Part shown: piece after piece, positions 1-64,000 of the stretch
How positions within the stretch are numbered: position 1 is the stretch's first letter
Layout of the letters: the number at the start of each line of letters is the position of its first letter
Assembly: GCF_963921235.1 (NCBI RefSeq)
Contig: NC_086108.1
Span: forward strand, 77,192,001 to 77,256,000
DNA length: 64,000 bases
Origin: Mobula hypostoma
Taxonomy: Eukaryota
Direction of reading: 5' to 3'
Program-made: the position numbers and the translations under genes
Notes under the pieces: generated by a model
Database searches by the model: none
What the model was told of the DNA's origin: nothing
The model's input: the letters and a program-made list of their open reading frames with translations, nothing else

Positions 1-654
1 CCACACACACAATCACATGCATGGGCAGTACTCCAACCCAAAACCTGGCTTCTGGGCCTCCTGTCTCCATGATTTCCGATTGACCTTCGAGCTTCAATCT
101 TCGGAATCAATCCCTGGACTAGCCAATGATGGGACCCTGAACTCCAGGCCTTGAACTCTGGCCTCAGTGGCTCACCAGCCCTCGTGCCTCCTGCTTGCGT
201 AGTCATCTTATCCTACTGACCCGGGGCAGTCTGACATCCACAGATGCCCTTTGTCACCTGCCAATGTCACTGGTCTTTGACTGTAGAGTGCAGGTCTAGA
301 CCTCTAACTCCCCACATTCCTGTCTTTAAACCCCAACCTGACCCCTTACTCCCCTCTCTGTTCTCAAAACCATCATTATGAACTTAAAAACAATTGAGAC
401 TGAGCCATTATCTTGATGGAGCTTGGTGCCATCTTGACAAGTCATATTACAGTTGTATCTTTGTTCTCTCCATCCCTTCCCCTTTCTGTAACTTAAACAT
501 CCTTGTTTTTCCTCTTTTCCAATTGTGATGATTAATCTTTGACCTGAAACATCATCTATTTTCCCACTCATGGATGCTGCTTGATTTGCTAAGTGCCTTC
601 ATTTTTCTATATTTGCTTTGGAATTTCAGCATTTGAACCTTTTTTCTCCACTAG

Positions 655-1170
655 CTACAGTAGTTCAAATCCTCTTTGCAGAACAGGGGATTCCTGAGAA
701 ATTAGTGGCTCACAGCAAAACCTAATTTAGCAATGCAGAATTCGGAGTGGTTGCTAAGCAAAGCACACTCACTATTGTGATTTCATCCATACACTGTCTG
801 CGAGGACATCCTTTCACAGAGATCCATGTCCAAACAGTCAGTAAGATCTTTAACAAATAAGGAGAGACAAAGGAGAGACACCTTGGCCTATTGTCTCTCA
901 CAGCTACAGCTCTAATATATCAGATCACCAACCAAAAATACTGAATGGCATGGAGTATATGATAACCTGGCCAAAGAAATATTTTCTCTATAATATTGAA
1001 AAGAAATAAGACAATGAGTGCCTGATGCATAAGTAAAAGGAAACCAACACTGCAATAACTGTATCAATTGTGAAATAGACAACAGTTAAAACTTGAATTT
1101 AACTGATTATGAATTTAACTGATTATGAGATGCTTCAAGCTGCTGACTCCAACAGTCACAGAAGAATGGG
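655..1170 (+). mobile_element. Degenerate Ty3/Gypsy integrase fragment
   Basis: Manual translation from about 668 gives ILFAEQGIPEKLVAHSKT*FSNAEF...ISSIHCLRGHPFTEIHVQTVSKIF...LGLLSLTATAL, which resembles the rve core (GIPE-x-SDNGPQF...TSSPHYP-x-G...E-x-VQTVK). Contains stops. Confidence 0.65.
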
Positions 1171-1349
1171 CAGTATTTAAGTTTGGAGGGGTTCTTTAAA
1201 CTTCTCTGAAGGGGTAATGCATGCACCCTTAATGTGATTAATTATTATTGGGGGGGTACAATACTGGCCAAGCTCTCCACATACCCCTGTAGATAGCAAT
1301 TACAACATAATTCACACCTATTGCCTCAAAGCTCCAACGACCTCGGTTG

Positions 1350-1746
1350 AACCGTTACTGTCTATGTTAAGTTTTCATGTTTTCCCTGTGACAACGTTGG
1401 CTTTCCAAGCATGCTCTTGCATTTCCTCAGGTGCTCAGGTTTCCTCATACATCCCAAAGATCTACATATTGATAGGCTAACTGGCAAAACTCTAAATGCA
1501 GGGACTCTAGTGCAGGGGTTCCCAACCTTTTTTATGCCATGGACCCCTACCATTAACTGAGGGGTTTGTGGATGCCAGGTTGGGAACCTGTGACTGTGAG
1601 CAGTTGAATGGGAGAATGTGGGGGGAGTTGATGGGGATATGGGGAGAATAACATGCAACATTGTAGGATTAGTTAAATGAATGGTTGATGGTTATTGTGG
1701 ATTTGCTGAGCTAAAAGTCCTGTTTCTGTGCTGTATGATTCTATGA
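1350..1746 (+). mobile_element. V-SINE (HE1-like) SINE with CR1-type 3' tail, interrupted by a MITE
   Basis: Core GGTGCTCAGGTTTCCTCATACATCCCAAAGA resembles the V-SINE domain, and it ends ...CTGTGCTGTATGATTCTATG. Related minus-strand copies lie at about 18820-19150, 43990-44190 and 56510-56760. Confidence 0.6.
1513..1592. mobile_element. Short hAT-like MITE
   Basis: Terminal inverted repeats CAGGGGTTCCCAACC...GGTTGGGAACC. A second copy lies at about 57123-57198. Confidence 0.65.
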
Positions 1747-2064
1747 TGCTAAAAACAATTTCCTTTTATAAGGCATCCTTAATGACTTGGAACCAATCAT
1801 AGAGTTTCGTGCATTACTGCAGATGAGCAAAATCTTCAAAGAAGCATATGCTAGGGCTCACAAAAAATGCTAACCCTGAATTGCCAAATGATTAATTCTC
1901 CTTTGCTTGAGACATTTTATAGCCAAAAGGAAACAGGAACCAACAATGAATTCTGTGTTTATCCTGTTCCTGCTGCATTTCACTCCTATACTTGTAGGTC
2001 TATTCATCGTTATGCATTTTCCTTTTAAATATTTTTAAATAATCTTAAAATATGACAAGCCTTG

Positions 2065-3240
2065 GGTTCAAAGTACAAACTTCAGAGTAAATGTATTATC
2101 AAGGGCTATATATGTCATCATAAACTACCCGGAGACTAGTCTTTTTTTTGCAGGAATTTGCAGTAGAACAAAGAAATACAATAGAATTAATGAAAAGCTA
2201 CACACATACTGCCCAACAACCATTGTGCAAAAAGAAGACAAATAATGGAAATACAAAAATAAGTAAATAATAATAATAATAAATAATAAGTAAATAAATA
2301 ATACTGAGAACATGAATTGCAGAGCTTTTGAAAGTGAGTCCATAGGTTGTGTTCAGTGATCAGATCAGTGTTGAAGTGAGTGAAGTTATTCACGCTGGTT
2401 CAGGAGCCTGATAGTTGAAGGGTAATAACTGTTCCTGAAGCTGGTGGGGTGGGACCTGAGGCTCCTGGTACCTCCTTTCTGATGGCAGCAGTGAGAAGAG
2501 AGTATGGCTGGAATGGTGGGGTCCTTGATAGATACTGCTTCTTTGCGGCACCACTGCTAGCTGGTGTGCTTAATGGTGGGGAGGGCTCTTCCTATGATGG
2601 ACTGGGCTGTACCGCCACCTCTTTTAGGCTTTTCTGTTCTTGCACATTGATGTTTCCACACCAGGCCATGCTGCAGCCATTCATGATACTCTCCAAAAGT
2701 TCAAAGTAAATTTATTATCAAAGGACATATATGTTACCATAGACAACTCTGAGATTCATTTTCATGTGGATATTAACAGTAAATACAAAGAAGCAAAATA
2801 ATAATAATAAATAAGCAATAAATATCCAGAACATGTGCTGAGGAGTCCTCAAAGGTGAATCCGTGGGTTGTGGGAACAGATCAGTTCTAGGGTGAGTGAA
2901 GTTATCCCCTCTGTTCAAGAGCCTGGTAGTTGAGGGGTAATTACTGTTCTTGAATCTGGTGGTTTGTGTCCTGAGGCTCCTGTACCTCCTTCCTGATGGC
3001 AGCAGCGAGAAGAGAGGATGGCCTGGATGATGGAGACTGTTGATGATGGATGCTGCTTTCCTGCGACAACGCTCCTTGATATACTCACTAGTGGGGAGGG
3101 CTTCACCCGTGATGAACAGGGCGTATCACTAGTTTTTGTATGATTTTCCATTCAAGGGCACTGGTGTTTCCATACCAGGCCATGGTGCAAGCAGTCAATA
3201 TACTCTCCGCTGCACATCCGCTGCAGGAGAGTGCACTTGC
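2065..3240 (-). mobile_element. Two tandem 3' fragments of a Rex1/Babar-type LINE
   Basis: Two related blocks (about 2065-2695 and 2697-3240) carry remnants of 'FSLLPSGRRYRSL..RFxNSY' and (TTTGAAC)-type tails, matching the element at 61952-62810. Confidence 0.7.
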
Positions 3241-3287
3241 ATGTTGTCAAAACCTCAACAAATACTGGAGATTGTGGGTCACGTTAA

Positions 3288-3832
3288 GAATTACTGCATG
3301 CAGTTCTGGTCTCCTTTCTTATGGAAGGATATACTGGCTTTGGAGGTGGTGCAGAGGAGGTTCAGCTGGTTGATTCCAGAGGTGAGGGGGTTAGACCATG
3401 AGCAGAGATTGAGTCTCCTACGACTGTACTCACTGAAATTCAGAAGAATGAGAGGAGATCTTATAGAAACATACAAAATTTTGCAAGGGATAGATAAGAT
3501 AGAGGCAGGAAAGTTGTTTCCACTGGTGGGTGAGACTAGAACTAGGGGAAATAGCCTCAAGATTTGGGGGAGTAGATTAGAACGGAGATGAGGAGGAACT
3601 GCTTTTCCCAGAGAGTGGTGAATGTGTGGAATTCTCTGCCCAATGAAGCAGTGGATGCTACCTCAGTAAATTTATTTAAGACAAGGTTGGATAGATTTTT
3701 GTGTAGTAGGGGAATTAGGGGTTATGGGAAAAATGCATGTAGATGGAGATCAGCTATGATTTTATTGAATGGTGGAGCAGGTTCGACAGGCCAGATGTCC
3801 TACGCCTGCTCCTATTTCTTAAGTTCTTATGT
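3288..3832 (+). mobile_element. CR1 LINE 3' fragment
   Basis: YCMQFWSP..LEVVQRRF..RRMRGDLIETYKI..FSQRVVNVWNSLP, ending in a TTCTTATGT tail. Confidence 0.9.
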
Positions 3833-3984
3833 AATTTTCATGTTTACTGACTGATGTCATTTAATGCAGATAAATTCACTATTATACATTAAGATTTGCT
3901 GTTGCCGTTCAGGTATCTCTCTTGCTTTCAACAAATTGAGGTGTACTGTGCTTGCGTATTGTGAATAAACCCAAGGAAAATGTT

Positions 3985-4150
3985 GTCAGGAGAATTTTTT
4001 TATGATCAGCTGAAGAAGTAGATAGGGTCTTAACTTCGCATATCACTCAAAAGGCATACCTTTAGTGGTTTTGCATTCTTTCAGTACTACAGTGGAATGC
4101 CAGAGTGGATTGTTGTGCTGACGTCTGTGAAATGGTCATATTGTTGATCT
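3985..4150 (-). mobile_element. Old Deu-domain-like SINE remnant
   Basis: TGCATTCTTTCAGTACTACAGTGGAATGCCAGAGTGGATT resembles a reverse DeuSINE core. Similar remnants lie at about 19870-19960 and 53190-53320. Confidence 0.4.
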
Positions 4151-4707
4151 GGGCTATGTAAGAGGTACAAGAATTAAATTAAATGAATCAGTGTAAGAGG
4201 ATACAACAATCAAGTCTGTTCATGTATAATTTACATTGAAAACTAGAACCTTATTAAATTTGATTTCCAAAGCAACAGTAAAAACATTACTCAATAAAAA
4301 TAAAATTTAACATATTCTGAAACTAAACATTAGTGGTCCTGTTAATCTGTTTTGTTTCAAGCCATAATTTCTGAGCAATTGCATAACAATATATCCTATG
4401 TCTCCTGTGTAACCACGCAGCAGATTACATCTGCAGTAAGGCTGCATACACCTATCCATGTGGGAGTTAAAGATTATAATGGTGATTGAATGTACCAATT
4501 TCTGTCTCCTGCACTAATCCAGTAGAGGAGAATTTTAGCATGTCCTTTGAGCAAATTGGAATGTCTGCTTGTGTACTATAACCATGGTCTGAATGAGGAA
4601 ACTGCTGCAACATTACCACCAGGACAACCCAACAAGAGGAAAAGCCATCCCCAGAATAGGCCATGAGACACGAGAAATTCTGCAGATACTGGAATCACCT
4701 GGTTTCA

Positions 4708-7132
4708 TAGAAACATAGAAACATAGAAAATAGGTGCAGGAGTAGGCCATTCGGCCCTTCGAGCCTGCACCGCCATTTATTATGATCATGGCTGATCATC
4801 CAACTCAGAACCCTGCCCCAGCCTTCTCTCCATACCCCCTGACCCCTGTAGCCACAAGGGCCATATCTAACTCCCTCTTAAACATAGCCAATGAACTGGC
4901 CTCAACAGTTTCCTGTGGCAGAGAATTCCACAGATTCACCACTCTCTGTGTGAAGAAGTTTTTCCTAATCTCGGTCCTAAAAGGCTTCCCCTCTATCCTC
5001 AAACTGTGACCCCTCGTTCTGGACTTCCCCAACATCGGGAACAATCTTCCTGCATCTAGCCTGTCCAATCCCTTTAGGATCTTATACGTTTCAATCAGAT
5101 CCCCCCTCAGTCTTCTAAATTCCAACGAGTACAAGCCCAGTTCATCCAGTCTTTCTTCATATGAAAGTCCTGCCATCCCAGGAATCAATCTGGTGAACCT
5201 TCTTTGTACTCCCTCTATGGTAAAGATGTCTTTCCTCAGATTAGGGGACCAAAACTGCACACAATACTCCAGGTGTGGTCTCACCAAGGCCTTGTACAAC
5301 TGCAGTAGTACCTCCCTGCTCCTGTACTCGAATCCTCTCGCTATAAATGCCAGCATACCATTCGCCTTTTTCACCGCCTGCTGTACCTGCATGCCCACTT
5401 TCAATGACTGGTGTATAATGACACCCAGGTCTCGTTGCACCTCCCCTTTTCCTAATCGGCCACCATTCAGATAATAATCTGTTTTCCTATTTTTGCCACC
5501 AAAGTGGATAACTTCACATTTATCCACATTAAATTGCATCTGCCATGAGTTTGCCCACTCACCCAACCTATCCAAATCACCCTGCATCCTCTTAGCATCC
5601 TCCTCACAGCTAACATTGCCACCCAGCTTCGTGTCATCCACAAACTTGGAGATGCTGCATTTAATTCCCTCATCCAAGTCATTAATATATATTGTAAAAA
5701 ACTGGGGTCCCAGCACTGAGCCTTGCGGTACCCCACTAGTCACCGCCTGCCATTCTGAAAAGGTCCCGTTTATTCCCACTCTTTGCTTTCTGTCTGCTAA
5801 CCAATTCTCCACCCACACCGATACCTTACCCCCAATACCGTGTGCGTTAAGTTTGCACACTAATCTCCTGTGTGGGACCTTGTCAAAAGCCTTTTGAAAA
5901 TCCAAATATACCACATCCACTGGTTCTCCCCTATCCACTCTACTAGTTACATCCTCAAAAAATTCTATGAGATTCGTCAGACATGATTTTCCTTTCACAA
6001 ATCCATGCTGACTTTGTCCGATCATTTCACCGCTTTCCAAGTGTGCTGTTATCACATCCTTGATAACTGACTCCAGCAGTTTCCCCACCACCGACGTTAG
6101 GCTAACCGGTCTATAATTCCCCGGTTTCTCTCTCCCACCTTTTTTAAAAAGTGGGGTTACATTAGCCACCCTCCAATCCTCAGGAACTAGTCCAGAATCT
6201 AACGAGTTTTGAAAAATTATCACTAATGCATCCACTATTTCTTGGGCTACTTCCTTAAGCACTCTAGGATGCAGACCATCTGGGTCTGGGGATTTATCTG
6301 CCTTCAATCCCTTCAATTTACCTAACACCACTTCCCTACTAACATGTATTTCACTCAGTTCCTACATCTCACTGGACCCTCTGTCCCTTACTATTTCTGG
6401 AAGATTATTTATGTCCTCCTTAGTGAAGACAGAACCAAAGTAATTATTCAATTGGTCTGCCATGTCCTTGCTCCCCATAATCAATTCACCTGTTTCTGTC
6501 TGCAGGGGACCTACATTTGTCTTTACCAGTCTTTTCCTTTTTACATATCTATAAAAGCTTTTACAGTCCGTTTTTATGTTCCCCGCCAGTTTTCTCTCAT
6601 AATCTTTTTTCCCCTTCCTAATTAAGCCCTTTGTCCTCCTCTGCTGAACTCTGAATTTCTCCCAGTCCTCAGGTGAGCCACTTTCTCTGGCTAATTTGTA
6701 TGCTACTTCTTTGGAATTGATACTGTCCCTAATTTCCCTTGTCAGTCATGGGTGCACTACCTTCCTTCATTTATTCTTTTGCCAAACTGGGATGAACAAT
6801 TGTTGTAGTTCATCCATGCAACCTTTAAATGCTTGCCATTGCATATCCACCGTCAATCCTTTAAGTGTCATTTGCCAGTCTATCTTAGCTAATTCATGTC
6901 TCATACCTTCAAAGTTACCCCTCTTTAAGTTCAGAACCTTTGTTTCTGAATTAACTATGTCACTCTCCATATTAATGAAGAATTCCACCATATTATGGTC
7001 ACTCTTACCCAAGGGGCCTCTCACGACAAGATTGCTAATTAACCCTTCCTCATTGCTCAAAACCCATCCAGAATAGCCTGCTATCTAGTTGGTTCTTCGA
7101 CATGTTGGTTCAAAAAAAAAAAAAAAAAAAAT
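4708..7132 (-). mobile_element. 5'-truncated young CR1 LINE, sibling of the full-length copy
   Basis: Nearly identical to 20968-23372. It has a (TTTCTATG)n tail at about 4706-4730 and a candidate 8-bp TSD TGGTTTCA (4700-4707 and 7133-7140), and sits inside a Penelope-tail repeat. Confidence 0.95.
4805..7060 (-). pseudogene. CR1 ORF2 remnant (RT domain open over 4805-6331)
   Basis: Motifs NYRPVSLTS, QHGF, YLDFQKAFDKVPH, GVPQGSVLGP and FVDD. There is an in-frame stop near 6363 and the 5' end is truncated. Confidence 0.92.
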
Positions 7133-10100
7133 TGGTTTCAAAACTCACCTGCCAGCTTGTACTCCTCCCAACTTATGCTGGCTTCTGCCCCCCTTCCTTT
7201 CCAATCCCATTGAAGGCCTTGGTCTGAAATATCAATTGTTTACTTCCCTCCATAGTTACTGCCTGACCTGCTGAGTTCCTCCAGCATTATGTGTGTGTTG
7301 CCCAGAAGAGACCAGAATGGGAAAGTATCGTGCGAGACCTATTAGGCACAGAAGAAAGCAACATAGGAGAGAACGTTGCTCTCTTTGTTGCCACTGCTGC
7401 TGTGAATTGAATAGCATGAATTGAACTTTCCCAACTCAGGACCGGCTGTCTAAAATTTTTTCCATAGCCAGCCTGTTCATGAAGGGGCATGTTTTTTCAA
7501 GATTGCTAAGAGAATATTAGTATTGCATCAATGCTTTGGAAGGCAACCATTAGGACCATTGTCCCAACAAATTAAAGTTCATGTGATATAGGCCCAGTGC
7601 TTGTGGTCGGGTCACTGGAATCTAGAGGTTGATTGGGAGACAGTGTGTGTTTGGTAAGTGGGGATGAATCATAGCAAAAGTTAGTGTGAGCATGGAAGCA
7701 AACCCTTTGATACCACCCAGTCTGACACCAATTCTACCTTAACCCAAATTATTCTCCTCATGTTCCTATAGACTTTCTCCGGATTTTATTACCCATCTGT
7801 ACATGAAAGGTAGCTCACAAGTAGAGCAGTCTAACTCTACACAAACAATGCCGGAAGTCAGAAGTCTCAGCTGCTAGACCTGTGAGGCAGAATCTCTTGC
7901 TACACTCATCAAGTCTGGCCATGGATGGAGGAACCATGACCAGCACTGGGAAAAAAATTAATTGTTGTTAGCACTGGGGGGTGGGGCAGCTGGCTGGAGG
8001 GGTTGCCATCATTCTGCAAGTTGGGATATCTAGGATCACCAGCATCAACATCTGGATCAGGTGTGGCAGTATAGAAGAGAGGAATGTGAGAAGCTCTGTT
8101 GGAGGGTGGTCTGGAGACTGACTGGCCAACTATGGCGGGGATTTGGAGATCCTTTATTGTGAGGGTGGTGGGTGGGATTTAGGTGATTTCTCAGCGCTGT
8201 AGGATTAAATTTTTTTTTGTCTTGGTACTGACAATTGTTTCCAGATTCCATTGTAACACTCCAAGTGACACGTTGAATGAAGAATGACCTCAACCCACGT
8301 CTCCCAAAGACAGAACTTTCATCAGGTCACAGTGGTGATTTGTGACTGCAAATTTGATGGTTGTTGCAATTTGACTGAGAAATAGTTGTAAATGCAATTT
8401 GAATATGTTTTCAGTCTCAGAGCTCTGAGGAAACAGAGCTAAGTGACCGAATTTATGCTGAATGTCTTTATTCACCGGTTATCATGCCTTGCACTTTTCA
8501 CCACTATCCTTGATGTGATCCCTCCTTCCTGAAGCACGGAAATGTCTAATGATACCTGGCTCAAATATTCATGTGTGAACTATTTATGAGTGATTATCTT
8601 CAAGCTATTCAACTGTAGCTAAACTCACAGTCAGGTCACATCCAGCAGGTCCATTTTATCATGTTAGGAGGAGGAACCTCGAGAAACAGCCATCCCGTCT
8701 GAGGACAGCAGAGATTTGAGCACACTACTGGCCTCTAAGTCCCAGCTACTCATTGACTAAATTTGCATAGCCACAGGAAACCATGCATATGGATAATTTT
8801 AATTAATTGCTGCTGCGATAAAATCTACTGAATTAGAAAATTGCACACGTTATTTCATTTGGCAACAACCAAGTCTTATTTGCTAACATGGCTGATTCTG
8901 ATTGATATGAAGGGCACTTTCAGCTTCAGCACTATTTATTGTACAATATGTCAGATAAAAGTTAGCAAACTAATAACTGTCAATGGGATTGAGGGTTAAG
9001 TAGAGCTTTTATGTTGAACACTTTTAAATGCTGCTTATTTTGATGGAGCAGAGGTGAGGAGAGGTCGGGCAGAAGTGGTCAGTTGGGGTTGGACTGTAAC
9101 CAGTGACAGCGATGAAGTCTTGTATAATGAATCCTTTGTTAAAAGCAAAGCTTTTGTGTCTCCTGTGGTTTTAACTTAATCAGAGCCGTTGGCATTTATG
9201 CTTTCTTAGCCTTTTATTGGCAAGGCCTCCTGCACATGACATAATGTTTCAAAATAAAGTTCCCCTCCCCCTTACGATTTGCAGCAGAACTAAACTCAAT
9301 GACAAAATCTTTCATAATATTTATCTGATGACATTTAAAGCTTTATTTGCCAGCACACTTCATTGGATTTTGATTAAAAAATTGGGTTGTGTTATTTGAT
9401 CTCTTGGATACACATTGACTACCTCTAGAATGTAATATTTTAATGCTTGTGAAAATTAGAAATTCTGCACATCAGCAATCATTGCAAGATCAAATTCCAT
9501 TTAAGAAATACTTGCTCCAGGTATAGATATTTCCATACCATACACACCAGAATAAAACACTGGGTAAAGTTAACTTAACAATTACTAAAAAGCTGTTACA
9601 GTCCTTCTTCAGACTTACAGTTGCTAATTCAATAACTGCCCTGAATGCAAACACATTATATCCGAGCAAGTTATGACTCTGAGGATAGTGGTCTGTGACT
9701 TACAGTTTAGGTTCTTCCTATGTTGATATTTGTTCTTTTGCTGGAGGCATAAGTAGGTGATCTAGTTTGAATCAGATTGTAGTACAAAGGCATGCTCCAT
9801 CACTGAAAGTATTACTTCTCTGCTGAATATTGAATATCCAGTCTTCATCTGCTTTCTTAGGTGAGTATGAAAGATTCATCCATAGCTTTTGGAAAATTTC
9901 TCAGTAAGCCCTGGCCAATAATGATATTTTGGTGATTATCTATTTGCGCGTTTCTTTTCTGCTTGTGGTATCTTGCTGCCGCATTTTTGACAGAATAAAG
10001 CTGACTATACTTCAAGAAATGTTGCCAGGTGCTTTTGAGCATCTCAAAAATCAGTCATGACAATTTATAAAGGCAAGTTTCTTTTAATGTACTTTTTATG

Positions 10101-10261
10101 TTGGGCCAGCAATTCCAGTTAGAAGCACCTTGAAAGTTTATCACATGACTTTCTATTTCTGGCTGTCTTTCCCCCATAGTCCTCACATGGTTGCTCACAT
10201 GTCCTCTGCATGCAAGCTCCCCATGACAATCTGAAAGGAAGGAAATGTGTTGTCACCTAAT

Positions 10262-10600
10262 CATAAAAAATAGGAGTAGAATTAGGTCATTCAGTCCATT
10301 AAGTCTGATCCACCATTCCAACATGGCTGATCCATTTTCCCTCTCAACCTCACTCTTCTGCCTTCTCCCCGTAACCTTTGACACCTTTACTAATCAAGAA
10401 CCTATCAACCTCTGCTTTAAGTATATGCAATGATTTGGCCTCAACAACCATCTGTGGCAATGAATTCCACACATTCATCACCTTCTGACTAAAGAAATTC
10501 CTCCTTATCTCTGTCCTAAAGGGACATCTTTGTATTCTGAGGAAGTGGATTCCCACACTATGGGAAATATCCTCTCCATGTCTGCTCTGTCTAGTTTTTG
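10262..10600 (-). mobile_element. Old CR1 3' fragment
   Basis: CPFRTEIRRNFFSQKVMNVWNSLP...VKGYGEKA. Confidence 0.85.
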
Positions 10601-11594
10601 ATTGAGCAGATGTGCTCTGCAAAGTGGTCACCCAATCTGCATGTGGTTTCTCTGAAGCAGAGAAGAGCACATTGCAAGCTCCAAATGCAGGTTCGGTGAA
10701 GTAAGGCATGCAAACAAATTGTTGCATCAGGACTGTTCACAGGCTAGGTGATGGGGAAAAAAAAGTGTTGCATCTCTCTCAGTTCCTTACTCCTCCCCCT
10801 CAACCACTTATCTTCTCATTTTTCCTGTTTTAATGAAGGGTTGAGTTTGTTTTGTTTGATTTGCTCAGAAAATGCTGAAGAACAGCATTTTCTATTCTTT
10901 CTTTGTTTCAGATTTCCAGCTGCAGCATTTTAGTTCTAAAACTATTCAAAAATAACTTATTAGAAAAATTGGGTAATTCTTGCTTGCTTCATTGGTAATA
11001 GAGTTGTTTGAGTTAGTGCTTCAGGGAACACATTTTAGAAAATTGGGTATAATTTTTAAACATATTAACGAACACTCTGAATATTACATTTCTAGCCTCT
11101 CCAGAATATTTAAAATGACACATAAAATTACGCATTACTGATAAATCCTTGTTCTAAAAAAGTAAGAAAATTGAAGTGAAATGTGGGATTTCCAATAGAC
11201 TGCTAAATGCTAAAAAGTCATGGATACCCTGTACTTTCAATGAACAAAGTGTTCCCTATAAAGAAGCATTTTTGTTCATAATTCTTCCTCTTTAAGTCTA
11301 CAGATAGGACTTAGATCCAGGTTAGATTTCACACCTCCACTCACTGACCATCATCACTCAAAGCACAGTGCAGTTCTGTTCCATGTCTCCTGAGTTCATA
11401 TTGACCCTCTTTCTTCACCGTTTCCACCTCCCTATTTTTCCATCTTCCTTTCAATCATGCCTATTATTTCCTTTCCATTTCTCTCTGTTCTTGTTCATAT
11501 AGAACCTATTTATCTAGGATGCAGTGGTGTCGATGTCAAATTATTGGACGCAGCCAACGTGAGTTCAACCTCACAGTGACAACTAGGGAACTTA

Positions 11595-12135
11595 TGTAAC
11601 ACTCTGTAAGGTTTCACTGCTAATGTAATGGTTTCTCTGTAGCAGCAATGTTTGGGATAACGGGGTCTTTGGAATATATGTTAGACAATGAGAGGCATGT
11701 TCTTTCTTGTGCGTCTGGGGGCAGGGATTTCACAGTCTTTTGTCGGCGAGAGATGAAGAGAGAAGATGGGAGTGGAGAGAGTTGGTAGACTGCTGAACGG
11801 AGTGGTCTAGGAGTGAGGGTCTGAAGGTCGGCGATGCTTGGAGGTCGATGGGAAATGACTGGATGAAATCGTGAGCTCCAATGTGCGCATTAGACTGTTT
11901 CATTAAAATAGGCCCTTTTTTTTCTTTTTACTTTCTTTGATCCTATAGTCAGATTAACACTTATAAAGTTCACTCATTTAATTGCATATGGTGTACTGTC
12001 TGATATTTTGCGGTTCGGATTTGTAACCGGGCAACGCATCATGCAGTATCCACACAAACGAGATTTCTCAGTTTGGCTGGGCCAGAGGCTGTCTTCCCCT
12101 CGACAAAGACAGGCTGGCTGAACCTAAGGGTTACA
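11595..12135. mobile_element. Solo LTR inserted in an older SINE
   Basis: Ends TGTAAC...GTTACA, with an internal layout similar to the solo LTR at 39159-39857. No clean TSD was seen. Confidence 0.65.
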
Positions 12136-12287
12136 CACCTAATTAAATAAACCAGACATTTAAACAGAGTGTCAGTAATGGTAAACTGGTTCACCAATGA
12201 CCTTCAGGGAGGGAAATCTGCCATCCTTATTTGTTCATATTCATGTTGATTGCTGTCATAAGCATTCATACACAAAGGGAAAATACC

Positions 12288-12930
12288 ATGAAGGGTCTCG
12301 GCCTGAAACGTCGACTGTACCTCTTCCTAGAGATGCTGCCTGGCCTGCTGCGTTCACCAGCAACTTTGATATGTGTTGCTTGAATTTCCAGTATCTGCAG
12401 AATTCCTTCTGATACCACAAATATTACGTTTTTGCGGTAGCAGCTGAGTACACTACAAGATGAGAGCAAACATAGGTTCACATATTTATGTTAACATGAA
12501 AACGAGGAAATCTGCAGATGCTGGAACTTCAAGCAACACACACAAAATGCTGGTGGAATAGGTACAGTCGATGTTTTGGGCTGAGACCCTTCATCAGGAC
12601 TAACTAAAAGAAAAGATGGTAAGAGATTTGAAAGTGGGAGGGGGAGAGGGAGATCTGAAATGATAGGAGAAGACAGGAGGGGGAGGGATAGAGCTAAGAG
12701 CTGTAAAGTTGATTGGCAAAAGGGATACAAGGCTGGAGAAGGGAGAGGATCATGGGATGGGAGGCCTAGGGAGAAAGAAAGGGGGAGGTGGGAGAGGAGC
12801 ACCAGAGGAAGATGGAGAGCAGGCAAAGAGTTATAGTGAGAGGGACAGAGGGAGAAAAATGAGAGAGAGAAAGAAAGGGGAAAAATCAAAAAAAAATAAG
12901 GGATGGGGTAAGAAGGGGAGGGGGGGCATT
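12288..12930. mobile_element. Two inverted Penelope terminal-repeat fragments
   Basis: 12288-12410 (+) and about 12507-12930 (-) both match the tail at 16570-16995. Confidence 0.8.
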
Positions 12931-13029
12931 AACATTATGTTAACATGAATTGTATTTAACTTACATGTGTGCTAAACAAACCACAAATATAATGGCACTA
13001 GTGCAAAAATCAAAGATAGAGAAAGAAAC

Positions 13030-13530
13030 ATACAATTCAGCTGAGTCCATCACAGGCAAAGCCCTCCCCATCATTGAACACTTCTACAGGGAGCACTGCC
13101 ACAAGAAAGCAGCATCCATCATCAGAGACCTCCACCATCCAGGCCATGTTCATTTCTATCGGGAAGGAAGTTCAGGAGGCTTAGGCCCACACCACCAGGT
13201 TCAGGAACAGTTATTGCCCTTTCAACCATTAAACTCTTGAACCAGCATGGATAACTTCACTCACCTCAATTCTGAACTGATTCCATAACCTTTCAAGGAC
13301 TCTACAACTCATTTTTGGAGTCTTATTTCTTCATGTATCTATTTATTAATTGCTATTAATATTATTGTTGTATTTGCACAGGTTGCCTTCTTTTGGTTGT
13401 TTGTCAGTCTTTGTGTGTAGTTTTCTGTTGAGTCTGTTGTATTTCTTTGTTCTAATCTGAATGATTGCACAAAATGAATCTCATGGTGACATATATGTAC
13501 TTTGATACTTAATTTAACTTTGAACTTTAA
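13030..13530 (+). mobile_element. Rex1/Babar-type LINE 3' fragment
   Basis: SITGKALPIIEHFYREHCHKKAASIIRDLHHPGH followed by a TTTGAACTTT tail. Confidence 0.75.
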
Positions 13531-15000
13531 AATCGAAGGGAAACTTAAGCCTTTTCCAGTCTTGTTCAGCAATACCTCTGATTGATTCTTCAGCTTTCCC
13601 AATTCAGGGACAATCTCTAATAATGGATCTTGTCCTTTTGGGGTTTACAGTACTTTGTTCTCAGAGGTCATATCCATAGCCTTCAAATGAAATCATTACG
13701 CTATAGATAGAAAGATTCTCCTGCTACCATACATGTAGAGCTCATGAAATGCAGTGCCCAAAATAGGGCTGTATTGGTTTGATGATACAATGACATTATT
13801 TTCTAAAAGTGGTGCTTTGAAAACCTGCAGAGATCTGGATGGCAGCAACCTGCAGGAAATGCAAGCCCAGTCTGTATAGTGAAGTCATCCGGTGTGAGGG
13901 ATCAGAATGAGCCCATGTTACAAACTACTTCGTAAAAATTTTGTATGATTTATGTTTACTTTATCTTATTTCTTGCCAATGCTGTTTATAAGATGCTATG
14001 TTCCTGTGATGTTGCTGCAAGTACATTTTTCATTGCACCTGTGCATATATGCAATTTTGTATAAGACAATAAACTTGACTTTGACCTTAAGAAAGTATTG
14101 ACAACCGTTTCCATTCCTGATGAAGGGCCCAAAATTCAACTGTTTATTCCTCTCCATAGATGCTGCTTGACCTGATGAGTTTGTTCAGCATTTTGTGTGT
14201 ATTCCACAGGATCTTCCCTACCCCAACCAACCACTTATTTCCAACTCTCTTCTCAACTAATGGTTCCCTTTCTTGTTTCCTAGTAACGTTTTGTGCTTAC
14301 CTCCCTCCAACAGCTATCTCACATCTTCCCACTCCCCTCCACCTACTTTATTCCATCTGTTGCTTTTACTTTTTCCTCTTTTTCTTTATCTGCTTCCATC
14401 TATATTCACCTGCCACAATCTTCTACTTCACCCTTGCTCACCTCCCCTAACTGGCACCACCTGCCTGTCATCTTACAACCCTCCTCAGTCCAGCAATCCC
14501 CTCGTCATCCTTCCTCAACACTGGATAGAACAATGCACTAGTTTTTATCCAAAGCCAAATTCCACCACCTTGTCTTATTCCCCATATGTAAGCTAATATG
14601 TTCAACTTCTCCCCAGATCTAACTACATGTAGCTATATGAGATGTTTCCATATGCATCAGCCAAACTTTATAACAATGGGCTTGTGTTAATTAACCTGTA
14701 TCAATCCACCCCTACCCACTTCTGGAAAAAAGCATCAGCACCCTCCACTCACCAAGCATGCAGTAGCAAAGCCCCCAATAAAGACCATGATCTACAGTAC
14801 AACAAAAACTAATCGTTCAGCCGATAATTTGACATACCACAGTCTTTTTCTCTGCCTAATAAAGAGAAAAAAATGTGTTCCCTTTCACAGCAAGAGGGGA
14901 GACAACAGAACAACTCGCCGATTTACAGTGTTAAAAGTCTGCCATGCTGCTTTTTCTTTCGAGCCTGTGACTCAAGGGTTGGCAATGATCTCTCACCAAC

Positions 15001-15003
<3 letters not shown>

Positions 15004-15050
<47 letters not shown>
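15004..15050 (+). repeat. (GA)n microsatellite
   Basis: Direct reading of the GA dinucleotide run. Confidence 0.98.
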
Positions 15051-15053
<3 letters not shown>

Positions 15054-15129
15054 TGCCATGTACAGAGCCTCCAACAGCTGATCAGCTGGGCCTGATGTTC
15101 TGTTCTGTCCTGCAATGTTCAGTCAGCAG

Positions 15130-16995
15130 CACCGGCTTAGAATCAGCCCTTGCCCCACACCTCCCGTCTCTACATCCTACCTAGGATCCATAAATCTACC
15201 TGTCGAAGTAGACCCATCATTTCTGCTTGTTCCTTCCCCACCGAACTTACATCTGCAGATCTCCACTCGGTTTTATCCCCCTGATTCAGTCCCTAACTAC
15301 CTACATCCTGACACTTCACATGCTCTTGATCTTTCAATGACTTTGAGTTCCCTGGCCCTGATCATCTCATTTTCACTATGGACGTTCAGTCCCGATACAC
15401 ATCCATCCCCCATTAGGAGGGTCTTAAAGCTCTCCATGTTAACCAGTTCCCCTCCACGTCCCCTCTGCCTCGCAGTACTTGTCCTCACCTCAATAATTTC
15501 TCCTTTGACTCCTACCACTTTCTTCAAACCAAGGTGTAGCCATGGGCACTTGCATAGGTCCCAGCTATGTCTGCCTATTCATCTGCTCTGTAGAACAGTC
15601 CATGTTCCGAGCCTACACAGGCATTGCTCCCCAGCTCTTCCTATGCTACATCGGTGACTGCTTTGGTCCGGCTTCCTGCACCCATGTTGAGCTCAGCGAC
15701 TTCATCAGCTTTGCCTCCAACCTCCACCCAGCCCTCAAGTTTGCTTGGTCCATTTCTGACACCTCCCTCCCTTTTCTTGATCTGTCTGTCTCTATATTTG
15801 GAGACAGTCTATCCACTGATAACTTTTATAAACTCACTGACTCTCACAGCTATCTGGACGATACCTCTTCCCATGCTGTCACTTGTCAAAATGCCATTCC
15901 CTTCTCTCAGTTCCTCCGTCTCTGCTGCATCTGCTCTCGGGATGAAGCTTTTCTTTCCAAAACTACTAAGATGTCCTCCTTCTTCAAAGAAAGGGGCTTC
16001 CCTTCCTCCACCATCAATGCTGCCCTCACCTACATCTCTTCCATTTCATGCATGTGTGCCCTCACCTCATCCTCCTACCACCCTACCAAGGATACGGTTC
16101 TTCTAGTCCTCACCTACCACCCCCTTAGAGTCTGTGTCCACCACAGAATACTCTGTAATTTCCACCATCTCCACCCCCAAGAACATTTTTCCCTCCCCCA
16201 CACTATCTGCTTTCTGCAGGGATCTCCCCCTCGGGGCTCTAAATAGTCCTTCCAGGTGAGGCGACACTTCACCTGCACGGCTTTTGAGGTCATCTACTGT
16301 ATTTGGTGCTCCCCGGTGTGGTCTCCTGTATATTGGTGAGACCCGACATAGATTAGGAGACTGCTTTGCCCAGCACCTATGCTCCGTCCACTAGAAAAAA
16401 ATGGGAGCTCCTGGTGGCCACCCATTTCAGTTCTACTTCCCGCTCCCATTCCGACATTTCCAGTCATGGACTCCTCTGCAGCCATGATGCGGCCACACTC
16501 AGTTTGGAGAAGCAACACCTTATATTTCATCTGGGTAGCCTCCAACCTGATGGCATAAACATCGAATTTTCGGTAATTGTCGTTTCCCCTTTACCATTCC
16601 ACATTCCTGTTTCCCTCTCTTACCTTATCTCTTTACCTGCCCGTCACCTCCCTCTGCTCCTCCCCCTTCCCTTTCTTCCATGGTCTTCTATCCTCTCCTA
16701 TCAGATTCCACCTTCTCCAGCCCTTTACCTCTGTCACCAATCAGCTTCACAGCTCTTTACTTCAAACCCTCCCCGCTCCCGGTTTCACCTCATCTACCAG
16801 CTTGTACTTCTCCTCCCCTCCCCCCACCTTCTTACTCTGCCTTCTCATCTTTCTTTCCAGTCCTGATGAAGGGACTCAGCCCGAAGTGTCGACTGTTCAC
16901 TTGTTTTCAGAAGTGCTGCCTGGCCTGCTGAGTTCCTCCAGCATTTTGTGTGTGATGCTTTGAATTTCCAGTATCTGCAGCGTTTCTTGTGTTTG
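15130..16995 (+). mobile_element. Penelope-like element, 5'-truncated and degenerate (RT C-terminus, GIY-YIG endonuclease, terminal repeat)
   Basis: GVAMGTCIGPSYVCLF..YIGDCFG..LPFLDLSV..YKLTDSHSYL..AIPFSQFLRL. A GIY-YIG remnant (VIYCIWCS..LLYIGET) lies at about 16288-16345, followed by a pyrimidine-rich tail. Confidence 0.9.
16858..16895 (+). ncRNA. Degenerate minimal type I hammerhead ribozyme motif in the Penelope tail
   Basis: CAGUC-CUGAUGA-A-GGG-ACUCAG-CCC-GAAGU-GUC-GACUG. Stem I (CAGUC/GACUG), stem II (GGG/CCC) and the CUGAUGA box are intact, but GAAAC is mutated in this copy. Confidence 0.7.
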
Positions 16996-19900
16996 TGATA
17001 AAAGGTAGTCCTGAGCAGTTTGGTACTGAATCTTACCCTAGGCAATATACATTTACTTCACAAAAGTTTTCACAATAGAATCTTCCCTGAGAGTTGACAG
17101 AACACTATCCAACTTCTTTTCGTGTTGTGATGTTGACAGTATTCAATAAAATTATTCAATTTCAATACTTGCTTTCAGCTTTATAAATTCATTGAGGTCA
17201 TATCTCAGGGCAGCTGATGATTTGATCAGCTGTAGACAAAACATGTAATTCTTCTGTAGTTGCAAATACAGTCTTGGAATTTTTTAAAAATGCAGTTTCA
17301 TGTTCTGAGATAATTGAAATCATTGCCCATCATAAACTGAGGTGTTGTAAAGAGGTCCGACTAGTATTTAATGTCAACTTTGAAATGGCATTTTATTTTA
17401 ATGCTTTTATTTAGTAATTCACGATGTGAAACAAATGTGTTGACACAAGATTAACTAGTTTGATGGGATTGTTCAATTACTCCCTGAGGCCGAAGTATCC
17501 TTTGATATTTGTCAAACACAACAAAGAGAAAGAGCTGACAATACTTGACATTAAAAAAGTCAAATAATTCCTTTCACAAATGGCTTTTTGTCTTTTTGCA
17601 AGCCATCACATATAAATATATAAACATGCTATGAGAACCTCATTGTTTCCAAATGTACCTGAGTCAGTTTTAATACCAGCAACTTATCCTTCTCGCCAAA
17701 CAGCAGAGGCTGCTGAAACATTTCTCATGGTTTCTATTTCATATGCAATACTGGCTACAGAGTTCATCAGTATGAGTGTCACAGGAATGAGAAGTCATTA
17801 AAAACAATTGTGTCTTCTATTATTTATATTCTTATGTATGCGTTTCTGAGAATGATTTTCACTTTTATTTTACCCTTGTGCCAACTCTTAGATCTGGCCT
17901 TTATTGACTCTGTATTTCAGTTCAAAGGCTTCAAAGATTGCATTAGCTAGCTATCTAACTTCACATTACTCTTTGTCCTTGGCTTCATAAACTTTGTAGG
18001 ATGTTTCCTATTTTTCTTCCATAAAGCTTTCTTCACTTCCGATTTCATCTCAGCTCATATTATTCTTTTCATCAATTATTCATACAATGGGCTGGTTTTG
18101 GCCACAATCTGATTTATATCCATAACCAGGTACTGGTAAATTGGTTTGTTATTGCCACATATACTGAGGTACAGTGAAAAAGCTGTTTTGTATACCTTGC
18201 AAAAAGATCATTTCATTACAGTATTACATTGAGGTAATGCAAGGGAAAACACACAGAATTCAGAGTAATGTGTTACAGTTGCAGAGAAGGTGCAGTGCAG
18301 GTAGACAACATGGTGCGAGGGCATAACGAGATAGATTGTGAGGTCAAGTGTCCATCTTATTGTACTAGGAGAACATTCAGTAGTCTTGTAAAAGCAGGAC
18401 AGATGCTGTCCTTGAGCTTAGTAGCAATGCTTTCGGGATTTTGTATGTTCTACCTGATAGGAGGAGTCTGTTTGCGAGGAAGTGGAATACGATTTGTCCT
18501 CTTCACTTACTTCTGGTTTTGGGAGAAAAGGAATAGGCTATGGGGAGAGGTGTTGTCAGGGATGCAAGAGAGGTTAGGGTAGATGGCGTGAATGAATTAA
18601 CCCTTGTATATGGCATTTACGAACCAGTGAATGCTGAGACTTCTGCATGAAAGCTTGGCTGAAAATAAACCATGAGAATGTATTGCCAGAGTATAAAGTT
18701 ATAGAATTCCTCCATTTTTTCCACTCTGCTTCCAGAATCAATATATCCCTTGTCACATCTTTGGTTTTACTAATTTCTCTTTCATTTGCTTCTCCCTTGC
18801 ACCATAATCACATCTGTTAGAATCATTGAGTCATAGACGTGGAGCATGGAGATGTGCTCTTCAATCTATTGAGATCGTGCCAATCATCAGCCATCCATTT
18901 ACAATATTCCTGCATTATAATTTTTATTTTTGCCATAGTTCCATCAATTGCCTTGAAATTCTTTCATTCATCAACATTTTGGGGACAAACTACAGAGATT
19001 AATTAAGCTACCGCCTGAACACACCCCTGGAATGTGGGAGGAAACTGGATCATCTGGGGGAAAGCCATGCAGTCATAGGGAGAACATGCAGACAATACCT
19101 GAGGTCAGGATTAAACTCGGGTCTTTGGTGCTGTGAGATTTGCACCACTCCTGCTTCCTAATAATATTCTACAACCAGTTCTAGGTGTTCAGTCAGCCAA
19201 TTCATCTCCTTTATTCCTTGTTAGCCTCCATTTCCTATTTCAATAGCCACGCTATATCAGCTAATCTGAAGTATCTTCCAGTTCTGATGACAAGACCTGC
19301 CTAAAAATATTAACTGTCCTTCTGGCATTTGAAAGACTGTAGAAATTTACCTTTGATCTTCTGAACTAATAACATTATAAAATTGATCACCCGATGTACT
19401 CCTCTTTGGTTCCATCTTCAAAAGAGGCAAACACATCTAGATCAGCCTGGAGTAATTCCTGAGGCTACTGGTTGATTCCATTCCATTAACAAAGTGTGTC
19501 TAGATCATCAGTTATAGATATGAATTAGCTATATATCTTGTTTCCTCTTCAATATGATGGTTTATTATGATTTAGTTTGTTGACTGGAAGTGGCTGCACA
19601 ATAGATTTTTTGCAATAATTATGGGGATAAAGATTAATACAATCAAGATGTCATCTACCCTTTGGAAAGGGTGTCAGTGCTTGATATTAATAAGTCTCAG
19701 ATTTTGATCTCTACATAAAACCTTCCTTAATAAGTTTTCCATGAGAATGCAGAATATCAAGGGATCTTGCCTTATTGTATGTTGATGTACTTAAGCAGAT
19801 GTTTGACCCGATTTTCAAGTCTTTTGGTTAAGGCTTCATTTTTAATTGAAGACTCATTTAATACAGTGTCAGCTGTGGCACTCTTGCATCTTTGAAGAGT

Positions 19901-20049
19901 TGTGGATTCACACCTTACTCTAGATTGAGCACCAGCATTTAGGTTCACACACTTCACTCCGCTCCTCTCGGCACCCTTGGACTGATTAGTGTGATAGAGT
20001 CATGTGGACCAATGGACACCCTTCTGTATTAATCACATCTTCCAGCACT

Positions 20050-20967
20050 TGGATGCGGTTTTCTATGCCTGGACTCTGCTTCCACCACACTCACATGCAA
20101 AGTATTCAGCTACTCACCATTCTCAAGGTAAAAAAGAATTCTCTCATATACCAACTAAATCTATTCTCCTTTATCCTAAATCTATATCCTTTAGTTTTAT
20201 TCACTTCGGATAAAGGGAAATACTGCCAGCAGTCTACCATATCATACTTCAATAATGTACCAGTGTAAACTCCTCCACTTCAGCTAAAACAGTCTCTCAT
20301 AACTGAAACTTTCCATCCCTGGTGCATTTCCTCTGCCCCACCTTTAGCGCCATAACATCCTTCTTATCGTTTGGTAACTAGAACTGTACACAGTACTCAG
20401 TTTGAGGTCTTATTTATTTGTTTATTTAGAGATGCAGCATGGTTATAACCAATGCTTTCTAAGGTTTGAGTAGTACCTCACTGCCCCAACTAATGTAAGT
20501 CAGTACCTCAAAGGCCTTCTTCTCTGTAATACCTACTTGCACTACTACCAGCAAGATTCTTTACTCTCTCTCTTCCTCGGTATTCCCCAAGACCTTACCC
20601 TTCATACTGAATGTCTTGCCCACATTAATATATTCTAAATTCAACACCTCATATTTTCCAGAATTAAACTCCATCTGCCATTTCTTGGCACTTTTCACCA
20701 ACACATCAATATCATGCTGTGGCATCAGACACACCAGTGACAAAACCAAGCTCCTACTATCACCCTCCGTATGCTTTTGCCAAGTCAGTTTTGGACCCAT
20801 GAGCCCTAATCATCTAGATCATTCTTCCAAGAGGGACCTTGTCAAAAGCCATATTGAAATCCAGGTAGAACACATCTACTGTACTGCCTTCATCTATACA
20901 TTTTAGTACCTACTCAAAAAAATCCATTCATGTCCTTGACAAAGCCATGCTGGCTATCTCTGGTTGA
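20050..20967 (-). mobile_element. Old CR1 ORF2 fragment, host of the full-length CR1
   Basis: AKKWQMEFNSGKYEVL remnant and a DFxxAFDKVP-like segment. It resumes at about 25354. Confidence 0.8.
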
Positions 20968-21058
20968 CATAGAAACATAGAAAATAGGTGCAGGAGTAGG
21001 CCATTCGGCCCTTCGAGCCTGCACCGCCATTTATTATGATCATGGCTGATCATCCAAC

Positions 21059-24000
21059 TCAGAACCCCGCCCCAGCCTTCCCTCCATACCCCCTGACCCC
21101 TGTAGCCACAAGGGCCATATCTAACTCCCTCTTAAACATAGCCAATGAACTGGCCTCAACAGTTTCCTGTGGCAGAGAATTCCACAGATTCACCACTCTC
21201 TGTGTGAAGAAGTTTTTCCTAATCTCGGTCCTAAAAGGCTTCCCCTCTATCCTCAAACTGTGACCCCTCATTCTGGACTTCCCCAACATCGGGAACAATC
21301 TTCCTGCATCTAGCCTGTCCAATCCCTTTAGGATCTTATACGTTTCAATCAGATCCCCCCTCAATCTTCTAAATTCCAACGAGTACAAGCCCAGTTCATC
21401 CAGTCTTTCTTCATATGAAAGTCCTGCCATCCCAGGAATCAATCTGGTGAACCTTCTTTGTACTCCCTCTATGGCAAAGATGTCTTTCCTCAGGTTAGGG
21501 GACCAAAACTGCACACAATACTCCAGGTGTGGTCTCACCAAGGCCTTGTACAACTGCAGTAGTACCTCCCTGCTCCTGTACTCGAATCCTCTCGCTATAA
21601 ATGCCAGCATACCATTCGCCTTTTTCACTGCCTGCTGTACCTGCATGCCCACTTTCAATGACTGGTGTATAATGACACCCAGGTCTCGTTGCCCCTCCCC
21701 TTTTCCTAATCAGCCACCATTCAGATAATAATCTGTTTTCCTATTTTTGCCACCAAAGTGGATAACTTCACATTTATCCACATTAAATTGCATCTGCCAT
21801 GAGTTTTCCCACTCACCCAACCTATCAAAGTCACCCTGCATCCTCTCAGCATCCTCCTCACTGCTAACACTGCCACCCCGCTTCGCGTCATCCGCAAACT
21901 TGGAGATGCTGCATTTAATTCCCTCATCCAAGTCAATAATATATATTGTAAACAACTGGGGTCCCAGCACTGAGCCTTGCGGTACCCCACTAGTCACCGC
22001 CTGCCATTCTGAAAAGGTCCCGTTTATTCCCACTCTTTGCTTCCTGTCTGCTAACCAATTCTCCACCCACACCGATACCTTACCCCCAATACCGTGTGCT
22101 TTAAGTTTGCACACTAATCTCCTGTGTGGGACCTTGTCAAAAGCCTTTTGAAAATCCAAATATACCACATCCACTGGTTCTCCCCTATCCACTCTACTAG
22201 TTACATCCTCAAAAAATTCTATGAGATTCGTCAGACATGATTTTCCTTTCACAAATCCATGCTGACTTTGTCCGATCATTTCACCGCTTTCCAAGTGTGC
22301 TGTTATCACATCCTTGATAACTGACTCCAGCAGTTTCCCCACCACCGACGTTAGGCTAACCGGTCTATAATTCCCCGGTTTCTCTCTCCCACCTTTTTTA
22401 AAAAGTGGGGTTACATTAGCCACCCTCCAATCCTCAGGAACTAGTCCAGAATCTAACGAGTTTTGAAAAATTATCACTAATGCATCCACTATTTCTTGGG
22501 CTACTTCCTTAAGCAGTCTGGGATGCAGACCATCTGGCCCTGGGGATTTATCTGCCTTCAATCCCTTCAATTTACCTAACACCACTTCCCTACTAACATG
22601 TATTTCACTCAGTTTCTCCATCTCACTGGACCCTCTGTCCCTTACTATTTCTGGAAGATTATTTATGTCCTCCTTAGTGAAGACAGAACTAAAGTAATTA
22701 TTCAAATGGTCTGCCATGTCCTTGCTCCTCATAATCAATTCACCTGTTTCTGTCTGCAGGGGACCTACATTTGTCTTTACCAGTCTTTTCCTTTTTACAT
22801 ATCTATAAAAGCTTTTACAGTCCGTTTTTATGTTCCCCGCCAGTTTTCTCTCATAATCTTTTTTCCCCTTCCTAATTAAGCCCTTTGTCCTCCTCTGCTG
22901 AACTCTGAATTTCTCCCAGTCCTCAGGTGAGCCACTTTCTCTGGCTAATTTGTATGCTACTTCTTTGGAATTGATACTATCCCTAATTTCTCTTGTCAGC
23001 CACGGGTGCACTACCTTCCTTGATTTATTCTTTTGCCAAACTGGGATGAACAATTGTTGTAGTTCATCCATGCAACCTTTAAATGCTTGCCATTGCATAT
23101 CCACCGTCAATCCTTTAAGTGTCATTTGCCAGCCTATCTTAGCTAATTCACGTCTCATACCTTCAAAGTTACCCCTCTTTAAGTTCAGAACCTTTGTTTC
23201 TGAATTAACTATGTCACTCTCCATATTAATGAAGAATTCCACCATATTATGGTCACTCTTACCCAAGGGGCCTCTCACGACCAGATCGCTAATTAACCCT
23301 TCCTCATTGCTCAAAACCCAGTCCAGAATAGCCTGCTCTCTAGTTGGTTCCTCGATATGTTGGTTCAAAAAACCATCCCGCATACATTCTAAGAAATCCT
23401 CTTCCTCAGCACCTTTACCAATTTGGTTCACCCAGTCTACATGTAGATTGAAGTCACCCATTATAACTGCTGTTCCTTTATTGCACACATTTCTAATTTC
23501 CTGTTTAATACCATCTCCGACCTCACTACTACTGTTAGGTGGCCTGTACACAACTCCCACCAGCGTCTTCTGCCCCTTAGTGTTACGCAGCTCTACCCAT
23601 ATCGATTCCACATCTTCCCGGCTTATGTCCTTCCTTTCTATTGCGTTAATCTCTTCTTTAACCAGCAACGCCACCCCACCTCCCCTTCCTTCATGTCTAT
23701 CCCTCCTGAATATTGAATATCCCTGAACGTTGAGCTCCCATCCCTGGTCACCCTGGAGCCATGTCTCTGTGATCCCAACTATATCACAATCATTAATAAC
23801 AATCTGCACTTTCCATTCATCCACCTTATTACGAATGCTCCTTGCATTGACACATAAAGCCTTCAGGCGCTCTTTTACAACTCTCTTAGCCCTTATACAA
23901 TTATGCTGAAAAGTGGCCCTTTTTAATGCTTGCCCTGGATTTGTCGGCCTGCCACTTTTACTTTTCTCCTTTGTACTTTTTGCTTCTACCCTCACTTTAC

Positions 24001-24112
24001 ACCCCTCTGTCTCTCTGCACTGGTTCCCATCCCCCTGTTGTGAACTAACCTCCTCACGCCTAGCCTCTTTAATTTGATTCCCACCCCCCAACCATTCTAG
24101 TTTAAAGTCACC
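21059..24112 (-). pseudogene. CR1 ORF2 (APE endonuclease + reverse transcriptase) with one premature TGA at 21710-21712
   Basis: EN motifs NARS, GITETW, VYRPP, MGDFN, LDWVL and SDH. RT motifs YLDFQKAFD, GVPQGSVLGP and FADD. ORFs 21710-24091 and 21059-21658 are in the same frame, and siblings have CGA at the stop position. Confidence 0.93.
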
Positions 24113-25032
24113 TCAGTAGCCCCCGCTAATCTCTCTGCCAGGATATTAGTCCCCCTAGGATTCAAGTGTAACCCATCCTTTTTGTACAGGTCACGCCTGC
24201 CCCAGAAGAGGTCCCAATGATCCAAAAACTTGAATCCTTGCCCCCTGCTCCAATCCCTCAGCCACGCATTTATCCTCCACCTCATCGCATTCCTACTCTC
24301 ACTGTCGCGTGGCACAGGCAGTAATCCTGAGATTACTACCTTTGCGGTCCTTTTTCTTAACTCCCTTCCTAGCTCCCTATATTCTCCTTTCAGGACCTCA
24401 TCCCTTTTCCTACCTATGTCATTGGTACCTATATGTACCACGACCTCTGGCTCCTCACCCTCCCACTTCAGGATATCTTGGACACGATCAGAAATATCCC
24501 GGACCCTGGCACCAGGGAGGCAAACTACCATCCGGGTCTCTGGACTGTGTCCACAGAATCGCCTATCTGACCCCCTTACTATTGAGTCCCCTATCACAAC
24601 TGCCCTCCTCTTCCTTGCCCTACCCTTCTGAGCTACAGGGCCAGACTCTGTGACGGAGGCACGGCCACTGTCGCTTCCCCTGGGTAAGCTGTCCCCCCCA
24701 ACAGTACTCAAACAGGAGTACCTGTTGTTAAGGGGCACAGCCACCGGGGTACTCCCCATCACCTGACTTTTCCCCTTCCCCCTCCTAACCGTGACCCACT
24801 TGTCTGCCTCCCGTGGCCCCGGCGTGACCACCTGTCTTCCACTCCTCTCTATCACCTCCTCGCTCTCCCTGACCAGACAAAGGTCATCGAGCTGCAGCTC
24901 CAGTTCCGTAACGCGGTCCCTTAGGAGCTGCATCTCGATGCACTTGGCGCAGATGTAGACGTCCGGGAGGCTTGGAGACTCCAGGGCCTCCCACATCCGA
25001 CACCGAGAACAGCAAACTGCCCTCACAGTCAT
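24097..25032 (-). CDS. CR1 ORF1 protein: Cys zinc-finger/leucine zipper plus SGNH/GDSL esterase domain (about 311 aa from the ATG at 25032)
   Basis: CSRC..CAKC followed by heptad leucines (LRDRVTELELQLDDL), then esterase blocks IGDSIVRG, HIGTNDI and DGLHLN. Confidence 0.9.
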   Translation of the reverse strand: MTVRAVCCSRCRMWEALESPSLPDVYICAKCIEMQLLRDRVTELELQLDDLCLVRESEEVIERSGRQVVTPGPREADKWVTVRRGKGKSQVMGSTPVAVPLNNRYSCLSTVGGDSLPRGSDSGRASVTESGPVAQKGRARKRRAVVIGDSIVRGSDRRFCGHSPETRMVVCLPGARVRDISDRVQDILKWEGEEPEVVVHIGTNDIGRKRDEVLKGEYRELGRELRKRTAKVVISGLLPVPRDSESRNAMRWRINAWLRDWSRGQGFKFLDHWDLFWGRRDLYKKDGLHLNPRGTNILAERLAGATEVTLN

Positions 25033-25089
25033 AATGCCTCTCTCCTCAAATAGCAACAGAAAATGAATTTCAAACCTTCCTCGCCTCAC

Positions 25090-25350
25090 CCGCTTCCGCC
25101 TAAGCCCGTTGAGCTGAAGCTCTTAAGTCTTCACTCTGCTCCCGGCTCACTCCGCAGCCCGCAAACTACGCTGCCCGCTCTATGAGGCTTTGTTCCTTTT
25201 AAATCTGCCGCGCTGCACTGCCCGACGTCACACGCCTGCGCAGTCCCGCCTCTCAGAAAGCCGTTGGAGAAAAAAAATAACGAAAATTTCAAAAATCTCT
25301 TTCTCGGCACTCCCAGTCAGACTCTCAGACTCCTTCTTCGAATCTTGCCT
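25090..25350 (-). promoter_or_regulatory. CR1 5' UTR, putative internal promoter
   Basis: CpG-rich segment in an otherwise CpG-depleted window, with GC-box-, CRE- and TATA-like words at 25195-25252. Confidence 0.5.
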
Positions 25351-25419
25351 TAGTTCTTGCCTTTGCAAGTGATCATTAATTCAGTCTTTCAGAGCATTTT
25401 TCCAATAATTTTTCTCTTA

Positions 25420-26478
25420 ACACATTGAAGCAATGCCTCAAGAAGGCAACATCTGACATTGAAGATCTCCACCATCCAGGCCATACCAGTTATTCGCAGC
25501 TATCATTCTCACAGCTACTAAGAAGTACAGAAGACTGAATTCCCAGCCGCCAAATTCAAGAGTAGCTGCCTCCCTTCAACAATTCAATTCTTGAAACAAC
25601 TCGCATAAACCTAATTGCTACAGTTTAGCAACAGTATGAACACTCTAATACTCTGACCACTTTTTACTAAAAGGGACTTTTATTTTGTTCTGATTCTGTC
25701 TTCCTATAAAATGTAGGGTGGAAATTATATTTAATTTATGTTTCTCTTGTGAATGCTGCTTACATGATGCAATGTGCCTGTGATGCTGCTGTGGGTAAGT
25801 TTTTTTTGTTGAACCTGTGTATATAAGGGTTCAAAGGTTCATTCTCTGAGATTCAACTTCTCCAGATAGCCATGAAATACCGAAAAACCATGTAAGTTGT
25901 AAGGACCCCTCTCCTGCAGGAAAAAGAAAAAGAAACAAAACTCGCAATCCCCACAGCCCCCCCAACCCCTCCCTCACACAAAAACTAACAGATCATCCAC
26001 CTGGATGTGGCATCTAAAGCACCAAGCCCTAACTCCCAAGCTCCTCTTACGCAATAAAAACAGCGACGATAGCATCAAACACCCAACCCCTCTCTCACCC
26101 AAAAAAGTAATAGATCGCCCACCCGCCAATTAGCAACAAGAAAAAAAAACAGTAAAACTGAAGTAGACCAACAGAAACTGCAGTCCGCACCAATAATCGT
26201 AGATGTCTCGGAATTTTGAAAACATCCTTCGTCAGCATCGTGGAGAGGAACAGCTCGGACTCAAAACCTGCGTGGGGCCTTCCACTGCTGAGAAGTGGCC
26301 TCCTGACCTCCGGCCCGACCTGTTAAGAGCGCCCACTGACCCGGCCACCTCCACATTCACCTCGATGTTTCTATCTTCCTCGATGCGTTGATCGGCAAGA
26401 AATGGAGTTCGTCGTGACCCCGCGTCCCAGCTCTGGCCTCCTGTTCAGGATAATAAATGCGACTTTGACTTTGACTTC
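25420..26478 (+). mobile_element. Rex1/Babar-type 3' fragment with another repeat inserted at about 25826-26448
   Basis: CLKKATSDIEDLHHPGH remnant. The tail AATAAATGCGACTTTGACTTTGAC resumes at about 26450. Confidence 0.6.
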
Positions 26479-26567
26479 GATGTTAGGCTCACACATCTGT
26501 AATTCCCAGGCTTTTCCTTGCTGACTTTCTTGAAAAGGGGGACAAAATTTGCTGTCCTCCAGTCAGC

Positions 26568-28035
26568 GCTCTCCCTCTCTCTCTCTGGCTATCCATCCCA
26601 TAGGATGATGATGGTTCCTTTCAGTCAGTTAGTGGGGTTGACCCCTCTCCTCAAAAAGGAACAGCGTGTGCATGAATGGATTTTAGGTGAGTAGGGGGTT
26701 ACACAGGTCCAGATCCACCCTCTCGACATCCCCTCCTGGATCCAGCGGCATGGTGAGGTTCAAGACGACTGGGGGAAGTTCTGTTGCAGTGAATGGCCAG
26801 ACCAAGCTTCGATGCAGGGGATGCCCTTTCCGCGCTTCACTGCATGTGTTTGCTGGGTGGCTGTTGACCCTACGAGAGGGTTCATCCGCCCTTTGACAGG
26901 TCTTGTTCTTCATCCTGCAGGGTGCCTAGCCACTCTCCTCACCAGGCAAGATTAAGATGTCAGCTGGCCTGTGCTGGCACCAGTGGGATCAGCAGTTGGT
27001 CTGCCACCTGTCTTCAGGAGAAAGAGAGAGAAGGAAAACAATGGAGCAGCATTTGAAGATGTTAATGAAGGGACGGGAGAGTTTAACGGAAGGAGAGCTG
27101 TCAAGATCGGCTCCCCCTTTGAACCCTGAACTGTTTGAAGTGATGGACAGGCGATACCCCAGCAGGGGAGTAAAAAGGGACAGGTTCGCTAAGGCAAGAC
27201 ACACACGACACCCCGAGGTAACGCGACCCTGGAAGCGGTGCGTCTCCCACAAGGCGGTGGGAAGTTTTGGACGGCTGGTTGCGGGATCAAGCCATAGACG
27301 CACAGGGTGGTAAGGTACGATCGGCGGGAACCTGGTGTGTGTCCACCCTTACCTGGGTGCCAGGTTCACTGCAGAGAAACGATCGTATCTGGAAACGGAG
27401 GGGTCACGGTCGGTGACCTCAGATGACATCACAAGGGGCTCGCACGAAAGCTGACTGCGAAGAATATCGAAGGTCTGTGTGGAAGCCGTTTGAATATTCA
27501 TTCGTTTTGCTCTCTCTCTCCTTCCCCCGACTGTCCATCTCCCACGGCAGCGATTACTGCGAACTGAACTGAACTAAATTGAACTGAACTTTGCGTCGTT
27601 TTGAAACTGGTCATTTACCCCTAGACAACGATAGAGCTTGATTGATCCTGTTATCTTAATTCTGTGTACATGTGTATTTATCATTGCTGAACTGTTGCAT
27701 TTATTATCCTTTTGATTAGAGTACTGTGTTGCTTGTTTCTTTAATAAAACTTTCTAGTTCTAGTAATCCAGACTCCAACTGAGTGATCCATTTCTGCTGG
27801 TTTGGCAACCCAGTTACGGGGTACGTAACAGTGGCTGTTGACCCTACGAGAGGGTTCATCCGCCCTTTGACAAGTCTTGTTCTTCGTCCTGCAGGGTGTC
27901 TAGCCACCCTCCTCACCAGGCAAGCCTTGTGGGGGAGCCGGTTTAGTTGCCGACCACTCCACCATGCGACAGGTAGTACTGGGTTACATGTTACCAGTAG
28001 CACTCAGACGAGTGACCTGACCTGTCAGCTACTAC
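26568..28035 (-). mobile_element. Unclassified non-coding retroposon with a (GA)n tail, interrupted by an LTR fragment
   Basis: GC-rich block bounded by (CT)n at about 26570-26586 and flanked on both sides by contiguous old CR1 sequence. Confidence 0.45.
26951..27830 (+). mobile_element. 5'-truncated LTR-like sequence
   Basis: Ends ...AATAAA...GTTACGGGGTACGTAACA, is CpG-rich, and is flanked by a 94-bp direct repeat. Confidence 0.6.
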
Positions 28036-28319
28036 CTCATTGGTAAAGATTTAAAAGTCTCAACCAGAGCTGCAGAAGTTTCTTCCCTTCCATCTCATAG
28101 TAGTTAGGGATAAATCTTATTTGGCTTTCGGGATTTATCCACGATTAAGTCTCTTAAGCCTCTTAACCTCCTCTTTATTTATGGAGACTTGCACTAGTAT
28201 GCTATTGTTCCCATCATCCCTAATTGATCTTATTCTTTCATTCGTTTGTCCTTAATTTATTTATCTATTGACATCTATCTTGGAATGTTCTGTGGCAGAT
28301 GGAACTGCTCCACATTTCC

Positions 28320-29320
28320 TTTCTATGCAGAGCAGTGTACGACCTGCTCCCAACACCTGCCAACCCCAGCACCTGGTATAAGACAGACAGGTGTGTTGTT
28401 TGTGGTGAGAAGGGAACACTTCAACATATTTTGAGTGCATGCAGAGTCAATCTTTCCAGCGGCATGTACACTTAGAGACATAACAACGTTCTCAAAGTTG
28501 TAACAGAAGCAGTTGAGCAGAGAGTACTGCAGCACAACTTATCTCATGCCCCATGCTGCACAGAACATCGCATATCAATTGTGAAAGAAGGCTCCAAGTC
28601 AAGGGTGTACAGCGCAGGCTCACGATCAAGCTTACTTTCTTCAGCCAGTGACTGGTGTGTCAAGGCTGACCTGGATGGGAAAGACAGTTTCCCGGAGCAA
28701 ATAGTTTTCACAACATTGCGTCCAGATGTAATCGTATGGTCAGACACCAGTAGAGAAGTAGTTATTGGTGAACTCACAGTCCCCTGGGAAGACAACATCG
28801 ATGAAGCCCATGAGCGCAAGTTAACCAAGTATGCAGAATTAAGATCAGAGTGCAGAGACAGAGGGTGGAAGGTCTCATACTATCCATTCGAAGTAGGTTG
28901 CTGTGGCTTTATTGCGTTCACTTTCCAGAAGTGGCTGCATGACCTTGGCTTCACTAAAACAGAGATCAAGTCAACCAGCAGGGCTGCAGCTGAGGCAGCA
29001 GAGACAGGATCAGCATGGGTGTGGACCAAATACGTCCAGAGGGGCAGATAGTCAGACAGTGTATCCACCTTTTGCAAACCCTTCAGTAGTTGCATCGAGG
29101 AGACACCTGAAGAGCAGACTATTTGTTGGATGGAAGCGACCAACAACTCTGATAGAGGCAGATGCCAAGTTTTTAAGCTCATGAGTGGGAGGTGGTGCTT
29201 TAGCACTGCTGGCACGCCACCTCGAGGGAGTCTTGATCATAAGTGGGCCGAAACTCCTGAAAGCAGGTGGCACATCAACTGATGATCCCACTGGTGATAG
29301 CACAGGACAGTTAACATCTT
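28320..29320 (+). mobile_element. HERO-like non-LTR retrotransposon 3' fragment (CCHC + restriction-like endonuclease)
   Basis: LCGEKGTLQHILSAC..RHNNVL..LRPDVIVWS..IGELTVPWED..HERKLTKY..PFEVGCCGF..SAWVW. The stop is at 29051 and a 3' UTR follows. Confidence 0.85.
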
Positions 29321-29529
29321 AGTCCAAGTGTATTTTCAATTCAATTCTAAAAAGCTTTTCGATTTACTTTTATCCTATCTGTCAATGATATCTCGTGAGC
29401 CCTTTTTGCCTTCTTAATTCCTAATACCTTTATAAGCAACTATCTACATTTTATAGTATACACTTGATAGGTCTACTCTGTCTCTAGTTCTCCATATTTG
29501 CCTTCCTTTTTCCTCCTTAACCAACCGTT

Positions 29530-30403
29530 TGTCACAAATGGTGGGGGCATGGGAGCAAGGGTGGACCCAAATGCAAGACACATCCTGTGAGGTTAATTAA
29601 ATTTAGTTTATTGTTTGATATCAGGAGAGCTAGGCAGGAGCAGGAGTAGCGAACTGGACAAGGACTGAGGACTACGACTAGGCTGGGACCAAGGGTCTGG
29701 GCTAGGACTCGGAATCGGCTCCCAGAACTAGAGGAGACATGAAGAGGCTAGGGTATGGACTCGGAGTCCGACACTGGGCAAGGACCCCAGAACCAGGCAA
29801 GGACATGACATGGGCTAGGGAGAGGATGAACATGGGAATATAGAGCCTCGGTCTCGGAGAGCAGGTACATGGAACCATAGACACATACACAGAACACGGA
29901 GTCAGGACCCCTCCTTGGGTACAGGACATAGGGCCGGGACTCACACACAGAACAGAGAGCCGGGACCCCTCCTTGGGTACAGGGCATAGGGCCGGGACTC
30001 ATGACCCTTCGCGGGGCAACGGCAAGACGGCCTGACTTACCCCCACGGAGGCGAGGACAAGACAAGACAGAACATGACCCCCCGCGGGGCAACGGCAAGT
30101 TGGCCTGACCTACCCCACGGAGGCGAGGACAAGACAAGACAAGACAAGACCCCCCATGGGGCAACGGCAAGACGGCCTGACCTACCCATGGAGGCGAGGA
30201 CAAGACAAGACAAGACATGACTCCCCGCGGGGCAACGGCAAGACGGCCAGACTTACCCCCACAGAGGCGAGGACAAGACAAGACCAACACGAATGAACAC
30301 CAGACAGTACCTATCTACCTCTGGCGATGGAACTAGACCGAAGTGCAGGCGGGGGCTGCAGACGAGGGCTAGAGGCGAGAGGGGCAGAGAAGGGATTCAG
30401 ACA
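29530..30403. mobile_element. LTR-element fragment containing tandem repeats
   Basis: Starts TGTCACAAA. Contains two units of about 57 bp (29880-30000) and four units of about 73 bp with GGGGCAACGGCAAG..GGAGGCGAGGACAAGACAAGAC (30000-30285). Confidence 0.6.
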
Positions 30404-30419
30404 ACAATTAGATAAATCT

Positions 30420-31400
30420 TCTAAGGATACATTTTCATCAATGTAAACAGGAACAAATACAATTCTAATAAGAAGTACCTACCATTAAGCTCAAATGAAA
30501 GCACAACCCAGAAAAAATGAAGGAGTATCTCTACAGAAGAAAAAGTTAGGCAATGGAAGAGCATAATCCTCCATGGAAGACATCCCCACAATGTGAGCAA
30601 ATGAGAAATAACTGTGCTTGGCTTTGCCTGAATTTCAGGATTTAACAGCTTGAGTGGTGAAAAAAATAAAAATAATAATAATAATTTATTTATAGAGCAC
30701 TTTTCATTCGAACAATGTAGTTCAAAGCGTGTCGAATGCCTAGCTCAGAGTTGGAGATCTCCTCCCAAAAACCTTGTGATAGTATAGGATCAGGTAGCTA
30801 ACACAAAAAAATTATTAAGAATATCTGATAAAAGGCCAACAATTTCAAGACAATAATGCAGAAAATGCCAAGAGAAACCAGAAACAATCCAACACATTAC
30901 AGGATCCTGCAGCAGTTTAACTCAATCTGATAATTATAAACATCATTCACCAAAGTCTTGCTTTAAAATACAAACTCATAAAAGACATCATACCTTCCTA
31001 TAAATAGAAGCCTGATCTAGTTTTAGAGTCAAAGTCCTGTAAATTATATTACGACTGATCTATTATTACAAATAGGACAAACCATAATAACTGTCTGGAA
31101 TAATATTACAGGATAAACAAGCAAGAACAACTTAATAGCCATTCCAAACACTCATAACTTACTGAAAAACAACAAAAACATCCTGAATTAAAAGAGGAAG
31201 TTGAAAGACTATAGAACGTGAACAGGGTATACATTTTACCAATAGTAATATCTACAACTGGTATCATCCCAAAGTCACTATTAGGCATATACAGCAATAT
31301 TTATATAAATCTTCAGAAAGCCACAGTACTAAACACCACTAGAATAGTCCAAAGGTTCCATGTAATTGAGAAATGAGTGTGCTTGGCTTTTTCTGGCATT
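30420..31400 (+). mobile_element. R4/Dong-like non-LTR retrotransposon 3' fragment, degenerate
   Basis: Manual translation gives QWKSIILHGRHP..QDQV..CRKCQEKPETIQHITGSC..IAIPNTHN..LPIVISTTGIIPKSL..LQKATVLNTTRIVQRF. Confidence 0.75.
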
Positions 31401-31439
31401 GCAGGTTTTACTAGCTTGAACTGAGAAAAAATTTTTATA

Positions 31440-33855
31440 AATATATACTTATTTATAGAGCACTTTTCATACAGACGATGTAGTTCAAAGTGCTTTACCG
31501 TGAGATAAAGTGTAAACATAAAAATAAAAAAACAAAACAATGTTAGTTAAAAGCAAAGGTTAAAAAACAGATTTTGACCTGGCATTTAAAAATGTCAACA
31601 GACTCTGCGTGCCTTATAGTTTTAGGTATTGAGTTCCACAGTTTAAGAGCATAGTTCAATAAAGCTGACCTGCTAATTGAAGGAGATGTTTAAATTTAAG
31701 AGACAGAGGAAGGAGACCTGAGAGCTCGAGCAGGATTATGAAACAAAAACAATTCTGTGATGTGCTCTGGTTCCAGACCATTGAGAGCTTGAAAAACAAG
31801 TAAGAGAACTTTAAAATCAATTCTAAAAGGTACAGGAAGCCAATGCAAAATAGTGAGGATGGGAGTGATATGCTCCATCATCCTGGTTTTAGTTAAAAGT
31901 CTATCAGCGGGATTCTGAATGAGTTTAAGTTTATCAATCGATTGCTTTGAAAAGCCAGTAAAAGGCGCATTGCAGTAATCCAGTCTATTGAATATAAATG
32001 TGATATAGTTTTTCAGCATCATTATGAAACAGAGAAGGGCTACAAAATATTAAACTATTTTTAATTTTATCTTCATTTAGTTTTAGGGAATTATTGCTCA
32101 TCCGTTTGTTTATTGCAGCCATACCAGAAGTCAGAGAAAATAGGATGTTATTATCATCAGGCTCAACCGAGATATACAATTGTGTGTCATCGGTATAACT
32201 GTGGAAATTAAATTTATGTTCCTTAATTATATCTCAAAAGGGGAGCATGTATAAGGAGAAGAGTAGGAGACCAAGACAGCTTTCCTGAGCAACTTCAAAA
32301 GATACATTATATCTTTTAGATAAGTGGTCTCCAAGATAGTCTCTTTTTTTCTCTTTTAAGGTATCTGAGCAAAACCAATTAAGGTCATTACCAGAGAGGC
32401 TAAATTAGTTCTCAAGCTAGCTAGGAGAAGGTCGTGGTCAATTGTGTCAAAGACATCACCTAGATTTAAAATTGAATTAGAACTGAGACCCTGTTAGCAC
32501 CAGTTTTGAGCCAAAGGTCACTGACAATTTTGGTAAGGGCCGTCTCTGTGCTGTCGTTTGTTCTCAGACCTGACTGAAACTTTACTAGGATATTTTTCTC
32601 ATTCAGAAAGTTGTTGAGTTGGTTGAAAATAACTTTTCCCATGAATCCTTCCCAGGAAGGGATGATTTGATTTAGGCCTGTAGTCAGCTAGTACCTTACT
32701 ATCAAGGTTTAGCTTTATAAGTAGGGGTTTGACACGCACAATTTTGAAGGCATCTGGAAAATCTTCAGTTTCAAGAGATGTGTTAATAGTTTTCCTAACA
32801 GAATTGAAAACACTAGTAAAAGAGTTCTTAAAAAGTGTGGTAGGAGTAGTGTCAATAATGTAAGCAGATTGTTTACTCTTTGTTACAATCTTATGGAGTT
32901 CTAAGTTGGAAATACTTGTAAATTTTCACATGGTTGCCGTCTTTTTACGAGGTTGCCTTTAGAGGTTATGAAGTGTCTTTAGATATACTCTCCCTAATGG
33001 AAGTAGATTGTTGATACAAAATATTGCAAATTCCTCATATTTTGTGGCAGATGCTCGACTGAGGACATTATACGTTGGGGCAGTGTTCAACAGTCAGTTG
33101 ATAGTTGAGAACAATGTCCTTGAATCACCACTATTCTTTGCAATAATCTTGGAAAAGTGGGCTCTTCTTGCAGAGTCTATAGCATAGTTAAAGGAGGCTA
33201 GATTTCCTTGAAAATATTATGGTGGGCTTTCAACCCAGCTTTCCTCCATTTTCTCTCAGCATGAGCTCTTGACCTGTAGAGAGAATTGTTTAACCATGGT
33301 GACGATTTTACTCAGAGATTTCCTGTTAGCCCTCAGTGGGTACTGTGTTTAATATGTTTGTCAAGATTTTGTTGTAAGAATTAATGAGTTCACTTACTGA
33401 GCGGTTTATGTCACATTGGTCAGCTAAAGTAGCTAACTCAGAGAATATAAGTTGCGTTACAACATCAAGAAACTATTTCTTAACTAAAATTTTTCGTGGT
33501 CTTGGTTACAGGCAGGAGAGCATCAAAAAGTATACAAAAATAGTGCCATCAGACAAAGATACATTAATAATATTTAACCCTTTTTTATTACTATGTTTAG
33601 TGTATTTCCAAATTGATGGGTAGTTTCAGTGACTCGTTGGGCAAGATCTAGCCTGTCTAGAAAGTTCATGAATTCAGCTGCCATTGAGTTTGCATCTGAG
33701 AGATCATTAACATGAATACTGAAAGCATGAGTGATTGTCAAGCACAGCTCAATATTATAGAGGGTAAGAATTCCGAGACAAAGCAGGCGTTGGACTTAGG
33801 ATGGTGATAAATGATAACACAGAGGACAGGATCCATATTACAAATTGTAAACGTG
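31440..33855 (-). mobile_element. L2-clade LINE, 3' part, degenerate
   Basis: RLDYCNA..LKLIQN.A.RLLT..EHITPIL..LHWLPV.FRIDFKVLLL, with an L2-type 3' end TAAAGCACTTTGAACTACA..GAAAAGTGCTCTATAAATAA. A short second tail lies at about 30670-30730. Confidence 0.85.
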
Positions 33856-34102
33856 TGTTACGTTTTGTAAATACAAAACATTAAACTAATTAAAAGAAGA
33901 GAGGTAATCCAGGAATGTAGCTTTAACTTCGTCTTTTACTTGAAGTGAGGTGTGCTCGTATCATGTGGTAGTGTGATGATGTATGCAATTAATGTATTTA
34001 TACATATAATCCATGACGAATTATTTAAATAAACAAGAATTTTAATCAAGCAATATATATACAAGATCACTCAATCGTTACTTAAATATTAAATACACAA
34101 TG
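33856..34102 (-). repeat. 3' LTR of the Gypsy element
   Basis: Aligns with 41474-41695 (shared TTTAACTTCGTCTTTTACTT, GTATGCAATTAA and TAAATATTAAATACACAA). Confidence 0.85.
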
Positions 34103-36137
34103 CTTACTATAAACTCCAACTCAATATAGAATGCATCTCGACTATATACACAGTAAATTATATAATAGAACTATGAAATACAGATATCTACAGAAAAGTT
34201 ATTTTATAATTGTCCTATTCAGTATTCAGTCACTGTGGAGGATTTCTCACTCTTGTGGGATAATGTCTTTCATGACTTGGGGGATCGCTCTTCTTGCTAG
34301 GTGAGACTAGTGGCTGTGAAGCAATCTCAGGTTCTGAGATCTCCTCTGCAGTGGTTGTAGGAGTTGACTCTGAGACTGCAGGGAGTGGTTCTGATAGTGG
34401 TAGCCAACTTCCTTCTCTATCAATTGACTCTGCTCTCCTCAACTGATCAATGTGTTGTCTCCAGATGATATGAGACTCAATCTCCACTGTGTAGGAGAGC
34501 GGTCCAGTTCTTCCCTTAACCTTTCCGAGTACCCACTTTTGATCATTTCTGTAGTCCCTCACCAGGACTGCTTGCCCAGGAGAGGAACATCGAACCTCCT
34601 TGTTTGAGGAGCCTCCATTTTGTCTCAGCTGTTTGTCCTGTATCCTTTTCTGAGACTGGCTTTGGGGAGATCTAAGTATGAAAGCAAGGGATGACCAAGG
34701 AAGAGCATAGCTGGTGAGTTGTTGGTGGTGGAGTGAGCTGCATTGCAGTATACAAGGAGGAAATTAACGAGCTTCTGGTTCAGTGTTAATGCAGTGTGTT
34801 CTGCTGATATTTCTCACAGTGTACTTTTGACTCAGGGCAAACCTTTCCACCAAGCCATTTGTGGCTGGGTGGTTCAGTGCAGATGTGCTATGTCTTACTC
34901 CATTCGTTTTCAGGAATGATTAAAACTGTTCTGCCACAAACTATGGTCCATTGTCACCGACTAAGTGTTCTGGAAAACCAGTACTTGAGAAGAGGTTTCT
35001 CAACACATCAGCAGTGTGTGAGGCTGTAGTGGAGGCTATTGGGAATACTTCTGGCCACTTTGTAGCTGTGTCCACTACTACCAAGAAATGTGTGCCCTTG
35101 AATGGCCCGCCAAAATCCCCATGAATCCTTTGCCAGGGAAAAGCAGGCCATTCCTAGGGATGGAGAGGTGCTGCTCTTGGCATCTTCTACATGTGTTGGC
35201 ATCCTGAACAGTGCATGGCAAGCTGCTGGATCTGCTGACCTATCTCAGTCCACCAGACAAAGCTTCAATCCAACCACACCCAGGTGACCAGCATGTAGCT
35301 CCTCCAACAATTTAACTCTCAGCTTGGATGGTGGAACAACTCTCAATCTCCACATCAGGCAACTCTTGTCAAGGGCAAGCTCAATCCAGCGCAGGTAAAA
35401 ATGGGGGAAGTTAAATTTCTTTTGCACATTCCAGCCATTTTGGGTGGCCACAGCTATGTAGACCTGGGACATTGTGGGGTCTTTTCCGGTTTCCCTTTGG
35501 ATCATCTCTGCTGTAATAGGGAGACATCTGGTTTGTGTGAAGGAGAAGAAGTCAAGAGGAGTGTCTTTTTCAGTAAATTTTTACAGTACTTCTTTTTCCA
35601 GGGATAAATGGGACGATCTATCAGTATTTCCATGATTACTCATCCTCTTGAATTCAGTCTCGTAATTGTGTCCTCCAAGAAACAAAGCCCATCTTTACAT
35701 TCATGCTGCTGTTAGTGGATTGAAAGTGGACACTAGTGGTTGATGATCAGTAACGTAGGTAAACTCTCTTCCATACAAGTACTGGTTGAAACGTTTTACA
35801 TCTCAAACCAGACTCAAGGAATCCCTGTCAATCTGTGTGTAATTTTTCTCTGCAGCTGTAAGGAAATGTGATGCGAAGGCTATGGGGTGTTCACTTCTGT
35901 CACTCATAACATGTGACATGACTACAGCGATACCATAAGTGAGGTATCACAGGCAGGCTTTGCTGTATAACATGGATCATAATATGTCAGTACAGTGTCT
36001 GATGTCACCATTTCCCTTACCTTTTTGAAAGCTATCTCATGCTGCGTTGTCCATTGCCATTTCTTCCCTATCTGCAGTAATGAGTTGAAGGGATGGAGCG
36101 CAGTAGCCAGGCTTGGCAGGAATCCGTTATAGTCCTT

Positions 36138-36931
36138 GTGCACTTTCATAGTAGAAATAAATGTGCAGACTATTTTGTAAATAGGGAGAAAATCCAAAAA
36201 TCTGAGATGCAAAGGGACTTGGGAGTCCTTGTGCAGAACACCCTTGCAGGTACATTCGGTGGTGAGGAAGGCAAATGCAATGTTAACATTCATTTCGAGA
36301 GGTCTAGAATATAAGAGCAGGGATGTGATGCTGAGGCTTTATAAGGCACTGGTGAGGCCCCACCTTGAGTACTATTGACAGTTTTGGACTCCTCATCTAA
36401 GAAAAGCTGTGTTGGCATTGGAGAGGGTTCAGAGGAGGTTCACAAGAATGATTCCAGGAATGAAAGGGTTATCATATGAGGAAAGTTTGATGGCTTTAAG
36501 TTGTACTTGCTAGAATTTAGACGTACTGGGGGAGAGGATCTCACTGAAACCTTTTGAATGTTGAAAGGCCCAGACAGAGTAGATGTGGAAAGGATGTTTC
36601 CCATGGTGGGAGAGTCTAGGACAAGAGGGCACAGACTCAGGATAGAGGGGCATCATTTAAAACAGAGGGGTGGGAAACCTCTTTAGCCAGAGGGTAGTGA
36701 ATTCGTGGAATTTGTTACCACCGGCAGCTGTGGAGGCCAGGTTGCTGGGTGTATGTAAGGCAGAGATTGAGAAGTTCTTGATTGGACATGGCATCAAAAG
36801 TTACGGGGAGAAGATCAGGATGTGGGGCTGAGGAGAGGAAAAAAAGGATCAGCCATGACTGAATGGTGGAGCAACTCGATGGGCCGAATGGCCTAATTCA
36901 GCTCCTATGTCTTATGGTCTTATGGTCTTAT
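36138..36931 (+). mobile_element. CR1 3' fragment inserted in the Gypsy pol
   Basis: LYKALVRPHLEY remnant and a (TCTTATGG)n tail. GTCCTT occurs at both junctions. Confidence 0.88.
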
Positions 36932-37609
36932 GTCCTTTGGCCTTGGGGCGTCAACCGCTGGTTGTATTTTCTGAGCACACTTGTGTAATCCTTGTGCATC
37001 AATCGTGTGACCACAGTAAGTGACGCTTGGTTTAAAGAATTCACATTTGTCGCGCCGTGCTCTGAGCCCATAATCTTCTAATTGTTTTCACATTGTCTTG
37101 AGGTTTTGGAGATGTTCCCTTTCATCCTTACTGGTAGCAATGATGTCATCCAGGTAACACTGAGTGCCTGGGCAGCTTTGCAGCACCTGTTCTACAACTT
37201 CCTGCCAGAGTGCAGGTGCAGATACCACTCCAAAAATAAGCCTATTATATCGATGAAGCCCTTTGTGAGTGTTTATGGTGAGAAACACTTTGTAGTTTGC
37301 TACTATCTAGATCTGCAAGTAGGCCACTTGCTAAGTCCTCTTTGCTGAAGTGTTTTCCTCCAGAAAGGTTTGCAAAGATATCCTCTGCCCTGGGCAGCAC
37401 TGGATTAATGGTAGCATTAGAACTACCACAGATCCTGACAGATCCATTCTTCTCAGCTACTGGGACCACTGGAATTGGCCATGGGCTCCACTCAACCTTT
37501 GGAAAGAATTCCTTCAGCCTCCATGTGATCTACCTCACAGACTACTTTATCATGGATGAAATGAGGAACCAGATGGGCTTTGTAAAACTTGGATTGGCAA
37601 TTTCGTTTA

Positions 37610-39949
37610 CAGGTGTCCCCCCGCTTTTCCAACGTTCGCTTTACGAAACCTCGCTGTTATGAAAGACCTACATTAGTTACCTGTTTTCACTAACAGAAGG
37701 TGTTTTCACTGTTACGAAAAAAGGCAGCGTGCGGTAAAAAGCAGCGTGCGCCCTGAGCAGCCGCTCTCCCCCGGATTTGGAACTGCATTCTAGCCAGCAT
37801 TGCTTAAACACGAGTCTGTGAGTAGCCGTTAGCAAGACGAGTTCTGAGGTATCGGAAAAGCCTAAAAGAGCTCGTAAGGGTGTTACACTTAGTGTGAAAC
37901 TAGACATAATTAAGCGTTTTGATCTTGGTGAACGAAGTAAGGACAAAGTGAGTTTGGCTTGTGGAAGTTGACGAAGATGATGTTGAAGAGGTTTTGGCAT
38001 CCCATGACCAAGAACTGATAGATGAAGAGCTAATGCAATTGAAAGAGGAAAGGATAACAATCGAAACCGAATGCAGTAGTGAAACTGAAGTTGTCCAGGA
38101 ACTAAATGTGAAGCAACTGCGTGAGATTTTAGCTGCAAATGACAACAATGACTGCAGAAAAGTACGACTTTAATTTTGAAAGGGTACATCGGTTTAGGGC
38201 ATATTTGCAGGATGGTTTGAGTGTTTACAGAGAACTGTATGACAGAAAAATGCGCGAGGCTAGCAGTCAAGCATACTGTCATTTTTCAAGCCTTCCACAG
38301 CAGACGACGAACCTCGACCTTCGACATCGAGGCAGGCAGAGATAGAAGAAAATGACCTGCCTGCCCTGATGGAAACAGACGACGATGAGATGACATCCCA
38401 GTGTCCCACCACCTCAAACCCCGAGCTGCGAACCGATACATTGCCGCGGAGAATGCAATGGTGCAGCGGTAGCCGGGATGCACCCAACACATCTTTAAGA
38501 AAAAAGCCGAAATAAACAAGCTAATTAATTAGGTGCCGCTCGGCATGTAAATGTCGGCCCAGATCAGAGGCGATGCAATCAACAATCGCCCCTGATCTGG
38601 GCCAACAATTATGTGCCGAGTGGCACCTAATTAATTAGCTTGTTTATTTCGGCTTTTTTCTTAAAGATGTGCTGGGTGTGTCCCGGCTACTGCTGTACCA
38701 CTGCATGCTTTGCGGATCGGTATCGGTCGGTGGCCCGGAGGTTGGGGACCATTGTACCATTCCAATCACCGATGACTCAGCCTGACACACCATCATCAGT
38801 GTGCTCGGCGCTGTCTTCCCGATTCCGGTAAGTGATACTACACTGTACATATATTATTTCTACTTTATATAGGCTGTGTATTTTAACGTGTTATTTGGTA
38901 TGATTTGGCAGCTGCATAGCTTAAAGGTTACTGGAGAGAGTGTTTCTGCCGAGAGCGCTTGCGTGAGATTTTCGCTACGGAGAACAATGCGGCATTGATT
39001 GTAGAAAAGTAATTCTACTTTATATGGGCTGTGTATTTATCATATCATTCCTGCTTTTACTATATGTTACTGTTATTTTAGGTTTTATGTGTTATTTGGC
39101 ATGATTTGGTGGGTTATTTTTTGGGTCTGTGAACGCTCAAATTTTTTCCATATAAATATGTAAGGAGTTTCTATTTTTTATGTTACTGCGTAGTCTAATT
39201 AAAATGGCTTCTTTGTTATGTTATAATTGAAAGGGCTTCTTTATTATGTTAAATGCTGAGAAATTCCTCCCGCTAGCAGTTTGTTGAATCACGTTACTGA
39301 TAAGAAGATGTTATGAACCAATTGGGATAGTTGTTATGTTTTTGGTGTATCTGTAAGATATTGTATACGCGGGGTTTTGGGGCAGAAGGCAGGAGAGAGA
39401 GACAGAGGGTGGACCAGGTGCTGTGAGTCCGCTAACAGGGTCAGACCCTGAGTGGAGCGTTCGGCGAGGAGAGGAGACGGAGACAGACTCGGGTGGAGCA
39501 TCTGGTCGACCACCATTGTTGGTCCCAGGCAGCCGGTCGAGGTGGTCTGAGGGGTCGCAGGGTGAAAAAGAGGGGTCTTGAGCTCCAACTGTTTGTGCAC
39601 GAAGAGATTGAACTTCGATAAGTGTGGCGCCTTTTATTTTCCTTTTATATTTTATTCTCTATTAATTATATAGTTCCAGTAATATCTATAAACTGTAAAT
39701 CATTTAATCGTATCTGGTGTATTGTCTGTTATTTGGGCGGGGTGGGGTACATCACACAGCATCCACACAAACTAATTACCCAGTTTGGCGGTGCCGAGGG
39801 CTGTTTCCCTAGACAACAGTGAGCTGAGCGACCCTGAGGCTGGCCAGGAGGGCTACAAATAAATGATAATTGCTTCTTCACTTTACGACATTCCAGCTTA
39901 CAGACCGTTTCATAGGCATGATCTATCTTCAGATGGTGGGGGAAACCTG
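37610..39949 (+). mobile_element. Non-autonomous Tigger/pogo DNA transposon, interrupted by a solo LTR
   Basis: TA|CAGGTGTCCCCC...GGGGGAAACCTG|TA. An N-terminal HTH remnant (KRARKGVTLSVKLDIIKRF) is joined directly to the acidic C-terminus, and the DDD core is absent. Confidence 0.88.
39159..39857. mobile_element. Solo LTR with 4-bp TSD AATA
   Basis: TGTA...TACA ends, with AATA on both sides. The uninterrupted site is visible in the second Tigger copy. Confidence 0.88.
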
Positions 39950-41473
39950 TAACACTATTTTGCCCCTTGATATGTTTGCATTTTCCAATGCCATACTTTA
40001 ACACTACTGTGGCATCATCCAGTATCTTTCTTAATTTGCTTTCAAATGGCTTCATTGCCGGGGATGTGGCATGTAAATGGTGGATGGATCTCCAATCAAG
40101 ATGTAGTTGTCTCAGCCAATCACATCTCCATAATACCGGCCCTCCTGTTTTACCACATTCAAGGTGATCGTAGCTTGTTGGTTTTTGTATTTCACTGTTA
40201 TGAATGCCATTCCCACAGGAGTTATCTTTTCTCCAGTAAAAGTTCATTGGTGAATATCTGCAGGCTTTATTTTGGTAACTTTGAAATGCCATTCAAATTC
40301 ATTTTGTGGAATGACTGAAACAGCTGAACCAGTGTCCAATTCCATTTTAATTAATTTGCCATTCGTTTTTTTGTGTAAGGCCATACTGATTGACTATTGT
40401 TAATTTTCACACTGTAAATCTTAAGGCTACACAGTCCTGTGTCACTCTCATCCATATCAAATTTTTCATCAATAGCATGCAGATTAATGCTCATTTTGAA
40501 ACTGCAGCTTGACTTTTTAGCTTTTTCTCTTCCCTGTGCAATCCATTTATTTTTGTCTGCCCAACATACTCTTTGTGTGTGTCCTACTTGGTTGCATTTT
40601 CTGCAAGTTTCACCTTTAGATCTGCATTTGTTTGGTGCATGTGAGCCCATACCACAGCAGTAACACTATTTATTCTGCCAGGTTGATTTCTGTTTAGATA
40701 ATGCAATTTTGTTCAAACTCATTGACTGCAACTTAATTGTGTCTCTTTCTGAGGCTCCCATTGAAATAATAATTTCCACTGCTCTTTTAAATGTAAATTG
40801 TGCTTCTGCTAGGAGCCATTTTTGAATGCTTTCTTTTAAGATTCTACAAACTAAGCGATCTCTCAGTTTATTATTAAGCCCATTACTGAACTGACAATCC
40901 TCAGCCAATCTCTTCAATTCAACCATTTATTCTGAAATAGACTCCCCTTCTTTTTGACTCCACTTATGAAACCGAAAGCGTTCTGCTATTAACAATAGCT
41001 TTGGTTCTATGTGTTCCTGCATCACTTTAACTAAGTCAGGAAAACTAGTTTCCGCAGGTTTGGTTGGACCAGTCAAACTTTGAAACAAACTGTGTGCCTT
41101 TAAACACAATGCACTTCACAAAATTGACACTCGCTTCTCATTGGCTATTTCATTTGCTTCAAAGTACTGTTCCAATAGCTCAGTATACATGAGCCAGTTC
41201 TCCAATGCATAATCAATCTCATCAATCTTTCTGATGTAGCCAGCCATTTCTGATTTTTTTGATGATTATTATCACCTGGTACTTGCTCTTTAAGAACCCT
41301 GAATTCTTCCATTTATGGCCTTTTTTCTTTAAACTTGATCAGGTCTTCCCTTCCAAAGACACATGCTGCTCTCTTTCCACATTGCCCTCACTGTACTTAT
41401 CTTATTTCCAATGTCTCACTGCAATAGGTCAAAAGCCATGCCGGGGTTCGTTTTAGAAAAACCTCGACACCAC

Positions 41474-41695
41474 TGTTATGTTTTATAACTTAAAAACATT
41501 GAACTAATTAAAGGAAAACACGGGTATCTAGGAATTCAGGTTTAACTTCGTCTTTTACTTTAAACATGGTGTGCAGATATCAAGTAGTAGCGTGACAATG
41601 TATGCAATTAACATACTTGAACATATATAACCTATAATGAATTATTTAAACAAAACTGCCAAATGAAACATTATTTAAATATTAAATACACAACA
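41474..41695 (-). repeat. 5' LTR of the Gypsy element
   Basis: TGTTA...CAACA, adjacent to the PBS-like sequence and homologous to 33856-34102. Confidence 0.85.
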
Positions 41696-41930
41696 ATATG
41701 TATCTCAAAACTTGAAGACAATAGATTGTACTTAAAATGCTTTTTGAATATGCTGGTTCGCCTGCCACCTTGGCCACTGAGACTTAGTACTCTGAAACTG
41801 TTATAGCCAGGAGGACACAGTTTAGATAACTGATTAGGCTTTAACCAGCTCTGTTAACATAAAATCAGGGTCTATAGAGGTTGTAAAATCATTTAAGATG
41901 AAAGTATTATTTGAAAGGGAACTCATATTT
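41696..41930 (-). mobile_element. 5' continuation of the L2 element (endonuclease region)
   Basis: DFMLTE..LCPPGY..GQGG..SSFEI joins DPVLCVIIYHHPKSN on the other side of the Gypsy element. Confidence 0.75.
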
Positions 41931-44799
41931 AGAGGAAACACACACAAAATGCTGGAAGAACTCAGAAGGCCAGGCAGCCTCCATGAAAAAGAGGAATCGT
42001 TGATGTTTTGAGCCGGGTCCCTTCATTAGGACATTTTCTTATGCTTGTATTTCATATTTAGAAGAGTTGGCCTAAACAGAGTAGCTTGAAGTCATGTGAC
42101 AGGGATGGTAGATTTTAAGTGTAAAATGTTCTTTCTGTAAGCACCTTTAATAGTATAGTTCAATTTGGGGGCTCTTCCAGTGAAAATAGATTTAATAGGA
42201 TAGCTAATGTTTATAGAACTGGTGAATACTGAGGAGGAAGTAGTGAATTTGAGCTGGTTCACAATGATTTCCCATCCTTTGTATGCAATAGAATTCGCAA
42301 CTATATTTTGTCTCATGGCTGCTGATATATGATTTTGAATTAGAAAACATTAAGAAGAAACTTAAATTTAAAAGTTATCATTGATCTTGCCCAAGTCCTA
42401 CCCTTTATAACTTTCCAGTGGACCTTGATTTGATCAGCCAGTGGTCTGTTCAGAAATAATCAGGAACCTCGCAGATAGAATCAAATCAAAGGAAATGATT
42501 AAACTTTAAGTGAAAGTACAATGGAGAGCAGAACTAACCATTTAGTAGCCAAAATCATGAACCTTCATGGTCCTGCTAGTGTCTGCTGGGAAGACACAAC
42601 AAATTCCTCCCTTCTCCGGGACCCCAAAGTATCGCTTAGGCTTCCCGCTGACGTAATCGAGCAATCAGTGTGCTTGACGTCTACTATTGCCCAGCCCCTT
42701 GTGTACTTGAATTGAAACTTTATGGTATTATTTGATTAATAGTAAAGTTATTATTCTAAAGTGGTGTAGACTATATCATAGAAGTGTGCCAAATGTAATT
42801 TGCAGGGCGACAGTGTGAAACCACTAATTATACATGTCATCTCAGTTCAGACACATAATTCTGTTCCACCTACACAGCACAAGCTCTGTTAAAACTTGAA
42901 TGTGCTTGACAACTTATAATAAAATGAGTCAAAGCTTGCTCTACCATTTGCTGCAAAGATTAACTTTGCTGGAAGATTTCTGCAGTGAGTGCTTACACAT
43001 TGTGTTATATTCAATATGATGACATTTGTAGTTTTCTGCTTACTGAATTAAATGATAGTATTAATTGTGGTATGGTAGGAAAGAATCTAATATATTCCTG
43101 GGATAGCTTCTTAAACAATTCATCACAATTAATATGCTACATGCCTTTTTTCTGCTGTGTGAGATTGCTGAAATGGAATGGCTTTAAACAACTCTAGATT
43201 TCTTCAAAAATGCTGCAACATTTTATTTTCCAAAACCTCCTCCTATACCAATCTATAATATTACGCTTAATAACATTCCTTGCATCTATTGTCTGCTGTG
43301 AAATGCTACAGATTACTAAATCTGCATCAATGATTTATTTCCTGATATGTTAAGTCTCCTTTTCTCTAAATTATTTTCAGTCTTTATACATTCAATAATT
43401 CTCTCTCCACATTATGATAAATGTTTATGTACATGCTAAACCCACAAAAAAATGTTTGTTATTGTAACCATTTACCATCCCCACACTCCAACTGTTAGAA
43501 ACATTTTAATAAATATTGTGAATTTGGAAATGATAGTATTTGTATTTATGTCCCCCAAAATAATATGCCAGTGAATCAAACTGCACACAGTGGCAATTTT
43601 ATTTATACCTGACTAAGGAAGAGACCAAATTGTAGGATGCTTGGGTCTGAGTTGAAATCTCATAAGTTCCACTCCAATCACAGACAGTCTCCAAGAGTGC
43701 AGGATGGGGAGTAGGGCCTTGAGATATTCAAACATGCCAAAAAACATTGCTGAAATCATGGTTCATAATTATCCTGAGTCAGTGTTATTCCTTGAAGGCT
43801 GCACCCGAAATACATTCTTGTACTTCTTTATCAAAATTGCTGAATGTAGCCAGCTTCAACCGCCTTTCTTAAAGGATTAAAGATTAAAGTACTAAAGATT
43901 AGCTTTATTGGTCACATGTACATTGAAGCATGCAGTGAAATATTTATTTTGCATTAAATCAAATCAACAAGCTCTCAAGGGTTGCCACGCTTCTGGCACC
44001 GCAACTCACTAACCTCAACTGCATATCTTTGGAAGGTGGGAGGAAACCAGAGCACCCAGAGGAAACTCACATGGTTATGGGGAGAATGAACAAAGCCCTT
44101 ACAAGGAGTGGTGGGAACTGAACTCTGACCGCTGATCACTGGCGCTGTAATTTGAGTTACATTAGCCGCCTTGCTACCGTGCTGCTCCTTGTCAGTGCAT
44201 TCCCTTGAAGCCTGGTTTAGGAATTCTCACTTCAATTAAACAAGCAGGAGCTGAAAGTAGCTTAGACTACACCTCTTAAACAATTGGTTCTCAATGGCTC
44301 TATTCCTGAATTCATTCTATATACAGTAAATGGGAAGGCTTAGGGATTTACTGGAGGTTGTGATGATCATTTACCAGAAAAAGAGTGATTAACGAAGTAT
44401 TTAGATGTTTCCCTTCTTTCATCGACCACCAGCCAGAAATCGCTGAGGTTCACCAGCACCATTTAAACCGGCCCAATGACACCTTTAGCAAACAGATTTT
44501 TACACACTTAGGGAATCTGAAAGCATAGAGATCAAGTGGCAAAGTAGACAGGGAACAGAATCAGTGGTGATCCCTTTGAATGGCAGAACTGACAGGAGGT
44601 TTGTGTAATGTCCTTGTGTTGGGCAGGAGTTCTGGTTGATAGAGGTTATTGTTAGGCCTGAACAGCGAGATTACTGATTGACGGATAGCATTTTGAATGT
44701 CAGTGCATTACAGGATGTTGCTGTAATGTCTGCATATACCTGTGAAATGGTTCAAGTTTCCAATGTTTACTTGCACACAATATTATCACTATTATCATG

Positions 44800-45465
44800 T
44801 TTGACCGGACATAGATTGGGAGACCATTTCAGCAAGTATCTACGCTCCAACTGCCAGAGAAGCGGGGTCTCCCAGTGGCAACCCGGTTTAATTCCACTTC
44901 AGTACTGTATCCTATTCCGATATGTCAATCCATGGCCTCCTCTACTGTTGCGATGAGGCCACACTCAGGTTGGAGGAACAACTCCTTATATTTTGTCTGG
45001 ATAGCTTCCAATCTGATGGCATGAACATCGATTTCTCGAACATCTGGTAATGGCTCCTCACCACCCTCCTTCTTCACCAGTCCCCATCCCCTTTTCCCTC
45101 TCTCACCTTGTCTCCTTGCCCACCCATCACCTTCCTCTGGTGCTCCTCCTCCCCTTTTCTTACTTCCATGGCCTTCTATCCTCACCTATCAGACTCCCCC
45201 TTCTCCAGCCCTCTATCTCTTTCAGCAATCAACTTCCCAACACTTTACTTCACCTACCCCCTCTCCCAGTTTCACCTATCACCTTGTGTTTCACCATCCC
45301 CTCCCCCAACCCTCTAACTCTGACTCCTCGTCTTTTTTTCTCCAGTCCTGTTGACGGGTCTCGGCCTGAAATGTCAATTGTATTTTTTTCCATTGATTCT
45401 GCCTGGTCGGCTGAGTTCCTCCAGCATTTTGTGTGTGTTGCTTGGATTTCCAGCATCTCTCGTTT
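44800..45465 (+). mobile_element. Penelope 3' fragment (GIY-YIG end plus terminal repeat)
   Basis: HRLGDHFSKYLRS..EATLRLEEQLLIFCLDSFQSDGMNIDFSN, followed by the same tail as 16570-16995. Confidence 0.85.
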
Positions 45466-45496
45466 GTGATTATGTTTGGTCCTTTTATTTTTGTTC

Positions 45497-47533
45497 AAGG
45501 AATGAATAAACCAGGGAAGGTAGTGCACCCGTGGCTGACAAGGGAAATTAGGGATGGTATCAGTTCCAAAGAAGAAACATACAAATTAGCCAGAAAAAGC
45601 GGTGCAGAGGAGGACAAAGGGCTTAATTAGGAAAAGGAAAAAAGATTATGAGAGAAAGCTGGCAGGGAACATAAAAACTGACTGTAAAAGCTTTCATAGA
45701 TATGTGAAAAGAAAAAGATTGGTTGAGACAGATGTAGGTCCCTTACAGTCAGAAACAGGTGAATTGATCATGGGGAACAAAGACATGGCAGACCAATTGA
45801 ATACTTTGGTTCTGTCTTCACTAAGGAGGACATAAATAGTCTTCCAGAAATAATAGGGGACCGAGGGTCTAGTGAGATGGAGGAACTGAGGGAAATACAT
45901 GTTAGTAGGGAAGTGGTGTTAGGTAAATTGAAGGGATTAAAGGCAGATAAATCCCCAGGGCCAGATGGTCTGCATCCCAGAGTGCTTAAGGAAGTAGCCC
46001 AAGAAATAATGGATGCATTAGTGATAATTTTTCAAAACTCTTTAGATGCTGGATTAGTTCCTGAGGATTGGTGGGTGGCTAATGTAACCCCGCTTTTTAA
46101 AAAAAGGAGGAAGAGAGAATCCAGGGAATTATAGACCGGTTAGCCTGACATCGGTGGTGGGGAAAATGCTAGAGTCAGTTATTAAAGATGTGATAACAGC
46201 ACATTTGGAAAGCGGTGAAGTCATCGGACAAAGTCAGCATGGATTTGTGAAAGGAAAATCATGTCTGACGAATCTCATAGAATTTTTTGAGGATGTAACT
46301 AGTAGAGTGGATAGGGGAGAACCAGCGGATGTGGTATATTTGGATTTTCAAAAGGCTTTTGACAAGGTCCCACACAGGAGATTAGTGTGCAAACTTAAAG
46401 CACACGGTATTGGGGGTATGGTATTGATGTGGATAGAGAATTTGTTGGGAGACAGGAAGCAAAGATTGGGAATAAACGGGACATTTTCAGAATGGCAGGC
46501 AGTGACTAGTGGGGTACCGCAAGGCTCTGTGCTGGGACCCCAGTTGTTTACAATATATATTAATGACTTAGATGAGGGAATTAAATGCAGCATCTCCAAG
46601 TTTGCGGGTGACACGAAGCTGGGTGGCAGTGTTAGCTGTGAGGAGGATGCTAAGAGGATGCAGAGTGACTTGGATAGGTTGGGTGAGTGGGCAAATTCAT
46701 GGCAGATTCAATTTAATGTGGATAAATGTGAGATTATCCACTTTGGTGGCAAGAACAGGAAAACAGATTATTATCTGAATGGTGGCCGATTAGGAAAAGG
46801 GGAGGTGCAATGAGACCTGGGTGTCATTGTATACCAGTCATTGAAAGTGGGCATGCAGGTACAGTAGGCGAACGGTATGCTGGCATTCATAGCAAGAGGA
46901 TTTGAGTACAGGAGCAGGGAGGTACTACTGCAGTTGAACATTTGTACAAGGCCTTGGTGAGACCACACCTGGAGTGCTGTGTGCAGTTTTGGTCCCCTAA
47001 TCTGAGGAAAGCCATTCTTGCCATAGAGGGAGTACAAAGAAGTTTCACCAGATTGATTCCTGGGATGGCAGGACTTTCATATGATGAAAGACTGGATTGA
47101 CTAGGCTTATACTCTCTGGAATTTAGAAGATTGAGGGAGGATTTGATTGAAACGTATAAAATTCTGAAGGGATTGGACAGGCTAGATGCAGGAAGATTGT
47201 TCCCAATGTTGGGGAAATCCAGAACGAGGGGTCACAGTTTAAGGATAAAGGGGAAGCCTTTTAGGACTGAGATGAGGAAAAATTTCTTCACACAGAGAGT
47301 GGCGAATCTGTGGAATTCTCTGCCACAGGAAACAGTTGAGGCCAGTTCATTGGCTATATTTAAGAGGGAGTTAGATATGGCCCTTGTGGCTAAAGGGATC
47401 AGGGGGAATGGAGGGAAGACAGGTTCAGGGTTCTGAGTTGGATGATCAGCCATGATCGTACTGAATGGCGGTGCAGGCTTGAAGGGCCAAATGGTCTACT
47501 CCTGCACCTATTTTCTATGTTTCCATGTTTCTA
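45497..47533 (+). mobile_element. 5'-truncated CR1 LINE, more diverged sibling of the full-length copy
   Basis: Same ORF2 sequence with frameshifts and stops, FAGD at the catalytic site, an internal deletion near 45600 and a TTTCTATG tail. Confidence 0.93.
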
Positions 47534-47598
47534 TTAAAACATTGTGTATGCCACTTTAAATGAGAGTTATTAACATTGATTGTCTTGCATGTTGGACT

Positions 47599-49170
47599 AC
47601 AGGTTTCCCCGCCATCCGAAGGTAGAGCGTTCCTATGAAACGGTTCGTAAGCCGAAATGTCGTAAAGCAAAGAAGCATTTACCATTTATTTATATGGGGA
47701 AATTTTGTGAGCGTTCGCAGACCCAAAAATAACCTACCAAATCATGCCAAATAACACATAAAACCTAAAATAACAGTAGCATATAGTAAAAGCAGGAATG
47801 ATATGATAAATACACAGCCTATATAAAGTAGAAATTCTTCTCTACAACGATTGCCTGCACAGAACTCCGTAGCGAAAATCTCACGCAAGTGCTCTCGGCA
47901 GAAAATCTCACGCAAGCGCTGTTGGCATAAACGTGCTCTTCAGTAACCTTTAAACTATGAAGCTGCCAAATCTACCAAATAACACGTTAAAATACACAGG
48001 CTATATAAAGTGGAAATAATGAATGTACAGTGTAGTATCACTTACGGGAATTGGGAAGACATCGAGCACACTGATGATGGTGTGTTAGACTGAGTCGTCG
48101 CAGGCTGGGTGATGCAGTGGCCCCCACACTCCGGGCCGCCCACCAGATACATTGCCACGAAGCACGCAGGGGTAGCCGGGAGGCACACCGCACATCGTTA
48201 AGAAAAAAGCCGAAATAAACATGCTAATTAATTAGGTGCTGCCTGGCACGTAAATGTCGGCACAGATCAGAGGCGATTGCCGATTGCATCGGCACTGATC
48301 TAGGCTGACAAATATGTGCTAGGTGACACTTAATTAATTAGCATGTTTATTTCGGCCTTTTTCTTAAAGATGTGCTGTGCGCCTCCCGGCAACCCCTGCA
48401 TTCTCCGTGAATCGGTACAGTATCTGTCCGGGGCCTGGGGGTTGGGGTGGTGGGACACGGGGGTGTCATCTCATCATCGATCAGGGCAGGCAGCTCATCG
48501 TCTCCTATGACTGCCTGCCTCAATGTCGAAGGTCGAGGTTCGTTGGCTGCTGTGGCTGATGTGGAAGGCTTGCTTGACTGCTGAGCCTCGAGCATTTTTA
48601 TATCACGCAGTTCTTTGTAAGAACTCAAACCATCCTCCAAATATCCCCTAAACCTACGTACCCTTTCAAAATTAAAGTCGTACTTTATCATTGCAGTGAA
48701 AATCTCACACAGTTGCTTCACTTTCTGCATTCGGTTGAATTCGGTTTTGATTGTTATCCTTTCCTCTTCCAATTGCATCAGCTCTTTATCTATCAGTTCT
48801 TGGTCATGGGATGCCAAAACCTCTTCAACATCATCTTCGTCAGCTTCCACAAGCCAAACTCACTTTGTCCTTGCTTTGTTCACCACAATCGAAATGCTTA
48901 ATTATGTCCACTTTTACGCTAAGTGTAACACCCTTATGAGCTCTTTCAGGCTTTTCCGACACCTTAGAACTCACCTTGTAAATGGCTGCTTACAGGCTCG
49001 TGTTTAAGCAATGCCGTTCCAAATCCAGGGGCGAGCGGCTGCTCGGGGTGCGCGCTGTCTTTCTTCGTAACAGTGAAAACACCTTCTGAAAGCGAAAACA
49101 GGGTACTAATGTAGGCCCTTCGTAGAAGTGAGGTTTTGTAAAGCGAACATTCGAAAAGTGGGGACACCCG
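47599..49170 (-). mobile_element. Second non-autonomous Tigger/pogo copy, uninterrupted
   Basis: TA|CAGGTTTCCCC...GGGGACACCCG|TA, colinear with 37610-39949. Confidence 0.88.
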
Positions 49171-51016
49171 TATTGGAAATTACATTCCTCTACTTTTATC
49201 TTCGAAGACCCTGTGTGGTTGAAGTCCAATCTTGTTCTCTGAAAATAATTCCAGTTCAGCATCTCTCCTGTATTGTAGCTGGAAATATGATGTACTGCAG
49301 ATATTTGTTCAGAGAAAAGTAAAGCAATATAGAACCAATTATGAATGTGTAAAATAAGAATGGAGAATCATTATCATCATCATAATGTACTGTGTCGTAT
49401 GATGTAGACGATCATGGTCCCAGAGGAGTTTTGTTATCTCAAAAGGCACAGCTATTCAGCATGGGCCTTTTGTAGGCTGATACTAAATTCCAGGTGCTGT
49501 AATATTTCCAAAACACTCACTGTTGCCCCACAGTGTCATACTTAATCCTCTAAAGCGATTAACAAATCATCTAAATATTGTAGTATTTTACTATAGTTTG
49601 GCGTCAAGTCAAGCTTGCCCAAGGTCTGTTGCACGACTTAATGGAAGATGGCAGGGCTATTGTGGAAACCCTGAGGTAGTCTAGTCCATGAGTACTATTG
49701 CCCTCTAAGGTGAAGACAAATTAGTCCTAAGACCCAGGAGCTAATGGCAACCCCAAGAATCTATTGGCAAAGTCTAGGACTATGAACCTTCTAACTTACG
49801 CCAAAATTCTGCATTGCCGCACCCATCGCTAACTGAGGGCAGTTTGGATAGAATGCTCTGCTTTTCCCCTCTGGTGAATGGTTTGCAGATGGTTGTGATG
49901 AATGTGTGAGGCTGGCTGGGGTTCTGAGCCTGTTGCTGTCAGGTCTCTAGAGGTGCCATACTGACAGACCTCTCCTGTTTGTGGGTACTTTCCCACTTGT
50001 CAACTCCCTGGTCCAGAGTTTCCCAATTTTCCTCATCCCCTTCCTCAGCAGTTATTTCCATGGCTGCAGCCTGGTGAGCACCCAGCTGTCGGCCCGATGT
50101 CACATTTACCTCTCAGTCTGCCCAGATCCATGACTAATTCGTTCTTGTATTGTTCCAATTGTTGTACCTGTTTTTCACCCACATTTCTCACTCTCTCTGT
50201 AAGTGTTCTAACTGTTCCTTCAACCCTTCCAGCTCTGCTTGTACACAGCCTTGCTGTTCTCTGTATTCATCCCTTTCCTTCTGTTGCTCTATTATTTGTG
50301 CACTCTGTGATTCCAGGCACTTTGTTCTCTCTTGTGAAAATACATGATACGGAATGACTGCTGCTTCATTTCCCTTCCTCTTTGATTGGCTCTTCCACCA
50401 CTGCCACTGTCCCTCTGGTTAACCCACCCAATTTTGTCCATTTCCTGTTCAACCTTCTCAAGTTTATGGAGTTTCTACTCTGTGAGTTCTCTCCTCTTCA
50501 TCATTGAGCCCATTATGTTTTGAAGAAAGTTAAATATTTCAGCTCTATTGCCCATATTGGGCTTTGATTCTCAGTTTTTCTCACACACACAAACAATTGC
50601 CCCATTGAGTACACATGCACCCTTTGGCATCCTGAATGGTATCTGCCAGACTGCTGTCACACTGTTCTCAGTACAATAGCCACATCAAATCCATTGCCCA
50701 CCAAAGGAGTATACACATACCCTCTGGCATTCCAAACAGTCAGCAACTGGTGGCCCTGTCTCGACATACTACCCGATGCTGTTGAGTAGCTGGCTCCTAC
50801 ACATAACACAGAAACAAACACATGCCACACTTTTATATCTACCAATTCAGCTCTTGCCGTGTCCTTTGATACTTTGTGATATTGTGGCTGCTGACCTGAA
50901 CAGATCTAAGTGTGGGTGCTACTTTAAAAAAGTACTCATCCTCTTTGAACTGCTGAAGTCACTTGCCATACGGTGGGTCATGCATATACCTCAGACAAAC
51001 CCCCAAACTGTGTGAC

Positions 51017-51748
51017 TGTGATCAAAGTTACCAGAGAGACACTAAAACTGGTGATACTGTGTAGAAGTCTTTATTCCTCACAACAAGCAGGCATTCTCAT
51101 TGAGACACTCAGTAAAGACTCATAAAGGTACATCATATTTATACCCTTAAAATCAAAGGTAACAGTAGGTGATTCAATACAATTTCAATAGTTGCAATGA
51201 CATTGTTTACTTCAGTACTAGGGTTGACAGATGGATCCTTTGAGATACATAGTGGAAGCACATTGTAATTAATAAGACATCTCTGAGGTTCAAACACTTT
51301 GGGAGAAGCTAATTAACACAAATATTCCAAAAGCTTTTGAAGACAGAGAGCGAGACACCCAAAATTAGTGTTGTCAGGGCTGTCTCTGAGTACACTCATA
51401 TTGTAAGTATACAAAAGCTTTTGATTGCCTATACAGGTAACCATGTTTGATATGCTAAGTGACAAAATCTGTCTAGTCTGCCAGCTTGAACTCAAGTAAC
51501 AATGGTGCAAATAATTTAGCCACCTTGCCTGGTTTGATACAAGCCAATTAACACAACCCCATTGCCTTAAAGTTTGGCTGTTGCACATGCAGTCTCTTAG
51601 TCTGTGGGCTAGTTTAACTTCAATTTACTGCTTGCAATTTACAATAAGAACTGAAGGCTAATTGCAAGCATCCTGATCTTATTTGCATTTAAATAAGAAC
51701 TGAAGACTGGTTCTTGTTTGAATTACTATCTGCTATATCCACATAACA
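51017..51748. mobile_element. Possible LTR
   Basis: TGTGA...TAACA ends and a minus-strand AATAAA near 51070. No TSD was found. Confidence 0.4.
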
Positions 51749-54297
51749 CCAGAAAACTTCTTAACAGTTTAATCATTTGTTCTTCATTTTATGATGTTCT
51801 TTTATTAACATATGCTTAGGCAGCCATTTGGTCCATTTACTTGAACAATTATCAACTAATATTCAAAAACCCAGTTACGTACAGTATGAAGCCATATTCC
51901 TTGGAGTCCTGAATAAATCTTTTGATTGAAAGTTGGATAATTTAAAATTTTCCCTGTTGCTGTCAATCTTGAGGTTCATTTAAACTTCTTGAGAATAAGA
52001 CAGAAAATACAAACATTAATACAATTGTGTTACAGCACAATGAAAGTTTACATCCATAGCTGTCTCATTTTTTTTTGCTATAGAGTTGATGGTTTTCAAT
52101 GGTTTTCTCTCCTATCCAATCTAAAGCATGAAAATGTTTTTGTAACTTCAATGGCCAAAACAGATACTGGAGGAATATAGCAAATATTTTATTTTTGTTC
52201 TTTTATGGAGAGTTAAGTTTTGCACAGTATCCATTATTTATCAGAATACTAATTAACAATAGTCTACAAATTTTAGGTGAGGCATGTATTTTATTTAAAG
52301 CAATCAGTCTATTGTATATCAAATTAAATTTATCTAGAAAAAGAAAGATTATTTGAAACAGCAGGACATTACAGTAAACTCTCAACAAAATCAAAGCTAT
52401 TGCCTCAGAAAATTGGTTCAAATAGAGTGAAGTTGCATATCCTTATACATTTTATGTGCATAATATTAATCTCAGTCACTAACAATAATTTGATCACTGA
52501 ACTTGATTAATGAGTCAACCATTTCCACTCACTCTTGATTAATCACTGTCTCCAGATAGTTTAATAGACCCAAACTTTAGATTATACACATCCTTTATGA
52601 AAGAATCAAAAGATGAGAGTTGACTCATTTAATTTCTGTTACTAGAGAAATTTCATCATGATTCCACTTGTCAGTAAGAGAAGCATTTCGAATTGGGTCT
52701 TTTTGATTCAGGATATGCATCAGAAAAGTGACGAATTTTGGTAATGTGATCTGACAAACTGTTTAACAGGGAAAAGCCAGTAAGTTGTTTGGAAAAGCTG
52801 ATCTATTGATAACAACTAGATGATTTGCTGACTGGACTTCTATTCGTGTCAGTTGGACTCTCTCTCCTACTTTGTTTTTCAAGTCAGAGTTTAGGCTGAA
52901 GTAAGATCCCTTCAGTTTATCACTAGTATTATGTTTGGCTGCTCGCCAGATAACAAGAAAAAATGAGTCAGTCTAGATTTCACACACAATTTTTCTTCTG
53001 CATTATTTAATCATCATTTCTGCTCAAACTCAAATGAGTGCAGTAATCTAGCAGAGTTTGTTTTCACACTTTTCCCTTAGAGAACAATGGAAATTACTGT
53101 TAGATGAACTGTTTGACACTAATTGCTGCTCTAGCCTTATCCGTCTCCACACCAGTGAGAGGGTAGCTGATTTTCTGTGCTGAAGGAATTTATGGAAAAT
53201 GTCTGAATGTCAGCTCAGGCCAGAGGTGGAATTCTAGTCTTCAATCACAAATTTGGCAAGAGTGGGATCTGATCGTTGTACATCTGGCTTAGAAGTGTGA
53301 CTGCTGTCACTGAGTCACACAATAATCATGCCTGTCCACTAATTGTCATATTTTATTACTCTAATGACGCAGTTTATGATTTTACTTCACACCTTGTGAA
53401 AGATTAATCAGAAGATGACCAAATAGTAACTTTCTGATCCATTTATTGGTCAATCCAATGGATTAATATGTTTCAAACAATGAAAACTTTATGTCTGAAA
53501 AATAAGATGATGATAGCACTATATATATGTTTGCAAATAGAATTGCCACAAAGTTAAAACATCTACATGACATCAATCATTTTTATGTTGTTCACATCAG
53601 CACAGGAATTTGATTAGGTATGCCTCTGCACGTGTTGCACTTTTGCATTTGACTTGGTCTCCGTGTTAACTTGTGTTATTTCCTGTACACAGCATCTTTT
53701 GGGACATCGTAAGTGAACTTAGACTAAACTGCCCACAGGCTTCACAGTACTAAGTTAAACCCCATATTTATATTGTATTACTTGGGCCTCAGCCCACCTT
53801 GATCAACACTGACTCTAATCTCTTTCACCTTTCAAATTTGTGATCCTTACAACTGCCTTTGGCCTTGAGCACCATTAACTCTTCAAATTCCCCTCCTCCA
53901 AATTTTGGAATGACTAAGCAGCATCCAAAAGCCTGCAAGTTCCGTAGTTATCTGTAATCTCCAACCCATCTACTTACCTGATTGTCACATCCAATTCCAG
54001 ACTTCTGAACACAGGCCTCTATAAGGTATTTCTGGTCCCAATCATGCCACGGTTCTATGTGACACATCATTCTCTCTAAAATAAAATTCATGCTCAGGTG
54101 CTACAGAATTTTGCACGGATGGGATGGTGACTGAAGAGGTTGCTGGTGTTGTGCTGCTGTAGCTATCCTCCGCACCCATTAGCGAACACTAGACTCCTGA
54201 CAATTACATTGCTTAGTGCTTCATCAGAGGAACACTTCTGTTGTACACTCTACCTTCTTCAGCCTATATCCATCCAATCAATTTAGTTAGGCACCCA

Positions 54298-56480
54298 TAG
54301 AGTCACAGAGCAGTATAGCACAGATACAGGCCCTTTGGCCCAACGAGCCCTTGCTGAGTAGAGTGCCTACCTATCTTGTATTTGGCTCATATCCCTCCAT
54401 GCACCCCACTCCATGTACTGATCCAAGTGCACCTTAAATGATGCTATTGTAGCTGCCTCAACCACTTCTTCTTGTAGCTCATATACTGGCCACCTGTGTA
54501 AAAGAATTGGCTCTTAGGTCCCTTTTAAATCTTTCCCCTTTCATCTTAAATCTATGCCCCCAAGTTTTGGTCTCCTCTACCCTGGGGAAAAGGTTGTATA
54601 TATGCCTGTAATAATTTTAAACATTTCTGTCAGGTCACCACTCATTCTCCTGCATTCTAAGGAATAACGACTTACCCTGGCTAACTTCGTCCTTTAACTC
54701 AGGCTCTCTAATCCTGGTGACATCCTCATAAATCTTTTCTTCACTCTTTCCTGTTTAACCACATTTTCCCTTTAACAGGACGACTAAAACTGTACACAGA
54801 ACTCCACGTGTGGCTTCACTAACAACTTAGTCAAGTGCATCAGGAGATTCCAACTCTGATATGCAATGCCCTGACTGATCAAGGCCAGTGTGCTAGAAAC
54901 AACTATTTCATCACACTGTCTACCTGTGATGCTGCTTTCAACAAATTGTGCACTTGCACTCCTAAACCCTTTATTCCATTATTCTCCTTAGTGCCCTACC
55001 ATTCATATTATAAGTCCTGCACTAATTTGAGTTTCGAAAATGAATTATTCATGTTATTTGTATGAAATCCATTTGCCACTTCTTGGCCCATTTCCCTAAC
55101 TGATCAAGATCCCTTTGTAATATACGATAACTTCTTCACTACCAGTAACACCTTCTAAATTTGCATCACCCACAAATTTACTGATCAAGCTTTGTACATT
55201 TGTATTCAAATTATTTATATAAATAATAAATAATGAAGGACCCAACACCAACCCCTCCGCATACCACTAGTCACCAGGCTCCATTCCCAGAAGCAACTTT
55301 CAAACACTATCCTCTGACCCAATTTTAAATCCACCTAAATAGGTCCCCCAGAATTCTATGGGACTTAATCTTATAGGTAAGCCTGCCATGTGGGCCTTGT
55401 CAAAGGCCTTCCTACAGTCCAAATAGACAACATATATTGCCCTACCCTCATATACCAGTTTGGTTACTTCTTCAAAATATTCTAAAAGGTTTGTCATGCA
55501 CAAAATCATGCTGACTGCTCCTAGTCAGATTCTGTCTGTCCAAATGCTCCCTCAGAATCCTTCAGAATTCTTTCCAGTAACATCTCCACTAATAATGCCA
55601 GGCCCAGCAGCTTGTCATTTTCTGGCTTGTCCTTGCTACCTTTTTAAACAACAGAACATCAGTCACCGTCCAGTCTTTAGGAGCTTCACCAGCAGTTAAC
55701 AATGAAGCAAATATATCCACAATTTCCTCTCTGGTTCCCCAAAGTCCAAAGAAGCACTTGGCCATGGCCTTGGGGATTTATCCAGTTTACTGCACTCTAA
55801 AGCTACATATACTTCCTCTCAGGTAATACGAATGGTCTCCACAACATCTTTACTTGCTTCTCCTATCTCAAGAGCAACCAAGATCTTCTCATCAGTAAAC
55901 GATGAGGGGAAATATTGGTTAAAACTCCCACCCATCTCCTGTGGTTCAAGACATAAGCAGATGAAACAGATAATCTCTAAGGGCAGCTACTCTCTCCCGA
56001 GCCACTTTTTTACTCATAATATAGCTGAACAACCTCTTGGGACTCCAAAACCGTACATGCCAGTTCTATCTTTACTATCACTTTGCACTCCTGATTTTCC
56101 TCTTAAGAGAATTCTTAATTTTCTTGTGGCCATCAAGGTACTCACTTGATTCCAGCCTTCTAATCCCAATGTATGATTCCTTCTTTTTCTTGATCTTCAA
56201 TATCTTTCATCAGTCAAGGTTCCTCAAACTTTCCAGGTTTACCCTTCATCTTAACAGGAACAAACCACTCCTGGCCACTTGATATGATTCCTAAAAGCTT
56301 CCCCTTACTTAACACTCATTCCTTTCCATTCAAAGAGGCTCATCCAATTGATCTCTGCTTAATCCTATCTAATTCTCCCTAAGTCAGCCCTGGTCCAGTT
56401 TAGGACACTAACTGTGGACCTATCCTACCCTTCTCCATCACTATTTTAAACTAATAGAATTATGGTCATTAGTACAGAAG
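54298..56480 (-). mobile_element. Old CR1 LINE fragment
   Basis: CMTNLLEYFEEVTKLVYEGRAIYVVYLDCRKAFDKAH remnant, with a CR1-type 3' end at about 54300. Confidence 0.85.
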
Positions 56481-57198
56481 TAACTTTTATGTTTATTTTT
56501 CTCATTGAGATACAGCGTGGAATAGGCCCTTCTGGGACTTTGAGCCATGCTGACAGCAATCCTAGCTGAACACTGGACATTTTACAAAGTAAAAATTGAC
56601 TTATCAACTAGTACATTTTTGGATTATGGGAGGAAACCGGAGCACCCAGAACGGTCATGGAGAGAATGTACAAGCTCTTTACAGACAGCAGCGAGAATTG
56701 AACCTGGGTCACCTGTACTGTAAAGTGTTTTGCTAACCACTAAGCTACCAAGCTGCCCTGCTTGCCCTACATTGTTTGCTTAGAGGAGGTCCAAAATTGC
56801 TGCCATCTGAACAGGGCAGGAGCCCTAATGGCTCAATATCAGTGGAACTTTTAAATGAAGCTAGTTACAACAGTATAATTTCATCTGTTTTTCAGTGATT
56901 CTTTACTCCTAGGCTAACATTGTTTTGACAATTTGAACAATGAGAATACATTTGTTTGACATCACTAAATATATTTTAACATGGCACACCCCTAGGTAAT
57001 TATATTACAATGGACTACGTACAGCACAAAAACAACTTTCTAACTATTTCTAACCAGAAAAGAAGTTGAGGTAGGGAGGGACAAGCAATAAATAATGTTG
57101 CTTTTTTTGAGGGCATTGAAGACAGGGGCTCTAAACCTTTCTTAATGCCATGGACCCCCTACCATTAACCGAGGGGTCTGTGGACCTCAGGTTAGGAA

Positions 57199-60135
57199 CA
57201 GAAACATAGAAAACCTACAGCACAATACAGGCCCTTCGGCCCACAAATTTGTGCAAAACATGTCCCTACCTTAGAAATTATTAGAGTTACCCATAGCCGT
57301 CTATTTTTCTAAGCTCCGTGTACCTATCCAAAAGTCTCTTAAAAGACCCCATCGTATCCACCTCCTCCACCATTTCTGGCAGCCCATTCCACGCACTCAC
57401 CACTCTCTGTGTAAAAAACTTACCCCTGACATCTCCTCTGTACCTGCTCCCAAACACCTTAAACCTGTGCCCTTTTGTGGCAGCCATTTCAGCCCTGGGA
57501 AAAAGCCTCTGACTATTCACATGATCAATGCCTCTCATCATCTTATACACCTCTATCAGGTCATCTCTCATCCCACTCCAAGGAGAAAAGGCCGAGTTCA
57601 CTCAACCTGTTTTCATAAGGCATGCTCCCCAATCCAGGCAACATCCTTGTACATCTCCTCTGCACCCTTTCTATGGCTTCCACATCCATCCTGTAGTGAG
57701 GCAACCAGAACTGAGCACAGTATTCCAAGTGTGGTCTGACCAGGGTCCTACATAGCTGCAACATTACCTCTCGGCTCCTAAATTCAATTCCACGATTGAT
57801 GAAGGCCAATACATCGTATGCCTTCTTAAGCACAGAGTCAACCTGCCAGGTGCTTTGAGTGTCCTATGGACTTGGACCTCAAGATCTATCTGATCCTCCA
57901 CACTGCCAAGAGTCTTACCATTAATACTATATTCTGTCATCACATTTGACCTACCAAAATGAACCACTTCACATTTATCTGGGTTGAACTCCATCTGCCA
58001 CTTCTCAGCCCAGTTTTGCATCCTATCAATGTCTCTCTGCAAACTCTGACAGCCCTCTACACAATCCACAACACCCCCAACCTTTGTGTCATCAGCAAAT
58101 GTACTAACCCATCCCTCCACTTCCTCATCCAGGTCATTTATAAAAATCACGAAGAGTAAGGGTCCCATAACAGATCCCTGAGGCACACCACTGGTCACCG
58201 ACCTCCATGCAGAATATGACCCCTCTACAACGACTCTTTGTCTTCTGTGGGTAAGCCAGTTCTGGATCCACAAAGCAATGTCCCCTTGGATCCCATGCCT
58301 CCTTAATTTCTCAATAAGCCTTGCATGGTGTACCTTATCAAATGCCTTGCTGAAATCCATATACACTGTATCTACTGCTCTTCCTTCATCAATGTGTTTA
58401 GTCACATCCTGAAAAAATTCAATCAGGCACGACCTACTCTTGATAGAGCCATGCTGACTATTCCTAATCATATTATATCTCTCCAAATGTTCATAACTCC
58501 TGCCTCTCAGGATCTTCTCCATCAACTTACCAACCACTGAAGTAAGACTCACTGGTCTATAATTTCCTGGGCTATCTCTACTCCCTTTCTTGAATAAGGG
58601 AACAACATCCACAACCCTCCAATCCTCTGGAACCTCTCCCGTTCCCATTGATGATGCAAAGATCATCGCCAGAGGCTCAGCAATCTCCTCCCTTGCCTTG
58701 CGCGGTAGCCTGGGGTACATCTCATCCGGTCCAGGCGACTTATCCAACTTGATGCTTTCCAAAAGTTCCAGCACATCCTCTTTCTTAATATCTCCATGTT
58801 CAAGCTTTTCAGTCCACTGCAAGTGATCACTACAATTACCAAGATCCTTTTCCATAGTGAATACTGAAGTAAAGTATTCATTAAGTACCTCTGCTATTTC
58901 CTCCGGTTCCATACACAATTTCCCACTCTCACACTTGATAGGTCCTATTCTTTCATGTCTTATCCTCTTGCTCTTCACATACTTGTAGAATTCCTTGGAG
59001 CTTTCCTTAATCCTGTCCCCCAAGGCCTTCTCATGGCCCCTTCTGGCTCTCCTAATTTCCTTCCTAAGCTCCTTCTTGTTAGCCTTATAATCTTCTAGAT
59101 CTCTAATATTACCTAGCTCGCTGAACCTTTCGTAAGCTTTTCTTTTCTTCTTGACTAGATTTACTGCAGCCTTTGTACACCATAGTTCCTGTACCCTACC
59201 ATAACTTCCCTGTCTCATTGGAATGTATCTATGCAGAACTTCACACAAATATCCCCTGAACACTTGTCATATTTCTTCTGTACCTTTCCCTGAGAACATC
59301 TGTTCCCAGTTTAAGCTTCCAAGTTCCTGCCTGATAGCCTCATAATTCCCCTTACTCCAATTAAATGCTTTTCTAACTTGTCTGTTCCTATCTCTCTCCA
59401 ATGCTATTGTAAAGGAGATAGAATTACGATCACTATCTCCAAAATGCTCTCCCACTGAGAGATCTGACACCTGACCAGGTTCATTTCCCAATACCAAATC
59501 AAGTACAGACTCTCTTCTTGTAGGCTTATCTACATATTGTGTCAAGAAACCTTCCTGAACACACCTAACAAACTCCACCCCATCTAAACCCCTTGCTCTA
59601 GGGAGATGCCAATCGATATTAGGGGAATTAAAATCTCCCACCATGACAACTCTGTTATTATTACAACTTTCCAGGATCTGTTTCCCTACCTGCTCCCTGA
59701 TATCCCTGTTACTATTGGGCGGCCTATAAAAAAACACCCAGTAGAGTTATTGACCCCTTCCTGTTCCTAACCTCCACCCACAGAGACTCTGTAGACAATC
59801 CCTCCATGATGTCCACCTTTTCTGCAGCCATGACACTATCCCTGATCAGCAGTGCCACACCCCCACCTCTTTTGCCTCCCTCCCTGTCCTTTCTGAAATA
59901 TCTAAAACCCAGCACTTGAAGTAACCATTCCTGTCCCTGAGCCATCCAGGTCTCTGTAATGGCCACCACATCATAGCTCAAAGTACTGATCCACGCTCTA
60001 AGCTCATCCGCATTGTTCACAATACTCCTTGCGTTAAAATAGATGCATCTCAAACCGTTGGTCTGAGCACGTTCCTTCTTTATCACCTGCCTATCCTCCC
60101 TCACACACTGTCTCCAAGCTTCCACTATCTGTGAA
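57199..60135 (-). mobile_element. CR1 LINE of a second family, nearly complete ORF2 with frameshifts and a stop, lacking ORF1
   Basis: EN (YFNARS, AITETW, YRPP, VGDFN) and RT (YMDFSKAFD, FADDTK) are spread over ORFs 59724-60125, 59267-59737, 57764-59263, 57561-57833 and 57287-57601. Candidate TSD AGGAA, inserted in the end of a MITE. Confidence 0.93.
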
Positions 60136-60904
60136 AGGAATGCCCGATCTATGACAATCTAATGCATTGAAGAAGATTTTAAGTATGTGGTTTGTGTCTG
60201 AGGCAGCGTTAAACAGATAGCTGAACTATAGATGACCTTTGCTGATGCCACAATAGGAATTGGAAAAGGTATTTAAAAAATATGAGCGTGAACAATATCC
60301 CATTTTGCTATATTGTCATCCTTCATTTACAGTAACTAAGCATAAAATGTTGAATAATACTACTTACGTAATAATAATCGGATTTATCTGAAAAGAAAAC
60401 CAGACTGACTATACTGCACAAACATTGTTCTGCTTAATGGTATGCAGTCAGGAACGTGCTATCTTTACCACTGTTCTTGCACTTCTTCCATTGGACGATC
60501 CAGCTGTATCTTCAGCAAGTCTTTTGTCAAGGCAGCTATGTAAATCAGATTCAGAATCACTGACTTATCTGACATGAAATGTGTTGATTTGTGGCAGGGG
60601 TACAGTATAAAGACATAAAATTACTATAAATCGCAAAATAAATAAAAAATGGAAAGGATAATAATAAGGAAGTTCATGGGTTCGTAGGCACTCATAACTC
60701 AGGCAGAGGGAAAGAGTTGTTTCTAAATCATTGAGTGTGGAACTTTTCGGCTCCTGTAATTCATTCCTAATATATTAATGAGAAGGAGGCATGTTACAGA
60801 TGGTGAGGATCCTAGGAGAAGGCATCCAAAGATTTGTTTACATGTTTGTATATAGAAAAGAAAGAAAATTTATGCATTTCATAGTAAAATGAAGGTTTTT
60901 CTTA

Positions 60905-61645
60905 ACCATAAGACATAGGAGGAGTATTAGGCTATTCAGCCCATCGAGTCTACTCCATATTCCACCTGGCTGATATATTATCCCTTTCATCAACATTCTC
61001 CTGCCTTCTCTTTGTAACCTTTGATGCTCTTACTAATCAACCTCCACTTTAAAGATACCAAATGACTTAGCCACCACAGCCATCTGTGGCAATCAATTTC
61101 ACAGATGCACCGCCCTCTGTCTAAGGAAATTCCTCCTGACTCTGTTTTAAGGTGACATCCTTCCATTTTGAGTCTGTGTCCTCTGGTCCTAGTTTCTCAA
61201 CTAATGGAAACCTTCGCTCCACTCTATCTAGGCCTTTCAATATTTGATGTTTTACTGAGAATTCCGCCCCCAATCCTTTAAAACTTCAACGTACAGTATA
61301 GTCCCAGACTCATCAAATATTCCTCATATATTAACCCTTTTATCACCAGGATCATTCTTGTAAACCTTTGATGAATCCTCTCTAATACCAGTACATTCTT
61401 CTTAGATATGTGCCCAAAACTGCTCACAATACTCCATGTAGTTTGACCAATGCTCTATAAAGCCTCAGCGTTACACCTTTGCTTTTATATTCTAGTCCCC
61501 TCAAAATGAATGCTAGTATTGCATTTACCTTTGTTACCACTGACTCAACCTGCAGAAGGAATGACAGGCATCTCCTATTTCTGAATTCTCTCCCTATTTA
61601 GAAAATGTCTACGTGTTTATTCCTTCTACCAAAGTGCATGACCTA
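60905..61645 (-). mobile_element. Old CR1 3' fragment
   Basis: Tail CATAAGACATAGGAG and remnants of CR1 ORF2 C-terminal motifs. Confidence 0.8.
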
Positions 61646-61647
61646 TA

Positions 61648-63930
61648 CAGTACTGTGGAAAAGTCTTAGGCACCCTAGGTTTTAAAATAAATTTAATCTT
61701 AGGTCTTGTTTGTCTTCTGCGGTAGTATGTCAGTAGAAAAGAGCAATTTTTAGATTTCCAAACATTTATTTTCCAATACATTTAATATTACAGAGAAATT
61801 TTTGCATTTTGTTCAAGAAGGTAACATATTAAGTAATAGGCTACTTTGTAGATAAAAACTTGATTACTTTGTAGGTATGTAGCCCAGTGTGTGATTAAAC
61901 AAAGATAACAAACAGGTGCTAATGAGTTGAGAGAAAAACAGGTGTAGAAGGAATCAGAATCAGGTTTATTATCACTGGCATGTGACGTGAAATTTGTTAA
62001 CTTAGCAGCAGCAGTTCAATGCAGTACATAATCTAGCAGAGAGAGAAAAAATAATAAATAAAATAAAACATAATAAATAAACAAGTAAATCAATTACGTA
62101 TATTGAATAGATTTTTAAAAAATGTGCAAACAAAAATACTGTATATTAAAAAAAAGTGAGGTAGTGTCCAAAGCTTCAATGTCCATTTAGGAATCAGATG
62201 GCAGAGGGGAAGAAGCTGTTCCTGAATCTCTGAGTGTGTGCCTTCAGGCTTCTGTACCTCCTACCTGATGGTAACAATGAGAAAAGGGCATGCCCTGGGT
62301 GCTGGAGGTCCTTAACAATGGACGCTTCCTTTCTGAGAAACTGTTCCCTAAAGATGTCCTGGGTACTTTGTAGGCTAGTACCCAAGATGGAGATGACTAG
62401 ATTTACAACTTTCTGCAGCTTCTTTCGGTCCTGTGCAGTAGCCCCTCCACACGAGACAGTGATGCAGCCTGTCAGAATGCTCTCCACGGTACAACTATAG
62501 AAGTTTTTGAGCGTATTTATTGACATGCCAAATTGCTTTAAACTCCTAATAAAGTATAGCCACTGTCTTGGCTTCTTTATGACTACATAAATATGTTGGG
62601 ACTAGGTTAGACCCTCAGAGATCTTGACACGCAGGAACTTGAAGCTGCTCACTCTCTCCACTTCTGATCCCTCTATGAGGATTGGTATGTGTTCCTTCAT
62701 CTTACCCTTCCTGAAATCTACAGTCAACTCTTCCGTCTTACTGATGTTGAGTACCAGGTTGTTGCTGTGGCACCATTCCACTAGTTGGCATATCTCACTC
62801 CTGTACACCCTCAAAGTGGATGAAGGACAACTGGACAAGTTGAGGGTGTGGCAGATGTGATAGTTTAATCTTCAGATCATCAATTCACACTACGGCAAGA
62901 ACGAGCAGAGCAACAAGACACAATGGGATTATCCTGCTTCAGAAAGGTCTCTCCAAAGCAGAATTTTTGTGGTAGATAGGAGTTTCAAAGTGTGTTGTCC
63001 AAGCTCTTCTGAAGAAGTGCAAAGAAACAGGCAAGGTTGAGAATCAGAAATACAGTGGTCAGTCACATAAACTGAATGCAGCAGACAAGAGATACATCAA
63101 ACTAAAGTCCCTTCTAAACTGGAAGAAGTTCAGCACTTCCATCAGCTCTGAACTCACAGAAACCACTGGAACCCAAATATACCCCTCTACATTCTGGAGA
63201 AGTCTTGTCTGAAGTGGTCTTCATGGAAGAGTTGTTGCCAAAAAGTAATTCCTCTGAAGTGGAAACAAAGCCAAGATACTCACCTATGCACAAAAATACA
63301 AGGGCCGGAGTGCTGAACAATGGCAGCAAGTGTTCTGGACTGACGAGCTAAAATTTGAAAATTTGGCTCAAACAGGAGGCATCTTTTCTTTAAAAGAGCT
63401 AGAGAGTACTACCTGAATGAGTGTCTGCAGCCAACAGTGAAGCATGGTAGAGGTTCTCTGCAGGTTTGAGGCTGCATTTTTGCAAATGGAGTTGGTGATC
63501 TGATTAGAATTAATGGAATCCTCAATTGTGAAAAGTACAAGTAGATTCTCATCCAACATGCCTTTCCATTGGGGAGGCGTCTGATTGGTTCTAACTTCAG
63601 GCCAATGATCCCAAAGACGTGGCCAAGGTCATAAAGAACTGTCTTCAGCAAAAAAGCAGAACAAGGAGTTCTGCAACAGATGGTATGGCCTCCACAGAGC
63701 CCTGATCTCAACACCATCGAGTCTGTATGGGATTACCTGAAGAAACAAAAGCAAGCAAGAGAGCCAAAGTTTGCAAAAGAACTGTAACAAGTTCTCCAAG
63801 ATGTGTCAAAGAGCCTATCAGCTGATTTTCTTATAAAACAGCATGATACTGTAGCTAAGAGAATTGATGCAGTTGTAAAGGTAAAAGATGGTCACTTCAA
63901 ATGTTGATTTTGATTTAGTTTTTTACTATT
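61648..63930 (+). mobile_element. Degenerate Tc1 transposon interrupted by a LINE
   Basis: TA|CAGTACTGTGGAAAAGTCTTAGGCAC left end. Transposase remnants WTDE.KFEI, KHGRGSLQV, NDPK and WPPQSPDLNTIESVW at about 63330-63740. The right TIR was not seen. Confidence 0.85.
61952..62810 (-). mobile_element. Rex1/Babar-type LINE 3' fragment
   Basis: LVEWCHSNNLVLNISKTEEL.VDFRK..ESILTGCITV..HPGHALFSLLPSGRRYRSL..FRNSFFP, with tail AATAAACCTGATTCTGATTC. Confidence 0.88.
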
Positions 63931-64000
63931 CATGACCACAATGTTCTGGTGAAACCTTTCACCATGTTTGACATTGACACTGCCAATATTTGCAGGGAAG

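Follow-up and report, generated by a model that had tools for sequence, protein, structure and literature searches.

The CR1 element and its ORF junction

We analysed a 64,000-nt stretch of the Mobula hypostoma genome (contig NC_086108.1, positions 77,192,001 to 77,256,000; hereafter the window). A full-length copy of a CR1 LINE, assigned to family A, lies at 20967..25344 on the minus strand, as delimited by its 5′ edge, its 3′ end and its copies in the genome. The 5′ end was placed where the copies stop matching, most commonly at 25339-25344, and the 3′ end consists of a stem-loop followed by a TTTCTATG-type tail. Family A gave 2713 first-look candidates in the genome. ORF1 (24097..25032, minus strand, ATG at 25032), identified by direct reading and Pfam, encodes 311 aa with an SGNH/GDSL esterase at aa 146-294 (PF13472, E 4.7e-17) and a Cys-rich N-terminal part, a putative zinc finger. 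The ORF1 profile A3 matches PDB 4C1B, 'ORF1-encoded protein', with an E-value of 2.4e-49, and the nearest named ORF1 protein comes from a ray (95%). The ORF2 frame (21062..24112, minus strand; Pfam PF03372, PF14529 and PF00078) carries an APE endonuclease at about 23800-23249 and a reverse transcriptase (RT) at about 22390-21737, both on the minus strand. In the window copy the ORF2 frame runs for 800 codons and is broken late by a TGA at 21712-21710; a sense codon stands there in 6/6 other copies that were checked. Pfam detected no protease domain.

The 3′ UTR (20967..21061, minus strand) folds into a nested stem-loop (-31.2 kcal/mol, z -2.19) with a short tandem tail, a layout common to families A, B, C, E and F. 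Copies of the element end in a short tandem-repeat tail without poly(A), and many are dispersed and 5′-truncated. The element is a CR1 LINE of the esterase-ORF1 type, with an esterase ORF1, APE and RT in ORF2 and a 3′ stem-loop, the same architecture as that described for canonical vertebrate CR1 elements with an esterase ORF1 (PMC13343379). It probably belongs to the CR1 clade rather than to L2, judging by the layout of its 3′ end and by the turtles, squamates and birds in which ORF1 homologues occur. In most vertebrate species, the CR1 group dominates among retrotransposons (PMC13343379). More retroelement pieces lie in the window at 4713-7117 (minus), 45424-47528 (plus), 57764-60113 (minus), 28476-29051 (plus) and 15082-16866 (plus); they include a 98% identical 5′-truncated family A copy, a 90% copy and a more distant CR1, and two are element fragments of a different type.

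Direct reading of the minus strand confirmed that ORF1 ends with GTG ACT TTA AAC TAG, as the first-pass annotation had read it. The heptamer T_TTA_AAC (24100..24106, minus strand), the predicted site of a -1 shift, stands in X_XXY_YYZ phase and is directly followed on its 3′ side by the ORF1 stop UAG (24097..24099, minus strand), which is UAG or UAA in other lineages. Upstream, the -1 frame is shut by a TGA at 24113..24115 (minus strand), giving the claimed overlap of 16 nt, and the last upstream stop in that frame also lies at -16 in most family A copies. Past the heptamer the -1 frame reads LEWLGGGN, and the codon at 24091 is a TTG and not an ATG; both readings agree with the first pass. An ATG at 24095 lies in another frame and opens only 8 codons (MVGGWESN). 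The first in-frame ORF2 ATG (23459..23461, minus strand) was correctly placed inside the endonuclease, 215 codons after the heptamer and past the NARS (codon 86), ETW and YRPP motifs; an open -1-frame linker of about 84 codons (23849..24100, minus strand) joins the shift site to NARS. The proposed fusion of about 1,320 aa holds for an unbroken frame (1,324 aa), while the product of the window copy itself would end at 1,107 aa because of the TGA at 21712-21710. TTTAAAC by itself is not rare, with 19 occurrences in the window on both strands; what lifts this heptamer above chance is its phase, position and conservation.

Conservation of the junction across copies and lineages

We compared the 30 best family A copies from 40 scored among the 2713 candidates, a similarity-picked set in which one copy is the window itself. 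Six Gs were present at 24089-24084 in 30/30 of these copies, and TTTAAACTAG in 29/30. The first-pass annotation had pointed out that five Gs would bring the AUG at 24095 into frame with ORF2; this escape from recoding falls away because six Gs are found family-wide. In a wider set the heptamer was identical in 42/44 family A copies, of which 38/44 were mappable and 33 had the endonuclease in the -1 frame. Among these 33 in-frame copies, the -1 frame was open from the heptamer to NARS in 29 and the other two frames in none; no copy (0/33) had a Met before NARS and the endonuclease, and the first in-frame AUG was at codon 215 in 20/33. Counted from the heptamer, three natural copies, L139, L145 and L157, have uninterrupted frames of 1015, 1039 and 997 aa. 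Assembled run contigs (7 distinct runs in all) listed no difference of at least 8%, no indel and no joint at the heptamer, stop or G tract; such contigs drop rare variants, and this uniformity was not counted as evidence.

Frame correction at the RNA level, by polymerase slippage on T3A3, editing or a spliced ORF2 mRNA, would also join the two frames. We found no support for it beyond the short homopolymer runs of the motif, and runs of three are short for transcriptional slippage. Furthermore, new insertions would be copied from the altered RNA, whereas most copies show one fixed phase; the signal also stands in tRNA phase. Such a correction is thus very improbable.

When diverged ORF1 proteins were used as queries, five families besides A emerged in this genome, and a metagenome scan yielded host-derived contigs with 28 loci, among which four complete junctions (L091, L093, L096 and L097) appear bird-like from their likeness to stork gene models. 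Together with families A-F these make ten lineages with DNA; the lineages are related, and counts over them are not independent. Families A-F are 54-84% identical in aa among themselves, and the bird-like loci are 27-37% identical to the ray families. The junction reads nnT TTA AAC TAR in 10/10 lineages with an identical heptamer, which is also found in L094 and L114, and the endonuclease lies in the -1 frame in 10/10 lineages, 39-110 codons on from the heptamer. Over ORF1 aa 141-311 there are 18 invariant-residue columns, and only C171, L310 and N311 use a single codon. L310 is TTA and N311 is AAC in 10/10 lineages, while background codon use is 20/157 for TTA among Leu and 17/52 for AAC among Asn; at codon 309 the residue varies (T, A, G, D, C, S) and the third base is always T. 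The first-pass annotation had named synonymous variation of the heptamer as evidence against a shift; none was seen over the ten lineages, whereas the codon varies in 15/16 of the other invariant-residue columns. At four-fold sites, ray and bird sequences agree in only about a third of cases, and synonymous sites between them look saturated. In family C, the -1 frame was open in 17/18 in-frame copies and the other two frames in 0. Taken together, these results show that the junction feature is real and conserved at the nucleotide level.

Given that ORF2 lies one base back and that the slippery signal is identical in ten lineages, ribosomes likely slip at this site and make one fused protein. 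The fixed six Gs, the invariant heptamer and the -1 phase conserved across linkers of different length all speak for the frameshift proposed at first pass, and a -1 programmed ribosomal frameshift at U_UUA_AAC is, in our judgement, very probably the right reading of the CR1 ORF1/ORF2 junction.

Single family C copies also carry mutational in-frame fusions with open frames of 474-707 aa; in L062, L073 and L082, changes in G-run length just upstream of the heptamer put ORF1 in the ORF2 frame.

ORF1 tails and start codons

We then considered the C-terminal ends of ORF1 proteins. Among 120 listed homologues, 45 lacked the motif or a tail length, and 72/75 with a measurable tail end in LN; the homologues come from sharks, rays, coelacanth, frogs, turtles, squamates and a bird. 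In frameshifted copies or gene models (stingray; 8 stork models) and in a distant family, F-K-L appears in the ORF2 frame, a reading that fits T TTA AAC TA. Two CR1 ORF1 proteins (P0022 and P0089) have entries that name Pseudomonas aeruginosa and the flatworm Protopolystoma xenopodis as source; host-DNA contamination of those assemblies is the likely cause.

A more distant ORF1 set comprised the best 150 representatives at 50% identity, 117 of them with a tail. The exact terminal tripeptide was compatible with X_XXY_YYZ in 62/117 (background 3.5% per position), while 1000 tail shuffles gave a mean of 7.2 and a maximum of 16. A compatible tripeptide was found near the end in 95/117, against a shuffle mean of 40.8 and maximum of 61; the search profile itself held LN, GN, FF, FL and GF ends and therefore favours matches with such ends. 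The near-end types were LN (40), GN (18), KN (13) and GF (8), which are the dipeptides of the four shiftiest known heptamers (PMC5009743). The preceding residue permits the needed base in 42/44 LN, 20/20 GN, 14/14 KN and 9/9 GF cases, compared with a background of 0.76-0.80; the GN, KN and GF evidence is at the protein level only. No compatible tripeptide was found near the end in 22/117 (e.g. CRG, SSN and EN ends). One distant clade is mostly [Q/V/K/A]GN-ended (12 of the 26 members that have a tail, out of 28). From 114 of the proteins a quick tree was built with the tail left out; it gave 30 end-type changes over 11 groups, and its starred branches force at least 4, 3, 2 and 3 changes for LN, GN, KN and GF, respectively. 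Distant relatives thus appear to swap between canonical heptamers.

Searches of viral contigs and genome contigs returned no DNA relatives of the non-LN clades, and own-genome searches with P0049 and P0021 gave no match at E cut-offs that were overly strict. Among 26 longer matches there was no natural single-ORF family and only gene-model chimeras, which is weak evidence. Another distant clade (P0249, P0262, P0268, P0275, P0281, P0284, P0286, P0288, P0290, P0295 and P0301) has xKN at the homologous position followed by about 11 more ORF1 residues, possibly an A_AAA_AAC site with a longer overlap and without an adjacent stop.

The constant LN end might instead be a matter of the protein or of chance: the esterase would need Leu-Asn, and family A would be moved in trans by the ORF2p of family E, with no recoding. 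LN is nearly invariant in vertebrate CR1 ORF1, and family E has a near-identical ORF2 and 3′ UTR with an AUG at the stop, both in favour of this explanation. However, protein selection fixes neither the codons TTA and AAC nor the third base of the preceding codon, and neither L, G and K nor N and F are like-for-like residues. Alignment with the solved esterase stops at position 319 of the 323 in the profile, short of the terminal LN. In addition, -1 is the only frame in which the linker stays open, and copies intact over 1015 aa exist in family A. Between families A and E, codons 81-214, which precede the first Met, gave dS 0.146, dN 0.020 and an omega of 0.14, like the omega of 0.11 downstream of the first Met, suggesting that the AUG-less part of the family A endonuclease has been translated under selection and is probably still under purifying selection. 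The linker is open but unconstrained in sequence (A-versus-E omega about 1.9 over 55 codons). The polarisable family-A-specific changes in codons 81-214 number just 3-4 (3 synonymous, 0-1 non-synonymous), so these data only weaken trans-mobilisation by family E. As a whole, this explanation of the LN end seems to us highly unlikely.

The ORF2 and 3′ UTR of family A are nearly those of family E (dN 0.02), and its ORF1 is only 65% identical. A relic of the family E junction motif lies at 24023..24037 (minus strand), 48 nt downstream of the family A junction, and the distances to the same endonuclease position are 227 versus 179 nt. Family A therefore looks like a chimera in which a new ORF1 and junction were joined to an E-type ORF2 with the -1 phase kept; the signal lies at 24023-24085 (minus strand) of the window and at loci L129-L131 and L153-L155.

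The lack of an AUG could not be extended to CR1 elements in general, as only families A and D are without a Met before the endonuclease. An in-frame Met precedes it at codon 18 in C, 3 in E, 38 in F, 4 in three bird-like loci and 22 in L097, as well as in most mapped family B copies, which means that these lineages need no shift; the frame is open from the heptamer up to these scattered positions. A UAAUG stop-start occurs in family E (L153, L154 and L155) and in L114 with the slippery heptamer kept, an in-frame AUG lies 2 nt after the stop in L091, L093 and L096, and none of the 33 family A copies has an AUG of the ORF2 frame that overlaps or adjoins the stop.

These starts bear on termination-reinitiation, in which ribosomes would restart just downstream at an AUG or at a near-cognate codon such as the UUG at 24091 and release a free ORF2p, with the heptamer and G tract serving as the signal to reinitiate. 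It would account for the UAAUG of family E and L114 and for the AUG 2 nt past the stop in the three bird-like loci, and in A, C and D a UUG lies no more than 3 codons from the stop. Reinitiation is known for SART1 and L1, and its calicivirus version tolerates start-codon changes (PMC5972666, PMC2881922). However, the start shifts between lineages (Met at codon 3, 4, 18, 22, 38 or none), reinitiation needs neither a -1 overlap nor X_XXY_YYZ, and it leaves the interchange of LN, GN, KN and GF unexplained. We therefore consider it an unlikely explanation of the junction. Frameshifting and reinitiation might both operate in family E and L114, and in Met-bearing lineages reinitiation could act alongside or instead of frameshifting. 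For 2A skipping in family A, we found that the D(V/I)ExNPGP motif is absent and the linker has only TNPGQ, and this route was rejected.

The candidate stimulator and the proposed mechanism

The G-rich tract had been described as starting 6 nt past the heptamer, within the 5-9 nt where stimulators sit. Instead, the conserved run begins 10 nt after it, as GGGGG at +11..+15 within a GGGGG-NN-GG tract (24080..24089, minus strand). A structured stimulator at 5-9 nt is not supported, since the tract lies at +11 and its folding is no more stable than that of shuffled sequence; other families do not conserve the GG at +7/+8. GGGGG at +11..+15 was found in mapped copies of families A (36/38), C (16/24), D (7/7), E (2/3) and F (3/3), in the bird-like loci (4/4) and in the old, decayed family B (5/13), and followed by NN-GG it was seen in all ten lineages, decayed in family B. 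Local folding of 11 downstream segments gave z values of -2.2 to +2.5 with only one below -1, and in 10/11 segments no 3′ hairpin or pseudoknot fold 5-9 nt downstream beat shuffles; the folding does not model pseudoknots, and by inspection the segments are too C-poor for a shared stem.

No support was found in the rays for base pairing between the G tract and the 3′ UTR pyrimidine strand, which was not above composition controls in 7 copies. The 3′ UTR ranked in the top 0-5% of downstream windows for such pairing in 6/7 ray copies, but shuffled or other G-rich probes paired with it as well (fractions 0.07-0.95), and the NN of the tract varies (GU, CA, AG, AU) without the ray 3′ UTR following. 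Pairing of the bird-like junctions was nominally above controls (0.016-0.094 of shuffles), with a 3′ end taken from another copy. In these loci (L091, L093, L096 and L097) the G tract comes close to full complementarity with the pyrimidine strand of the stem-loop in the 3′ UTR; with the non-cognate 3′ ends of L110 and L117, pairing energies were -17.8 to -19.4 kcal/mol, and every other G-rich probe scored worse. No downstream pairing site elsewhere in the element was shared among the ten lineages.

The codons of ORF1 C171-L172-P173 (window 24520-24505, minus strand; CLPG) are unusually constant, in 10, 8 and 9 of 10 lineages, and this C-rich patch 420 nt upstream of the heptamer is possibly an RNA element; it is among the top four pairing sites of the tract in 5/10 lineages, with no covariation to test.

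Because no local hairpin or pseudoknot was found, our best guess, and the least certain part of the reading, is that the stimulator is the adjacent stop together with GGGGG-NN-GG, positioned at the mRNA entry channel and working through its sequence; the constant spacing and invariant GGG codons suggest such an element at the RNA level. The tract may act as a protein-binding site, a G-quadruplex or a long-range pairing arm. Its G4Hunter-like score is 0.7-1.4, and natural G-quadruplex stimulation was not yet known as of 2016 according to the review text (PMC5009743).

We propose that most ribosomes would stop at UAG and release ORF1p, and that a minority would slip back one base on U_UUA_AAC by tandem slippage of tRNA-Leu and tRNA-Asn. 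The slipped ribosomes would read CUA and cross the flexible linker into the endonuclease and RT, and the product, analogous to Gag-Pol, would be an esterase-linker-endonuclease-RT fusion with a length of 311 + 1,013 = 1,324 aa if the copy is unbroken. With most ribosomes stopping at UAG, the ratio of ORF1p to RT would be high; as no protease domain was found, the fusion would either remain in one piece or depend on cleavage by some other route.

Frameshifting by -1 is well known in viruses and LTR elements, and CR1 LINEs are best read as a new setting for this known mechanism, judging by their sequences. The heptamer and its phase are the same as in retroviral and coronaviral -1 frameshifting (Gag-Pol; IBV U_UUA_AAC) (PMC5009743). 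Like Gag-Pol systems, CR1 joins an RNA-binding-type ORF1 to a polymerase ORF in the -1 frame over a short overlap; unlike the viral systems, it is a non-LTR element with no hairpin or pseudoknot 5-9 nt downstream and no Pfam protease. In the arterivirus PRRSV, a protein stimulates frameshifting at an unstructured motif, CCCANCUCC, at 11 nt 3′ of the shift site (PMC5009743). The likeness to the CR1 tract is positional only (about 10-11 nt 3′), as the CR1 motif is G-rich and has no known binding protein. Among APE-type LINEs, ORF2 of Dictyostelium TRE5-A and TRE3-A is said in a review to require a -1 frameshift (PMC5911963); these differ from CR1 in LINE group, ORF1 type and host, and the likeness concerns the -1 shift alone.

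Reviews give reinitiation and 2A skipping as routes of LINE ORF2 translation (PMC5972666, PMC2881922, PMC3708506). SART1 and L1 (termination-reinitiation) and some CR1-clade elements (2A skipping) face the same problem of a bicistronic RNA (PMC5972666, PMC2881922, PMC3708506), but these routes yield a separate ORF2p, and family A has neither a stop-start AUG nor a 2A motif. Our literature search found no paper on CR1 frameshifting, and the original CR1 papers of 1997-2006 may mention the overlap. 'CR1' does not occur in 300,000 characters of the text of PMC5009743; in the main text of a 2026 survey (PMC13343379), the strings 'frameshift', 'overlap', 'translat' and 'start codon' are all absent (0 occurrences); the only frameshifts in PMC4255032 are those of decay; and PMC5006619 adds nothing on CR1 ORF2 translation.

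The widest form of the proposal is that vertebrate esterase-ORF1 CR1s and more distant esterase-ORF1 LINEs would make RT as a Gag-Pol-like -1 fusion, repeatedly swapping the four shiftiest heptamers, and that the vertebrate stimulator would be the +11 G tract, which would work via a protein bound to it (perhaps ORF1p), via a natural G-quadruplex or via the 3′ end of the element, and not via a local pseudoknot. For all of these parts to hold jointly, we see about an even chance.

Annotating ORF2 from its first AUG truncates the endonuclease in the window copy. If the proposal is true, the conserved -1 site would answer how CR1 makes RT, and the active CR1 enzyme would carry ORF1p at its N-terminus, which matters for rebuilding retrotransposition assays. 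It would also add a large natural class of eukaryotic frameshift sites whose stimulator is apparently unstructured.
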